Shown here: positions 1 to 64,000 of the stretch, one piece after another
Numbering within the stretch: the stretch's first letter is position 1
How the letters are laid out: the number at the start of each line of letters is the position of its first letter
Made by a program: the position numbers and the translations under genes
From: Aplysia californica
Lineage: Eukaryota
Assembly: GCF_000002075.1 (NCBI RefSeq)
Contig: NW_004797341.1
Location: 785,369-849,368 of the forward strand
Direction: 5' to 3'
Length of the DNA stretch: 64,000 nt
The notes under the pieces: model-generated
The model's input: the letters and a program-made list of their open reading frames with translations, nothing else
What the model was told of the DNA's origin: nothing
Databases searched by the model: none

Positions 1-1309
1 ATTAGATAATTCAATTCATACAATTTGAGGTTATAAATAGTTATATGTTCAGATCACCATTCTTTTTTTTTCAAGAGGAAAGCAGATGTCTATTTTCATT
101 TTGTGTTTGGTCATTCTATTGAGTTACATCTATAAGACCAAAAAAAAACCACTATCAAAGTAAATGTGACACTTTATGAATTCTGACCGTTATGTATCAC
201 AACGCCGTGGAAGTAGGCGCTCATCAGTTTTCGGGGCATGTGGAGTTATTTGTGTCTTTTTAAAGCTTGTTCATTTATCTCACTTTCAATGAAAAATAAT
301 TACCCGTCTCGTATCTTGAAAAGAAGTCGAGATATGAATTGCAATTGAAAGAGGCGGGGGTCGCCTGGTTTCAGAGGTACCAGGCAAATTTAGCAAAAAA
401 TAGACTGCCAAAATTTAGTGACTTTCAAAGCTTTTTACGGTCGATGGAAATAGCAAATTTAGATTTTATTGTGCCTTTGACCACGTTTTCAGTAAAATAC
501 GCACGTGATTTTCATTAAATGAACATAAAAGGTGCTGAGACAAAAAAAGTCAAAATAAAAAAAGCCCAACGGCAATAAAAAGTTAAGATTTCTGTGCTTG
601 ATTTCATTATCTTGGCGATCACATTATTTCATCACAATGCCTCACATTCACAGGAATTCTGACCGTTAAAACAAGGGACATGTTCACCAGTACATGGTGT
701 AATTTCTCCCCACTTCCCCCTGACCTCCCGTGGGGCCGACCTTTTAAAAGAAGTATTTCCGAGTCAGAACAGGCGGAGTCGAACACTTGCTAACTGAACT
801 TTCTCTTTTATTTTTAAATTTTTATTTTAGTTTGTTTTAGTAAGGTTTTATGGCGCTCGCAATATCATAAGGTTATATATATGAGCGAAAAGGGGCGGGT
901 GTCAACACAGAAATCCAAATGGGGAATCAGGCTTACTCTACTCACCCCTCTAGCCTCAACTGCACAAAGTCTGCTTCGATTATCAAGGCACCCCGGAAAT
1001 AGTTCACAAGAGAGTGACAAACATACAAAATAAGTAGAGGTAAAATGACGATAGTAAGAAGGGTGACCTTATTTGGGCCACAGTGTGGCCTAAATAAGCT
1101 AAACCCCCCTCCCTTACCTTATTTAGGCCACACTGTGGCCCAAATAAGCTAAACCCCCCTCCCTTACCTTATTTAGGCCACATCATATGGTAGATTTCTT
1201 GAACTAACCATGGATTCGGAAGGTCGAGATTCTACTGATCTTTTTATTTAGTGCGGGGGATTATTTCAAAATAGAGGATGATTCTAAATAAGTGGACCAA
1301 GTGTAAGAG

Positions 1310-1370
<61 letters not shown>

Positions 1371-1450
1371 TGTGTGGGTGTGGGTGTGTATGTGTTTGTT
1401 TTGTGTGTGGTTGTGGTGAGAGAGAGAGAGATCTAGAGAGAGAGAGAGTA
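1310..1450. repeat. (GT)n/(GA)n compound microsatellite
   Basis: Direct reading; the source of the HTHT ORFs. Confidence 0.95.
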
Positions 1451-2209
1451 AATGTAGTAGTGTGTTTGTATGTGTGTAATGTGTGAATGTTATTGTGTGC
1501 ATGAGTGTCTATCTCAGTTGTACGGTCCAAATGTACATTATTTTGTTGAGAATTTTACATAGAACTCAACTACAAAACACCTTTATACAAAGTCACAGAA
1601 ATATTCTTTTTGTGCTTATTGAGGTGCAGTACAGGGTGATTAAAACCTGCAAGGATAATTGGACAAAATGGGCAATATCTTACTAATGCTAATACTAATG
1701 GTCATATTTAGACAAATCCTATATCATTCTCTTTTTTTCTTAACAGCTCATGGTTATCAAAGAGTCAGCAAACTAGATCAAGGTAGTAATTTCGGATTCC
1801 TAATATTATGGGCATTCTTATAAAAATTTAAACTTGTTTTTAGCGCTTTTTTCAACGTAAAACGGATTCCGTTAAAAAAACAGCAACAACAATGACCTTA
1901 TCTTTCTTTTTTAAGGTATTGTGCATACATTTGTGTGAAACTATTTTATTCTATGCTTTCAAGTACATGAAAAAAGCTAATAAAATCAAGCAAAATGTTC
2001 TTCAGAGACATAGATCTAGTAGTAAGCCCACTGGAACATTTTATAAACCGTGAAAAGATGACCAGAAAATAACAAAATTATCTTATGATTTTCACTTGCA
2101 CTTGCAATTTTTTTGACAAATTATCGTCTACCTCGTTATCTTTTTTTTTCCACATTTTTCTTCACTATTCATGACAACTGGCATGTTTTTCAGTTATTAT
2201 CAAGGAAGT

Positions 2210-2961
2210 GGATAGGCGGACCACGGGGTCTATCTAGCCCCAAAAGGATAGGTGGACCGCGGGGTCTACCTAACAAAATGCTGTTTTAGGATGTGAACCC
2301 TGGAATCAGCGTAGTGAAATAAGTAGATCTAGGTTTGACTAAGGATCGGTGGACCCCGGGGTCAACATAGTGAAATAAGTAGATCTCAGTTTATTTTATA
2401 GTAAGACTGGCGGAGCCCGTGGTCAACGTAGTGAAATTATAGGTAGATCTAGGTTTAAATTAATAAGGATTGGTGGACCCCTGGGTCAACGTAGTGAAAT
2501 TATAAGTAGATCTAGGTTTAATTAAGGTTTGGTGGACCCTGGGGTCAACGTAGTGAAATAAGTACATGTAGATCTTGGTTTAATTTTAAGGATTGGTGGA
2601 CCCAGGAGTCAACGTAGTGAAATAGGAAGGTGTAGGTTTAAGGTGGACCCCAGGGTCTACCTAACGAAATTTAATACTAGTTAGGTTTTAGAATAGGTGG
2701 ACCATGCGGTCACCGTAGTAAAATAAGTAGGTTTAATCACGGTGTCCCGGGGGTCCACCAATTCTTAATTAAACCTTCTTATTCCTCTACGGCTATGGTG
2801 ACTCCGGGGTCCATCAATCCTTTTAAAATTAAACCTACTTATTTCACTACGGTGACCCCGGGGTCTACTAATCTTTAAATAAATCTACTTACATGTATTT
2901 CACTACGGTGACCCCGGGGTCCACCTGTCCTAAAACCTAGTATTTTGCTAGGTAGACCCCG
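2210..2961. repeat. Inverted pair of ~55-60-bp tandem arrays (foldback-type)
   Basis: Unit GGTGGACCCCGGGGTCAACGTAGTGAAATAAGTAGATCTAGGTTT repeated to ~2735, then its reverse complement to 2961. Outer ends CGGGGTCTACCTA(A/G)CAAAAT are inverted. Confidence 0.8.
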
Positions 2962-4786
2962 TTTTTAACAATATCCAGAAAATAACATAAAATGATTATA
3001 TAGATCTATATCTATACGTATTTTATTTAAAAGTATATACTTAAAAATAAAAGACTGAGCAGAGGCTTACAATGTAAATTCTGTGCTCTACACGTAGAGA
3101 AAGTCTTAAGTTTGCGCAAAACAGATTTTAGAAAAAAAAGTTGATCTAATTATTCTAATAAAAGTAAAAGTGATTGTTATGGTGAGATTTGTTATTATTA
3201 ATTCTGGAAATACAGATAGTTGCTGAATCTAAAATTAACTAGAACTGTGCAATTCGTTTTATTTCAATTCCAAAGCCCAAAGGCATAGCAATGAGTTAGA
3301 TCTAGATCTAGCAGTTGTAGGCTCTCTGGCTGCTTCTAGCATTTGTCTGCTACTACTGATTCTAGACAGGGAATCTAGATCTAGCTATCACCTGCACTAT
3401 TAAAGTCAAATATATGGTAAAATAAAAACAAAACTGTGAATCGCTTTGTCAGTCAGTACATCCCAATTGCCATAGCAGCACATATTAATAGTTGAATAAT
3501 TATACCGAAGCAACATGTTATCACAGTGTGCAGGGGAGAGTGGGGTGCCCGGGTCGCTGACCGGTCGATTCGGTGGTTCGGCTTTTGTAGATCTATGCAT
3601 TTTTTACGGAAAGCCCTATTACTAGATCTATTAGTGTTGTGAAAACTTCAACCTCTACAGCTAAGGCGGCAAAAGATGTTGGAAAATAATAATACGTCCT
3701 GAAGTTTCATAATTTATACAGAATAATACAGCCAGTAGTTTTTATCTCATCGAGTTATAAAAATGGCCTTGTAACTTGTTTTCAGAAGCAAATTTTAATA
3801 GTTACAGTTCTACCGAATCGATTTTCACGCAAATTCAACCATTTTGATGACCATTTCTTTTCCTTTTAAAAAGATAAAGGCCTGTCGGATGTGGCAGTGC
3901 GATTAACACTAAGTTGTTTAGACCTATCAAAACACGAGGCTTCGTGGCCGATCACAAAGGTCTACGGGGCTTATCGAGGCCGATTCGCCCTGCCGCGTGC
4001 ACGTTCACTAAACTGCCTACTAGATAGATCTACTACCAAAGATTCTTCTCGATCTTTGCTACTACTACTACATCTACACATGTAGGCTACTACTACTAGA
4101 CAGTACGAGAGATGTACTACTACGAGACAGTACGAGAGAGTGCCACCCAGGCAAAGATAGTGTAACTTTGACTCAGCCACGTTGTGTACACACTTTTTAT
4201 ACCCCAAATTTGACCCGGAAGTCCATTTGGAGGATTTGACCTTTTTACTTGACCAAAGTGTGCCAAAATGGTAGCCTAGATTTTGCCCCTCCATGAAGGA
4301 AAAATCTGGCCCTCATTCAAACCATTGAGATTGAGCAAAACTTTGCGTATCGTGCTTTGTTCTTACAATATTCATTATGATATATATAAGTTGTACACTG
4401 AGACAAAACTGTACTAAATGAGAAAGGTGCACCATTATGAAAGTGGAACGAACTCAGTTGCCTTAAAAGGGTGTCCCCTGGTAGTTTGAGCATGTGTGGC
4501 CTAAATAAGCTAAACCCCCCTCCCTTACCTTATTTAGGCCATATGTGGCCCAAATAAGCACTCCTTAGTAAGAATGAGGAAATACAAAGCAGCAGTCCCC
4601 CCTATGTTATTGCGGCGCAGTATGAATCATGAGCATGCCATTGATAAATCAGCCTGTTTTTACAATTCTACTGTGCATTAGAAAATGTACAGTTAACATC
4701 CCTCCTGTGGGAATGGCCTCCTAAAGACAACTTCAGTCAGTAGCACTGCCATGGTGGGGTAACTCTCTCCCTTTATACTGTCACTG

Positions 4787-4885
4787 TCAGTTACATACGG
4801 CGGAGAGCAGTCGGCGCCACGCTTGCCTGTCCCTGGCCACGTTCTCCAATTTCGGCACATCCAGGCTCTGGGTGATTGCCTCATC
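4787..4885 (-). mobile_element. 3' fragment of an RTE-like LINE ORF
   Basis: C-terminal peptide LENVARDRQAWRRLLSAVCN* resembles the RTE A.DR..WR terminus. Confidence 0.5.
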
Positions 4886-5182
4886 CCTTCTTAGTCTTAC
4901 TCTTACTGTGCCTCTTTCGCTTACATTTGGACTTCCTCGTTTTCTTTTTTTCAGTTGGTCTCCAATAATCATGTCTGATGAAATAGCAATCTTGTCTTCG
5001 GCATTATTAAAACAGGTCATATGATTCCCATCTTTTTACGGTTGTGTTGATATTATCAATTCCAGCTCTTTCCAACACTTCATTAATTGTAATCTAAACG
5101 GCAATGTTACATGTATTGGCAATAACAGGAACTCATCGGAGCCCATTCGGTTATAGCAGCGACAAAGGCTCATTAACAATGT

Positions 5183-5186
<4 letters not shown>

Positions 5187-5253
<67 letters not shown>
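5187..5253. repeat. (GA)n microsatellite
   Basis: Direct reading. Confidence 0.95.
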
Positions 5254-5254
<1 letters not shown>

Positions 5255-5904
5255 CAATCCCCAAGGGCCAGAACACGGAATTTGCGCAGAAAATGAGAAA
5301 TCCCCACGGGCCAGAAGACGCAGGCTAGGCGGGGCACTTACACTACTTACAGTACGCCCCTCTCTCGCCTTGCTGCGCGATGGACTCATTCAACAGCGGC
5401 GTCCGCCATGTTTTTTTTGGCAAGCTGTGTGAATGAGTTCATGCTAAAGCAATAGGCTAGGCATGTTTTCTCTCTCTCTCTCTCTCTCTCATACGTGATA
5501 GGCGAGGCTTGGTCCGTGTCGATTTTTTTTTTTTTTACATGGGTGCCGTGGCGTACTAGATCTAGATCTATTTAATAATATAATCTAAATTACTAAATAG
5601 AAATAATGCAGCGTTCTTTCTACAACTAGATCTACAAATAAATGTGCTATTAATAATCGGGAATCTTCGGTTACCGAAAATAAAACGGAACCGCCCACCT
5701 CTAATCTGGAAATTGGGGGGAGTGTCTACGTACTCCCCGATTGGGGTCTACATAGTCATGGTATCTAGGTGGACCCCAAAAATGTTGGATTGTGATTGGC
5801 TCGCTGAGCGAGCGGTAGTTTACATTGGTTACAATGCAAGGCTGCTAGGCCTAGGGTAGTATGTCTATCTTGTGTTACTAGATCTATAATTAATTGATTT
5901 AGCC

Positions 5905-5907
<3 letters not shown>

Positions 5908-5976
<69 letters not shown>
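5908..5976. repeat. (GA)n microsatellite
   Basis: Direct reading. Confidence 0.95.
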
Positions 5977-5983
<7 letters not shown>

Positions 5984-7149
5984 ATGAATAATAAACGTAT
6001 CTCTCTAGATCTAGAATCTAGATCTAGATTTTGTTTTGTACCCAGCCAAGAGTGTGCTGTTCGGTCTAGATTTAGATTCTAGATCTGTAGATCTAGATCT
6101 AGTAGTGGCCTGGTGGGCGAATGACCGAAGGGCGACTCTCGACTTCTTGCCTGTGAATTGGTGGAACACACTAGGCCTATCATGCAACTTTGATTCATAC
6201 AAGGGACTGGACGAGAAGGCCAGATAGTGCCCACTACAGCTGGATCGGGCCGATCGCCTAAAACTGAAAACAAAACATGTTTGTTTTTGAGGCATCGGCC
6301 GATCCCGTCCGTAGTGGGCACCCCGTAGCCTATTAATCTCGGGACTGGAACTAGTCGATTCCAGGGGGCGGTCATTTTGGCAAAATGCTAACGAAAGGCT
6401 CATGCTCTTTTACAATGTGGAAATTCCTCAATCTCAAACATCATTTTCACAAGTAAAATTTTTAAAAAAAAATCTTGGTTATTTATCTAGCCAAGAATAA
6501 GTTATTTTGTTAAAAAGTATTTGTATATATAAAGAATTTATAATAGAAATGAAACCTCATCACATTGTGTTTGTTAACACAGATACTTATACTTATACAG
6601 CTGCCGAGGCCTACATAAAAAAAAAAAAGAATTTCACTGGGAAATCAAAATAAAACAAAGCGATGCACATGTAGAATGCATGTCACAGGAAAGGCTAACT
6701 GGGGTAAGCTGTTAAATCTATGGATTCTGGAATGCCTTTGGTTATAATTATTATTAGTACATCAAAGTATGAACAACAATAAAAAAGAACAATTGAATAA
6801 TACATTGTACTAGACTTTATGACTATGAGTATGAGATCCCTTCAATAAAGTAGGCCTAATGTTAATTAGAGAAAAGCATAAAATTGAGAGGAAGAAAAAC
6901 TTAACAATTTCTTTACTTAGTGGTCACTAGATCTATTATAATTTATAACTTTGTTGTCTATACTGTACAAGTGAATGTGATGCATGTGTCTGTTGTTGAT
7001 GTTATAGTTCTATGCCACTCATAATATTATTAGAGCTATGTTGATTAAATTATCACATTATTCTTCACAAATAATATTATTAGAGGCTATTATTATTCTA
7101 TGACTTGAAAGATACTGTTTTTGCAGCTTTTGTAACTCTTAAGTTGCTG

Positions 7150-7525
7150 CTGGGATGGCATTTTTCTGTCAAGTAGATCTAAATGTGGTTCTGCCTGAGC
7201 ACATACGGCCACATTCCTTTTCTTGGCAGGTTTGACAGTTTCTTCAATGCTTTACTACAAATAAAAACAAGTCATCTGCAATTTACAAGCATTGTAACAA
7301 ACTCAAACCAACTTCATCCCACATCCAAAATACAAATAATATAATTCAAGCCCTTTTGATTCTGGTAAAGGAAACTGAAAGGGTGATGTTTAGTATTATT
7401 CAGCTGCTAAATCAGGAGTGTTGAAAACCTTTTCATAGAGGAAAATTAAGCAGCCACATACATCAGTGGGTACTTGCTTAGGAAAGTGTCTCCAGTTATA
7501 TGTGACAAGTGTAAGACTTTTAGTT
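7150..7525 (+). pseudogene. P-element/THAP9-like transposase relic
   Basis: AATYISGYLLRKVSPVICDKCK at 7450-7515 (YIxGY..RK..CxxC C-terminal motif). A frameshifted FFCQV/RSKCGS near 7160 resembles the FF..IR..GG motif. Confidence 0.4.
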
Positions 7526-8211
7526 ACACCAAATAGTATCTTGTCTGTCATAATCACACCCGCCTTTTTTGTCCGTCATCATAACAAGGCCGACAAAAAT
7601 TTTGAAGGATACAGTCTTGGCAAAGGCAAAATTGATTTTCTTCTTGCTTTACTGTAGTCAGCTAATAAGTTCAAATACAATACATGTATCATGATTGAAC
7701 AGATTCAGATCAGATGTTTAAAATTAGCCACTGTCAAAATTAGAAAAATTGAAAGATTGGTTGCTGTCGGGTTTGACTGGTTACAGACACAAAGCATGGG
7801 GTACCGTATTTAGAAATGACTCATTTGATATAAGATATGGTGTCCAGCTCATGTCTATTCCCAATAGTTCTAGCGGTCCAGGGGATGAACGTTGCAGAGA
7901 TACAAACACGTCAGTCTTTTTCCCCCTCGGCAACTGATCATTATTACAATGATAGTCTTGACGTAGAGACATCTACGAAATGAATTGTGCGCTGGTCTAT
8001 GGAATCAAAAGTTGTCGTATGCTAGGCTCTATACATCAACACAACTTTTTGGTAAACAATCGAGATGACACAGGCGTGTGCATTTGAACGAATCGGTCTT
8101 TTATTTTTACACGCTCATAAAATGCAGACATTTCAGGCTCTACTTGTGACTTCTCTTTATACTATACATTACTTGCTCAGTGCCTGTAATTATCTACACA
8201 AAACCTTGTGT

Positions 8212-8494
8212 TTGCTATAACGAGCACTCGGATTCAACGAAATTTTAGGTCAGGCCCAGCGACCTCGTTGAATCCGAGTTCCACTGTAATTAAAAAAAAA
8301 CATTTTTATTCCACGAATTTTCACTGAAATTTTCCCATAATTTGGAGTAATTCTGCTAATTTGTGGAAGCACTGTGTAATTCTAATAACTTGTCTCCCTT
8401 CTTTTCTTTAGCCGTAGTCACGTTCATCGAGAAGTTGGACTCAACGAGGACAACAAGCCGGTCCCGGCAACCTCGCTGAATGCGACACCCACTG
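8212..8494. mobile_element. Two right-end fragments of pogo/Tc1-type MITEs
   Basis: ...CCTCGTTGAATCCGAGTTCCACTG|TA ends at 8286 and a related ...CCTCGCTGAATGCGACACCCACTG ends at 8494. Confidence 0.55.
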
Positions 8495-8689
8495 TGTACT
8501 ATGAACACGGGCCACCAAACTAAATGCAAAGAAAGAAATAATCAACAAAAGTCCAGGTTTGTCAAGAAGCAGCAACTGTATTCAATTCCATTTTGATTCA
8601 ACAGCAGCTTACATCAACAAAACAAAATGTATTAAACCAATTAGAAAAATAAGTCAGCAAGGACAGGTGAACACTTAAAAATTACGGGT

Positions 8690-10041
8690 TCTAAAAATGC
8701 AACAACTTTAATTAATCCATCCAAACGAAGAAGACAATAAAACACTTCAGCGAGAAATGATTATTTTTCTTGGGAAATAACCGGAACCAGATAGTCCCCA
8801 AGCTTTAGAAAGGGTGGATTATAACCCCCAACCTACCAGATTGAATTTAGACAAGTTGAGGCCCAGAAAAGCCTTTAAAGCTAAACATAAAATACTTACC
8901 AAATCAATACTTACTCTTGATGCATACTGTCGACAGTATTCGAGGATCCCAATCCTTTTGTTCCTAGAAGGCATTGTGCTTAACATCCTATGCATACAAA
9001 TGTGAGAGAGGGCAAAGTGGGTCAGTGTGGCAGCAAAGCCACCAAATCCCGCGGAGAAGGGGGCGCGTCCTTTGCATTCCTAGCCGTACTACTGAATTCG
9101 ACTCGATAAGATTTGAAGGCGACATAACAGCCGCCAGCAAAAGGGTTCCAAAATACATTTTAACCTCCTCGGTTCTGCAGCCATTGTTTGTATTTCCACA
9201 TTAAAAAAAAAAGTTTCATGACCTCCATAAGCTGAGGGCACAAAATTGATCACATCCGTCAATACCTATACCAATTAGAATCCACACTATTTATATAATT
9301 TTTTTTGTTCAATACGGTGCATATTTTCCCCCATAAACTGGAAGACAAAATGAAAATCGGAAGGAACTTTATATAAAGTGATAGGAAGAGTTAGAAAATT
9401 CAAGGGGCAGTTATAAAAGTGCACCCCCTCCCTCCTTCCGATAACCAAAATCCTCTTCCCATTTTATATTGTGCCAGTGTGGCCGAGAATCTCGATTTTG
9501 ATAAAGATCGCATTAACCCATGGTACCTGTACTGTATACTGTATGGAATGGAATCTCGACTTAGTGACCAAACCAACCCACTCCCAAGTCCTACTCGCAA
9601 CCCATAAAAAAGTCTCCATCGTTGAGTTTTCCAACGGACTCGTAAATCCGAATATTCCACGACAAAGCATCCTTTCCAATTTGCAAAACAAGGGATGGTT
9701 TCAGCCTTCTGGCAGTGTTTCCAGGCATTGCTTTGCAAGTCTCCAAGCAAAAAAGATCCATTGCTAGGTGTCTACATAGAAAAAATGTTGCATGTGATTC
9801 ATGCTTATTCAAATTACATGCTCATTCCTTCAGATCCCATGATTTCTTTATCCATTCCTTCCAATGATCCTAGTCCGTGTTTGTTCCGATTTCCATTCCC
9901 AATTCAGAGTCCAATGCATCCTCCTTCCAATTTATCCATTCCAAATCCATAATGCCTATAATCCAAATCCAATCCATTTCCTTTAGCCTTAGATTCCTTC
10001 CCTTCCAATCTTTTCCAATCCTTATCCATTTATGCATGAAA
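8690..10041 (-). other. SRSF1: Predicted terminal non-coding 3'UTR exon of the SR gene
   Basis: Strong acceptor CTAAC-ACTTTCTCTTTCCATTTTTTCCTTCTCATAG| at 10042, with a GGA-dense 5' part. Candidate ATTAAA at 8707-8712; the 3' end is uncertain. Confidence 0.55.
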
Positions 10042-10637
10042 CTATGAGAAGGAAAAAATGGAAAGAGAAAGTGTTAGAATGGCATCAAATAAACCTTTCA
10101 CATTGTTCGTCCTACTTTCAAAAGTTGACAAGAGTAGCAAAACCAGAGAATATCTCAAATGAATAAGGACACATAACTAAAAATGTATGACAACATGGTG
10201 ATCTATTCCAAAATCAAGCCGATATGGAGTTCATTAAAAAAAAAAAAGTAGGGATGCACAAAACACATTAAAAAGTTCAATAACATGAACAATAAAATGA
10301 AATGCAGTGCATGAGCAATGGTCAAAAATGTAATATTGGGGAAAAATTGACACAATGTCACAGAGAGCAAAGGTTACACATTTCTAAAGTACGGCCCCTT
10401 TCCTAAGACATTATACAAGCTTGCCCTTCAAGACTGTGCACGACAGACTTTCAAAATAAACCTATTTCCAAAAAAATATGCTTGGAGCTCCTAAATGCAT
10501 GGATGACAGCTTGATGGAGAGCAATACAGACCCATGAAACAATTGTGACGAGTATAAAAAAAATGGTTAAAAACAATAAAACAAAACAAAAAAACAATCC
10601 CCCCCAGATCATGGAATCCCCCCATCCTACATCATAC

Positions 10638-10889
10638 CATTGAGGCATTCATCCTCCGATAACGTAACGACAAAATAAGGAGCCACCGATGGACGGGAGG
10701 GAGAGAGGAAGCAAGGAGACCAGACAAGGCCGCATCCTCCTCGACCACTTTAGCCCTTCCCTTGACCTCTTCCATCCATCCGACTCCAGCGCTCCATCTC
10801 CTCTGGACGGTCTCCCATCCTGACCAGAGACGTTTTAGGAGCGTTCTGAGGAGTGAGAGGAGGCGACACCATGAGAGGGGTCTACTACA
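10638..10889 (-). other. SRSF1: Predicted non-coding 3'UTR (cassette) exon of the SR gene
   Basis: Acceptor CTTAAT..TGTTTGTTTAG| (tandem AGs), donor ATG|GTATGA. GC- and GGA-rich island in AT-rich surroundings, with no meaningful ORF. Confidence 0.5.
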
Positions 10890-11290
10890 CTAAACAAACA
10901 ATATTAAGATTCATTCCCAGTGCTTTAGAATGGTGCTCTACGGTTTATAAACAAATTGATTTCACACTTGTAACAAGAGTATATCTGATGCCAACACACC
11001 AAACTTTGAAAAACAACAACAACCAAACAAAAAGCCCCCCAACAACTACCCAATAAAACTGAATTTTTGTTTTTTCACTTCCTTTCATCAGAAAATCTCG
11101 ACGAGCACAATGGTAATTTCTTTCCAGATGGTAAAACAGAACTTGCATGAAACTGATACAAACCTAAACAAATAAAAAGTAAATTAAAAAACCCAACCCA
11201 CTTTTTCCAAAGTTAAGTTTGATAAATATTTTCCCACAAGAATACTCCTGAGTTTACAATGATTACTTTACTCAACACATTACACTTTAA

Positions 11291-11986
11291 CACGCCCCGC
11301 GAATTTCCTTACGCGCTCCACCCTGACTAGCCTGCGCCGACCTAGCGTCTTTAGAAACGAGGTTACGCCTTGAAGAGACTCTGCAGCCGAGATTTTGATG
11401 TGTATAGTTATTGGAAAAAGTTTCGTCTTCCGTTTGATAATGAAACAAAATTTTTCGGGCCAGTAGTTTTAGTATTAGAGCCAATCAAAGTGCGATCGCG
11501 TTACCGACACTTCAAAGGTGCCTCGACTTGTTGAAAAGCGACACAATTGAGTTAAAAAAAAAAAGGAAATAACGATGGATTTGAGCAAAAACATGCATGA
11601 CAAATCAGATGACTCAGATTTTGATGAAAATGTTGTAGCAAGAATTTGGGGCGATTCAGATTGATCAGATGTAGAAAATCTAGATTTTAGATCTAGGGCC
11701 CGGACTGCAAGGCTGAGAGAGAGAGAGAGAGAGTGACGGGTCGGGGTCGGACACCCCGGTTGAACTAAAGTTAGAACACTTCCAACAGTTTGCGCATACA
11801 TAGTTATATTTTTCAGAAACTACATTATTTTTCTTTTTTAACTTTTTATTTCTTTCAGGATTTTGGGAATTCGTTTAGATCTTTAAAATGTGTTTTTAAA
11901 CACCTTTATTCACGGGAGGGGGGTTCCTTCCCCTTGCTTACGATCTAGGAATGGACTTCCTGTCCAGACCATTAGGGTGTAATATG
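11291..11986. mobile_element. Possible decayed piggyBac-like element
   Basis: TTAA at both flanks with CA...TG ends. Internal acidic N-terminus-like peptide MDLSKNMHDKSDDSDFDE. TIR match is poor. Confidence 0.35.
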
Positions 11987-12502
11987 TTAAAGTATCAGAG
12001 TAGGAGAAAAAAAAGAACACTATTTGTTTGCTTAAAACATGCAAAAGCAGACAAGCCTACAAGCAATTTATGAGCAGCTGGTAGTACACGGGGGAGGAAA
12101 CAAAAAACCCCCTTCACTTTCAAATTTCCCATGACAAAAACAAGCCCCTAAAAAAATCTGACTAGAACTTGACAGTTAATAGCATTCATAAAAAATACTA
12201 GCAATTTAAATCTACTCCACCAATTTTTGTTTTTAGACCCATAAAAGAAAAATGAATCTACTCTGCAAACACCATGAAAGCTGTAAGGCCAAAAAAATGT
12301 CTACTGCATGAAAAGAGAAGTGATGGAATGATCATTTGACTGCTGCTTATGACAGACATATAACACCCTTTTGTCATTGAAAACGAAAAAACAAACAACC
12401 CCCCCAAAAAATAAAACCCCTAAATCAAACCCACCCCCAAGTGTACAAAACATACTCTAAAAAACATTCCCATCAAAATCAGGAGAGAAAATATCCCCTG
12501 AA

Positions 12503-12643
12503 TCATTTATAAGGAGAGTACGAACGCTCTCTATCTCTAATTGGAGAATATCTTGGGCTGCCTCTAGAGCGTCTTGGCGAGGGGCTGCGACTTCTGGACG
12601 AGCGGGGGTTGTCTTCCTTCACACGAATATATGCAACCTCACC
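12503..12643 (-). CDS. SRSF1: SRSF1/SRSF9-like SR protein, coding exon 4 (end of RRM2 plus short RS domain, stop)
   Basis: CAG|[11 protein letters not shown]...[13 protein letters not shown]...YK*; phase 0. Confidence 0.93.
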
Positions 12644-13311
12644 CTGTGACGAAACAACACATGATATGCTCTTCATAACATCGGGTGTCATAAGTTTACA
12701 TGCAATGAACCAAGAGTACAAAAATGATCTCTTTAAATTGAAGTTCCATGACGGGATTAAAGATTTTTACGCTATTGATTCAACACAAACTTTCTCTAAA
12801 ACAGATGCACTGTAACCTGTGAAATCACAACATAAAAATAAGTATCCTACTACTGTTTATTTGATTATTTATAACAACCGGACATTCTCAAAAAGGAACA
12901 ACAAAAGATAGAACAAGCACACTGGCTAATCATGGTTAAAAAACAATGGGGTAAAGAACAAATTTTAACCAAAGGATATCCATTTGTCTTAATCATAACC
13001 CATGCTGTGTGAAAGTTTTCTTTTGCAATTCGACAGGCACTTTATCAGTAAATTAAAGTACCCAATGAAACCCACGGTAATAAAAAACGAACAACAGTAT
13101 AGACCTGCACCTGAAACTCAGCCAAGGCTAGTCCGGTCCACCAAATTGTTGGCGCCACAGATCACTCCCTGGGCAGCATTCTGGGCCTTGATGAATATGG
13201 GCACACACCTCCAAATCAAATGATAAGAGTTCTCCCGAAAAAGTCCAAGACTAGAACCTTGAAAAAAAACCCCCAAACAAACAAACCCATCCCCCCATTA
13301 ATATTACATAC

Positions 13312-13484
13312 CTCATGAGACCTAAACTTAGTGTCATCCAGTTTCCTGACAGCATACTTCATGTCTTCTTTGCGTAGAAACTCTACAACACCTGTTCCGT
13401 CTTTGAACACATCTGCATAGCAAACATCGCCAGCTTCTCTCATGTGATCCTTCAAGTCCTGCCAACTGCCACTCGGAGGCAGCC
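13312..13484 (-). CDS. SRSF1: SRSF1/SRSF9-like, coding exon 3 (pseudo-RRM)
   Basis: [26 protein letters not shown]...KFRSHE with the SWQDLKD signature. AAG acceptor, GAG|GTATGT donor. Confidence 0.96.
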
Positions 13485-13616
13485 CTTGAGACATGGGAAG
13501 AGTAAAAGATAAACCCTCAGCTAACCACCATTAGGCCTGCAGCATGACACCAAACATTTCTAATGAGTGACAGCTCCTACATAATCTCTACATTTTACAC
13601 ACTGGTGATCATAACT

Positions 13617-14504
13617 CAGACCTGCCACTCTATGAAATCTAAAAATCAGGATCTAAGAGTAAAAAAATCGGGATCAACGGCAAATCAGTCATAAGGGGCA
13701 CTGGGGAATGGGGGTCCTGGTTCCCTTTTATGAGGCAAGTATGCAAGAGAAAACTTTTGCAGGGATAAGTTCATGTTTGGGCCCCTAAATAGAGAGAAAA
13801 GTGAAAGACAGCATACACGTACTCGAGTCGGAGTTGGATAGACTGGGGGAGCGCAGGCTGCAGTAAAGCTGAAACCCTTGTGGTTTTGAAAATAGCTGAC
13901 ACACAACCCTAATCATCCATGCTAAAAGCCCGCGTTTTCATACAGTAACAACGTTTGACTTCCATCGTATATACACTCAAGCCCCCCCCCCACCCCCGAA
14001 AAAAAAATCGCGCCAAGGTTGTTCATTTCTTTCCTTTTTCTTATTCTTTTATCCTCAATTAGTACCTGTATCACGGCACGCACAGCCCAAGTGTCAAAAC
14101 AATACCCCCACCTCCTCCCCCGGTCAAGTCCTGAAAAACACCTCGACCAATGCGACCGGTGTGAACAAACTTTGTTGACCCCGGCAGCCGACGGTCCCCA
14201 GTAGATCTTGAGCGTATCCATGTCGGAATTCAAGATCGATGCTACGTCGGTTTAAGTTGAAATAACGTGAGAGAGTCAACTACTAGATTTGGTACAGATG
14301 CTTTAGAAAGTAGCATTCCAAGTTCCTGCCGATAAAAGGTCTAATCGATGCTTCCAAGCAAAAAAGATTGCAGGACTTTTCATCTTTTCCCCTAAGAATC
14401 GGACGCAACCACAAAAAATCAGGATACTGGCGATCGAAATCGGGAAAATCGGGATGCTTAAGATTTGTGGCAAAAAATCAGGATATTTATGAGTGGCAGG
14501 TCTG
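13617..14504. mobile_element. hAT-like MITE with 6-bp TSD
   Basis: Perfect 14-bp TIR CAGACCTGCCACTC; ATAACT duplicated at 13611-13616 and 14505-14510; subterminal AAATC(A/G)GGAT repeats. Confidence 0.85.
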
Positions 14505-15332
14505 ATAACTAAATCACCAAGTAAAAAAGAGAGCGACACACCAGAATGACTATGCACACAAGAAAGGTATTAGACGGCAGGGTGCAAAAAGTAAATTTGA
14601 GACACAAGGATCCAAAATTTAGAACTAGAGCAGAAGGGCATAAAAATAAAGGACAGCACACTAAAAATACATTTCAGAGTTAAGAGAGTAGACCACAGAG
14701 AAACATCAATTGTAGAAAAGAGAAATAAAATCATCCCTTCTTTTAATTAATCCCTCAAGATAAATAAACAAATCATCCTTTGACCCACAACGTAAAAGTG
14801 AAATTAACATTTTAAAAGTCCACTAAAGCAACGGGACAACAAAGATATCAAACACTGCAAAGCCAGGGCTTTAGCTCACTGACCATTCATCACTTTCTTC
14901 ATCGCTTGGTTATGGTTGCTAGCTTTTGAAAGTACTGTACACAACAAGCAGTTTCTTTCAGAACCAGCAAGCAACAACCGTTACCAATAGCATGACGAAT
15001 ACAACTTACTTTAGCCTCCCAAATTTTCACTTAAAAATAGTTAACATGTCAGAAACAAAGAAAATCACGTATGAAAGCAGAATCAATTTCTGTATAATCA
15101 GAAAAACGACGCTCAATACGGCACTACTTTGCAAAAGCTCCACTAAGAAAACTTGATTAACCTACAGCAAGGTTCTTACAACATTTGAAAGGAACATGTA
15201 AAACATTTAACAAAACTACAATAATATCGACCCTCCAGGCACTCTGTGATCCTGCTCTAAACTAGAGAGGCATTCCTCCAACAGGTATGGACACAAACAT
15301 TTGACAGACAAAGAACTGTGAAAAACAAAGTG

Positions 15333-16099
15333 ACTATTCATACTCGAGTCCACATAGGCAAAAATTATATTCAGACTCTGAATTGGGTCCAGCATGACGG
15401 CCGTTCAGACTTCCGACCCCTTGTCCCTAGATATTTCCTGCATTTTAATAACTTTTTCCCCCTCGATTAAATGATAATCGAGACGTGAGCTTTAATATCC
15501 AGAAACTAGATCTATCTAAACTGGCCCCCCAGCATCATTAGAATAAACAGAACAAACCAATTGAGTTGACCTAGCCGTGGGGGGAGGGCCCAAAGTTAAT
15601 TATGTAGACCAATGAGATTGCATGTAGCGATATCGCACCCTCGGCTCGCTGGGGGAAGAGGCCACGGCTGTCGGTTTTGTGTGAAGTGATTGAAAAAAAA
15701 AAAAAATTACAGAAAAACTATTAACCCACAACAAAATGAAATTAAACATGTGGAAAGACAAATGGTGGTGGAAGTAAAGATGAAGCTGTAGTGGTGGTGG
15801 GAAGACCCTGAGTTGTCAGTTACCGAGTACTTAGACACTACCATTGGGTAGATCTAATGAGAGTGCAAGCTTTTGACACAATTACACAGTCCCAGTAGGT
15901 AATTCTAGTTCCAATTCTGGTTTTACGTAAAATCCCCCGATGACAGTTATATTATTATATATATAACCTCCTTACAGTCACATTCTCACATAACTAACTT
16001 AGAAGCTGAGTCCGTATAAATAAAATTTTTTCGGACCCGAGTCTGAATAGAATAAACCCATATTCGGACTCAAATTGAGTCCGAATAGAGCTGGCCGTG
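15333..16099. mobile_element. Decayed DNA transposon with TATTCGGACTC subterminal repeats
   Basis: Repeated and palindromic TATTC(G/A)GACTC..GAGTCCGAATA motifs at both ends; no TSD resolved. Confidence 0.4.
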
Positions 16100-16275
16100 A
16101 AAAAAAGGGAGGACTGCCGCAATGAGTGACCACTGTTAAACAGAGTAGAATAGTGGGTTGGGGTTAGGGGTAAGGTGAGGGGTTGGATTAGGTCTCTTCT
16201 TTCCTGTGTTGGGGTGGTAGCTCATTACTAAAGTCCTTCCTAAAAAAATCGATCTGGGAGAAATTTGAAACAAAC

Positions 16276-16463
16276 CTGATACAAGAACTCTATACTGAGT
16301 CCGTCTTGATGGAGGACCCCCTCTGCCCCCTCCAAATCCTCCTCTTCCTCTAAAACCGCCTCTGCCCCCTCCCATTGCCCCACTGCCTCTTGGGAATTCG
16401 ACACGTAATGTGTAACCATCATAGTTGTAGCCATCTCTCTGTCTCACAGAATCTTCTGCATCT
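16276..16463 (-). CDS. SRSF1: SRSF1/SRSF9-like, coding exon 2 (end of RRM1, Gly/RGG linker)
   Basis: (R)[26 protein letters not shown]...[14 protein letters not shown](G). TTTTCAG acceptor, G|GTTTGT donor; phases fit the neighbouring exons. Confidence 0.95.
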
Positions 16464-16564
16464 CTGAAAATCAATAAGAAATATAATTTAGTAAATTTTG
16501 CAGACAACATTTATTAGAAATGAGACGAAAGCAGATGACAGAACATTGCTAGAGAGCTGGAAAG

Positions 16565-16753
16565 GGGGTGAAAATAGTTCAGGCGAGTCTTTTGGCTATT
16601 CTCACCCGGTGCGCGTTCACCGTTATAGCCTAGAATAGTAGATCTAGGCCAACCAATTTTGCGTTCACCCTAAACCACAGAATTCTACACTGTGATAACA
16701 GAAAAATTGTAGAATTCTGTGCCGTGAACAAACGGACCATTACTACTGTTAGC
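16565..16753. mobile_element. Partial copy of the 9-bp-TSD MITE (same family as 20636 and 58837), running into the gap
   Basis: Near-identical to 58856-59036. Confidence 0.85.
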
Positions 16754-17463
16754 NNNNNNNNNNNNNNNNNNNNNNNNNNNNNNNNNNNNNNNNNNNNNNN
16801 NNNNNNNNNNNNNNNNNNNNNNNNNNNNNNNNNNNNNNNNNNNNNNNNNNNNNNNNNNNNNNNNNNNNNNNNNNNNNNNNNNNNNNNNNNNNNNNNNNNN
16901 NNNNNNNNNNNNNNNNNNNNNNNNNNNNNNNNNNNNNNNNNNNNNNNNNNNNNNNNNNNNNNNNNNNNNNNNNNNNNNNNNNNNNNNNNNNNNNNNNNNN
17001 NNNNNNNNNNNNNNNNNNNNNNNNNNNNNNNNNNNNNNNNNNNNNNNNNNNNNNNNNNNNNNNNNNNNNNNNNNNNNNNNNNNNNNNNNNNNNNNNNNNN
17101 NNNNNNNNNNNNNNNNNNNNNNNNNNNNNNNNNNNNNNNNNNNNNNNNNNNNNNNNNNNNNNNNNNNNNNNNNNNNNNNNNNNNNNNNNNNNNNNNNNNN
17201 NNNNNNNNNNNNNNNNNNNNNNNNNNNNNNNNNNNNNNNNNNNNNNNNNNNNNNNNNNNNNNNNNNNNNNNNNNNNNNNNNNNNNNNNNNNNNNNNNNNN
17301 NNNNNNNNNNNNNNNNNNNNNNNNNNNNNNNNNNNNNNNNNNNNNNNNNNNNNNNNNNNNNNNNNNNNNNNNNNNNNNNNNNNNNNNNNNNNNNNNNNNN
17401 NNNNNNNNNNNNNNNNNNNNNNNNNNNNNNNNNNNNNNNNNNNNNNNNNNNNNNNNNNNNNNN
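16754..17463. other. Assembly gap (N run)
   Basis: Ns. Confidence 1.
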
Positions 17464-18014
17464 GGGGGCTGCCACATGCAAATCAATTATAATAATATTA
17501 ATAATGAACAGAGAAAAGTGGACCAGGAACATTTTATAGTTGAAAGTGTATACAGACCCGGTAACCGGGAACAAAGTCACAAAATATACAGACCCGGTAG
17601 GGTAGCTCTTTTGTGATATCGGAAAGTTTCAGCGCCCTCTTGGCTCAGGGTAGAACTAGGTTCTGTTAGATCTATGGCCTAGGTCTAGATCTAGACAGAC
17701 AGATAAATCATTGATCTAGTTTCGAGGCTAGCCTAGATCTAAATCTAAATGAAGATTGCGGATGTCTTTTCGATGAACCATCGTTTTTCATCCGTTTTGG
17801 AGTTGGAGAAATCACAATTTGAAGAAAAGAACAATGTCATTATAATTTCAATCGAGCAGTCACCATCTCTATCTCCCTCTCCTCTGTCGCTGTGTATCGC
17901 TCGCATTCTCTTTTTCTTTGTCTGTCTTTCTTTCTCCCCACCTATTTCCCACTCTATCTTTCTCTCGTTCCCTCCTGCCAACTGGAGCATACATTTTGCT
18001 AGCACTTCCCCCTG

Positions 18015-18049
<35 letters not shown>

Positions 18050-18839
18050 TACTGGGTCTGGGCGGGGGAACTTTCCGAAATCACAAAAGAGTTCCCCTAC
18101 CGGGTCTGTATACACTTCATTTATAGTTTGCTCTGCCCACATTGGACCCACATTGCCAGCCTAGGCTAGGCCTAAGAGGTACCGGTTGCAATAGACATTG
18201 GCATAGTATAACACGATATACGAAAAGAACGAAGTGCAAATTTTTATACTGCTGGCTAGTAGCCTACGCAGAATTGATTTTGCTCACCATTTTTCTTGTT
18301 ACGGGTTTCGATCGAGGCGCAGGGAGTTTTTTGTTTCACTTTAAGTCAAGTGACAGTGAAGTTGGAAAATTTGTGATCTGCCATCATGTAACAACGATTC
18401 AAGGAACTCTTTTCTCGGCTGGCCGTATGATCAGGGCAGCAGGCATTGGCCAATCTAATTTCACACCTCTGGCTTCTGGCTACCCGGGAAAGTTTTCGCT
18501 ACTCTAGCACTTTCACTGGAAGTCGTGAGATTTCACACCCACACTACACTGACCATCTGCATCGCTCAGGGCTCACATGATGGGGTAACATCTACCCCCA
18601 AATTTCACCCCTACTCCTTTTCCTCGTCCAGCGGCATGGCCATAGCGTCAAGTTTAGAGCCGGCGGGACCAAACTTGCGAGTTTTGTTTCAAATCAAAGT
18701 TGAGCGGGCAAAGCATTTTCTGTCTTAGACAAGTGAAACCCTCGGGAGGGAGAGGATTTTTCTTTCCGTTTCCCCATTCAGGGTGGCCAGGGAAATTTTC
18801 TTCCTAAAAATCCTACCACTATAAGTCAAGTTGTCAGTG

Positions 18840-19323
18840 TTACTGCTCTCGTCAAAGAGAATCACATAGAAGGAGCTATTTCGTACACATCTTAGGATAG
18901 CCGACTACATCACTGGGGCAATCCCAATTAATGTTCCAAGGTAGCCACGTTTTGTGCTTCTACACTGAAATCTCAGCTATTTTTCAGCCTGAAAACATCT
19001 CATGACTCGTGTCAGCAACTGCTCTAGTTGATTACTATTATATTACTGTTGGTGCTCCTTTCAGTATCCCTCACAACACTTGTTCTGTTCTTGGTAACCT
19101 TAAGAATAGATTTGGCACCACACTGGCTGGTTTAGGCTTTCATGTGTTTTTGAGGTACCATGTGAGTGTTCAAAGCTTTTACACCTGAATGACCGATGAC
19201 AAATACTTGGGAATAAAATTTTCATCTAAACTTGCTTATTTTATCATTTGGATACTCCATCAGTCATTCTGAATACTTAAGGTCGGACAACCACTCAGTG
19301 TTGATGAAGTAGCACTTTCCCAT
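18840..19323 (-). pseudogene. hAT transposase N-terminal relic
   Basis: MGKCYFINTEWLSDLKYSE*L...HSGVKALNTHMVPQKH (decayed N-terminal zinc finger), STKRGYLGTLIGIAP, FYVILFDESSN (first catalytic D); stops and frameshifts. Confidence 0.75.
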
Positions 19324-19905
19324 GATACTGGATCTAGTCTAGATCTCTCTCTCTCTAATTATAGCCTACATATATATATAGTCACAAAAATCATACATAA
19401 GAAAAATAAGTCTGTTTCTAGCCTGGGTTTCAGTATGCCAAGTGCCGTCAATCTTCTACTCTCTAAAGACTATCTTGCTGAGTTTTTCCATGGTCAAACG
19501 ACTATCACCCATCCAATGACACGCCAACCCTTTAGTTCAATAACACAGCTTACAAGGTATGACGGATCCCGATTCCACACAAGTCCTGCACAACACGCGC
19601 TATGCAGAAAGCTCGCGTGGCAATCAAAATTCTAAATGCTAATGCTAAAATTTGCTACCAAGTTCAGTTTTTTCCCCTGGTGTTGCCTTTAACCCCCCCC
19701 CCCCCCCGTCTGAGTGTATCTTTTTAAAAAAATCAATAATCCCGCCATCCCAGAGTCCTATACTTCGCAACGCTCAGACTTAGAATGAACTTTAGTGACC
19801 CTAACATTCGCGGTACTCATTCGACGCCTTATCATCATGTGGGTGACATACAAATGCGCAGATTCAGTGACCGGTCACGACGGCGAGCCCGACAAAACGC
19901 TTGTA

Positions 19906-21318
19906 CAGTGGAATCCTGTTATAACGAGAGGGAGGGGACCGGAGCAAAATGTCCGTTATAGCAGGATTCTCGCTATAAGGGATCTAGTAATAAATTCAAG
20001 GGAAACTGTAAAGTAGGCCTAATCTATGAGTTTGGTGTTCTGTTTATTTCCTTTGGCTATCTCCTCTGATGATGATGATTTTGTTCAACATGACCTCTAG
20101 GTCTTACTTGATAAAAAATCGAATCAGGTTTCTTTCTCTAGCGCTAGATCTAGCGATGTGGACTGACAGTTCGGCGTTGGCGATCAGAAAGAAAGGGCTC
20201 TAGGGTATAGGCTCTAGGCTAACTCGCCCGCTGTGTTTTCCCCCACCCCACCCTGTGGTGCATTCTGTCTGCTTGCGCACGTCACACTTCGCTCCATCCA
20301 TCACATTGCTGTGACCTCTCCGTCCTTGCATCGGAGAAGTGAGAGGCATGGTAGGCCTTGATAATATAAACTAGGCTTACGCTGGCCTATCATGCAATGC
20401 GTTCTGCTTGTTTGCGCATGCCACAACCTCCCTACTCAGTCGCTCCGGCCTTCATTGTTGACACACATGGGCTCTCCCTTTCTTTGTTTTTGGCTAGTTC
20501 ACCAACAAGTTTCTCAGCTGGCGAGGTTTTGCATTATGTATAATTGGCCTATGCACTGTAGTAGCAATATTCCGCTATAACCGACTCGCATGTTTGTCTG
20601 GTAGCGCTATACTTATATAGCAGTATTTTATTTACGGAAGTGGCTATTCTCATCCGGGGTGAGAATAGAAAAACGATCTACCTCTCACCCCGGGTGAGAC
20701 GTGCCAGCGTAGGCTATTCTCACCCGGTGCGAAACAAGACCTGCTTTTCCTCATTTTGGAATACTGTCTATCGGTGTGGATGATCAGATTGATAAAAGCC
20801 AAGAAAAAATTACGTTATAGCACAAAAGTAAGCTAATTTGATCGTCTTCAAAGATGCTACGGCTATTTAACTTTTCGAATCGAGCCGAACTACGCGGGTC
20901 GCCATTTTGTTTTGACCGGAAGTTCTCGCGCTACTCCTCTCTCTGTCTCTTTCTCTCTCTCTCCACTGCCCACATACAAAATTGTAGGCCTACGCTTTTA
21001 GAGGCTACAGTTATAATGGAACGTTTGTTCACGGCACAGAATTCTACAATTTTTCTGTTATCACAGTGTAGAATTCTGTGGTTTAGGGTGAACGCAAAAT
21101 TTGTTGGCCTAGATCTAGATCTAGATCTAGGCTATAACGGTGAACGCGCACCGGGTGAGAATAGCCAAAAGACTAGCCTGCACTATTCTCATCCCGGGTG
21201 AGAATAGAGGTGGCCTTTATTTACAAAGGTAAAGAGGAGAAAAAAACGGGGTTTTAGAATAGTGTCTTTATAACAGACTTCTCGTTTTTTCCGGACTCGT
21301 TTTAAGTGGACTCCACTG
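19906..21318. mobile_element. pogo/Tigger-like MITE with TA TSD
   Basis: TA|CAGTGGAATCC...GGACTCCACTG|TA. The homologous empty site is present in reverse complement at ~38100-38130. Confidence 0.85.
20636..21215. mobile_element. 9-bp-TSD MITE (MULE-like) with palindromic subtermini
   Basis: TTTATTTAC at 20627-20635 and 21216-21224; CTATTCTCA.CC.GGG.TGAGAATAG palindromes at both ends. Confidence 0.9.
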
Positions 21319-21703
21319 TATAACTTTCTTTTCACACAAGTGACAAATATTGATTTATTTTCATAGCGACACAGCCTTTCTAATGCACAAACTGCATGCT
21401 ACAACAATGTTGTGTTATCAGACTTTTACCGGCAAATTTCAGGGTGGTAGTGAAAGCGAAAGTAGATCTAGATTTTCCCAATCGAGCCTCGGCATCACTC
21501 GTACACTTCCGCTTGCCGCCATAGCCGCCTGTTCGCATGAAACGTACTCTCAGACCGGGAAAAGCTGAATGATCGCGACCGACAAAATGAACTTAGGGAC
21601 GTTATCGGATCTGGTTTTCAAATATTCGAGAACTTTTATGTATTTTCCCGGGTCTTTCACAGGGCAATTTACAGATTTCCTCAAGTTTCCTTTTATTGCC
21701 GAC

Positions 21704-21938
21704 GGTAGATTGAAGAATACCGGACCAGCGGACTGACTTTGCCTATGTCTCAACCTTAGGAATTCATAATTTTCCCGTTATCTCAATGGAGAATCTCGGA
21801 CCGGTAGATCTATTCATTAAAATTTTGTCAGGGGGGAGACCCCCCTGAGCCCCCCTCCTCCACCCCAACCACCCGCTCCACCTACCCGACTTTCTCGCGC
21901 AATAATGAACGTGTGGTCCGGTTTTCTTCAATCTTCCC
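21704..21938. mobile_element. Small MITE with 8-bp TSD (Merlin-like)
   Basis: TIR AGATTGAAGAA(T/A)ACCGGACCA; TTGCCGAC at 21696-21703 and 21939-21946; GG...CC ends. Confidence 0.7.
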
Positions 21939-22103
21939 TTGCCGACGTTTATCCAACCATTTCCGTCGGAACAAAATTTTTCCGACAAAAATTCGACTTA
22001 TCCGACCTAAACAAAAATTTCCTACCAATTTCCGACTTTCCAACTTCCCTGGCCACCCTGCCATTGGACAAGTTTCAGTTTTATACAGGACAGGTAATTA
22101 AAG

Positions 22104-22256
22104 AGATTGAAGAATACCGGAACAGCGGACTGAATTTGCCTCTATTCATTAAAATTTGGCAATTTTGTCAGGGGGGAGTGAACCCCCCCCTTCCAACCAC
22201 CCGCCCCACTTTCTCACGCAATAATGTACAGTGGTCCGGTATTCTTCAATCTTCCC
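22104..22256. mobile_element. Second copy of the same small MITE, ending ~20 bp from the SR-gene exon 1 donor
   Basis: Same TIR and internal sequence as 21704-21938; no TSD seen. Confidence 0.7.
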
Positions 22257-22278
22257 AAAAGAATGGCGAGTAGATTAC

Positions 22279-22436
22279 CTTGGGTCCTCAAATTCAACGA
22301 AAGCAAATGGTGGGCCTCTCTTGTTTTTCAAGTCAATAAATGTGATTTTTCCATATTTGTAAAACAAATCTTCGATATCTCTAGTTCTGATGTCTGGGGG
22401 CAAATTGCCGACGTAGATCCTGCTGTCACGAGCCAT
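22279..22436 (-). CDS. SRSF1: SRSF1/SRSF9-like, coding exon 1 (RRM1)
   Basis: [29 protein letters not shown]...[13 protein letters not shown]; AG|GTAATC phase-2 donor. Confidence 0.95.
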
Positions 22437-22499
22437 ACTGAAATACAAGTGGGACGTAGGTTCTTTCAAATAAAATCAGCAATTTCCCTAAGCTTTAGC

Positions 22500-22860
22500 A
22501 CGCTCCCACTCTTCTTCACAAGCCTATTGTACGCCACCACCACAGGAAGCCAGCAGAGGAAACATGGCGTCTTTCCGTGGCTCTGGGTAAAATAGTTCTT
22601 CAAACCAGTTAATTCACCAACAACTGTCAGACGAAAATTGGTTTGAGAGAACAGCTACTAAATAAAAACAAGGAAAAAAATTGAATTTCACGGTTTTCAA
22701 TCCTCCAAGCTTCACTTGTATTAGATGACACTAAAGCTGTTTGAATTCATACGCTTCGTCTTGTTCTCGTGTTTTCACGATTAAAATCATGTGGTTGCTA
22801 TCATGTGACCTTTTTGGCGTCAAAATGGCAGCTTTCGTATAAATTTTAATAAATGAATGA
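22500..22860. promoter_or_regulatory. Bidirectional promoter region (SR gene / zinc-finger gene)
   Basis: Divergent ATGs ~900 bp apart. YY1-like AAACATGGCG (~22560) and CAAAATGGC (22821), ETS-like ACAGGAAG (~22542). Confidence 0.6.
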
Positions 22861-23331
22861 ACATGCTGAGCATTCTGCCAGTGTCATAATGGCTGTCTCA
22901 AGGTTCTGCCTATCTCTTTGTCCTCAAGTGTTCTTAGTTCCTGGGCAGCTGGTGTAGGTGTATGAGGACCCTAGATATGGAGTATCGATTGAAAGTTGAC
23001 ATTCTTTTTTTCTTTAGTTTGTACAACTGGTATAAACAAAATGTTAACATCTTTCAGTGTTTACCAACGGTCCGCAAAAACCGATAAGAAGAGATATGGA
23101 AAACACGTAGCATCTCCATTGACTGTGCCTACAACATTTTTATCTTGTGTGTGCCTCTATGTCATCAAGGGAAGGAAAGGCCTATCTTGATTTAATTGAT
23201 CTTCAATGTGGCAGCAAGGATTTTTTTTCTAAAAATGATAACCTTGTTCTTTCCAAAGAAAAACTGTACCTAACCTGCCTGGTTCTTTCCAAAGAAAAAC
23301 TGTACCTCTAGTTCCAGACTTTAAGAGATAT

Positions 23332-24387
23332 ATGATGTCATTGTCTGAAGAAGAATCGCAAAGTGTGCATGAAAATAACTTTGAGTCAGATACAGAAACA
23401 GAAGAAAGGAACAAAGATGTTAAAGCCAGTCAGGAATCTTCTTGTGAAGATCATGTTCAAACTCTGGGCATTAGTGATCAGTCAGCAGCCAGCAAACAAG
23501 CAAAGAAGTCTGAGAAAGCTCCGAAACCTAAAGTGAAGATAAAAACTCTTACAATTGATGGACAGCTAGTATACTTTTGTAAAATATGTGACAAGATTTT
23601 TACAAGGAGAAAAGACAAACTGAATCATGAGCTGGCTCACAGCGGAGAGTCAGTCCTCACTTGCACAGAATGTGGAAAGGAGTATCTGCATGAATCTAGT
23701 CTGGCTTCACATATGCGGACACATTCTGCTGATCAGCTGCACATGTGTGAACTTTGTCCAAAGATGTTTGCTCAGAGCCATCACTTAAAAACTCACATAT
23801 TGTCTCACTCTGAACCAAATGATTTTACGTGCAAAACTTGTTACGTTGAATTTGCCACTGCTGTAGAACTTAACCATCATATTCGTACTGAAATCAAGCT
23901 TGAAATTTCATATTACTGGTGTAAAATGTGCAAGGTTTATTGTTGCAGAAATCATGGCTTGCAGTGTGACAAAAACCTCCATGCATATCAGTGTTCTGCT
24001 TGCAATGAGCTGTTTTTCACGAATAAGAAGCTGAGGATACATATGAAAAAGTTTGCTCACCATTCAGTTCAAAAACCAAAGTTCATCGAACCTTTAAAGG
24101 AGCATGAGTTGTATCGTGGCAAGTGTGTGGATGGAAACAAGAAATCTTCTGTTCAAGGGGACAAGGAAAATGTGACAAGAAAGCAGATCGTTTATGGAAA
24201 CAGCAATCTAAACAAAAGATTTGCAAGTGATGATTTAGAAAATGAGCTTCCTCCAAAGAGGTTCAAGTTGTCTCCTCGGAAGCTGTGTGTTGAAGTTGAC
24301 AATTCGAGTACCTCAATGCAAGAGTCAGCGCCAGAAATGAAGATCGAATTCAAATCAGAAATAAGGTCTCCTGTAAAACAAAGAAAG
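23332..24387 (+). CDS. C2H2 zinc-finger protein, coding exon 1 (~5 fingers)
   Basis: Fingers CKICDKIF..H...H, CTECGKEY, CELCPKMF and others; AAG|GTTTGT phase-0 donor. The start may extend upstream via the acceptor at 23317. Confidence 0.85.
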
Positions 24388-24799
24388 GTTTGTAAAGTAT
24401 AATACCATATTCCATTCATCAAGTCATTCATGCTTTTATATTTACAGTCAGTGTAATTTTTTGTAAACTTGATTAAGTTTTGTGTTTTAAAAGGTCATAA
24501 GTAGTTTGAATTTTTTAATTGAGAAAGTGCTTACACCCAGTGTGAGCAAAGTTGGTCTTAAAGTTAAAGGTCTAAAGAATTTGATCAAAATTCATTATAT
24601 GGCTACCCAAATAAAAATAATTTGCCATCAAATGCTTCCCTTCACTTTTGAACTCCAATCTTTAGGCAGCTGCAATATATTTCAGCTTTTGATCTACTTT
24701 ATAAAATAGAATAAAATTTGGATTTGCTTTTTTTAAAAATACACTATATGTTATAAAATTGTGTTGATGATGTTTATTATTTTTCAAACTTATAAACAG

Positions 24800-25102
24800 G
24801 GAAAACCCTATTGCAAGAGATGCAACAAATCTTTCAAAGACACACATGACCTTGATCGTCACAAAGTACAAATCCACGAGGAAAAGCAAAGTGCAGCATC
24901 TTGCGAAATATGTGGAATGGAGTTCGCATCAAAGGATGAGCTAGCAAAACACAGTACAAAACACAGTGGGGAGAGGATGCACGCATGCCCGATGTGTGGG
25001 AAAGAGTTCCTTCACTTGATCCACCTTACCAAGCATCTGAGGAGCCACACAGGGGATTTCCCGTACAAATGCAGCACGTGCAAGAAGGCTTTTAGGCTCA
25101 AA
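24800..25102 (+). CDS. C2H2 zinc-finger protein, exon 2
   Basis: CAG|GKPYCKRC...HTGDFPYKCSTCKKAFRLK|GTAAGT. Confidence 0.9.
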
Positions 25103-25439
25103 GTAAGTTGTAAAAATTATTGTATTCACATCGGTGCTCACTTTATCATTATTGTCTCCTGAATTTTGTTTGTTTTGTTTTGTTTTCTTTAAATTCTTAC
25201 TGGAGTTTTAATATCGTAAATCATACTATAGTCCGTTCACTTTCCTGTGCCCACAGTTTTTTTGCAATTTTTTGAAAAAACTGTGCTTTGCTTTCTTGCA
25301 TACAGTCTTATATTTTGACTGAATTAAAGGTTTTCATGTCTTTTAATTAATCTGCATGTTAAATGGTTTACTCAAAGTGGCAAATTTATCACATGCTTGC
25401 GGACCTGAAAATTCAATTTTACAGCTACAAAGGCATTAA

Positions 25440-26112
25440 CTCTTTTAGACCGGCATTATTTACCCTGGATTCACCGGAATTAAATCATGGCTGACCAAGG
25501 GAAATCATATATGTTATTTTCTTTTGTGTTTTTAGTGTGTTTCCCTGTTAGTAATGTACGCATATTATACATCATTGTAAAGGGCATTGAACGTAGAATA
25601 GGATTAGTATAAAAATATTGAAATTCAAAGAAAAATGTGTTAGTTTTGAAGACCATTACGACATCAAAAAAAAGGAGAAAAATGAAAAAAAAATTTCTTC
25701 TTTCCGTGACAAAGTCAGATTCACCAGTTTCTACTCCTAAATCTGTGTTATTGATAGGTTCTCTCAGTAATTCACTTGCTTTCTCAGCAGTGTGCCTTAC
25801 CAAGCGTTTACATGACGACACAGAAGGCTTTTATTCTTCGGCATAGTGAAAATTTCAGAAACGACACACAAACCCCAACGCAAAACAAAGCTCAAAACTC
25901 GCATCAACGCACTGTAAACAATTGAAAAGCCCCGCTATTTCTTTACAAACGGTGGATGTGACCTTTAATCCACGCTAAACCCATCGGAGAAAACTAGTAT
26001 CGGGTTCATCTTCGTCTTTAAATAAGGAAATAAAAACAACACTGTATGTGTCGTCCCGGCTGATGGCGGTCGGCGGAAACAACACAGTATGTGTCGTTAC
26101 GGCCTATAAGAG
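25440..26112. mobile_element. piggyBac-like MITE
   Basis: TTAA|CTCTTTTAGACCG...CGGCCTATAAGAG|TTGA. Confidence 0.65.
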
Positions 26113-26582
26113 TTGAGCCATTGAATTTTCTAAACACATTTTAGGTGGCTCCAGAGTATGGGAAAAATGTGAAAGCCCAGTAATCAACGCTGAGCTTGAA
26201 AAAAAAATTAAGCTGAATTATAATACAGACAGTGGACAAAGTTTTCCCCTGTAAGCTCTAACAACTGGTGAGTTCCAAAACAAAGCTGTTTGTTTTCCTC
26301 AAAGCTATTCTTTCAAATTTAGAAGATTCTTTTTTCATCCCTCTTTCCATTTATTTGTCTTTACATGAATGTCTCATTTTGAGATACTGCCAGACGTGAC
26401 CATTTTTATGCTGATGTGTTTTTCATCCGCTCCAACAAACACATAGATAACTGTTCTTTTCAGCAGCTGGGACATCAAAACTCATAGAGACAAAGAGATT
26501 AGTAGCTGAACCTGTGAGTTCTCAATATCCATATAGAACATCTCATAATCTAACATACTCACAAATGTTGACTACTCGCCAG

Positions 26583-26720
26583 ATTCAGCTGATCCAACAC
26601 GTACGACTTCATGTTGCCCAGGACACCAACGCCTGCGACAAGTGCACGGCTAAGTTCACCTCAAAGCAGGAGCTGCAGGAACATATGGTTCAGGCTCATG
26701 GAGAACCTGACTGTTTCAAA
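26583..26720 (+). CDS. C2H2 zinc-finger protein, exon 3
   Basis: IQLIQHVRLH completes the split finger with correct F-x5-L-x2-H-x3-H spacing; next finger CDKC..H....H; AAA|GTAAGT. Confidence 0.88.
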
Positions 26721-27651
26721 GTAAGTGGGACGCCTCTCCCATGTCGCTTGTATTATGTATTGCTTTTAAGCTTTACGTAGTTTTACCCATGGGGGGGGGG
26801 GGGATTTTCACACACATGAAATCTTGAATATTTTTTCACCCTTATCATGTGACTAGCAAGTGTTAAGACCAACTAGTCATGAGTGTGTGTAACTTCCAGT
26901 GGGTCTTTCAACGAAATGATATAGGACATCAGCACTTAATGCTTCAGAAACACTGTGGAGTCTGCTGAAACCGAAATCTGTAGGATTTCTTCAGTTTACC
27001 TGTGTTTTTGGTTAAAAGTGGTTGCTCAAATAGAAACAAAACTGGGTATTTTATTTCCTTTTGGTTTACCACTGTTTTTGAAGTAACCGTGTTCGGTTTA
27101 AACGAACTCCTCTGTATTTCCAAAATGATCAGATGTTATGTGCAGCTAAATGATTTAAAAGCAAAACTGAGTAAAGGGGCTTCATGTACTTGCACAGACA
27201 AAATGTTCTTTATTTTGTGTGTCAATATCATACATCGTTGCGATTTTAGTGTCCATTCCACGTGCCCTTGGAGCTGGTTGTTCAGAAACATTGTCTATGA
27301 TTTGAAATCCACGAAGCTTTTTTTAGGAATTTCTGAAAGTTTCTACTGCTCCAGACAATTTTTGTTTGACGGATCGTTTATGGTTTCATTACATTGTACT
27401 GTCAACAATTTGAAAAAATCTAAAAGATCTTGGCTTTACCCTTACGGGTGTGTTTTGGTCATGATGAGAGACACATCCTTTGCCTTGTTCTTTGATTTTC
27501 TCTTTGTAACCAGATGGAAGCGAGAGTGTATCTGCTTGTGACTTACCTACCTATACCCTTTAGTGGACTGAAAGCACACCTGAGTGTGCAGTGATGTATC
27601 TCTAGCTTTCAGGGCATTGGGGCTCAGGTGGACAGGTCTTGTAGGCACAGG

Positions 27652-28431
27652 CAGACTTGCCAACATGTAAGCTATTGCGTATTCTAGTACGCTAAACTGT
27701 CTGCAAAACGCAAGTACAGGTAAAAACGATCAAATACACATCTTTTAATTTTCTGGTAAGCATGATTGCAATTGCTCAAAACCCGTTGTCGAGCCCTACT
27801 CGGAACATAAAACTTGTGTCAGGTCTCTACCTCTCCTTGTGGAAGGCCTGAAAGTTGTCGGTGTTGCCTGATTCTGCATAATTCGAGTACTCATTGTGAG
27901 TTGAGAGTATGCGAACTATTGCCGATACCTCGTGTTTTTCTCCATCAATTATTGGCTTAGGAAATTAACCCTATCTGTACGCACTGGGGTCATTTTGTAC
28001 CCCCGGGTTGTATTCTTCACATGTTAGAATACTTCTTCTAGTACGAAAATCTCTTTGATACTTTCTGCATTTCTCAAAAAATCATTTTGACAGACTGCTA
28101 TTCAAGGCGTACGGATCGGATTAACAAGAAAATTTCCTTTTTGGAAAGTGGTGGCACAGAGTTCCCCACGTCGTACGGATACGATAGTAAAACACGACGT
28201 ACGGATAGGGGTTAATTAACATTCAATGATGGAATTATGTTTGCGTTCAGGCCTTTGTTTTGTTTTGTTTTTAAATTGCTGAAATCCCTGTGTGTTCTGG
28301 TTTCTTGGTCTTGAAATGTCAACAGAGCCTCAGCTATGTTGCAAAATAAGCATTTCATTTTCAAAATAAGCAAAATCATGATTCCCTGGGCTGAAAAATA
28401 AGCAAAGTGAATTTGGGGGTTGGCAAGTCTG
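27652..28431. mobile_element. hAT-like MITE with probable 6-bp TSD
   Basis: Perfect 13-bp TIR CAGACTTGCCAAC; flanks CACAGG / GACAGG. Confidence 0.75.
27969..28211. mobile_element. piggyBac-like MITE nested in the hAT MITE
   Basis: TTAA|CCCTATCTGTACG...CGTACGGATAGGGG|TTAA. Confidence 0.8.
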
Positions 28432-28739
28432 GACAGGGGAAGCAAGGCTTATAGGGTCCATAGAATTGTGATGTTTTAAAATAAGATAAATCACTATTAA
28501 TAACATGAATTGCTGTGTCACTTACTGATTTAAACAGAAGAAGTTTTATCTTTTAAAAATATACCTTGTCCCCAAAGCCATTTTTTCCCCATTCCCATTT
28601 ATCTAGGGAAGAACAGATGACCTGGTCTTGACAGAATTGCTCTGAGATGGTTTAGGTACTATTTTCTTATTTTATGCTAATAACCATTTCAAGCTACAAT
28701 AGGTATTATATGAGCTTTGTATTTGCTTTTTCTTTTCAG

Positions 28740-31700
28740 TGCCATCTGTGCAGCAAAACCTTTTCCTTCCGCTACAAGTTGATTAACCATCTGAGGCTGC
28801 ACACCAACGTGAAGTGCTTCCAGTGCTACATCTGCCACAAGTCGTTTGCCACCAAGCACTACTTACAGCGCCACTTGCAGATACACATCAAACAAGGGAT
28901 GGAAGTCGACGTGAAGAACATAATTGTGGACCAGGATTCTAAAACAGAGCTGGATCATTCTCACGACCAACAGGAGCGTTGTGTTGGAGACACCTGGAGC
29001 ACAGCCGAGGGTCAGAGAGTACTGGAGAAACATTGCGCTGGTGTGAAGAGAGGAGAGGAAGTCTTGCCAAAATCCCAACCTGAGAATTCAGATAGCAAAT
29101 GTATTTCAGAGAACTTTGAATCAAGGAGCACTTTTGTGAGTGAAAGTGCCTCTAATTCAAGGAATTATGATCTCAATTGTACGCATATCAAGACTGAACC
29201 TGTCGATAGAGACAGTAGTTCAGAACACAGTGTTTGTTCGTCTTTAACCAGGCATTCAGACAAAAGTGATCCGTTCAGGTTTTCTTCAGATGGATCGACA
29301 TCTTTCAAGACCACTATGGCCAAAGAGAGAATAAGGATTCGGAGACGCTGGAAGAAAATGCATCTGGCCAGGAAGGCCAAAGCCTTACAGAATGTTGAAA
29401 AAGCTGCTCTGGAATTGAAAAAGGAAACTGTTTTTTCTGAAGTGAAAATCGAAGATGAAAATGAGAATGGCGATGAGGCTGCAGACTACCCACCAACAGA
29501 TATGGTGGTGGAATTGAATGGTGTGTGCTCAGAAGTTGATAATGTCCTAACACTGTATGTTGATGTGACTGAAAAGAAGCCCCCTCTGCTTCCCATGAAG
29601 CAGGATGCGTCAGTGATTGCTGCTTTGGAAAGTCCCGAAAAAGTTTCCGCGAGCAACAAGCTGAATGATGATGTAGCATTCTCAAATGCTTTAGTTTTGG
29701 ACATAGACATCAGTGACAGCGATCTTGATGCTTTGAAATGTGGGTACAAGTCATTTAGTTCTCTTGATAAATCAATATCCGTTTCTGTTGCTTCCAGTAA
29801 TACCACCTCCACATCAGAATTGCAGGGAAAATCTGTTGACAGTAGTAAATCAGAAGCCACACCAAGTCAGTTCTTGTCTGAAAGTCTACCTCAGGATACT
29901 CTTTGTTTCCCAACAGATTTAGGCAAGAAAGAAGTGAATGCAGTGAGAGAGAAGACCCACAGTAACAGAAAGAATGAAAAGCCACAAGTCCCCTCTGTTG
30001 TAGTTCCCACTGTTGCAGGGACACTTAAGTCTGGGGCAGCGTCAAAGGACAACTACTCTTCACAAGCCAAGACAGGAAAAACAGGACACGATGTCGAAGT
30101 ATCTTGTATTCCAGCGTCAGCACAAAAGATGGTTTCAAGAAGTGCAACGAGCAGCAAACTGCTCTCCCCTGGGAAGACTTCACTGCCGTTGCCTTCGAGC
30201 AGTAAGTCTGTGTCAGGTAGTGCACAATCAAATCCTGAACGTTCTGGTATAATTTACCCGGCTACACCCGCCCCTACCCCACTTAGCCAGATGCAAGCAA
30301 TGATCTGTATGAACCTGGGGAACATTCAGCACAGCACTAAGTCGCTGACCTCCTCGAGACAGTCTGTCGTGACCACGGCCGCAGACACAGCGTCGAAGAC
30401 ACTCCAGTTAGTGCCATCCTCTAGTGTCTCTCTCGCCAGCCACTTGTTGACCCCGCCTGTCTCGTCCGGTTTGCAAGTTCCTCGTACACCAGCTCTCTCT
30501 ACGCCAAGTGCTTCATCTGTCCTCTCTAATTTTCATTCACCTCACAAGCTTTCAGTTTCCTCATGCACTTCTATGGTCCGAGGCCAACATGCGACCCAGT
30601 TTACAACTTGCCCTTTATCGATTGCCCCCAAAACATTCAATTTTTCGGCACACTCATCTATGGCCCCTCTAACGTCCCAGTTTTCTACACATGAATGTTC
30701 AGTTGCCCCTCAATTTACCTCCCAGTCTGCACCTTTAGCGCCTGTAGTACAGCAGCTTTCAGGCCCACCCTCCCTCCCACCTCTTTTACCAGGCCCTCCT
30801 GCTGCTCCCCATACACAACACCAAACTGTCCCTACACCTGCCTCTTCTTACATCCCCACCTCAAGCTTGTCTTCCCTGCACATTCCAGTTCCAAGCAGCC
30901 ACAGCTCAGGATCAGCTTTTCACGGTGTTGGTATCGCTCCTAGCCACAGTTTCTCCGTTCCCATGCAGACTCTACCTCCAGCTCCAATCTTTACCTCACT
31001 GGGGTCGAGTAATATGGACAGCCTCGGTGGTGTGACCTTGAACCCACCGCAGCTACTGTCTGGCCCGGGCCCTTCCCTGGCTGGGGTACCTTCCAGCCTT
31101 GGCCCACCCTCTGGTCTTCCCTCTCTTCAGCAGGCTGCAAGTGGAAATGTAGATTCGAACCCTTTCACTCTGGCTCCTCCAGCAACCATTGACACGAACA
31201 ATCCCGTTTTGCGCAACATGAACATGATGGATTTAGTGAGTCCGTCAGGGGGCAGCAACTCTTTCAATGTGGCGGTTCCTGGTCCCACGCCCGATTTAAT
31301 GCGGAGCAGCTTCAACACGTTGAGACAAGGACCTGCGGGGATCCTAGAACCCCAGAGCTCTGTTCTTCAGCCAGGCCATCTTCTGAACGTGTCGTCACGG
31401 AATTTAGGTGGTGTCAACATTGGAAGTCAGGGTCTCTCAAGTTTTTCTTCCGCTTCGAATATTCATCAACTTCCTGGTGCTTTTAATCCTGTGCCTGGGG
31501 GATACATGCATAACTCTCTCCTCAGCACTGGGCAAGGCATGTCTGGAGACCCTCTCTCAAATGCTAGAAATATGCCAAACATTCTACCAGACCCCAGCCT
31601 CAATTTTTTGAACAGCGTACAGAATGCCAGTCTCGGCTTTCCTGTGGCTCATCCCGTTGGGCCTACCGCCAACAGCGCTTTTCCGTTCGGTCAACTTGGT

Positions 31701-32024
31701 GCTGCCACATTTGCTCCCACTCCTGCTCCTGCCCCCACCATCAACTTCGGAGGCTTAACCATCCCCTCTGTGGACACCAGGATGCCTTCCATAAATTCTG
31801 GTATTCTAGACCCTTCCGTCTTCAGCATGGGTGCAAGCCGGCACCCCTTACCGGGCCCCCCTACCCTGGGTATGCTCGACGTACAGAGATTTGCCGCACC
31901 TGGACTTCATTTTGACGTACCCAGGGTGGTGGATACAAATTTTGTTGCTAGCCAGCTGGGTTTGGCTGGAGCAGTCAATCCTACCTTCCTGCCTACAAAC
32001 ATGACAAATTTTCCAAACATCTGA
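28740..32024 (+). CDS. C2H2 zinc-finger protein, terminal exon (2 fingers plus ~1040-aa low-complexity tail)
   Basis: TTTTCAG|CHLCSKTF..CYICHKSF; uninterrupted 3.3-kb ORF. Confidence 0.9.
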   Translation, partial: CHLCSKTFSFRYKLINHLRLHTNVKCFQCYICHKSFATKHYLQRHLQIHIKQGMEVDVKNIIVDQDSKTELDHSHDQQERCVGDTWSTAEGQRVLEKHCAGVKRGEEVLPKSQPENSDSKCISENFESRSTFVSESASNSRNYDLNCTHIKTEPVDRDSSSEHSVCSSLTRHSDKSDPFRFSSDGSTSFKTTMAKERIRIRRRWKKMHLARKAKALQNVEKAALELKKETVFSEVKIEDENENGDEAADYPPTDMVVELNGVCSEVDNVLTLYVDVTEKKPPLLPMKQDASVIAALESPEKVSASNKLNDDVAFSNALVLDIDISDSDLDALKCGYKSFSSLDKSISVSVASSNTTSTSELQGKSVDSSKSEATPSQFLSESLPQDTLCFPTDLGKKEVNAVREKTHSNRKNEKPQVPSVVVPTVAGTLKSGAASKDNYSSQAKTGKTGHDVEVSCIPASAQKMVSRSATSSKLLSPGKTSLPLPSSSKSVSGSAQSNPERSGIIYPATPAPTPLSQMQAMICMNLGNIQHSTKSLTSSRQSVVTTAADTASKTLQLVPSSSVSLASHLLTPPVSSGLQVPRTPALSTPSASSVLSNFHSPHKLSVSSCTSMVRGQHATQFTTCPLSIAPKTFNFSAHSSMAPLTSQFSTHECSVAPQFTSQSAPLAPVVQQLSGPPSLPPLLPGPPAAPHTQHQTVPTPASSYIPTSSLSSLHIPVPSSHSSGSAFHGVGIAPSHSFSVPMQTLPPAPIFTSLGSSNMDSLGGVTLNPPQLLSGPGPSLAGVPSSLGPPSGLPSLQQAASGNVDSNPFTLAPPATIDTNNPVLRNMNMMDLVSPSGGSNSFNVAVPGPTPDLMRSSFNTLRQGPAGILEPQSSVLQPGHLLNVSSRNLGGVNIGSQGLSSFSSASNIHQLPGAFNPVPGGYMHNSLLSTGQGMSGDPLSNARNMPNILPDPSLNFLNSVQNASLGFPVAHPVGPTANSAFPFGQLGAATFAPTPAPAPTINFGGLTIPSVDTRMPSINSGILDPSVFSMGASRHPLPGPPTLGMLDVQRFAAPGLHFDVPRVVDTNFVASQLGLAGAVNPTFLPTNMTNFPNI

Positions 32025-32581
32025 CTTGGTGCTCCACCAAGCCAGTATTTTGAACAGTTCGACAAACAAAGAACCAAAGATCTGTGTTGTACAGGTTATA
32101 CTGTTTGACATGCTGCAATATGTTTTATTATCTTCTTTTTTATTTAGTTTCATCATTGGTGTTGTTTGTTTTTGTTAAAAGTATACTTTGACGATGTGCA
32201 TATACACTTGAGACTTCATTGATTGTAAATATTGCTTTCAATCTAGTTTTCTCTGAGTTAATGTATTTATACGATGTTATTTACTTTGTGTTGCGTCAAA
32301 AGCATTTACATTTTTAGGTTTGTATACCTTATACTGAAAACCTCAGGCACACAGTATACACTTTTATACATCCAGTTCCTTCAAAACCAGTTATTTTGAA
32401 AATGGTTAAGGCCTCACTGTAAGCCGATTTAGGTTTACAAATTTTAATAATGAAGAGCCCTTCATTTTACAGAAGCTGTGGGTCCCTTTTTATATACGCA
32501 GTCAGTGTAATGTTCTCCACTATGACTGATGATGATAATATTGAATAACTATAGTTTGCATTGTGTCTTCCATGTTCCATA

Positions 32582-33600
32582 CAGTAGTCTTTTCCTAAAC
32601 GTATGCTATACAAAAGCACGCTCCGCTCAAACGCACGCTTTCGTCATCTGACGGGTTTTTTACTATATAATTTTTTAGACGTACAAACGTGCGGTCACTC
32701 CCTCTAAACGCACGCTCCGATCCGCGAAATACGCCGACAAGTTAAGCTTGGCAAGGGGAAATTTTCATTACAACCTGCACAGCCAGCATAAGACAAGCCA
32801 GGAATTTACTAGAAAACCGGATATATGGTGAGAGTGCCCCTCACGCCGTACAAAGAGAGTGATGGACCGTGTTTACCCACCCTACTTTCCACTGACGCAT
32901 AGGTCTTAGTCTGGGGCTGGTGGGTTAAATGTTGGGGGGGGGATTGGGAGGACTGAAATGTTTTTTGATTGGTCACTGGAAATGTATCTTTGAGAGAAGG
33001 TTTCTGACTGGTGTTTGAGTGAATGCGTGTAATGTTTAGTTAAATCTAGGCCTGATGCACGACACGCGCGAATGCCATAAAACACTAGACAGGCCTCTAT
33101 AGGATTTTAAAGATTAGCCAAGTAAGCCTAATCAGCTGCACTCGAAGAACTAATAACGTACATGTTCAATGAATCACAAGAGAAAATGTTTCTCGGGGAT
33201 GATTCTGCATGAATTTACGGTCGGGGGTGGTCGCTTGGAAAGCCACGTGGCAGGTCCGTCTTCTCTATGACTATGACCAACAGTTTCCTCTTAGGCTATC
33301 TGTTCCTGATGTTTACAGTGCATATTCATTACTTTGAGTTTGTCTTTCTCCCCCCCACCCCCCAATTCGACGCCTTTGTATTCTTAACCCCTGTCTAGGA
33401 ATCCTTCACAAAACAAACACGTGTCGTCACATTATCTGCCAAAATGACCCCCTCCTTCCAACGGAGGTCACTAGAGTAATAAGGAATTGAGATGACTGCG
33501 TCCCTTCCTCCCCTTGCAAAGGTTCATGTAAACACACGCTCCGTATAAACACACGCTAAGGAGCCCTCCCGAGCACCGTGCGTTTAGGCGGAGACTACTG
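32582..33600. mobile_element. pogo/Tigger-like MITE in the probable zinc-finger gene 3'UTR
   Basis: TA|CAGTAGTCT..CCTAAACG...CGTTTAGGCGGAGACTACTG|TA; second copy at 37534. Confidence 0.9.
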
Positions 33601-36600
33601 TAATGGGTTGGTGCTCCCTTACCACAGTTTACTGTCCTTAAAAACGCAATATTAGTGTAGCAAATACTTTTCCTGAATGTGAGTGTGTATGTGTGTGTGT
33701 TTGTGTCAAATTGTGTGAGCTGGCTGACTCTGTTAAATGAAAATTGCAATCACCATAAGAGCCTTGAGCATGTTGTTCTACTGTGAAAATTGCAACCTGA
33801 TCTATTCATGATTGTCCTCCAAATACACATCGTATGTCTTTTAGCTTGAACTTTCAAATGGTGCAACATTGTTGTCTTGCTTCTGCAGGAATCAAAAGGC
33901 AATAATTTGAATAAACCAGGCCTGTTGGTAGAGAAAAATGTTAAAAGCTGCCGGCTTGGATGAAAGTGAGAGCAAGCTAATAAAGAATAAATAATAATGT
34001 AGAATACAAAATAGATTTTCATGAATATAAATGTAATTCCTCGCTTTGAGTGAACAGCAGCAACGTTTTTGTGATTTAAAATAATGTCTTTCGTTTTTAA
34101 ACTTTAGAAATATTGATTTACGCATTCTTTGCTAAGAATACACACCGAAGTTTGGTCCTTGATATTGGCGTGTAAGCTTGCTACATGAAGTAGACTGAAT
34201 CGACAGCACAAATCTGGAAACTCATTTGTTTTTGTACTTTTGCCCTAGTTTTTTGTTGTTGTTGTTGTTTGTTTTTGTCTGGTTCTGCTGGACATTGCTT
34301 TCATATGGCAGGGATATTTAAGTTTTATACTTTAAATTTCTACCCTCATTTTGTGTACCTTTACCTTTATTACCATCATGTATTTACTTAAGTTTTATAT
34401 ATGTTCTGTTCACGGTCAATTTTCCAGGTATTAAGTAACTTCTGGAAGCATTTATTGACTCAGTTCGTACACATCAACCTGTTAATTTTGGTATGCAAGG
34501 AAAATCTGACAATACAATATATATTTTTTTTTGTCAAGAGACAATCACAGGAAGGACAAACAAAGCCACGAAAAGAAACTGCTTAGCACCTTTTTTAGGA
34601 GTTATGAAAAGTATCTTTTTTTCAATGGTCAACTTTGTTCCTCTTGTATTACTTCATAGGGCTTCCTCAAGTTTTCCTACTAGTTGGTGGTTGGCGGGTG
34701 CTCTGGTGTGGTCTGGTCCTTCTTTCCTATCAAACATCTATCTTCCTTATTACTCCTCCTTTTTTGTGTTTGTTACTATCTTGTAATACCTCTAATCTTC
34801 GGCACTTATATGACCATATTGTGTTGCAAGTGTCGTAAAACTCTTGATAAAACTAAAACTTTTCCTTTCTACTGACTTATCATGTACATTGTACTATGTT
34901 ACTATGTTTTTTTTATTTGAAAGAAACTGTGATTTTGTCACCTTTGATCTGAACTCAAAAGTCGGGGAGAGTTCAGACTGTGGTTTTGTCTATTCTTCCT
35001 GTAAAACCTTCATTTAATTCTCTGCATACTATTGTTCACTGGGTTTTTGTTTTGTTTTTTGTTTTCTTGTGTTTTGCCTATTTCGTATTTTGTGAACATT
35101 TTGAATTTGCGATTTGAGTTGGTAAGTCTCATGCATGTTGTCTGATGTATTCCTAAATGTATATTAGGATACAGTCATCTCATTTTCAAGTGCAGGTGAA
35201 TTTCAGTGTAGTGCAGAAAAATCTTTTTAAGAAAATACCGCCAGCGTTCTTTATACACAGGGATCATGCTAGTGCTCACTGACGTGACATTACGTAACAG
35301 GTTCTATCTGAATTTTTATGAAATGAATGAATATATATTTATATACTCGTATTGAACAATAATGCTGATTGTTTTAACATATCATGAATGACTTTAATAC
35401 GTGGATTTCTTGATAATCAGAAAATCACGAATTAGAGTGCAAAACAACTGAGTATTCAGTATTCAATCGTTTCCCTTTATTGATAAATGATTTCCTGTAA
35501 TTTACCGTACAATTTTGATACGCAAAAACAAAAAGAATGGAGAAAAGGGAAAATGTGTCTTTCCAAAATATTCTTTCCTACCTTTGTCAAACTGAGATTT
35601 TCTATGGTTTGGTTGAAAAAGTCAATTTGATTGTCCTCTGTATGCACTAGATTGTTTTCTTGTGTTTTGGAAAGATATGTGTACTTTCAACGCTTGCTGG
35701 TGCTGTCTACATCCTTCATCTCAATCTGTAATTTAGTATTTTTCTGCAGTCAAATGTAAAGTTCGTCTCAGTGGCATTATTATACTGTGTGGAATCAGTA
35801 GTATATATATGTGCTGTTTTAAGCACTGCGTGAGTAGTATTTGAAAGATGTAGACTGTGGCAATCCCTGTTTAGCTGAGGGGCTTTTCTACTGTTATTAC
35901 AAAGATGGTTTACTCTGAGAAGGTCGGGTCACTTCAACTACTTTCTATCCCCATCGTCTTGATGCAAAGACAACACTTGCTGCAATAGGATATAAAACGT
36001 TGATAGAACTCACCAGTTTTTTGGTCGCAGTTAGAATATGTAAAACAATGTAAATGAGTTGAGATTAACATCTTTTCGTTAACATTTAACAAGACTCAAG
36101 CTTTGGTAAACTGGCGTATTGTCACATCATCTTTGATATAACAACGAAGAGAAAATAGTCATTATCACAACCAGATCTTCTATGGACTGTACTGAATTCC
36201 TTAGACAGAAAAGGGTGACTATGTAATTGTTGATCTTTTTATCATCGTTTTATTTGGATGTTGACTCGTAATCTTGTAAATATTAGATCTATACTTACCC
36301 TATGCATATTACTGGTATCCTACTTACATGGACTAAAGAGCAACTTTTTTTTTTCGTCTGATTTTCATGAAGGTACTCCATTCTCTGATGATATCTGTTT
36401 TTCACAGGTATCAACATTTTTTCCCCCTTCATTCTTGTTAAAAGGCTGAAGTCTTGATTTTGATTATGTGGAGTTCATACAATGTTCTCTAGATGTAAAT
36501 GTGGCCTACAAAAAGAAAAAAATAAGTTCATATTTAAAAAAAAAACGCAGGCGAAATATGAACAGGGCATTTTTTGGTTATTTTTTATGTTCAAAGCAAA

Positions 36601-37245
36601 AGTCTATTGAAATTTCAGTAAAAAAATCACTATAGTTGGGCACCGATAACACAAACACGGAAAACTTGAAATCAGGGATAGCTGGTACAATTTGCCATTT
36701 CCCGACTGATATATATCTTTAATTTTTCGTTTTATAGGTTTACTCGAATTATGGCTGTGTCGAACACATTTGTCAATCTCTAACGTGTTTGAGTTATCCC
36801 TACGCAATTGTATTCAGTAAATAGTGTTAAAGAGAAGTCAGTGACCTCTTAGAGTGTTTTTGCTGAGGAATCTCAAATGGTGAAAAAATTAGATATGAAA
36901 CCCCCCTAGGTTTTACTGTATCGAACATTTAAGTGTTGTCATTGTGTCATTTTATTTTCCTTTTGTTTTTATTATTGTCTTCCTAATTTGTTTTTCTGTT
37001 AGGAAGACTACATTTTCTCTTTGAAATTACTGAAAATTTGCAACAACCCATGTCCCCCCCCCCCCCCCATCTGTTAAACCCTCTCTGCTTCGAGAAAAGA
37101 CAAAGTTATGGCAAATACGAATGTATTCTGACACTTTTCCGTAAGTAGTTAAGTTTTTAAAAACTTTATTTTCAAATCGCAGCTTTCCTGTCTTGAAATT
37201 TGAATCTCCTAAATCTAATGTTGTACGCAGTCATTTGTGGTGCAG

Positions 37246-37251
37246 AATAAA
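37246..37251 (+). terminator. Candidate polyadenylation signal of the zinc-finger gene
   Basis: AATAAA followed by GU-rich TTTTGTGTTGTTG at the end of a long T-rich tract; implies a ~5-kb 3'UTR. Confidence 0.4.
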
Positions 37252-37584
37252 TTATTTTGAAAATGCATGGTCTTTGAAACTTTTGTGTTGTTGTCCAAAT
37301 TGTTTATTGATGAATGTGTTTTAAATTGACCCTGTGTACTTGGTCGTCTGCCTCAGCACACCTGCATTTACCTTTCCTCTCTCCGAACACATGTATCATC
37401 AGTGTGTGGTGATGTATATATATATTATACAGTTGAACCTGTCCAAGATGAAATTGCAAGGGAGCCAGACAAAAATTTGGTCATAGACATTTTCCATATC
37501 TTGGAAATTTTGAGGGAGGGGGCAGAATCAATACAGTAGTCTCCGCCTAAACGCACGCCATACAAAAGCACGCTCCGCTCAAAC

Positions 37585-39151
37585 CTGGCCCTCCAGGAAA
37601 TCGCGCAATAAACCCGCAATTTTTTTGCAATTTTTGCAATTTCTTGCAATTTTAGGCAAAAATACATCAACGCTTTAATTTTAACAGAATTTTTAATACG
37701 AAATGGTGCGAGCACAGAGCCGATGGGCCTACGTAAATCATGGTATCGGCCCAGCTCAAGCCTACTGAGTGTACTCTAAAAGCTATAGCTCTAACTGGAA
37801 ATTCAGGCCGGAATGCATCATGTACAACACGAACTGAGACATAGGCTAGGCCGAGAAGATGGCCTTCTTTGGGCTAGGCTTTTATCTAATGTGTGTAAGC
37901 ATGTGCGTGTGATAAGAAAGTAGGTGTGTGCGTGTGTGAGGTGTACGTGAGTGTGTGTGCGCGTGAATATTGTTCGTACATGATGTATGTGTCTACATAC
38001 ACGGTAACCGGGCACCTAGTCTCAGTATCTACGTACACGGTAACCCACCGGAATGAAGATTAACCAATATTTGTCCTGTGCTGTCACTTGTTGAAATAAA
38101 AAAAAGAAAGTTATACACGCGTCTTGTCGGGCTCGCCATCGTTACCGGTCAGTGAACCTGTGCTCTCGCACCACATTGTGAGTACCGGTTGGGGTCACCA
38201 AAGTTCATTCAAAGTCTGTGCGCTACGAAGTATACAGTAAAGGGCTCCGGAATGGGAGAATTATTGATTCAAAAAAAAAATGTACAGTCAGAGGAGGGCT
38301 GGTGTTGAAGGCAACACCGGATGACAAAAACTGAACTTGGAATTCTTAACTGCCCGGTTACCGTGTACGTGACACTGAGACTACGTGCCGGGTTGCCGGT
38401 TACCGTGTACGTAGACACTGGGGCTACGTGTCCGCGTACCGTGTACGTAAACACCCCGTTATGTAAAACACCTTAAGCTGCGTTCACACGGGAGTGGGTG
38501 CTATAGAAATGATCTAGATCTACATTAGTACATGTATTACTATTGTTTATAAATGGAAAAAAAAAATTGCTGTATTTTACGATTTGACTTAGTGTTAAAA
38601 CAATACCATGCCAGTTTTAAAACAGAAAATATCAGAAATAAATCTAAATACAGATTACCGGTGTATCGAAGGTTTCAAGAGAAAAATAGAACAGGATCTG
38701 ATTTGATTGGAGCATAAGCTTATTTTGTATTTAGAGGTTGTTTCGAAAATCTCTCGTCAATTTTTTTGGTTTTTTATAGACTAAACCTCATACTCATACA
38801 CTTCTAGATTTTTGCATGAACCAAGTACCTGGTATGTACTAAATTTGTCAAATTTTATGCTTTCATTTAAAAGTTATTACGAAAACCGAGGGTTCCGTTA
38901 TTTTGTGTCACGCGTTATCATATTATATTTGGTCGATAACTTTAATGTAAACGTACTCGTGTGTTGTTACTAGTAAATGTTGTTAATAACATTTGATGAA
39001 TTTGTATTGTTTGTCATGATTTTTTAAAAGGCTGAGCTGCTTTTATGCTACCGGTATTCAAAATTGTCATGTTTTTAAACTAAAAATGTTAAGCCCGTAT
39101 TAATGGGCCTGGGATGGGAAGGTTGCACTTTGCAAATTTTAGGCTGTTTAG
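37585..39151. mobile_element. Insertion with 8-bp TSD (hAT-like, TIRs decayed)
   Basis: GCTCAAAC duplicated (37577-37584, 39152-39159); present once in the empty 32582 copy. Confidence 0.7.
37990..38456. mobile_element. Foldback-type element with inverted repeated arms
   Basis: TACACGGTAACC repeats on the left, GGTTACCGTGTA repeats on the right; core homologous to 19730-19905 and 21319-21365. Confidence 0.65.
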
Positions 39152-41937
39152 GCTCAAACGCACGCTTTTGTTATCTGACGGGGTTTTTACTATATAATTT
39201 AGACGTACAAACGCACGGTCACTCCCTCTAAACGCACGCTCCGATATGCGAAACACACTGACAGGTAAAGCTTGACTAAGGGAAATTTTCACTTCGACAA
39301 GCCTAGAAAACCGGATATTTGGTGAGACTGCCCCTTACACCAAACAAAGACAGTGATGGACAGCGTTTTCACACCCAACTTTCCACTGACACAGGTTTAG
39401 GACTGGTCGGTGAAATGCTTGGGGGGTTTGGGGACTGAAACGTTCTTTGATTGGTCACTGGAAATGAATCTCTTTGAGAGGTTTCTGACTGGTGTTTGAG
39501 TGACTGCGCGTTGGCTAATGTTTAGGTAGACCTAAGCCTATGATGCGCAACACGCATGAATGCTCGTTCATGAATTTACGGTCGGGGGTGGTCGCTTGGA
39601 AAGCCACGTGGCTAGGCCGTCGTCTCTATGACTATCAGTACTAGATCTATCACCAACAATTTCTTTTCAGGCTATTGGTTCCTGACATTTTATGGTTCAT
39701 TCATTACATCAAGTCTGTCTTTCTGCCCATTCAACGTCTTTGCAGTCTTAACGGCAGTCGAGGAATCTTTTACAAAACAATCACGTGTCGTCACATTATC
39801 GGGCAAAATGACCCCCACCCCAAAGGGAGGTAACTAGCATACCAAGGCAATGAGATGACTGCATCCCTTCCTCCCCTTTGCTAAGGTTCATGTAAACGCA
39901 CGCTCCGTATATAAACACACGATAAAAGGAGCCCTCCCGAGCGCCGTGCGTTTAGGCGGAGACTACTACTACTGTAGTTGCCTATCCAGTCGGCAAATAG
40001 TGGTGAAAGCGTCACACCTCCCCTGTGCTATCCTAGCCTCTCTGATAATGGCAGGCGTCAGTCTTCCTCGTATATCCATTGCCACCAGTTCTTGCGTCTC
40101 ACAGGACCACTGACTAATTAAAAATAGAAATGATTGAACGCCTCCATTTTTTTCCTATCCTTTGCGCCAGGCATTGGTGTAATAGTACAGATTACAGTCA
40201 AATAATGCCACCCCTCCCCTGTATGTAACAACACTTTTGCAGGGTTTTTTTTCTTGCCTGGCCCTATGTAAAGAGCTCTCCAGATATTTTGTTTAGGATT
40301 ACTACTCCTCAGATGAAGTGGTGAGTGATGAAGCATTACTTAGACTAAGAATGATCTTATTCTGAATTCAGAGTGATCATGGAGCATGTCATCAGCTGAA
40401 TATTTCAGATGATTGGTCTGAATCTCCACAGAGATACAATAGGTCTTAGGTGATGCATACTCCCTTTACGGAGCACTCTTGGAGAGGAAATACATGTAGG
40501 CCTATTTCTAGGAAATTAATCCTAAGACATTTCATCTGCAAAAGACATATTTTCTTCACCATGGTTATTTGGAGACCTGCATAGGTTAATCTAAGGTCTT
40601 ATTTTGTAAATAAGTTATTAAATTGTGTTGAAAGGGACTTAAAAACGCAACTGAAAAACACTTTCATCTTGGGAGACTGACCCTGACAGCTTCTCCTTAG
40701 AGCACTGCCCAGCCTTGTGAAGCTCTTTTCTCTTCTTATTTGGGATATCCAAATTCGTTTTAATCTGCAGTTGAATTGAGTAGGTACTTCACAGCAATAA
40801 CAACTATATCACGGTACAGGTGTAAAGTCATGGAGGTAAGTGCCAAGAAACAGAAAGTAGACACTGAAGGAGAAGTGGAATAAAACACATAACATTGACC
40901 ACAACCTGGACACGAACAATTTAGTACAGACACACCAACTGTATGTATATTGATGAAATAGCAATTTTTATTATCAAATATTTCACATCAACGTGTATCA
41001 CATATACACTGAACAATGTCATTCAGAAAAGGCTTGCTTATGTAGTTTGACAAATGTGTACACAGTCAAAGTCAAATCTGGAAAGTATTCTTTGTCTTGT
41101 ACTTGTACATCAGACACTGTAAATTAAATAACCATGACCCTTGAAAGCTTAACCAAATCTTTTCCACCATAACATTTTAGCACTAACTTGAATAGACAGC
41201 AATATTAATCAACAAACTTAGACACTTCTGTAAAATCTCAGCAACTGTTCACAGACAAATCATCACTCTTGCCATAACATAAACAATCATAAATCAACCC
41301 AAAAGAGTGGATAGACAACAAAATTGCCTCTCAAAACTGATACAAAATGAATTATGTACTTTTACACTAACTACTTTTTTGTTTAAGTTGACATGGTCAG
41401 ATCTCATAGAGCATCCCCTCTGGCACAACAGCACCATGAGAGCATTAAACATTTGGCATAATTGATAGCACGTTATCTGGAGCAAAAGCAGCGGCATACT
41501 CTTACTTTTAAGGTTTCAAAATTTAACTTTTTATTTTTATCTCTGAAGGGGTTAAGCCCACTATGCCGGGCTCCCGCTTTGGTACTAAATCTAAAAATGA
41601 CAAAAACGTCACTAAATGGGTCATTAAATCAAAACAAGTCAACCTATTTTGATAGTTTTCATCTAATGAAAGAACTCCCGATAAAAGAGACCTGTTTTCG
41701 ACAATTGCCGAATAGTAATTTGGTGTAGAAGTCGTTTTAAAGGAATGTGCACGGGCACAGTGGATCAGCCCACGAGCTGCTGGTAGTGGCTTGCTGGAGA
41801 TAAAGAGTAAGTACACATCTCTTGCAATGGCCTGCGTCTACGCAGCACTCAGAAGACAGTGTATCTTAAGGGGCCGTTCAAATATAATCTTACGCCTGGG
41901 AGGGGGGAGGGTGGCTACTGTAAGAAAAGTTTAAGAA

Positions 41938-42037
41938 NNNNNNNNNNNNNNNNNNNNNNNNNNNNNNNNNNNNNNNNNNNNNNNNNNNNNNNNNNNNNNN
42001 NNNNNNNNNNNNNNNNNNNNNNNNNNNNNNNNNNNNN
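41938..42037. other. Assembly gap (100 N)
   Basis: Ns. Confidence 1.
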
Positions 42038-42473
42038 GGGGTCTCGAACTAATTTTTTGTGAGGTGAAAAATATTTTTGACATACCGACGAACACTGCCA
42101 TTGTTGAAGATAACTAATTTCACTTTTTGTTTTCAGCATAATGATCAGTAATAACAGATACAATGGAATCCTGATAGTCAACTTGCTTAAAGTCAACTCT
42201 TGCTTACAGTCAACACCTCACAGAGGTCCCGTTTTTTACCTGCTTTGTTTAAGTAATTTTAAGTAGATCTAGTTGTGTTTCTGATACAGTCAACCGCTTG
42301 AGTGTTAAGCTTGCGTAAAGTCAACAATTTGGGGCTAAATCCCAAGATGAATTCATTTAAGAAGAGATATTTCGCCTGAGCTAGTGGTGTACACACCTCC
42401 AATTACTTTGTTCTTTCATTATCTATCTCTTGTTTTGGTGACAACTTCAAAATTATACTCCCTGAAATTGAGA

Positions 42474-43260
42474 TTCATCATCATCAATGCCTTTCACCCC
42501 TGGCAGGGTATAGGCCACATACAAGCTCCTTCCATTTATCTCAATCCTGGGCCATCCTTCCTAGCTCGTTCCAAGTGAGCTTCATCTCTCTCATGTCCCT
42601 TTCCACACACCTCCTCCATGTCTCTCGTGGCCTACCCCTGCCTCGTGCTCCCTGTGGGTTCCATTGCAATGACTGTCTTGTGATGTTTCCGCTGGGTTTT
42701 CTGAAGGTGTGTCCCATCCAACGCCACTTTCTTAGTCCTATTTCTACTTCTATAATCCTTTTGTCCTGTCCTTTCCCATAGCTCTTCATTTCTTATTCTA
42801 TCCTGCCACTTAATTCTTAGGATACTTCTCATACATCTGTTGATGAAAGTCTGGACTTTATTCAGCACTATGTTGTCTTCCAAGTTCCGCAGCCGTAGAG
42901 GAGCTCAAACTTGACATTGGAAATAAAGAGTCGAATCTTGGTGTGCACTGAAATGTTGCTTGCTTTCCAGACTTTTGATAATTGCTCGAATGCTGACCTT
43001 GCCTTGGCGGTTCTTGCTTTTACATCTGCCTCAATTCCACCTTTACTGTCGATGACACTTTCAAGGTAGGTAAAGGAGTCCACTTCTTCTAGGGGATTTT
43101 CTTCCACTGTCACAGCAGGATTTGACACTTTTCCTAGCTTCACTACTTTCGACTTGCCTGGGTGTATACGTAGGCCAACACTCCTTGATAGGCTGTTGAG
43201 TTCCTTGATCTTTTCTTGCATCTGAGCATGTGTGTGAGAGAGCAGTGCAAGGTCATCGCA
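42474..43260 (-). mobile_element. 5'-truncated RTE-clade LINE
   Basis: DDLALLSHTHAQMQEK...FTYL..LLYGCGTW...WRWMGH..WNPQGARGRGRPRETW; (GAT)n tail; frameshifted. Confidence 0.92.
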
Positions 43261-44318
43261 GTTTTAAAGGCTCTCAAGCTATTGAATTTATCGAACTTTG
43301 GCGGCTGTTTTCTCACTAAATTTACCTCTGAAATCAGGTGACCCACACCTCCTTCTACCGCAAATATTTCGACTCTTATTCAGCATAGATGAATACCGTT
43401 TTCATCAAAAGGAAGGCAAATGGACAGGCTTTAAGATGATATCAATAACTCCTTATCCCTCAAAACTGACGAGCGCCTGATCTCACCATGTCGTGACACC
43501 TATTATTTTTTTAGTGCACACATTATTATGTGCATGTGTGTGTGTAGACATGTTTTTCATGAATATTATGCAATGCACATAGAACAATGATTGTTTCACG
43601 GATTTGCGAGATATAAAATATGTCGTATTATTTTTATCATTATAAGCGAACAAAGTAATTTTACGAGGGGGGGGGGGGGGGGGGGGGGGTGCAAATGCAA
43701 ACGAAAGAAAGAGGGGGTCCAAAAAAGTCCCCCAAAAGGTGTAAGATTATATTTGAACAGCCCCTAAAGGTTTGAACTTTTATCCAACAGCTCTATTGAT
43801 GAGTATGGTATTCATTCAATGTGTAGAAAACTTTTGTTTATTTTAAGATCCTTTTCTGACTTTTAATTTTAGAATATATTATAGTTTTTTTTAACAATAA
43901 CAAGATCTTTTAAAAGAGAAAACGAATTCCCAATAAAAGAATTCATTTCCGACAACTGTGAACAGACTAGAAGTAGAAGACACATCAGGAAAAAGAAAGC
44001 CTTTCTTTATTTATAATTTCTGTGGGAAGTAATCAATGTATCGAAAATTCCATGCCAGCTTCCAGAAACAGAAGTCTTACTCTTACTCCAGCAGTCTGGG
44101 TATAACGAAAGTTGCGTCTGCTCTGCATTTTGGTGCTCTCCCTGACACACTCAGACTCTCTGCACGTTGACTGTAAAGACACATATTTCACAGCTTCGCC
44201 TTCGTCAAGCCAGCATCGGAGAATGGAAACAGCACAGCAAACACAACAATTGATTCCCACAGCCTTCCCTGACATACACCATGCACGAGATCAGAAAGTC
44301 CTTTCGTCCATCTGTCAA

Positions 44319-44420
44319 TCATATCTTGAAGCCTGAATGAATAGCAACAACCCCAAAGGTCAAGTTCTCATATCTCACCATTCGAAATCCTGCGGCTTTG
44401 ATCATGTTGGCAAAGTCTTT
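44319..44420 (-). CDS. COQ5: COQ5 exon 8
   Basis: KDFANMIKAAGFRMVRYENLTFGVVAIHSGFKI*. Confidence 0.95.
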   Translation of the reverse strand, partial: KDFANMIKAAGFRMVRYENLTFGVVAIHSGFKI

Positions 44421-45060
44421 CTGCAAATAAAATGAAGGTGGTGGAAGGCATTCAGTACAAGGACGCAGCCATATCCCAGCAAACGTTAACAAAACTGAAA
44501 AGAGATGTACACAAGTAGCAGGTGTATATTTCAAGCTTCTATCCACTGATTCCCTTCCTAGAATCACACGAGGCAAGAATAAATCAGGACTCGTTATGTG
44601 GTATCCCACACAACAAGCTCAGATTGGCTTTAACGTTTATTGAAATGTCATAATCTCTACATAGAATAGAATTAACAAGTCTCTGCCAGAGTGTATACAA
44701 TGTTAAAGCACAAAGAACTTAAATGTAAACTTTTATTATTTGACTAGTTCTTGACTAAATAATTCGATAAACCATATATAGACCTGAATGTGAGCCTCAA
44801 CCAGATAATCTGAAAATTTTGGGCACACCACACAACCCCCCCCAAATCAGTTCCCCCCCCATAATAGCTTTTGTGGGTGTCATAAAACAGCAGCACTTGT
44901 AGAGGTACATGGTGGGGGCATCATTCCCCCCAAAAAAAACCTGCTTTGGTCCTTCAGAAATGTAAAAAAAAGCCAGCAAAATTACAAAACGAAAAAAAAA
45001 TCAAACACACCCCAAAACAAACAAGGAGCATAATGATTAATGACATAATGGCCTACATTG

Positions 45061-45388
45061 CTATAATAGGGTTTGATACAATAACACAATAGAATTGGAA
45101 TGTGAATCCTTCATATATATAGTAATCTAGATAAATCTAGAACTAGATCTAGTAGAACAAGTTAATAGGAATAGGCCTTTCACGAAATCCGCATCCGAAC
45201 AGAGGGACTCAGCTGAGTCTAATAATTTACACACCTGATGAAATGCACTTTTACCAACATTAACATTACAGCACAACCTATAATGGGGTTTGACACAATA
45301 GAATTGGAATATGAATCCTCCATAGAGGTCTATTTATAACGATTTAGATTTATAAATCTAGAACTAGTAGAACATGTGAGTAGGCCTT
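45061..45388. repeat. Diverged tandem duplication (~110-120 bp units)
   Basis: CTATAAT.GGGTTTGA..CACAATAGAATTGGAAT..AATCTAGAACTAG..TAGGCCTT occurs twice. Confidence 0.7.
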
Positions 45389-45894
45389 GAATGAATCTAC
45401 AACCGAACAATTGGTCAAAAGATGTAATTAAAAACGGCTGCTTGAGCATGAAACTGAAAGTAGATTTACTTTACGTCGTTGTCCTTTTTCGTATTCGTAT
45501 TTCTACTCATGTTCCGACAATTATGCCGGAAACGCTGACGTCGGCACGAAAAGGAAATTGCAGACAAAGCCGATCGGGGAAAAAGGGGGCGCTGGCGATT
45601 TGCCAGGCCTTGCACTTCACACATAGACTAATACAATACAGGTGAGCCTTGTGATAGCATCAGCTGGGTCGCGGGTCGGGTCGCGATAGTCGGATTATAG
45701 ACGATTGTCTGCTAACACGCAGGTTTACAAATATAATTTTTCTTCTCTAAACGCATGCTTCATCCAGCGAAATCCACAGAAAAACAAAGACAAGAATTTG
45801 TAAATGTCTGGGTCTACTTATATAACACAGCAAGGGCTGGTCTAGATTGCAAGATACTTTTACCTCAGGTTCAATAGAAGAAAACCAAACTTTA

Positions 45895-46179
<285 letters not shown>

Positions 46180-46768
46180 CTACAAATACTTGTGCAAAGT
46201 TGAACGTTTCGCTTGATTATGAGTCACCAAACAGTGGGCTGGAGAACAGACAGAAAGCCAAGAGTGGACTGGATAAATATTTCGTACATTACAACATATT
46301 AAATACTGAATTCATAAAAATAATGACAAACCAACCTACTTATTTATTAATACACAGAATACCAGCAAAATTTAAAAAAAAAAAAAATGAATTGATAAAA
46401 TAAAGACAACAAATGTAGGCCCATATATTTAACAAAAAACATAAAATTAAATATTGTTGTAACCAGAAATTGCACCTTGTTTGCACATATTATCTGAATC
46501 TCAACAAATCAAGAAAAAAAGAGAGTGAAACATTAGATAGAAATTAGAAAGTCTATAAAAGCATGTTTCATCTGAATTTTCAGAAACCAAAGAGTCATAC
46601 AATTTACCAATTAATTTACACTAGTGGAGAAAAGAGCTTTCTGAAGATAACATTACCTTTTAGGTTTGAAACTGAAGCCATTGACAAAGGTCAGAGGAAC
46701 TTTAAAGATATAATAACGAACACTTCAGTGACATTTGCTGCAAGACAGTGCAGGTTAGCCCCACTTAC

Positions 46769-46857
46769 CTGCGCAGTAAAGGGTTTGGCACTTCGCTGAA
46801 CTCTAAACACATGAATCGCCCCCCTGGCTTCAGCACACGGTACGCTTCATTAATTAC
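46769..46857 (-). CDS. COQ5: COQ5 exon 6
   Basis: [29 protein letters not shown]. Confidence 0.96.
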
Positions 46858-47567
46858 CTGCAAAACAGAGAAAAGGGGAAAAAGTCTAACGATGAAATTC
46901 ACTTTCTTGTCAAGAACTGCTCTTTTTAAAAATCTAGAGTAAAAACTCAGGAGCAAAACATTGTGCACTTGAACTTTAAATTCCATCTCAAATCAAAACA
47001 GAGCATACCTTCAGACTTTTTCAAACTAGAAAGTAAATCTCTCTTTTTCAAACAACATTCAGGAAAACTATGGATAATGCCAATATCTATGAGGTTTTAG
47101 CAAAAACATTGCAAAATAGTAAACCAGACTATGCAAAAAGACATGTCCAAGTTGAAACAGGACACTCAGAAGGGCTGAAATTATCATCATCTGGAAACAA
47201 TAACAATCACTCTATCCTTTGTCTCAATACCCATGAAAGGTTTACGACTGAGCTGATGGTTGTTAGCATCCTTATAACCCACTTCTTATCATGCTGGACT
47301 ACAGTTTGGGTGAACTTGGTTCGAATCTTCAACAAGGCATTTTTTAACTCAGGCTGTTTGAGGAGTTTTCAGCACTCTCCAACATATGCCCATTTAGTAT
47401 CAGTCCTATCAGAGAAGAAAGTTAAATTTGAAAGTCTTTCTTTTAAATAACCTTACACTTACATGGTCTAATGGGGGTGTGAAAAAATGTTAATAGTATA
47501 GTGAAGAAAAGATTACCCCCCCCCCCACCCTACTTCAGAAAATTTGGGCCCTTCAGTGTGCATAATA

Positions 47568-49040
47568 AACTCGCCCAAAAAAGTCAAGGAACAAATTGTG
47601 TTTTTACCTGTCAAAGTTAAACTTCAATATCTCACAAACCTGTTAAGATCAGTCAACCTAACTTGGCACACGCACTGACGACTAGACACACTTTGCCTTT
47701 ACAGCTAATTTGCCCGCCCCAGCTTCACAGTGATGGCGCAGGGCATTCTGAAACACAGCCGAAAAGCATGAAAAATGGGCTAAATTTCTCTACTTCAGCA
47801 TCATTGGCACAGGGACTGTTAGCTAAAACTAACCTTGGCTCGTGCTAAACAGATGTCTTAGTTGTGAATACTGCTGACTTACAACCCTTTATAAGCCAGT
47901 GTTTTTCAGCTATGTTTCATTACAACACGATGGTCCAACGGCGCTCGCTGCCTGATGTCGACAGAGGACGAGCTCTTACCTGGCTCCAAGATGACTTCAC
48001 GTTCCCAGTTGTTGCACATCGACTTAGAGGGTCCCCATCAGTCATATAGAGGCAGCAAGAATGATAGCGAGTGACCGGAAGGGTCCAGGACAGGCCTCGA
48101 CAAGGGCCGCCCTGTTGACCAACGACAGTATCGAGCAGTTCATCGTCATACAGGCCGTGATGTCACAAACCACCACTGCAAACGGCATCAGGGACCAACT
48201 ACGGGTGACAGCCAGTGTCCACGAGAGGGAGGAGACGGTGAGGAACCGCATCGTTAGAGTCAGGTTCGCTTCTTGTGTCCCTGCCAGGCGCCCAAGGCAC
48301 ACGCCCCCCCCACAAAGCAGCTGGCCGGGCGTGGTCTGCTCGTCATTAACAGTCGACACATTGTCGACGAATCCAGATTCAACCTGCTGCATCCAGACAG
48401 GCCAGCCCATGTCTGGAGGCGCCGAAGAGAGCTGTTCTGGTGTGGGGAGGCTCCTCAGCTCACCACAAGACCCCCTGTACCATATACAGGGCAATTTGAC
48501 CGCGGCAAGGTACAGGGAGGAAATCCTGCGTCCCCTTGATGTTCCTCTCCAGCGGCAGATTGGACCCCAGGCTGTACTGCGGGACAACAACGCCATGCCT
48601 GTAGCCCCGAATAGAACCCAATAGAGAACATTTGGGATCACATTGACCGGTGGATAAGGTACAAACACCCTCCTGCACAAAACCTTCAACAACTCTTGGG
48701 TTGCCTAGTCCAGGAGTGGCAGAACCTACCGCAACAAGGTCTCCGAGGGCATGTCCTTTCCATGCGTTGACGCTGTACCGAGTGTCTGGTCAAACGGAGT
48801 GGCTACACCCACTATTGATAATGTTCATGAAGAACTATGGCTGTTCAGACTTTTGAAATCCGACCAGTGTGACTTAAACTCATTTTACATGAACTTCTCG
48901 CTGTTGCTGAAATTTGAAATTGTACACACTTAATCTAGACAGTTCAAAGCATCTTTTTTGAAAAAATGAATAAATTTGGTTAAATTGTTCTTCAGTTATC
49001 TTTCTTTGAATTTTTGTTCCTTAACTTTTTTGTGCGAGTT
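47568..49040 (+). mobile_element. Tc1-like transposon with degenerate transposase (ATG 47930 to ~48817)
   Basis: TA-flanked TIR AACTCGC(C/A)CAAAAAAGT(C/T)AAGGAACAAA; motifs TVRNRI, DESRF, DNNA, PIENIW in shifting frames. Confidence 0.92.
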
Positions 49041-49287
49041 TACTTTTGTGAATTCAACTGTCAAGGAATAAGGTAGTTAAAGTACTCTTATAGTATTGAG
49101 CAAAAAGTCTAGTCTTTTTTAGAGCAAGATGTTCAATCATGTTGTGGGTCGAGGCACTTGATAAAAGTGAATTTGACAACAATCCTGTTTCTTTTTTATG
49201 TTGATTGTCTTCAGTCTCCCTTTTGGCATGGAAGACCTAAAAAAATAGATATATAAATGAGGATACTGTGCTGGGGTCAAAACATAC

Positions 49288-49394
49288 CTGCTGTACATGG
49301 GTGCAGTTACGGATGCCAAAAGCAATAGTGTAGGCATCAAACTCTCCGTCTGAGAAGGGCAAGCTTTCTGCGTTGCCTTGAAACCAGGAAATAC
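49288..49394 (-). CDS. COQ5: COQ5 exon 5
   Basis: [35 protein letters not shown]. Confidence 0.96.
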
Positions 49395-49581
49395 CTGGAT
49401 GGAAAGCAAAGAAAAAGAAAAGATGATTAAAATCAAGAGCTAGCATGAAGAAAAAAAAAGAGGCATCCAAGCGCTGAACCAAATGATAGACATCAATTGA
49501 GTGACTGTACTGTAAGGGATTTAGTAACATCAATACAAAGCCTAGATTTTAAAAAAGATCATAACAAGTTCTTAAAGGAGT

Positions 49582-49662
49582 GCTACTACTGCTACCACTA
49601 CTGTTACTACTATAACTACTACTATGACTACAACTACAATTATGAACACTACTACTACTACT
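49582..49662. repeat. Degenerate (TAC)n microsatellite
   Basis: Direct reading. Confidence 0.85.
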
Positions 49663-49718
49663 ATTAAATAAAAACAGAATCCGATTCTAAATAAGAGTTT
49701 CCTGTCTTTGCGACTGAC

Positions 49719-49917
49719 CAGCATTGTAGCCTAGTTGCAGCAGTTTCTCCCTCCCAACGTCCAGCATGTCCTGGTTGATGTCAGACACAGTCACATGACT
49801 GCCGTTCTGGTCGGGTCGCTGAATGTACCTGGATGATGAATTTTTTCTCCTTTCTTCTTCATCAGAGGATGAAGATGAAGACCAATCAGTGGTGTCTTCA
49901 GCAGGGTCCATGTAAAC
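49719..49917 (-). CDS. COQ5: COQ5 exon 4
   Basis: VYMDPAEDTTDWSSSSSSDEEE...SHVTVSDINQDMLDVG; phases 0 and 1 fit. Confidence 0.92.
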
Positions 49918-50899
49918 CTGTTGAAGATAGGTGATTTTATTGGAATATCTAGCATAAAAGTTGCCATCAATTTTCAAGCTTTCAACTCTATGTGACGACG
50001 TATATGTGACAATATAGATAGAGGTAACATAATCTAAAGCACCAGAATTTCTAGTGCTCTGTTTTAAGCATCCAGACTATCATTTGTAGCCACACAGAGA
50101 GTTAAAACGTGAAAAAGAAAGGTTTCACAACAGAATGAAATAAAAATTAGAACAGCACATAAACAACCACAAAAATTAAGAAATTAATAAGGGCGAGCGT
50201 CCACCTATCCGAAGATTGGATGTTTTAACCCTAAATGTGGGTAATTCAAGAAAAAGTACAGGACATTACATGTAAATTATGGAATTACACACACTATTAC
50301 CCTGCCAGTGTCAGTATTCGGTTTTGGGGAGACATGCTCTAACATAACACATTTTATATATATATAACATCAAATTAAATGACATTACGCTATATATAAA
50401 CAAAAAGAAAAAAGAAAAAACAACACATCAGAACAATAACAAGAAAAAATTAACAAACCAACAAATTAAAACACAACAAAGAGGGAAAAATAAAAGAGGA
50501 ACAGCAATACAAATAGTATGTAATGTACTTATTTATACTTTTCACATGAAAATAACAAATCAACGCAGAGTCAACAAGTGAGAAAGAGAGGCAGTGAAGC
50601 TAAAGTGAAAATAAATTTTCATTCTAAATGTAAAGAGGTTTGGTTTCTTTTTTTCTTCTCTTTTTTTAAAGTCGACTTTTATTCCCCGGCGAGGGTACTT
50701 TTTTCTTCTTTTTTTGTTTTGGTTGAAAAATGCAAAAATCGCTGTTGTGATTCGTGGACAAAAAATTGCCAAAAATCGCGGCCGCGACAAATGCAGATGC
50801 TGGGAATAAAGGTTTTCTTTCTTCAATATCTAATCAAGCATTTCTTTAAAAATAAATTTCAGTTCTGGTAACCCCTACAACACATCCCTTTTCCTCTCT

Positions 50900-52775
50900 C
50901 AGTCTCAGAGACCATGAATGTGTTTGTATATCTTATACTCCGTTGTAGGTGGTACATAGGGTGTTAAAAACTGTTTTAGGGAGTCAGGTGATAGATCATG
51001 TAAGCACTTGTAGCAAGTTAAACAGATTTTATATATATATTATGCTCTTTCACCGGGAGCCAGTGTTGTTCTTTTAAAATAGGAGTCACATGATCATGTT
51101 TTAGTTTCTTAGTAATTATTTCGGAAGCAATATTTTGTGCTCTTAGTAGTTGTTGTAACAGTTCATCAGGTACACCAGCAAGTAAGGGATTACGGTAATC
51201 AAGCCATGACAATATAAGTGAGGTTATTTAAGTTTTGGTGACATATATGGTGATGATAGATATTTTCTAATACTGCCTATTTTCTTCAGTTGGAGATATA
51301 GACTTTTACAAAGATTGGATACATGGAATTTCATTGACATATCCTGATCTAGCACTATACCGAAATTTTTTATTTTAGGTGGGGCTGATGTTTCATGGCC
51401 GTTGATGTTTATACTGATATTGTCGATTTCATTGCATGCACTGCTACGAAAAAATAATATTTCGATCTTATCCTCATTTAATTTTAATTTGTTCTTGAGT
51501 ATCCATTTTCTAATATTATTGATACATCTGGCAATTCTATCGATGAGATTGTGTACATTGTCAGTTGTAGTAAATCCATACAGCTGTGTATCGTCTGCAT
51601 AAAGATGATAATTAAGGGCATATAAAGAAATTATTGATGACAGACTTTGTGTGTACATTGTAAAGGTGACAGGACCAAGGAATGAACCCTGAGGGGCTCC
51701 ATACTTCAGAGGTAACATATCTGACACATCATTGCCAATTTTCACAGACGTAAATATATTTTCTAGATATGATTTATATTAACCACAATAGAACAGTACC
51801 TGATAGTAAAAATGACTCTCCGAATCTCTCTAGTAAAATTTCGTGGTCGATGGTATCGAACGCCACTGAGAAATCAAGTAGAACCAAAACACAGACTTTT
51901 TTAGTATCGATTTCATTTAAAACATCTGATGATACCTTTAAAAGAGCTGTTCCCATACTAAGGTTGTTCCATGTCATTAGCCTTTAAATGTTGTTGAACT
52001 TGACACAAAACTATTTTCTCCAGGATTTTTGATAAAAAGTTAAGATTAGAAACAGGCCTAAAATTTTCTAGGTCGTTTTCATCAAGACCTTGCTTTTTAA
52101 GTAAAGGTTTTACAATGGCTTGTTTGAAAAGATCAGGTACGATTCCAGTGGTGAGTGACATTAATAAAACGAGTAACATATGGTGCGAGATCTTCAATGC
52201 ACGTAACTAACAATGAAGCGGGTATTGGGTCTAAGTCGAATGTTTTAGCGGGGGACTCTTTGATATTCTTAATGACATCTTTCTCTGATACCACTATAAA
52301 TTCACTCAATGTTGATTTGTTCATAATTGCAAGATTTTCATCAACAACTATATTTGTATTTACATATAACATATCAGAGTCTAAATTAGTTCTTATTCTT
52401 TCAATGTTATCATTGAAAAAGTGCAGAAATTTACGACAAAGTTCTTTATCAGTTCCAGGTGGAAACCGTGTACAATTCTCCCTTCCCAATAATTGATTAG
52501 ATAACCGAAAAAGTTCCTTGCAGGAGTTTACATTTTGAAATTTGTTAAGATAGAATTGTTTTTTGTTGTTTTCAATCAGGGTGTTGCCAAAACCTGCTTG
52601 TTGACGAGGAGGCCGGTCTTTCTAAGCTGTCTCTCCGCTTTCCTTCGTTGTTTTTTGGCCTCTTTGATCTCGAGAGTAAACCACGGAGATGCTGGTCTAG
52701 GTGACATCTTACGAGTGACTACGGGAGCATGTTTGTCCAATGCATTAAACAGAACTGAAGAGAACCGATCTACAG
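50900..52775 (-). mobile_element. Degenerate L2/CR1-group LINE
   Basis: LDPIP, FRPVSNLNFLSKILEKIV, LLDFSVAFDTIDH, GAPQGSFLGP, YADDTQLY, HVTPILKEQHWLPV; frameshifts. Confidence 0.93.
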
Positions 52776-53030
52776 CTGTAGAGGGGAAGAGCCTGAAACA
52801 GCGATGCATTCTCCCTGATGATCTCCATGCTAGAGTATGGGATGCAGAGGTTACATAGCAACTAGCATCATTAAGTGGATAAGAGTGGCAGGACTTACTG
52901 CAAAGAAAAGTAACGCACTCATAAACTCCCTTCAGGAGACAGTAGAGAAAGCCAGTCATTGGATCTGATTGAAGCGAGAGGACGCAGGCTGGAATGAATC
53001 CTAAGAGTTGGCAGCAGAGGAAAATAGTTG

Positions 53031-53657
53031 GACTAGAATAGAGACCTCACATCGGTGAGGGGATTTGGTGCATCGGAACAGCGGTAGAGACTAAGAGCCC
53101 TAAACAGCGACGCACTCTCTCCTGATGATCTCAATGCTGGAGTTCGGCTGTTAGCAGTGCATTCGGCTGTTTTAAACTACATACCTACCAGTAGCAGGTG
53201 TATGCTATGGACATCCAGGAAAGACAGGACGACAACCCGGAGTGACGGGTGGACATCAGGAAAGACCGAGGATGTCGGAAAAGACCAACGTTGGCAGGGG
53301 CAAACTACCCAGGTAAGCACGAGTTAGGTCAATCACTTGAAAAGACAGCCCCAGGATCCAACGAGAGGGGGGAGTAGAGGATGGATCCACAAGGACGGAT
53401 TCAATGGACAATGACCTAAGCGTGAAAAAGACATAGCAGGAAGAAAGTCAAGAGAACAGCTTAATATGTGAGCAGTGCTACAGAAAGTTCGAATCTTGGT
53501 GAGGGCTGAGAGTGCACCAGGGAAAATCTGTTTAAGGAAGAGAAGACAGTGCAGATCGACAGGAGAGAGTGCGTCGCTGTTTCGGGCTCTTCCTTCCTCT
53601 CTACAGCTTTTCTGACGCACCGAGCCCCCTCACCGATATGAGGTCTCCATGCTAGTC
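53031..53657. repeat. ~100-bp inverted repeat (53031-53130 / 53554-53657) with a partial third copy near 52772-52840
   Basis: GACTAG..GAGACCTCA.ATCGGTGAGGGG..AAACAGCGACGCACTCTC and its reverse complement. Confidence 0.8.
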
Positions 53658-53828
53658 TGACTGTTGAGTGAAAAGAGAAAAAGGAGCTAAAGTTTCCACT
53701 GCCCCGTCCACAGAAAATCATCATAACTGTAAGATAACATAGACATAATACTAAGCATACATCATCACATATGCGGTACAATTGTATGAGGTCATAATTG
53801 CTGGTAGAAAACACTGACTATAGCCCAC

Positions 53829-53935
53829 CTGTGCTGTGATGTCACGCGGAAGTTCTATGTCTGCGCTCAAGTCAGAGTCAAGGTCAATGTGAGTAGGACT
53901 TCTCACATATTTGAGAAATCTTTGTGCAATATCCC
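53829..53935 (-). CDS. COQ5: COQ5 exon 3
   Basis: (G)DIAQRFLKYVRSP...RDITAQ|GTGGGC. Confidence 0.9.
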
Positions 53936-54634
53936 CTGCAAAAAGCAATGATGTATTCATTAGAACTTGTAAGTAATTTACACCTGGTCAACTGTTCAAA
54001 CAATGAAAAAAGGTACCTATTATTTAAAGAAAATTTCTGTTGCTGATTATACAATTGGCAACAGACCAAACACCATTTGTCATCATTACAATTTTTAAAA
54101 GCTCATTCCGTAGGAGTAAAGAAAAATGAAGCAACCAAAACAACATGAGAAGGGCATTAAAAAATGAGGACATCTCTGACAATAACGTTTGTTTTTCACT
54201 GGCCTGGATTTTATCTCATGCCATAGTGCATGTGAATAATTAGGCTACTGGGTGCCAGGAAAAGACGGGCACTTCATGTCAAACTTCATTGTATTGACTT
54301 TTTCTAGATATATTTGGTGTAGTGAAGTCTCCAACACATTGAGTTTGTTTAAACCCACAAAATGTTCACTTCGCTGTATTGACATTCTCAGAATTTAGAG
54401 CATATTTTCTGCATAGCTTTTCATAGAGCAAGGCTCTGGATCTAGATGTCTATATCCAAGATGCATTTGGAGCACAGAATTCAAGACTGATTTGGAGTAC
54501 TTAGCAAGAACATGTCAATCTAGATCCAGATCTGTTCGGAATAAAGATGTCCATGGAATATTAGTTAATAATGTAGTAAGAAGCCCCATAAGCGTAAAGT
54601 TTGTTTAATCCGACAAAACAGAGGTGAAAGCGAT

Positions 54635-55074
54635 ATGAAACGGAGAAAGGCGTCTATCAATCAGAATTTACGTTCTGACAGTCAGAATCTGGAGGAAGAT
54701 CTTGAGCATGCTAGGCCAAGAAAGAATGGACGAACGTTGGCCTTAGCGTGCAAGGCACAGTCCTTTAGTGAAACTAATGTTGATTGGAGATTACGGACAC
54801 ATGACTGCGGTGAATCCAGTGTCATCTGTGAACATTGCAATGCCATAAGAAGGAGAGAAGAGAGAAATACATTCTGCTTAGTATACCTGTACCTCCCGCA
54901 CCCTTTCAGGAACTAATAAAATGTTACGATGTAACACAGAGCGGCAGCTCTTTCTTACCACACTGTATGTCATACAATAATGCTCTCGCGGTTGCTTCAG
55001 TTGGGTGCAGTGAACAAGCTGAACAAGGCTTCAAAATCTGGGGCAAGCTGTACCACAAACATTTTATCTTGTGA
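54635..55074 (+). mobile_element. Helitron RepHel N-terminal relic
   Basis: HDCGESSVICEHCNA..EE..FC and YNNALAVASVG..FKIWGKLYH match Helitron N-terminal motifs; frameshifted. Confidence 0.75.
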
Positions 55075-55323
55075 TTTCCTATCACTAAATTACCATTCGT
55101 AGAACGGGTCTGTATCTTATACAGTATAACACAGATAGGTCGGACACAGAAGACAGGAAATCCCGCATCCGTTGAACTGTGCCTGCGGCCACACTTCCCC
55201 CACCTTCTTTATCTTTATAAGATATCCCTCGAACTACAGATCCCTCGTACTACTGGGGCCGGTCCAGACAAATTCAAGCTATCTGTGTTATACTATATAT
55301 ATTCAAGCTTCAGAACACTTTAC

Positions 55324-55473
55324 CTGTTCCCCCGGCAACATCCAGCAGTTTTGTCCCAGGCGCAGGGGAGAACCTGTCCATGAACACATCCTTCCACACG
55401 CGGTGCAGTCCTCCACTCATCACATCATTCATGAGGTCATAGGTCTTGGCCACATTACTAAATACTTCATGTA
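55324..55473 (-). CDS. COQ5: COQ5 exon 2
   Basis: [29 protein letters not shown]...LLDVAGGTG (UbiE/COQ5 signature and SAM motif I). Confidence 0.97.
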
Positions 55474-55614
55474 CTGAAAAAGAAAAAGAAGTTTTGATCA
55501 AATATTGTTCATATTTCAATGCACAAGAGATAAAACAATAATTGCGTATTTATATATATATACATATATACATAGCCGCTGTTCAAAATAGGATGCAAAG
55601 AAAATTTTTTACTA

Positions 55615-56507
55615 CAGTCGAACCTGCCATGACGGCAACCTGTATAATATGGCCACCTGTACAAACAGCCACTTTCCATTTCCCTCCTTGTTTCTTAAAT
55701 ATAATTTAACTGTGTAAAATGGTCACCTGTCCAACGCGGCTGCGGCCACCTTATTCTATCAACCCACAGTCAAATTTACCTGCCTGAGGTGGCCAGGCGT
55801 GGTCACTCATCGCCCCACGCTTTGTCAAAAATTTATTTTTTAATCGGCCCCTCACACAGTGGATGGGCCGTCATAATCCATTCACCTGTCGTTATAGTTA
55901 GTCCCTCCAATGAATGTTAACCCAAGTTGACCAATAGGTAACAATAAATTTTCAACTGCTGGTGAGGAAATCGTGATCTGTCATAACCTATGAGCCCCGG
56001 CACAACTCATACACAAATCGTATGTGAGGAGACTGGAAACTGTTTTGTTTACCTAATCTGTAGCAAAGTAACGATGACGTTGACGTGAATCTGCAACAGA
56101 AGCGTCACTCGTTGTCCGAGTGGAGGCGACCTGCGTGTTTGTTTTATTATGACGCTCTGTCTTTGTCTCACATACATGTATTTAGTTTATTTTACCCTTG
56201 AACAAAAATCAACAACAACAACAAAAAAAGCGTACCATAAAAACAAACCAACAAAACAACAATACACCCCCTTCTCATACCACCCAACCCCCCTTTTCAA
56301 AAGAAAACAAAAACCCTTTTAAATTAGCCTTACGGCAGTACAATCCAAAGCCTGAGAACTGAGATCAGCCGAGGTTCGAACCTCAGAAGAGAATGGTTTG
56401 CTTTCTTCATTTTGATCAGTCCTGCCAAAGACGGCCACCTATGTTATACTGTTATACGGCCACTTTGCTACTTGACAATGGGTGGCTGTTTTACAGAGGT
56501 TTGACTG
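55615..56507. mobile_element. pogo-like MITE
   Basis: TA|CAGTCGAACCT...AGGTTTGACTG with GGCCACCTG subterminal repeats. Confidence 0.75.
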
Positions 56508-56885
56508 TTAATTCATATCAAACAATATCCTCTATGGACGTCCGTAGAACTTATATATATGAAAAATAATAACTTAAAAAAAAAAAATGTGACTTCATTT
56601 TTGGAACTGGCATTAATAAGTTACAAATGCTCAACCCTCGAAACTGTTTTTAATACAACTCTGAAAAAACAACAACTTAATCAGGCAAAGCTCTGAAATA
56701 AATCACTTGGTAAGCAATCATTACAAATTTATAGTTTTTATTTGAAGAAAAAAGAAAAAACAAACCTTCAACTCATCACTGTTCCCTAAGAAAAAAGTGA
56801 AGTTAACCCCCTTAAATAAGTTCATGCTGAAAGCAGAGATTCATAATTTAATGTTCATGTTACTATCACTGTCACCATTACAAGT

Positions 56886-58080
56886 ATGTCCAGGGGTTCT
56901 CGAGGTTCAGAGGTGACAGTGTTTGCCTGTCATTCAATAGATCCTGGGTTCGTATCAGGAAAACGACAGAAAATGTTCTCCTTTCACCTCCTTTCCAGCT
57001 CTTTAACAATGTTCTGTCGTCTGCTTTCGTCTCCACTTTCGGCTCCCACCCCCTCACCTCTTTTGCCCCCTCGTCTGGGCTTTTGACTTTTTCTGCAGCT
57101 TTTATACTGCTACTCCTTGGCTCTTCTTAAGCCCCGGTTACACGCAATGATAAAATGTATCAGATTCGTTGTATGTGAGAACTGTCTGTTTTATCAAACC
57201 GTGCGTTGTCTGTTTACACGTTCCAATCTATCGTAGTTTTCTTTCGATTGAGGAGATTCCTCGTCATAAAGCCACCAGTCTCTTTGCGACAAAAGCTATT
57301 TGCCTGCACTCTACGCGAACGTTTCGAGCTTGGGACCTAATGAATGAAAGGCGAACACTGTACCTCTAGTTCACGAGAGCCCCCCTCCCCCCGTACATTT
57401 TGATATAGCAGAACAGTGTCTTCTGAAAAGGGTGGCCATACTGTACCGTGTTGTTTGTAGAAAGAGAAACTTTGACTGGCCTGCAGATGTGCAACGCACT
57501 GAGCGACCTTGATGCACAACTTCACCATTGACAATCAATTAAATAATAAAATTACTAAAGTTTACATAATTTTGAAATCAAATCAGGTTCCCCGCGAGCT
57601 ATTCTACTTATTCTGAGACACTGATTCCGAAAATAAAATCAGTCTTAAAATGCAATAATTATTTTAAAAATTTGGCGCTCCAAGTTTAATCATGCGCGGC
57701 GGTAAATTTCAAAATGATTCTACGTCACAGCGCGTCTCCCCCAAATCTGAACGTGAGCGCAGGTTAGTCTTCAAGCCATTGTCCAATCGCCTAAATTTTG
57801 TATAATTTTATGGTTACACCTAAGGATTTATCGTATGGTCCCTAGATCGTCTAACTTTTGTACAATCTATCGTTACGTGTAACCGGGCCATTACTGCTGT
57901 CTTTCAGCCACACCTCTGATTTCATAATAAAGTTAAGATTTCACACCTAGCTTTCTTGGATAAAGGCGAAAAATCTCGAAGGTCCCCTGTGCAAGTTGCC
58001 CACGTTAAAGATCCCTTGGTGGTCCAAAATCGATAAGAGTAGGCTTCGGCTGCTACCCGAGCAAAGTTCTAAATTTCATA
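56886..58080 (+). mobile_element. tRNA-derived SINE (Nin/Meta-like central domain) interrupted by a Harbinger MITE
   Basis: Decayed A/B-box head (GGTTCGTATC) and GGTCCC..CACGTTAAAGATCCC core at ~57980-58015. Confidence 0.45.
57130..57890. mobile_element. PIF/Harbinger-like MITE
   Basis: TTA TSD; TIR G.CCCGGTTACACG.AA.GATA. Confidence 0.8.
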
Positions 58081-58836
58081 CCAACTGAAAATGTTCAATG
58101 AGTCCTGTGCGCTCATACGACCTTATAATGATTTCAAATGCAGTTGCGAGCGCCGTAAAACACTTGAAAAAAAAAAACCCAACAAAAAAACCCTTAAAAG
58201 TGTGTCCCAAGAGCATGTGGCTGACTCACTGGCTATGTCAATCATCAGAAGACAGGGGGATGTCTTGGACAGTATCTTTTCAATATTTAAAAAAATGCAC
58301 ACTGGTCTCCATCTAATAGCACGCACCTCGGGTGACAAAAGCATGTTCTTATATTATACAATTTATATATGTACTACTGAGCAATTTCAAAGCGGGGTAT
58401 TCTAGAAGTTATTTCTGTCGAACCTTATCTTATTGATTGTTGGGAACCACTTAACATTAAAAAAAATTTACCTTCTGTAGTGAGTTGCGTCACTGAACTG
58501 ATCTCACTCTAGTGTGTGAAGCTTTCCTATGTCGAGTGATTGTGAGCAATGATCTTCTTAATTATTGCAAAACTCTCACACTGTCTGCCAGCCACGCATG
58601 GCCGCTCACCGTTTTTCGTAATTGTGCAACTCTACCTCACACCTTGTCTATCCACATACTATTCTCCCTAACAAGCCGAAATTTCAAATATTAAGGGAAG
58701 GCATTATTGTGTTTACTGAACTACAATATCGCATTTCATATGATGATTATGATACAACGTTTCGTGATGGACGGTTAGCCTACCCCCAGATTTACACAAT
58801 TCATCCTTTCTACAAGCTGAGCCCCCTTTCAATGAA

Positions 58837-59619
58837 AGCCACCTCTATTCTCACCCCGGGTGAGAATAGTGAAGGCGAGTCTTTTGGCTATTCTCACCCG
58901 GTGTGCGTTCACCGTAGAGCCTAGATCTAGGCCAACCAATTTTGCGTTCACCCTGAACCACAGAATTCTAGACTGTGATAACGGAAAAATTGTAGAATTC
59001 TGTGCCGTGAACAAACGTTCCATTACTACTGTTAGCCTAAAAAAAAGCGTACAATTTTGTCTTTGGGCAGTGGAGAGAGAGAGAGAAAGAGAGGAGTAGC
59101 GCGAGAACTTCCGGGCAAAACAAAATGGCGACCCGCGTAGTTCAGCTCGATTCGAAAAGTTAAATAGCTGTAGCATCTTTGTAGACGACCAAATTAATTT
59201 ACTTTTGTGTTTTAACATCATTTTTAACTTTGTTTTGGTCAATTTGATCGTCCACACCGATAGACAGTATTCAGAAAGAGACAAAGAGAGAGAAGAGGGG
59301 AGGAGTAGATCTTGCGAGAACTTCCGGGCAAAACAAAAAGGTGAGCCGCATAGTTCGGCTCGATTCGAAAAGTGAAATAGCCATAGCATCTTTGTAGACG
59401 ATCAAACTAGCTTACTTTTGTGCTATAACGTAATTTTTTCTGCCATTTTTTCTTTGCTTTTATCCATTTGATCATCCACACCGATAGAAAGTATTCCGAA
59501 ATTAGGAAAAACAGGTCTTGTTTCACACCGGGTGAGAATAGCCTATGGTGGCAAGTCTCACCCGGGGTGAGAGGTCGATCGTATTTTTATTCTCACCTCG
59601 GGTGAGCATAGCCACTTCC
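58837..59619. mobile_element. 9-bp-TSD MITE, opposite orientation to the 20636 copy, with an internal ~200-bp duplication
   Basis: TTCAATGAA at 58828-58836 and 59620-59628. Confidence 0.92.
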
Positions 59620-59673
59620 TTCAATGAAAGGAATGATCGGAGCATTAACATCAACTTAAAGTCATTGGCCTAC

Positions 59674-59940
59674 TAGATATCTAGATCTAGATCTAGATCT
59701 AGATTCTATATTTACACTCTACTGAAAAGGAGCAATAAATCTTGAGAGAAAAGTGACACATGTATGTATGTCATGTGTTTCCAAGTTGCCAAATATATAA
59801 TAGATGTTAACTTTAGAACTAGAATAGAATCTAGATCTAGATATCTAGATCTAGATCTAGATCTCTATATATATCTAGATCTACATCTTAGATCTATATA
59901 GATCTAATATAGATATAGTATAGATTCTAGTCTAGATCTA
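59674..59940. repeat. (TAGATC)n self-complementary arrays at the start of COQ5 intron 1
   Basis: Runs at ~59674-59706 and ~59818-59940. Confidence 0.9.
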
Positions 59941-59951
59941 CACCGTTGCAC

Positions 59952-60138
59952 CTTTTTGTTCCTTTTCCTCTTCAGGTACGGACTGAAACCCAAAGTGTGT
60001 TTCTGTTTGTCTGTCTTGATCAGTTTCACTTTCTCCATGAGCGCCAGATCCACGCACAGCGAAAAATCGAACTGCATAGCTTTGGCTTTGTCTTGAACGT
60101 CGCCGGAGAAAAAGTTGCCTCATCAAGGGCGCAGCCAT
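59952..60138 (-). CDS. COQ5: COQ5 exon 1 (mitochondrial transit peptide plus THFGF)
   Basis: MAAPLMRQLFLRRRSR...ETHFGFQSVPEEEKEQK; phase-1 donor. Confidence 0.93.
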
Positions 60139-60368
60139 CTTTTTTTGATTGTCAGGATCGCTCGTTGAATAAATTCTATAAACATAAAAACAAAAGACAA
60201 TTCAATACTAAATTAGATTTATATTGCAATGATTGACGTTAATCAATTATAAAAATAGTTTAAAAATAATTTTCTATAAAATATTATCTAATCTGAATAT
60301 TTAATAATGTTTTTGTAAATAAGAAACAAGCGTAAACTCAGCACTCCCTGTTACCGGCTGTAAACAAA
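60139..60368. promoter_or_regulatory. Compact bidirectional promoter COQ5/HEATR6
   Basis: 230 bp between divergent ATGs with an AT-rich core; both ATGs lie within YY1-like AA(G/A)ATGGC. Confidence 0.75.
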
Positions 60369-60545
60369 ATGGCAGCAGTGCGGCACAATATTGATGCCGC
60401 AGAGGCTAAGAAGTTTCGTGACGCCCTCACACGATTACGTAGTTTTGTATTTAGAGAGGACGAAAAGACGAAGACAACATTGAGTCTTCTTTTAGACGAA
60501 TCTATTGCCGTGGACTCTTCTGTATATTCATTTCACAGTGAATAT
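60369..60545 (+). CDS. HEATR6: Probable HEAT repeat-containing protein 6, exon 1 (gene continues beyond the window)
   Basis: FRDALTRLRSFVFREDEKTKTTLSLLLDESIAVD resembles the HEATR6 N-terminus as I recall it (FR....RL......D....T...LL.D..I); TAT|GTAAGT donor. Confidence 0.65.
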
Positions 60546-60637
60546 GTAAGTGTTATTTATTGGTGCAAATCAAGTACAAGGCAAGCAGCAATGGAATGTC
60601 TATAACTATAATAATAATAGTATTATAGGTTATAGTC

Positions 60638-60672
60638 CTAGAGTCTAGAGTCTAGATCTAGATCTAGATCTA
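60638..60672. repeat. (TAGAGTC)/(TAGATC)n array in HEATR6 intron 1
   Basis: Direct reading. Confidence 0.9.
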
Positions 60673-62072
60673 CCAGAGCCACCACTTTCTGTTTACTCAT
60701 GTATTTGCCTTTGCTGGACTCAAGTGTAAGGGTAGGGGTAGGGTTAGCCCTAATCATACCCCTTTTATTTGAACTCACCAAAAATGTGAATAAAACGCTG
60801 GGAAGTGGAAAATTTTCTGGTGATCTTTTGTAGTTCCGTTTGTTAACTCTTGTCCTGCGTCTGTGCTGAGATGCGAATCTTATCAGCAACCGATTACGTC
60901 GGACGTTCCGGGCAGGCCGCCGGGGTCACTCAGTGTCTACTGTTGGTGTACAGTGCGCACCGGGAAACATGTGTTTTTGCCATGAGTGCCGTGGGAGTGT
61001 GTTTATCGATGATGAAAATAACGCTCTATCTTTCATAGCTTTCTATTTGTAAAAGGGTTACAAACACGTGAATAACCCCCTCCCACAAGCCGATAAGACA
61101 TTATGAGTAGTTGTGCCCATTCGAATAACCTTTCTCGACACGCTCTTGTTGTTATGAATGACCTGAGGTTCGAAAGGGGATAATATAGGTCAATTTCCTA
61201 ATGTTTTGCTCTCAAAATGTTCTTTGTACCTGCACAATGGTATTCCTTTCGAACTCCTCATGTCTAAGTGGGTCAATTTCTTCTATAATTTCATTGGACG
61301 AACATCTAGAGCTACCAACTTGGCGTCTTTTGAATGAGACGTATGCCTCGATTTCGAACCAACACAGGCGGTTCTAGAAGAAGGCCACAAACGCACACAA
61401 ACTCGAGCAGACTGACGCACACACACTTGACCTGCGTGAATGGGGTTCCGACGTGGGACCCGAATTTCACGTGAGATGATGCTTGGCGCGCATGCACTAA
61501 GCCAGGGGCTAGACTGACTCGGGACCAGAACGCAGGCGAGGTGCTGAAATAGGCTTATCGGGCGACATAAACCCGGCCCCAGCAGGACGAGGGTTAAAGT
61601 CCACGATCCATTTGTTTACATCCAGAGAAGAAATCCAGAAGTCACGATTACCAAATAGGCAACACAAAGAACAGGGATGCAGCCTAACTGCAAAACATCA
61701 AATTATGGTAAAATTAGGGGGGCAAGCCCCCCTGAAACCCCCCTGCCTCTACTCTTGACTCTTGGAGCCCAAACCTGCGCATAACAATGAATCCAATAAC
61801 AATTCGGGAGGGGGGGGGGGGGTGGGAACTGTGGGAGCTGCCGAAAAAGCGCCATTCTTTGCTTGAATTTTGATTTTCTGGCTTTAAGGTGTTTCCTTCC
61901 TGTCTCATGCTTAGTTCTGTCCTCAACTATTACCTGGCAATTCAGGGTCTCTGGCGTTCAGCTTTGGACTTTAATGAACGAAACTACAAAGTCACCAATT
62001 TCCTTAGTCTTTGCCCTTGCCTTAGGCCAATTCTAACATCATCATGCTTGCACATAATGACATCATGGCATT

Positions 62073-62650
62073 TGTTGAGGATTTATTATGTTTGTGGAGA
62101 AATTCAATTCGTAAAGTTCAATGCTTCAAAGAGATAATGGCTCAGTCTAATTAGATCCTCGCTCAATTGTTGTAAGAACTACTGGTGTAATTGAGTTCCA
62201 ATAAAATCACGTTGTCTGTTCTGTTAGCTCTAGCATTGTGTTCCTAATTTCACGTTGATACAAACGTGACATGGTGGCAGCGGGGTAAATGTTAAAAATA
62301 ATTAATTTCATGCACTCAAGCCTTTGATAAAAATAACGTAGAGTCAGTTTGCGCATTTTTTTACTTTGTCACGATCTTTGTTAAAGGGAAGGCCAGTTTT
62401 GAGTGTCAGAGAAAACGAAAGTAGGCTGCGGACGCCACATGAGAAAATTTGCGGTGATTTTTGGCTGTGCGCAGGAGAATGAAGGCAACCCCAGATCTAG
62501 GGCAAGGCTTAGCACGCGATCGGACGAGCGAAGCATGGGACGCAACCTTTGAAATACTGAGCACAACCAGAAGGACTCAGTAGTTATGTATCTTCTTTCA
62601 GTCACTGTTCAAGAGCAAGAACACAAAAGTCTGTCTTCTGATGGAGTGTG
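62073..62650 (+). mobile_element. Gypsy-like 5' LTR (~62073-62271), PBS and start of internal region
   Basis: TG...CA with internal AATAAA, followed immediately by TGGTGGCAGCGG (62272-62283, tRNA-Leu-type PBS); LTR start is uncertain. Confidence 0.55.
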
Positions 62651-62654
62651 AGGT

Positions 62655-64000
62655 GGGCCTTCTCCCCTCCCCCCCCTTCCCAGTCCCCTCGGTCTACTCC
62701 ACCTCCCCCTACCCCTCCAGCAGACAAACCCCTGCCTATGGAGGAAGACAGCTCCGACCCCCCTCCCCGGCCTGACCCGGGGAGGGGCGGAGTCTGTCAC
62801 TCCTCCAAATCCCCCACTAGACCGCCGTCCAATCCAGGACGGCAACCTAGAAAACACTCTGCCTCCCCCGCAAGGAGGAGTCAGAGTGCTTCTTCGAAGC
62901 CGGGGCCTTTGAGCTCCAAACAAAAACCTAAAAAATCATAATGGCGGTCCTGCAATGGAATGCCGGCGGAATCCGACTTTCCATTGCAGAATTGCAACAT
63001 TTACAGGCCACACTGTGCCCACGGGTGCCCTGTATTCAAGAAACAAAATTCGCCCCGGCTTCAACCATAGACTTAAGAGGATTTACTGCGTACCATCACA
63101 TTCACACGGAGAACCAGATTGCTTCCGGTGGTACCACCATCTACACCCCTTGACCTCACTTTTTGTACCCCTGAACTAGTCCCAGATCTTGAGTGGTCTG
63201 TGCTGGATGACCGTACGGACCATTTCCCAATTCTCCTAAAAAACAATAGCCTCCAAAACGACCCGATTCCAGAACGCTTCAACTTCAAAAAAGCCGACTG
63301 GGACGGGTTTGCCAATCAATGTTCCAAGATTCTTAATCCCAATTTCGACCACAACTACAATAAATTTCACGAAAAGCTCTTAGAAATATGCCACAATCAC
63401 ATTCCAAAAACCCCGGAGGAACAAGATCTGGTTCTCTTGGGAATGTGAGGACGCAGTAAAGAAAAAGAAGGCAGCGTATCGAAAAGCCGTCAACAACACC
63501 ACCATAGAAAACAAGATAAGTTATTTAAAGGCTCGAGCTGTGGCACGTAGATGCCTCAGGGAGAGCAAAAGACAATCATTCCAAAAATACATCTCCAAAA
63601 TCAACAGCCAGACACCACTCACCAAGTTTTCCAAATTGCTAAAAAATTCTTAGGTAGACGCACAGACACCATTCGGCACGTCCAGAGGCCGGATGGAACA
63701 ACAGCTGAAACACAAGTAGACATTGCAAACACAATAGCTACATCTCTAGCCAAAAACTCATCCCAAGCAAACTACAACACCACTTTTCAAAACATCAAAA
63801 CTAACAGAGAAAAACAACACCTAAACTTCCACTCAAACAACACTGAAACCTACAACGCAGACTTCACAATAGACGAATTAACATCGTGCATCTCGGACCT
63901 GGGCGATACAGCCCCGGGACCGGATGACATCCACAACAAGATCATTAGACACTTACCCTCAGAAACACTCACACTTCTATTATACATATACAACGACATG
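62655..64000 (+). mobile_element. I-clade (I/Nimb-like) LINE fragment: end of ORF1, deleted APE domain, linker and start of RT region
   Basis: Pro-rich ORF1 end; MAVLQWNAGG..CIQETK..SGG, DLTF..DHFPI, FNFKKADW, TAPGPDDIH; deletion and frameshifts. Confidence 0.88.

What the first reader, a model, noticed from the sequence alone, without database searches (positions are those of the whole stretch)
8690..12503. Candidate SRSF1 autoregulatory 3'UTR switch: cassette exon geometry straddling the NMD distance rule
Seen in sequence (minus strand): a donor AGA|GTATGT 47 nt after the stop (12456/12455), a 252-nt non-coding exon with good sites (10889-10638), and a strongly signalled terminal exon starting at 10041. 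Established: SR genes are autoregulated by unproductive splicing, human SRSF1 uses 3'UTR splicing for this, and junctions more than ~50-55 nt downstream of a stop trigger EJC-dependent NMD. Inference: skipping the middle exon leaves one junction at +47 nt (stable), while inclusion adds one at about +300 nt (NMD). That would be a purely non-coding poison cassette, possibly evolved independently in this lineage.
Basis: partly seen in the sequence, partly recalled or inferred. Interest (0 to 1): 0.8.

Follow-up and report, generated by a model that had tools for sequence, protein, structure and literature searches.

The report
Conserved spliced 3'UTR module in SRSF1

Summary
The gene is the Aplysia californica SRSF1 orthologue, on the minus strand.

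Comparison with seven other heterobranch sequences supports part of the model:
- **Terminal acceptor (10042/10041) and the first ~55 nt of its exon:** 83-86% identical (E~1e-15), better conserved than coding exon 4. The exon head is the densest GGA cluster of the locus in four species.
- **Middle-exon donor (10638/10637):** its YG|GTAYG core is present in 8/8.
- **Use of that acceptor:** it explains NCBI's Aplysia isoform X2 (coding donor 12526) and the annotated Elysia protein. A sacoglossan mRNA splices onto it from about 23 nt after the stop.

Aplysia poly(A) reads show a 3,945-nt 3'UTR ending at 8558, with both UTR introns retained and no junction reads, but coverage was shallow and 3'-biased.

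The autoregulatory NMD reading is plausible and unproven: no RNA shows the 10638>10041 junction. This is a new mollusc member of a known kind.

The parts
13312..13484 (-). Coding exon 3: pseudo-RRM (RRM2) with the SWQDLKD helix
   Evidence: Translation. It is 53/57 identical to human SRSF1 RRM2, PDB 2M8D.
12503..12643 (-). Coding exon 4 ([16 protein letters not shown]...RSYSPYK*), stop TGA 12505-12503
   Evidence: It aligns with the relatives' last coding exon at 72-81% nucleotide identity.
12521..12529 (-). D0: donor inside the CDS, GAGAGC|GTTCGT (last exon base 12526)
   Evidence: This is the only junction that explains the C-terminus ...IRDREQRS* of NCBI Aplysia isoform X2 (P0001). The same junction type explains the Elysia crispata protein P0114...RERRSESH.
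12449..12458 (-).
   Evidence: Present and weak on the ruler at -0.8. It shares the GTATG + two G5-7 runs signature found only at 13311, 12455 and 10637 in the 64 kb. The analogue in L006 mRNA is a junction about 23 nt after the stop. It is not conserved in sequence.
10846..12455 (-). 3'UTR intron 1 (runs from 12525 if D0 is used); retained in the main RNA
   Evidence: Sense-only 3'-tag reads lie inside it at 11941-12130, about 20x. The homologous interval is spliced out in L006/L007 mRNA.
11274..11990 (.). Interspersed repeat (transposon-like) inserted in intron 1, carrying AATAAA at 11910 and 11850
   Evidence: At least 500 candidate copies in the genome, 83-86% identical. Repeat-level depth in the DNA run X2. 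PAS scan.
10846..10885 (-). A1: pyrimidine tract and cag| of the conserved middle-exon acceptor (AG at 10847-10846)
Evidence: Ruler score 9.0, second best in the UTR. PPT + CAG|RNCGCT is present in 8/8 species. It is the second non-repetitive footprint peak of the whole UTR. It is used in Aplysia X2, the Elysia annotation and L006 mRNA.
10638..10845 (-). Middle exon, 208 nt, non-coding in the main isoform; it carries the X2 stop TAA at 10837-10835
   Evidence: Borders. Homologous exons are 127-190 nt in seven relatives. GC is 0.56 and GGA 5.2 per 100 nt, against 1.0-1.3 in the flanking introns (measured on 10889-10638).
10599..10637 (-). D2: donor ATG|GTATGA followed by G6 and G7 runs
   Evidence: The YG|GTAYG core sits at the syntenic place in 8/8 species. 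Signature. Use in RNA is not shown: relatives' mRNA contigs read through it.
10042..10637 (-). 3'UTR intron 2 (596 nt), retained in the main RNA
   Evidence: Sense-only reads at 10041-10420, 2-9x, in single-copy sequence. It is also retained in L006/L007, and in L002 as far as its acceptor can be placed. L009 reads through D2 but ends before the terminal-exon block.
9989..10085 (-). A2 block: branch-point-like CTAAC, pyrimidine tract, cATAG| (AG at 10043-10042) and the first ~55 nt of the terminal exon
   Evidence: 83-86% identity over about 70 nt, E 1e-14 to 1e-16, in Elysia, Plakobranchus, Lymnaea and L006; also present in Bradybaena. Alignment A2. Top footprint peak of the UTR.
9821..10041 (-). 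GGA array: 27 GGA in 221 nt at the head of the terminal exon
   Evidence: Densest on either strand of the 64 kb, 8.6 sd above a composition-matched shuffle. In Elysia, Plakobranchus and Lymnaea the locus-wide sense-strand maximum starts 3-6 nt after A2.
8558..10041 (-). Terminal 3'UTR exon, running to the poly(A) site; variant signal AATACA at 8582-8577
   Evidence: Poly(A) tails (T30 loose ends before 8558) on 173, 166 and 88 reads, with 108-134x depth at 8521-8710, sense strand only. Sequence.

Best explanation
The 3,945-nt 3'UTR of Aplysia californica SRSF1 contains an ancient, alternatively spliced module: donor(s) at or just after the stop codon (12526 in the CDS, possibly 12456), intron 1, a conserved acceptor at 10845, a 208-nt middle exon, a conserved donor at 10638, intron 2, and a highly conserved acceptor at 10041 followed directly by a dense array of GGA, the motif read by SRSF1's own pseudo-RRM.

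Shown here:
- The main polyadenylated RNA keeps both UTR introns.
- The 10845 acceptor is used in real or annotated transcripts of three species.
- The sites and the GGA array are conserved across heterobranch gastropods.

Inferred:
- When SRSF1 protein is abundant it binds the GGA array as an exonic enhancer and activates the 10041 acceptor.
- Intron 2 is then removed, with or without prior removal of intron 1, which leaves an exon junction 142-255 nt (or, from the otherwise unspliced UTR, about 1.9 kb) downstream of the stop.
- That mRNA is marked for EJC-dependent nonsense-mediated decay, giving negative feedback as in human SRSF1.
- Removing intron 1 alone is decay-neutral, because its junction lies less than 50 nt after the stop or the stop moves into the middle exon.
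For: - **Gene identity:** P0001 is NCBI 'serine/arginine-rich splicing factor 1A isoform X2 [Aplysia californica]', 100% identical. Exon 3 is 53/57 identical to human SRSF1 RRM2, with SWQDLKD intact; that helix reads GGA (PMC7813835).
- **Main RNA keeps the UTR introns:** poly(A) site at 8558, sense-only reads inside both introns, no joints. The mRNA contigs of relatives do the same (L002, L009, L006). Human SRSF1's 3'UTR intron is also 'normally retained' and its splicing gives the NMD+ form (PMC3273819).
- **Splicing at A1:** the X2 C-terminus QRS* requires 12526>10845. Elysia P0114 ends RERRSESH and its CDS ends 20 nt into the homologous exon. L006/L007 mRNA, identical in two runs, joins stop+23 nt to the exon start that Elysia and Plakobranchus mark with ...acag|.
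- **Conservation:** the A2 block is 83-86% identical at E~1e-15, above coding exon 4 at 72-81%. A1 and the D2 core are present in 8/8. A2 and A1 are the top two non-repetitive footprint peaks of the UTR.
- **GGA array:** it is the locus maximum at A2 in four species.
- **Geometry:** tabulated.
Against: - No RNA in any species shows the D2>A2 (10638>10041) junction, which is the step that would make the transcript an NMD target.
- Three Aplysia poly(A) libraries gave no junction reads at all. They are 3'-tag-like, with 0x over 12321-12700 and at most 12x elsewhere, so they cannot exclude minor isoforms.
- D2 is conserved only as a 6-7-nt core and does not stand out in the 24-mer footprint.
- The 50-55-nt EJC rule has never been tested in molluscs; in Drosophila and C. 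elegans NMD is largely EJC-independent (my own knowledge).
- SRSF1 binding to the array is inferred from the motif alone.
- L002's A2 and GGA array are doubtful (4 GGA).
- The module was not seen in a more distant mollusc mRNA, L008.
Confidence: 0.55

Rival explanations
1. The module is an isoform or UTR switch that does not act through NMD. Splicing from 12526 or 12456 to 10845, and perhaps on to 10041, removes 1.7-2.4 kb of regulatory 3'UTR and, from the coding donor, swaps the last residues RSYSPYK for QRS. This would change mRNA localisation, stability, translation or nuclear retention. The GGA array would serve as an SRSF1 (or other GGA/GA-binding protein) platform on the mature mRNA rather than as a splicing enhancer that triggers decay.
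For: - The only junctions actually seen or annotated (12526>10845 in Aplysia X2; the same type in Elysia; stop+23>A1 in L006) are all decay-neutral under the 50-nt rule.
- The coding-donor isoform would end in Q-R-S in Aplysia, Lymnaea, L002, L009 and Bradybaena.
- Human SRSF1 is also regulated by nuclear retention of isoforms and at translation (PMC7764535).
- EJC dependence of NMD is unknown in molluscs.
Against: - A plain protein-binding platform does not need a conserved branch point, pyrimidine tract and invariant AG directly upstream of the array, nor a conserved GTAYG 340-600 nt further upstream.
- After QRS the alternative tails are not conserved: stop at once, 4-5 extra residues, or more than 30.
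Confidence: 0.25
2. One reading: transcripts are spliced at 12456, and a 252-nt cassette (10889-10638) is either skipped (single junction at +47, stable) or included (second junction at about +300, NMD).
For: - All four motifs exist.
- 12455 carries the same GTATG + double G-run signature as two validated donors.
- A junction less than 50 nt after the stop really occurs in a sacoglossan.
Against: - Acceptor 10889 is weak (-0.7), is not conserved, and lies inside the pyrimidine tract of the conserved acceptor at 10845.
- The annotated Aplysia alternative isoform uses donor 12526.
- Poly(A) RNA carries sequence from both introns.
- No 12456 junction has been seen, though coverage there was zero.
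Confidence: 0.1
3. Conservation of the A2 block reflects a structured RNA: a pre-miRNA-like hairpin, or a hairpin that pairs the pyrimidine tract with the GGA head to mask the splice site.
For: - A weak Rfam hit to mir-320 at 9981-10082, 24.5 bits, E 0.03.
- The Aplysia minimum-free-energy fold pairs the pyrimidine tract with the purine-rich head, -28.7 kcal/mol.
Against: - The hit is far below the family's gathering score of 55.5.
- Fold z-score is only -1.5, and 17 of 200 shuffles fold as well.
- The six-species consensus fold is -3.5 kcal/mol, with covariation term +0.2 and one compensatory pair out of 23.
Confidence: 0.05

Closest known systems
Human SRSF1 (SF2/ASF) 3'UTR-intron unproductive splicing (Ni 2007, Sun 2010 and Valacca 2010, as cited in PMC7764535 and PMC3273819)
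   Same: - Same gene family.
- The stop lies in the last coding exon and is followed by a multi-kb 3'UTR.
[quoted passage not shown]
- Splicing it would place a junction far downstream of the natural stop.
- The non-coding sequence is conserved as well as, or better than, coding sequence.
   Different: - Here there are two UTR introns around a non-coding middle exon.
- The first junction is observed or annotated at or within about 25-50 nt of the stop.
- A GGA array sits directly after the last acceptor.
- NMD sensitivity and autoregulation are shown in human cells and not at all here.
- Homology of the elements is untested: I did not compare with human DNA.
Ultraconserved poison cassette exons of SR genes (SRSF3, SRSF4, SRSF5, SRSF6, SRSF7; Lareau 2007; Lareau and Brenner 2015, PMC4379411)
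   Same: - Conserved non-coding or alternative exons in SR genes, linked to NMD.
[quoted passage not shown]
- Retained flanking introns are commonly seen in ESTs.
   Different: - Those exons lie between coding exons and introduce a premature stop.
- This exon lies after the normal stop, so it would act only through junction position.
- PMC4379411 does not treat SRSF1's 3'UTR or any mollusc.
SRSF2 (SC35) autoregulation by 3'UTR splicing (Sureau 2001, as cited in PMC7764535)
   Same: An SR protein promotes splicing events in its own 3'UTR, including a cassette exon, so that the natural stop is read as premature.
   Different: It is a different SR paralogue, and the effect is shown experimentally there. 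Here only the sequence architecture and its conservation are shown.

Membership tests
SRSF1/ASF-SF2 orthologue (SR protein) | N-terminal canonical RRM | tested here: met
   Exon 1-2 translation. PF00076 is precomputed on the 100%-identical P0001.
SRSF1/ASF-SF2 orthologue (SR protein) | Pseudo-RRM with the SWQDLKD helix | tested here: met
   Exon 3 is 53/57 identical to human SRSF1 RRM2 (2M8D, E 3e-33), with SWQDLKD intact.
SRSF1/ASF-SF2 orthologue (SR protein) | C-terminal RS domain | tested here: met
   Exon 4 encodes [33 protein letters not shown], a short RS tail.
SRSF1-type autoregulatory 3'UTR splicing coupled to NMD | 3'UTR intron(s) retained in the main mRNA | tested here: met
   Sense poly(A)-primed reads lie inside both introns and the poly(A) site is at 8558. 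Relatives' mRNA contigs L002, L009 and L006 retain them.
SRSF1-type autoregulatory 3'UTR splicing coupled to NMD | Alternative splicing within or into the 3'UTR, shown by RNA | tested here: inconclusive
   In Aplysia the only support is the NCBI isoform X2 model; there were no junction reads in three shallow 3'-biased runs. The feature is met in a relative: L006/L007 mRNA compared with the Elysia and Plakobranchus genomes.
SRSF1-type autoregulatory 3'UTR splicing coupled to NMD | A spliced isoform with a junction more than 50-55 nt downstream of the stop | tested here: inconclusive
   The geometry predicts 142-255 nt for the D2>A2 junction, and both sites are conserved. The junction itself was not seen in any RNA.
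SRSF1-type autoregulatory 3'UTR splicing coupled to NMD | The spliced isoform is stabilised when NMD or translation is blocked | not testable with these tools
   This needs cycloheximide or UPF1/SMG1 knockdown experiments.
SRSF1-type autoregulatory 3'UTR splicing coupled to NMD | The isoform ratio responds to the protein's own level | not testable with these tools
   Only the motif evidence is available: 27 GGA in 221 nt after A2, conserved in relatives.
SRSF1-type autoregulatory 3'UTR splicing coupled to NMD | Strong conservation of the non-coding regulatory sequence | tested here: met
   The A2 block is 83-86% identical against 72-81% for coding exon 4. It is the top footprint peak.
Classical poison cassette exon (premature stop between coding exons) | The cassette lies upstream of the normal stop and introduces a premature stop | tested here: not met
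   The middle exon lies about 1.66 kb downstream of the normal stop. Only the coding-donor isoform reads into it, and there it swaps the last 7 residues for 3.

The most novel reading that the evidence does not exclude
The heterobranch module is homologous to the vertebrate SRSF1 3'UTR element. In that case, 3'UTR-splicing autoregulation of SRSF1, built around a GGA enhancer array behind a regulated acceptor and a first junction kept inside the NMD-immune zone, would date back to the bilaterian ancestor and would be a deliberately two-step switch: a neutral step, then a poison step.
Probability: 0.15. Interest if true: 0.8.

Novelty: new member of a known kind. Interest (0 to 1): 0.6.

Why it matters
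SR-protein genes are the textbook case of self-regulation by unproductive splicing, but for SRSF1 itself the 3'UTR switch has been described in mammals, and the cross-phylum survey I read (PMC4379411) does not cover it.

A non-coding element in a mollusc SRSF1 3'UTR that is better conserved than the adjacent coding exon, and that pairs a splice acceptor with the protein's own binding motif, suggests the circuit is much older or has evolved repeatedly. It also gives exact coordinates for testing this in Aplysia or Lymnaea, both of which are experimental neurobiology models. The same experiments would test whether the exon-junction distance rule for NMD operates in lophotrochozoans, which is not known.

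Tried and rejected
- **Exact-ORF look-ups:** I looked up small ORFs inside the proposed exons to fetch Aplysia transcript contigs.
- **The genome search 'relatives':** this genome has no relatives in that collection.
- **Rfam on 8300-13600:** only two sub-threshold miRNA hits.
- **Folding:** the middle exon gives z = -0.4. The A2 hairpin gives z = -1.5 with no covariation. A structural explanation was rejected.
- **Metagenome scan:** probing JGI contigs with the conserved A2-head motif for spliced transcripts gave 30 hits, all by chance.
- **Pomacea isoform X2 look-up:** intended to extend the comparison to caenogastropods; not on record.
- **L008:** this more distant mollusc mRNA shows no module.
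- **X2 contig run:** it behaves as genomic DNA (flat ~57x, contig runs into intron 3), so it says nothing about RNA.
- **Sun et al. 2010:** the primary paper is not held in the library.
- Exons were searched by reference and full-length relatives by protein id.
Full report
**What is there**

The minus strand of the window carries a four-exon gene:
- exon 1 ends at 22279
- exon 2 ends at 16276
- exon 3 is 13484-13312
- exon 4 is 12643-12503, with stop TGA at 12505-12503

It encodes an RRM, a Gly/Arg linker, a pseudo-RRM and a short RS tail. A word search with the exon-2 ORF returned a 100% identical NCBI protein, 'serine/arginine-rich splicing factor 1A isoform X2 [Aplysia californica]' (P0001). 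The assembly has 927,310,431 bases in 4,332 contigs. Exon 3 is 53/57 identical to human SRSF1 RRM2 (PDB 2M8D) and keeps the SWQDLKD helix. That helix reads GGA (PMC7813835).

Exons were searched by reference, and full-length relatives by the protein ids the tools returned.

**Checking the observation**

They are not statistically remarkable as splice sites. On a crude consensus ruler the UTR has 29 donors at least as good as 12455 and 26 acceptors at least as good as 10889. Markov shuffles give as many, and 93% of shuffles contain a complete cassette model. Donor 12455 and acceptor 10889 score below every proven site of the gene, while acceptor 10041 scores as well as the proven ones.

**RNA evidence in Aplysia**

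Three 2026 poly(A) single-end runs turned out to be 3'-end-biased and strand-specific. They show:
- Poly(A) tails on 173, 166 and 88 reads at 8558, preceded by AATACA at 8582-8577.
- Sense-only reads inside both proposed introns: 11941-12130 at about 20x, and 10041-10420 at 2-9x. The stretch 9800-10889 is single-copy in the genome.
- No joint anywhere.

Coverage was 0x over 12321-12700 and at most 12x elsewhere, so minor isoforms cannot be excluded. The fourth run (X2) behaves as genomic DNA. Small runs of 38-118 M letters hold 76-83% of the words of the whole 3.8 kb. If they are RNA, as their size suggests, that again points to an unspliced main form, but their kind is only a guess. [quoted passage not shown]

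P0001 ends ...IRDREQRS*, whereas exon 4 reads ...[12 protein letters not shown]. The only junction that gives QRS* joins C12526 (donor GAGAGC|GTTCGT, inside the CDS) to A10845, behind cctcctctcactcctcag|. The new stop is TAA at 10837-10835.

**Comparative evidence**

I fetched these sequences through protein ids:
- the SRSF1 loci of Elysia crispata (L003), Plakobranchus ocellatus (L004), Lymnaea stagnalis (L005) and Bradybaena similaris (L011)
- mRNA contigs L002 and L009 (JGI), L010 (Logan, same protein as L009) and L006/L007 (Logan, a sacoglossan near Elysia)

Outside the coding exons, BLAST of the Aplysia 3' region finds one strong match in each of Elysia, Plakobranchus, Lymnaea and L006. 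Window 10058-9989 is 83-86% identical at E 1e-14 to 1e-16, while coding exon 4 is 72-81%. The block contains a branch-point-like TAAY, the pyrimidine tract, an invariant AG and the first ~55 nt of the exon...AAATGGATAAGGATTGGAAAAGATTGGATGGAAGGATTCTAA. Bradybaena has it too, with the head motif triplicated.

The other sites compare as follows:
- The 10845 acceptor (PPT + CAG|RNCGCT) is present in 8/8 sequences.
- A YG|GTAYG donor lies 127-208 nt downstream of it in 8/8.
- In an unbiased 24-mer footprint of the whole UTR against three lineages, the two top non-repetitive peaks are 10031-10008 and 10858-10835.

**Direct splicing evidence in relatives**

L006/L007, identical contigs from two runs, follow the Elysia genome through the stop and 23 nt beyond. 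They then continue with GTCGCTCAGAGAG..., which in Elysia and Plakobranchus sits about 1.3 kb downstream, immediately behind ...tttttacag| and ...ttcaacag|. The genomic donor there reads AAG|GCAAT.

The annotated Elysia protein P0114 ends RERRSESH, and its CDS ends 20 nt into the same exon. That is the coding-donor>A1 junction again, from a different annotation pipeline. All these mRNA contigs still read through D2, and L006/L007 carry intron 2 right up to A2.

**The GGA array**

The 221 nt after A2 hold 27 GGA. This is the maximum on either strand of the 64 kb and 8.6 sd above a composition-matched shuffle. GGA density is 4.3, 5.2 and 12.2 per 100 nt in the three UTR exon parts, against 1.0 and 1.3 in the introns. 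In Elysia, Plakobranchus and Lymnaea the locus-wide sense-strand maximum starts 3-6 nt after A2, and in Bradybaena it is in the top 1.3%.

Its use is untested. In its favour, the composite 'GTATG, G5+ within 30 nt, second G5+ within 40 nt' occurs exactly three times in the window and never in 100 shuffles. The three sites are 13311 (the proven intron-3 donor), 10637 (D2) and 12455. A junction within 25 nt of the stop also exists in a sacoglossan. Against it, the site is weak and not conserved.

**Mechanism**

Shown:
- the conserved splice signals
- the use of A1
- retention of the UTR introns as the default
- the conserved GGA cluster

Inferred: SRSF1 binds the array as an exonic enhancer and activates A2. 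Removing intron 2 puts a junction far downstream of the stop, which would mark the mRNA for EJC-dependent NMD:
- 255 nt with D1
- 197 nt after the relocated stop with D0
- 142-179 nt in relatives
- about 1.9 kb from the otherwise unspliced UTR (and coordinates)

Removing intron 1 alone is decay-neutral. The EJC rule itself is untested in molluscs.

The main rival is a UTR/C-terminus switch that does not use NMD. It fits the fact that every junction seen so far is decay-neutral, but it does not explain why a complete 3' splice site is conserved in front of the array. A structural explanation (hairpin or miRNA precursor) was tested and not supported.

**Verdict**

- the middle exon starts at 10845, not 10889
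- which upstream donor is used
- the default isoform, which retains the introns
- the decay step

It is a new mollusc member of the known class of SR-gene unproductive-splicing circuits. Whether it is homologous to the vertebrate element remains open.

Noticed in passing
window 11274-11990: A ~720-bp interspersed repeat sits inside 3'UTR intron 1, with at least 500 candidate copies in the genome at 83-86% identity. It carries AATAAA at 11910 and 11850 and an A-rich stretch. Sense-only 3'-tag reads pile up just upstream at 11941-12130 (~20x, against ~120x at the distal end). This is either a transposon-borne proximal poly(A) site, which would give a short UTR lacking the whole module, or internal priming.
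   Followed up: partly
window 7951-8520: A very high-copy repeat (depth 1e4-1e5 in the DNA run, reads on both strands) begins just downstream of the poly(A) site at 8558.
   Followed up: no
window ~8807-8830 and 8745-8747: Reads and DNA contigs from other individuals carry a C15 run (on the + strand) where the window has ACCCCCAACC. There is also a 2-nt insertion polymorphism at 8745-8747. Both are length polymorphisms in the terminal UTR exon, not splice junctions.
   Followed up: no
L011 (Bradybaena similaris) ~23950-24150: The conserved head motif of the terminal exon (GACTAGATGGATAAGGATTGGA) is repeated three times at a 51-nt period. In this lineage the GGA array has grown by tandem duplication.
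   Followed up: partly
L003 ~23255 and L004 ~19506: The genomic donor that matches the L006 mRNA junction reads AAG|GCAAT in both Elysia and Plakobranchus. This may be a conserved GC-AG intron with a weak donor, the type often linked to alternative splicing.
   Followed up: no
window 13311-13260, 12455-12380, 10637-10560: Three donors of this gene are each followed by two G5-7 runs and then a T-rich stretch. The composite occurs nowhere else in the 64 kb on either strand. It may be a lineage-specific intronic enhancer, as it is not seen after the homologous donors of the relatives.
   Followed up: partly
proteins P0009, P0011, P0015: NCBI isoforms of Liolophura sinensis SRSF1 diverge right after ...FRSHE, at the exon 3/4 border. 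Pomacea canaliculata isoform X2 has an alternative C-terminus (...SQKRSRDAFE). Alternative 3' ends of SRSF1 therefore seem common in molluscs beyond heterobranchs. I could not fetch their loci.
   Followed up: no
window 16754-17463 and 41938-42037: These are runs of N, the first of them inside intron 1 of the gene.
   Followed up: no

Follow-up and report, generated by a model that had tools for sequence, protein, structure and literature searches.

A dense, single-copy array of GGA triplets at the head of the terminal 3'UTR exon of an SRSF1-type gene in Aplysia californica, a candidate self-sensing splicing enhancer

Introduction

In mammals, unproductive splicing is an established means of SR-protein homeostasis; the cis-elements through which SRSF1 senses its own level are less clear. 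Negative autoregulation of mammalian SRSF1 (SF2/ASF), with splicing of 3'UTR introns, was reportedly described by Sun et al. in 2010. Poison exons regulated through clusters of a factor's own binding sites are found in SRSF3 (exon 4), SRSF7 and Tra2-beta (exon 2).

According to passages of three papers, human SRSF1 promotes the splicing of its own 3'UTR introns, which leads to unproductive isoforms (PMC9262138, PMC4529898, PMC2953442). The exon junctions of these mammalian introns are described in part of one of them as overlapping ultraconserved elements (PMC2953442), and the only cis-elements for SRSF1 self-sensing given in the cited passages are these junction elements and Sam68 sites (PMC9262138, PMC4529898, PMC2953442). 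The relevant section of another paper states that RRM2 of SRSF1, a pseudo-RRM, binds GGA through its SWQDLKD helix, that affinity rises with more GGA and that GGA frequency follows eCLIP peak rank (PMC7813835). Poison-exon autoregulation of SR and Tra2 genes is presented, in the passages cited here, as a general principle with evolutionary flexibility (PMC4379411). Searches of the literature brought up no account of a pad dense in GGA within the 3'UTR of SRSF1.

Here we report on a 3'UTR intron of Aplysia californica whose downstream exon begins with 27 copies of the exact triplet read by the pseudo-RRM. The window is the whole stretch of DNA that was analysed, 64,000 nucleotides of contig NW_004797341.1 (assembly GCF_000002075.1), and all coordinates are positions in it. 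A preliminary description, made from the letters alone, had proposed a multivalent binding pad for the gene's own product, acting as a splicing enhancer, a translational autorepressor or a retention signal.

Gene structure

The features of the locus, in the order of transcription, are as follows.

13312 to 13486, minus strand: RRM2 (pseudo-RRM) exon with SWQDLKD, by translation; the X2 record spans 13311-13486
12503 to 12643, minus strand: last coding exon as far as its stop, 46 residues followed by TGA at 12505-12503
10638 to 12502, minus strand: 3'UTR segment of about 1.87 kb between the stop and the 3'UTR donor; X2 contigs 10638-11477, 11564-11674 and 11645-12645
10701 to 10830, minus strand: second GGA/GGAG cluster, smaller than the pad, about 60-190 nt before the 3'UTR donor
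10042 to 10637, minus strand: optional GT..AG intron within the 3'UTR, 596 nt, with donor CAATG/GTATGA and acceptor ttttttccttctcatAG/T; spliced and retained forms
8558 to 10041, minus strand: terminal exon, 1,484 nt, from the acceptor to the poly(A) site at 8558
9821 to 10041, minus strand: GGA pad, the 221 nt that open the terminal 3'UTR exon, by counts and shuffles

Judged by its translated exons, the minus-strand gene is an SRSF1 SR gene of the animal type, which agrees with the SR gene named in the preliminary description. Its RRM2 is identical to human SRSF1 RRM2 (PDB 2m8d) at 53 of 58 residues (E 4.8e-34), and the SWQDLKD helix, for which that description had named the GGA recognition stated in the cited part of PMC7813835, is intact and identical. 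The same exon also matches RRM2 of SRSF6 (E 1.9e-11). A Gly/Arg hinge is present in an open frame that ends in QYRVLVSGL followed by the hinge (about 16440-16240), and a C-terminal RS domain is present as the RS tail read in the last coding exon. The coding joint falls at 12642/13311, which with 'cut +1' is 12643/13312. Exons were read individually. The first RRM1 exon was not seen and may sit in a masked run of N.

A paralogue search of the same genome with the RRM2 exon as protein query returned the gene itself only. A degenerate WQDLKD pattern, which split motifs would escape, had 7 matches in the genome, 1 of them a genuine pseudo-RRM exon, that of the gene itself.

Transcripts of the 3'UTR

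At the acceptor of the 3'UTR intron the intron-exon boundary reads ttttttccttctcatag/TTTCATGC, with a pyrimidine tract of 15/17. The joint 10041/10638 (CT..AC on the plus strand, GT..AG on the minus strand) is carried by 1 poly(A) RNA read in X19 and by 1 X2 contig with a depth of 26.4, and the strong acceptor that had been read directly before the pad is therefore one that is used. The retained form is represented by an X2 contig at 10013-10667 with a depth of 11.1, and read depth within the intron is 4.5-8.7 in X19/X20, with 1 junction read. Spliced and intron-retaining mRNAs are both made.

The terminal exon is spanned at 8575-10042 by an X2 contig of 1,485 nt, and poly(A) tails (T30) before 8558 were present in 173 reads of X19 and 165 reads of X20, with a depth of 100-114 in the bin 8497-8693. 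Depth drops off at about 9876. These transcripts place the pad in the last exon and on the transcribed minus strand, both as initially described. Between the stop and the exon junction created in the 3'UTR there are about 1,865 nt (about 1.87 kb), which is more than about 50 nt. The pad, at about that distance past the stop, holds no ORF, again in keeping with the first reading.

In the upstream part of the 3'UTR a highly repeated element occupies about 11255-11845, and X1 word depth runs in the thousands at 11255-12042. Counted in 100-nt bins, the second GGA cluster has 8 GGA in the bin 10800-10701, with a further 2 in 10900-10801. Ahead of the cluster, at about 10846, stands an acceptor-like cctcctctcactcctcag, which would fit a 208-nt cassette at 10845-10638; no joint at this acceptor was among the transcript-read joints listed. 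A search against Rfam 15 gave no match at gathering score, the scores for mir-320 (24.5 vs 55.5 bits) and mir-328 (26.3 vs 70) both being far below threshold.

Motif density and copy number

The minus strand of the pad contains exactly 27 GGA and 0 TCC in 221 nt, where the preliminary description had counted about 27 in about 210 nt by hand. The mean for the minus strand of the 64-kb window is 2.88 GGA per 221 nt; the runner-up at 42557-42777 has 17 GGA and lies in an RT-like open frame, and the third-ranked at 10600-10820, with 16 GGA, falls within the same SRSF1 3'UTR. The base composition of the pad is A83 C16 G69 T53, and mononucleotide shuffles of it gave 7.9±2.1 GGA (maximum 16, n=5000). 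Dinucleotide-preserving shuffles gave 15.1±2.06 (maximum 22), 0/5000 reaching 27 (z 6.0), so the density first described as far above background stands out both from the strand mean and from these shuffles. Against the latter, GGA is the most over-represented trinucleotide of the pad, followed by TGG (z 3.2) and AGG (z 2.6).

The triplets occur mostly in the context (A/T)(T/A)GGA(A/T), as TGGA (14), GGAA (13) and GGAT (11), and the pentamers TGGAA and GGAAT are present 6 and 5 times. The other cyclic triplets of a putative GGAAT unit number 16 (TGG), 16 (GAA), 11 (AAT) and 10 (ATG); GGA is 1.7-2.7 times commoner than these, which argues that the conserved unit is GGA and not the pentamer. Successive GGAs are spaced by 3-16 nt, a spacing of 3 occurring only once, and the first lies 14 nt past the acceptor; the motifs span 14-215 nt from the 3' splice site. 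Over 14 pads, U is favoured after GGA (168/283 sites). A C at -4 or +6 of GGA, which would serve RRM1 according to the bimodal motif in the cited part of PMC7813835, is not enriched in the pad (6/27 vs an expected 4.4±1.6, P 0.24). The pad RNA is predicted to be nearly unstructured, with an almost unpaired centroid: its MFE is -23.2 vs -28.3±2.9 for shuffles (z +1.77), and 193/200 shuffles fold equally well or better.

In the organism's own 927-Mb genome, the stretch 9700-10160 (461 nt) matched only itself at E<=10, in a search that skips simple repeats and very common words. TRF with a minimum score of 30 gave a single weak period-6 row in the pad (9940-9976, 37 nt, score 31), and repeats within the pad are limited to short families of two or three copies. 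A satellite or repeat family was rejected on the lack of a fixed head-to-tail unit, on the single copy and on the GGA spacings of 3-16. The absence of a fixed repeat unit had been part of the preliminary description; it had also named a multicopy or satellite segment and a lack of minus-strand transcription as findings that would speak against it, and at the sequence level the segment is neither multicopy, nor satellite, nor silent on that strand. GGA density by itself is not unique in the genome: in a background sample of 20 x 10 kb from the same genome (200 kb, including 37,859 N), densities of 25 or more GGA per 221 nt were reached at 2 loci, both period-3 purine microsatellites of the (GGA)n or GAGGAG type. 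The non-tandem type of pad with T/A-spaced GGA was not seen in this 200-kb sample. A single polymorphism is listed inside the pad, at 9830, too few for a test of constraint.

Related genes

Relatives were SRSF1-like metagenome contigs found with the RRM2 exon; the 3'UTR was compared with 78 loci, and a stop was found in 50 species-level clusters. A density of 17 or more GGA per 221 nt was reached past the stop in 14/50 clusters, and in 10/24 of those that extend 1000 nt or more beyond it; 36/50 and 14/24, respectively, are without a 3' pad. The antisense triplet TCC reached this density in 0/50 clusters (maximum 13). Among the 64 trinucleotides, GGA was the most surprisingly clustered in 8/25 clusters and among the top 3 in 13/25. 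An acceptor-like signal within 25 nt upstream of the pad start was found in 6/16 clusters examined vs 4.7% of random positions (binomial about 6e-5), and in four relatives (L030, L031, L033, L068) a pyrimidine tract and AG are kept before the pad in assembled transcripts, as in the retained form.

Loci without a 3' pad have an intronic GGA cluster 350-1000 nt upstream of the RRM2 exon, with at least 12 GGA in 21/33 genomic clusters and at least 17 in 4, and with at least 12 of the antisense triplet in 0. In L077 and L104 the cluster is followed by TAG/GTAAGA, and in L060 and L056 an acceptor-like tract lies ahead of it; by these signals the intronic clusters have a poison-exon-like layout. The thresholds (17 and 12) and the rules for pad start and acceptor were all chosen after the data were seen, and many clusters of the intron type come from one closely related group and are hence not independent.

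The 3'UTR gave 0 blastn matches vs the 78 loci. The head of the exon is locally similar to L031 (score 45 vs 20.4±2.9 for shuffles), and the mean column identity of the alignment is 54%. An element of the ultraconserved type was rejected on the 0 blastn matches and the lack of long near-perfect identity. Pads recur in related genes without sequence conservation, GGA density alone being kept. The conservation in orthologues that the preliminary description had suggested looking for therefore holds for the feature, in 14/50 clusters, and fails for the sequence.

Interpretation

Of the preliminary reading, the gene anatomy stands: an SRSF1 gene, a used acceptor and a transcribed, single-copy terminal exon. 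Of the three modes of action named there, the comparative data favour the splicing enhancer over translational repression and retention. We lean towards the view that the clustered pseudo-RRM sites enhance an unproductive splice in the 3'UTR from within the exon, and that the gene thereby limits its own output in a negative feedback like that of mammalian SRSF1. This view starts from direct observations: where the motifs lie and how densely, an intron with its two isoforms, a poly(A) site, a GGA-reading helix that is conserved, and pads that recur in related genes; the binding of protein and its consequences we infer. The pad would offer about 27 low-affinity GGA sites to the pseudo-RRM of two-RRM SR proteins, above all to the encoded SRSF1 orthologue, in RNA that is predicted to be single-stranded and that opens the terminal 3'UTR exon. 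With abundant protein, many copies would load on the pad, which would then work as an exonic splicing enhancer, promote the acceptor at 10041 and cause removal of the optional intron 10637-10042. Splicing would leave an exon junction about 1.87 kb past the stop codon, and by analogy with mammalian SRSF1 the spliced mRNA may be unproductive, through NMD or a related fate, which would close a negative feedback loop. Multivalency would steepen the response.

The resemblance to mammalian SRSF1 AS-NMD lies in the orthologous gene, in an alternative intron inside the 3'UTR far past the stop and in the coexistence of retained and spliced forms, the retained form being the one seen in assembled transcripts of several relatives. 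Unlike the mammalian elements, which were compared by description, the present gene is without BLAST-level conservation and keeps only GGA density, and decay of the spliced form and its dependence on the protein would here follow by analogy. The pad is similar to the SRSF1 pseudo-RRM GGA enhancers (Clery et al.; cited part of PMC7813835) in its GGA core, exonic position, nearness to the regulated 3' splice site, predicted single-strandedness and identical SWQDLKD; typical enhancers have one to few sites, whereas the pad has 27 in 221 nt, and the flanking C for RRM1 is not enriched in it. With SR/Tra2 poison exons it shares a cluster of cognate motifs within what would be a regulated, unproductive exon of the gene for the factor itself, and a location that shifts by lineage (3'UTR type vs intron type among the metagenome loci), although the regulated unit here is a terminal 3'UTR exon and not an internal cassette with a premature stop. 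The UGGAA- and GGAAU-like words recall (GGAAU)n satellite III and (UGGAA)n SCA31 RNAs (cited part of PMC7151548), by analogy with which the pad may form a multivalent platform for SRSF1/SRSF9; those RNAs are long multicopy tandem arrays, while the pad is 221 nt long, single copy, aperiodic and inside an mRNA.

Some observations point away from the enhancer reading. The spliced form looks like the major one in X2 (26.4 vs 11.1), which is unexpected for a rapidly degraded isoform, contig depths being a poor measure; and the acceptor already has a good pyrimidine tract, so that the need for an enhancer is not obvious. The lack of a 3' pad in most related clusters, and of enrichment for the C preferred by RRM1, weighs on the same side. 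As for self-sensing, GGA specificity is common to other pseudo-RRM SR proteins.

The pad might instead act after splicing, a shuttling SR protein being recruited to the 3'UTR of the mature mRNA to lower translation, alter export or stability, or retain the RNA in the nucleus, with autoregulation independent of splice choice. Being exonic in both isoforms, the pad is part of all mRNAs that end at the distal poly(A) site, and an open structure is predicted for it; the cited part of PMC4529898 names translational control and nuclear retention as further layers of human SRSF1 autoregulation, and GGAAU/UGGAA-repeat RNAs gather SRSF1 and SRSF9 in nuclear bodies according to the cited part of PMC7151548. 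We nevertheless consider this unlikely, since it leaves unexplained why the pad abuts an acceptor here and in 6/16 related clusters, and why in other lineages the GGA cluster sits in an intronic, poison-exon-like segment that would be absent from productive mRNA; that layout favours a splicing role over a cytoplasmic one. Somewhat more improbable in our view is that the pad is read mainly by another factor, as a regulatory input and not as a self-sensor, be it another pseudo-RRM SR protein of the SRSF4/5/6/9 type in cross-regulation or an unrelated (U/A)GGA(U/A)-binding protein. This would suit the match of the exon to SRSF6 RRM2, the GGARG motif common to SRSF1 and SRSF9 (cited part of PMC7151548), the lack of enrichment of the C preferred by SRSF1 RRM1 and the favoured U after GGA, a preference that is not assigned to SRSF1 in the cited papers. 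Yet it was with the SRSF1-type RRM2 exon that the pads were found, and they occur repeatedly in this gene family at two different non-coding positions, the pattern expected of self-regulation, and the pattern search gave no second WQDLKD-coding exon in the genome, split motifs aside.

Least probable by far, and already disfavoured, is a functionless pad, either a decayed pentanucleotide or purine microsatellite or a neutral low-complexity stretch. GGA-dense low-complexity tracts do exist in this genome, parts of the pad look like TGGAA/TGGAT units with the weak period-6 row, and the one polymorphism in it says little on constraint. However, the pad as a whole is without periodicity, GGA outnumbers the other triplets of the unit, the enrichment is strand-specific in a single-copy stretch, and the pad adjoins splice signals. 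In addition, related genes without a BLAST-detectable shared 3'UTR have the feature in comparable positions, and never in antisense.

Conclusions

In this gene family the sequence of the pad turns over while number and placement of the motifs persist, and the locus lends itself to studying how the steepness of feedback depends on the number of motifs. If the pad acts after splicing or via another factor, it would still be a clear natural multivalent RNA platform in an mRNA. As a tentative and rather doubtful extension of the self-sensing enhancer, GGA pads may be an ancestral concentration sensor of the animal SRSF1 gene: a degenerate array, kept by selection on motif number and not on sequence and able to shift from the terminal exon of the 3'UTR to an internal poison exon or back, which would count SRSF1 via multivalent pseudo-RRM binding and switch the transcript to an unproductive splice. 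If this is true, invertebrates would have a readable cis-code for SR-protein homeostasis, in contrast to the opaque ultraconserved elements of vertebrates.

Gene organization and transcription

The SR gene is encoded on the minus strand of the window, and its coding exons were read singly, not as a joined coding sequence. Because its RRM2 exon is identical to human SRSF1 RRM2 (2m8d, solved with GGA RNA) at 53 of 58 residues (E 4.8e-34), the gene is assigned, from sequence, as an animal-type SRSF1 orthologue.

Features of the SR gene and its 3'UTR
Exon with the RGG hinge, minus strand, open-frame reading
13486-13312, minus strand, RRM2 exon, translating to 58 residues
From 12643, minus strand, last coding exon, 46 residues and then TGA at 12505-12503
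From the stop (12503) to 10638, minus strand, upstream 3'UTR part, transcript evidence
10637-10042, minus strand, optional 3'UTR intron of 596 nt, GT..AG, joint 10041|10638
10041-8558, minus strand, terminal exon of 1,484 nt, first 221 nt being the GGA-rich pad

The first exon(s) of the gene (RRM1) would be expected in a run of N at 16754-17463, and a second such run occurs at 41938-42037. High-copy repeats are present at 11255-12042 (in the 3'UTR), 13422-14200 (the intron preceding the RRM2 exon) and 8300-8496 (just past the poly(A) site), with word depths in run X1 of hundreds to tens of thousands, and of about 57 elsewhere.

Four sequencing runs (X1, X2, X19 and X20) were placed on 5,901 letters of the window. 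X1 had a flat depth of about 57 over exons and introns alike and behaves as DNA. X2 consists of contigs totalling 40 million letters, its own label being only a guess at RNA; it was taken as a transcriptome because two spliced joints of the SR gene occur among its contigs and because 40 million letters are too few for a 927-Mb genome. Over the gene, the raw poly(A) RNA reads of X19 and X20 map to the minus strand; they have poly(A) tails, and a loose T30 before 8558 (plus strand) in 173 reads of X19 and 165 of X20 places the end of the minus-strand transcript at 8558.

The preliminary description had put the pad at the head of the last exon, directly behind a strong acceptor and free of any ORF, and the transcripts bear this out. 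The joint 10041|10638 (CT..AC on the plus strand, so GT..AG on the minus) was found in X2 at a depth of 26.4 and in 1 read of X19, about 1,865 nt beyond the stop, so that the pad lies within the 3'UTR. Minus-strand transcription of the pad is seen in the X19 and X20 reads and in an X2 contig of 1,485 nt spanning 8575-10042. X2 also contained the coding joint 12642|13311 (cut +1), a contig (10013-10667, depth 11.1) that keeps the 596-nt intron, and further 3'UTR contigs at 10638-11477, 11564-11674 and 11645-12645. Depth inside the 3'UTR intron was 4.5-8.7 in X19 and X20. The dominant form differed by run type, spliced in X2 and retained in X19/X20; since contig depth and a 3'-biased library are both unsound measures of isoform ratio, we conclude only that spliced and intron-retaining forms both exist.

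Several local irregularities were recorded. Within the pad, X19/X20 depth drops at about 9876: bin 9876-10072 has 12.4 and 8.4, bin 9679-9875 only 0.15 and 0.52. An alternative 3' end, priming within the transcript at GGAACAAACA or truncation of reads by repeat skipping could account for this. Reads are heaped (bin 9285-9481, depth 10.1 and 8.3) just upstream of an A8 run (gaacaaaaaaaatta) at 9290-9310 (minus strand), which is likely due to oligo-dT priming within the transcript or to a minor poly(A) site. An X2 contig at 12616-12753 (minus strand, depth 13.6) holds the last coding exon and about 110 nt of upstream intron before it ends, and could represent retention of part of the intron, use of another acceptor or a break in the assembly. 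In the distal 3'UTR (8722-8806), X2 carries 21 additional nt behind 8806, most RNA reads have TT inserted behind 8745, and about half of the reads show C>T at 8722. The sole difference listed between individuals or runs within the pad is 9830 T>C, in X1.

Properties of the pad

The pad (9821-10041, minus strand; A83 C16 G69 T53) contains exactly 27 GGA and no TCC in 221 nt, in agreement with the earlier hand count of about 27 in some 210 nt and far above the minus-strand mean of 2.88 per 221 nt across the 64-kb window. The runner-up windows reach 17 (16 on recount, 42557-42777) and 16. The open frame at 42557-42777 (minus strand; ...RWMGHTFRKPSGNITRQSLQWNPQGARGRGRPRETWRR...) looks like the C-terminal part of a non-LTR element reverse transcriptase. 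Mononucleotide shuffles of the pad gave 7.9±2.1 GGA and dinucleotide-preserving shuffles 15.1±2.06, with a maximum of 22 in 5000; relative to the latter, GGA shows the largest excess of any trinucleotide (z 6.0), followed by TGG (3.2) and AGG (2.6).

As first described, the array has no fixed repeat unit: successive GGA are 3-16 nt apart, a spacing of 3 occurs once, TRF returned just a weak period-6 row of 37 nt, and a repeat-word search found nothing more than short words in two or three copies. Nor does it belong to a repeat family in the genome search, in which the 461 nt around the pad matched only themselves in 927 Mb at E<=10 (simple repeats being skipped by this kind of search). A 200-kb sample from other parts of the genome (37,859 N) held two loci with at least 25 GGA per 221 nt, so GGA density by itself is not unique to the pad; each of the two is a (GGA)n or GAGGAG-type microsatellite of period 3, and this small sample contained no aperiodic, T/A-spaced GGA-dense stretch.

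The predicted fold of the pad RNA is weak (MFE -23.2 kcal/mol vs -28.3±2.9 for dinucleotide shuffles, z +1.77), with 193 of 200 shuffles folding as well or better and a nearly unpaired centroid. An Rfam search of the pad yielded two microRNA matches only, both far below threshold.

A second GGA/GGAG cluster lies at 10701-10846 (minus strand), 60-190 nt upstream of the 3'UTR donor, with 8 GGA at 10800-10701 and 2 at 10900-10801 (100-nt bins). Ahead of the cluster, at about 10846, stands an acceptor-like cctcctctcactcctcag that, with the donor at 10638, would delimit a 208-nt cassette exon inside the 3'UTR; the placed reads and contigs list no joint at this acceptor.

Comparison with related loci

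A metagenome scan with the RRM2 exon gave 80 loci, none with the human residues at all five positions at which human and window differ. Two loci that look vertebrate-like (L037, L100) were excluded from the comparisons below, and the remaining 78 formed 65 species-level clusters at 95% nucleotide identity in the RRM2 exon; in 50 of these a stop could be assigned behind the YIRVKED-type exon.

Conservation in relatives held for GGA density and failed for sequence. At least 17 GGA in a 221-nt window after the stop occurred in 14 of the 50 clusters (maxima, by locus: L030 24, L031 26, L033 18, L041 28, L052 19, L053 20, L062 19, L065 18, L091 18, L068 20, L087 20, L109 23, L098 18, L105 19), while the antisense control (TCC) had a maximum of 13 and reached 17 in none. 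Where at least 1,000 nt follow the stop, 10 of 24 clusters reach 17 and 14 do not. Because the threshold of 17 was chosen post hoc, we also ran a motif-free test, in which the densest window of each of the 64 trinucleotides was compared with its own rate in 25 regions (24 clusters and the window). GGA ranked first in 8 regions, vs about 0.4 by chance, and within the top three in 13, the other 12 being without special GGA clustering. With blastn, the window 3'UTR had no match at E<=1e-3 among the 78 loci; thus motif density recurs, not sequence. The exception is the exon head (nine sequences in the multiple alignment), where L031 aligns over the pyrimidine tract, AG, TTTCA.. and about 150 nt of pad with a local score of 45, vs 20.4±2.9 for mononucleotide shuffles, a lenient null for motif-rich sequence. 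Across the 14 pads (283 GGA) the context is (A/T)(T/A)GGA(U>A)(U/A).

Splice signals were compared in 16 clusters, L035 and L040 in addition to the 14 that have a pad. An acceptor-like site, defined by the rule of an AG with 13 or more pyrimidines among the 17 nt before it, lay within 25 nt upstream of the pad start in six (L030, L031, L033, L041, L052, L068), against 4.7% of positions in those regions (binomial P ~6e-5, with rule and pad start both post hoc); L040 and L087 have a similar layout by eye, yet fall below the rule. Transcript-type contigs, which read RSHEGE over the coding junction, account for several of these loci; they keep the pyrimidine tract and AG, and the assembled form therefore retains a 3'UTR intron, like the productive human SRSF1 isoform (PMC9262138).

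In loci that lack a 3' pad, GGA is often clustered within the intron, 350-1,000 nt ahead of the RRM2 exon. Upstream sequence of 600 nt or more was present in 33 genomic clusters, about 20 of which encode nearly identical RRM2 and are close kin, not independent; of the 33, 4 reach at least 17 GGA (L060 20, L077 23, L102 17, L104 20) and 21 at least 12, with antisense TCC reaching 12 in none; the window's own intron at this place lacks such a cluster (maximum 9). TAG|GTAAGA follows the cluster in L077 and L104, and an acceptor-like tract precedes it in L060 and L056. On these signals, these intronic clusters have the putative layout of an internal poison exon. The dense blocks of L077 (4251-4610, 23 per 221 nt) and L104 (659-950, 20), which share the donor context, would fit an orthologous poison exon with a stop at its 3' end. 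L056, L070, L084, L088, L095 and kin share an alignable intronic block (TTTCTGGATATA..CTTGAGATGGATA..CTTGGGATGACAAGTTA..CTGGGA..CTCTGGATCTGGATC; 12-13 GGA), at about 350-610 nt before the RRM2 exon, which has the look of an internal exon that is conserved and regulated in their SRSF1-like gene.

Proposed function

According to PMC7813835, GGA is recognised by the SWQDLKD helix of SRSF1 RRM2, and a higher GGA number raises affinity and allows RRM2 sliding. Human SRSF1 reduces its own level by promoting splicing of its 3'UTR introns into unproductive isoforms (PMC9262138; PMC4529898), ultraconserved elements overlap the junctions of the human 3'UTR intron (PMC2953442), and unproductive splicing of SR genes is described as conserved, yet evolutionarily flexible (PMC4379411). 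SRSF1 and SRSF9 are gathered by GGAAU and UGGAA repeat RNAs (PMC7151548). The pad may accordingly be viewed as a multivalent platform on which the gene's own SRSF1-type product would assemble; once loaded, it would act as an exonic enhancer, and the resulting removal of the 3'UTR intron would exert negative feedback on the gene.

We regard such an enhancer-type self-regulation element as somewhat better than an even prospect. The preliminary description had proposed a binding pad for the gene's own product serving as splicing enhancer, translational autorepressor or retention signal; its observation is confirmed and its interpretation partly supported. Against an enhancer count the pad's acceptor at 10041, already pyrimidine-rich, the spliced form, not obviously rare, and the C at -4 or +6 preferred by SRSF1 RRM1 (PMC7813835), which is not enriched around the pad's GGA (6 vs 4.4±1.6, P 0.24). 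Reading of the pad by another protein is quite doubtful. Action in the mRNA once splicing is over seems unlikely to us: GGA clusters adjoin regulated splice sites at two distinct places in the gene, for which reason a self-regulatory enhancer is favoured over a purely cytoplasmic role. Neutral low complexity, finally, is very improbable.

Among the main texts covered by our literature search, none describes an SRSF1 3'UTR with a GGA-dense pad. SR genes in which a regulated, unproductive splice unit carries clustered motifs for the gene's own product are a kind already known; what may be new here is this element, its persistence as a number of motifs while the sequence itself is not conserved, and the two alternative positions that it takes in relatives.
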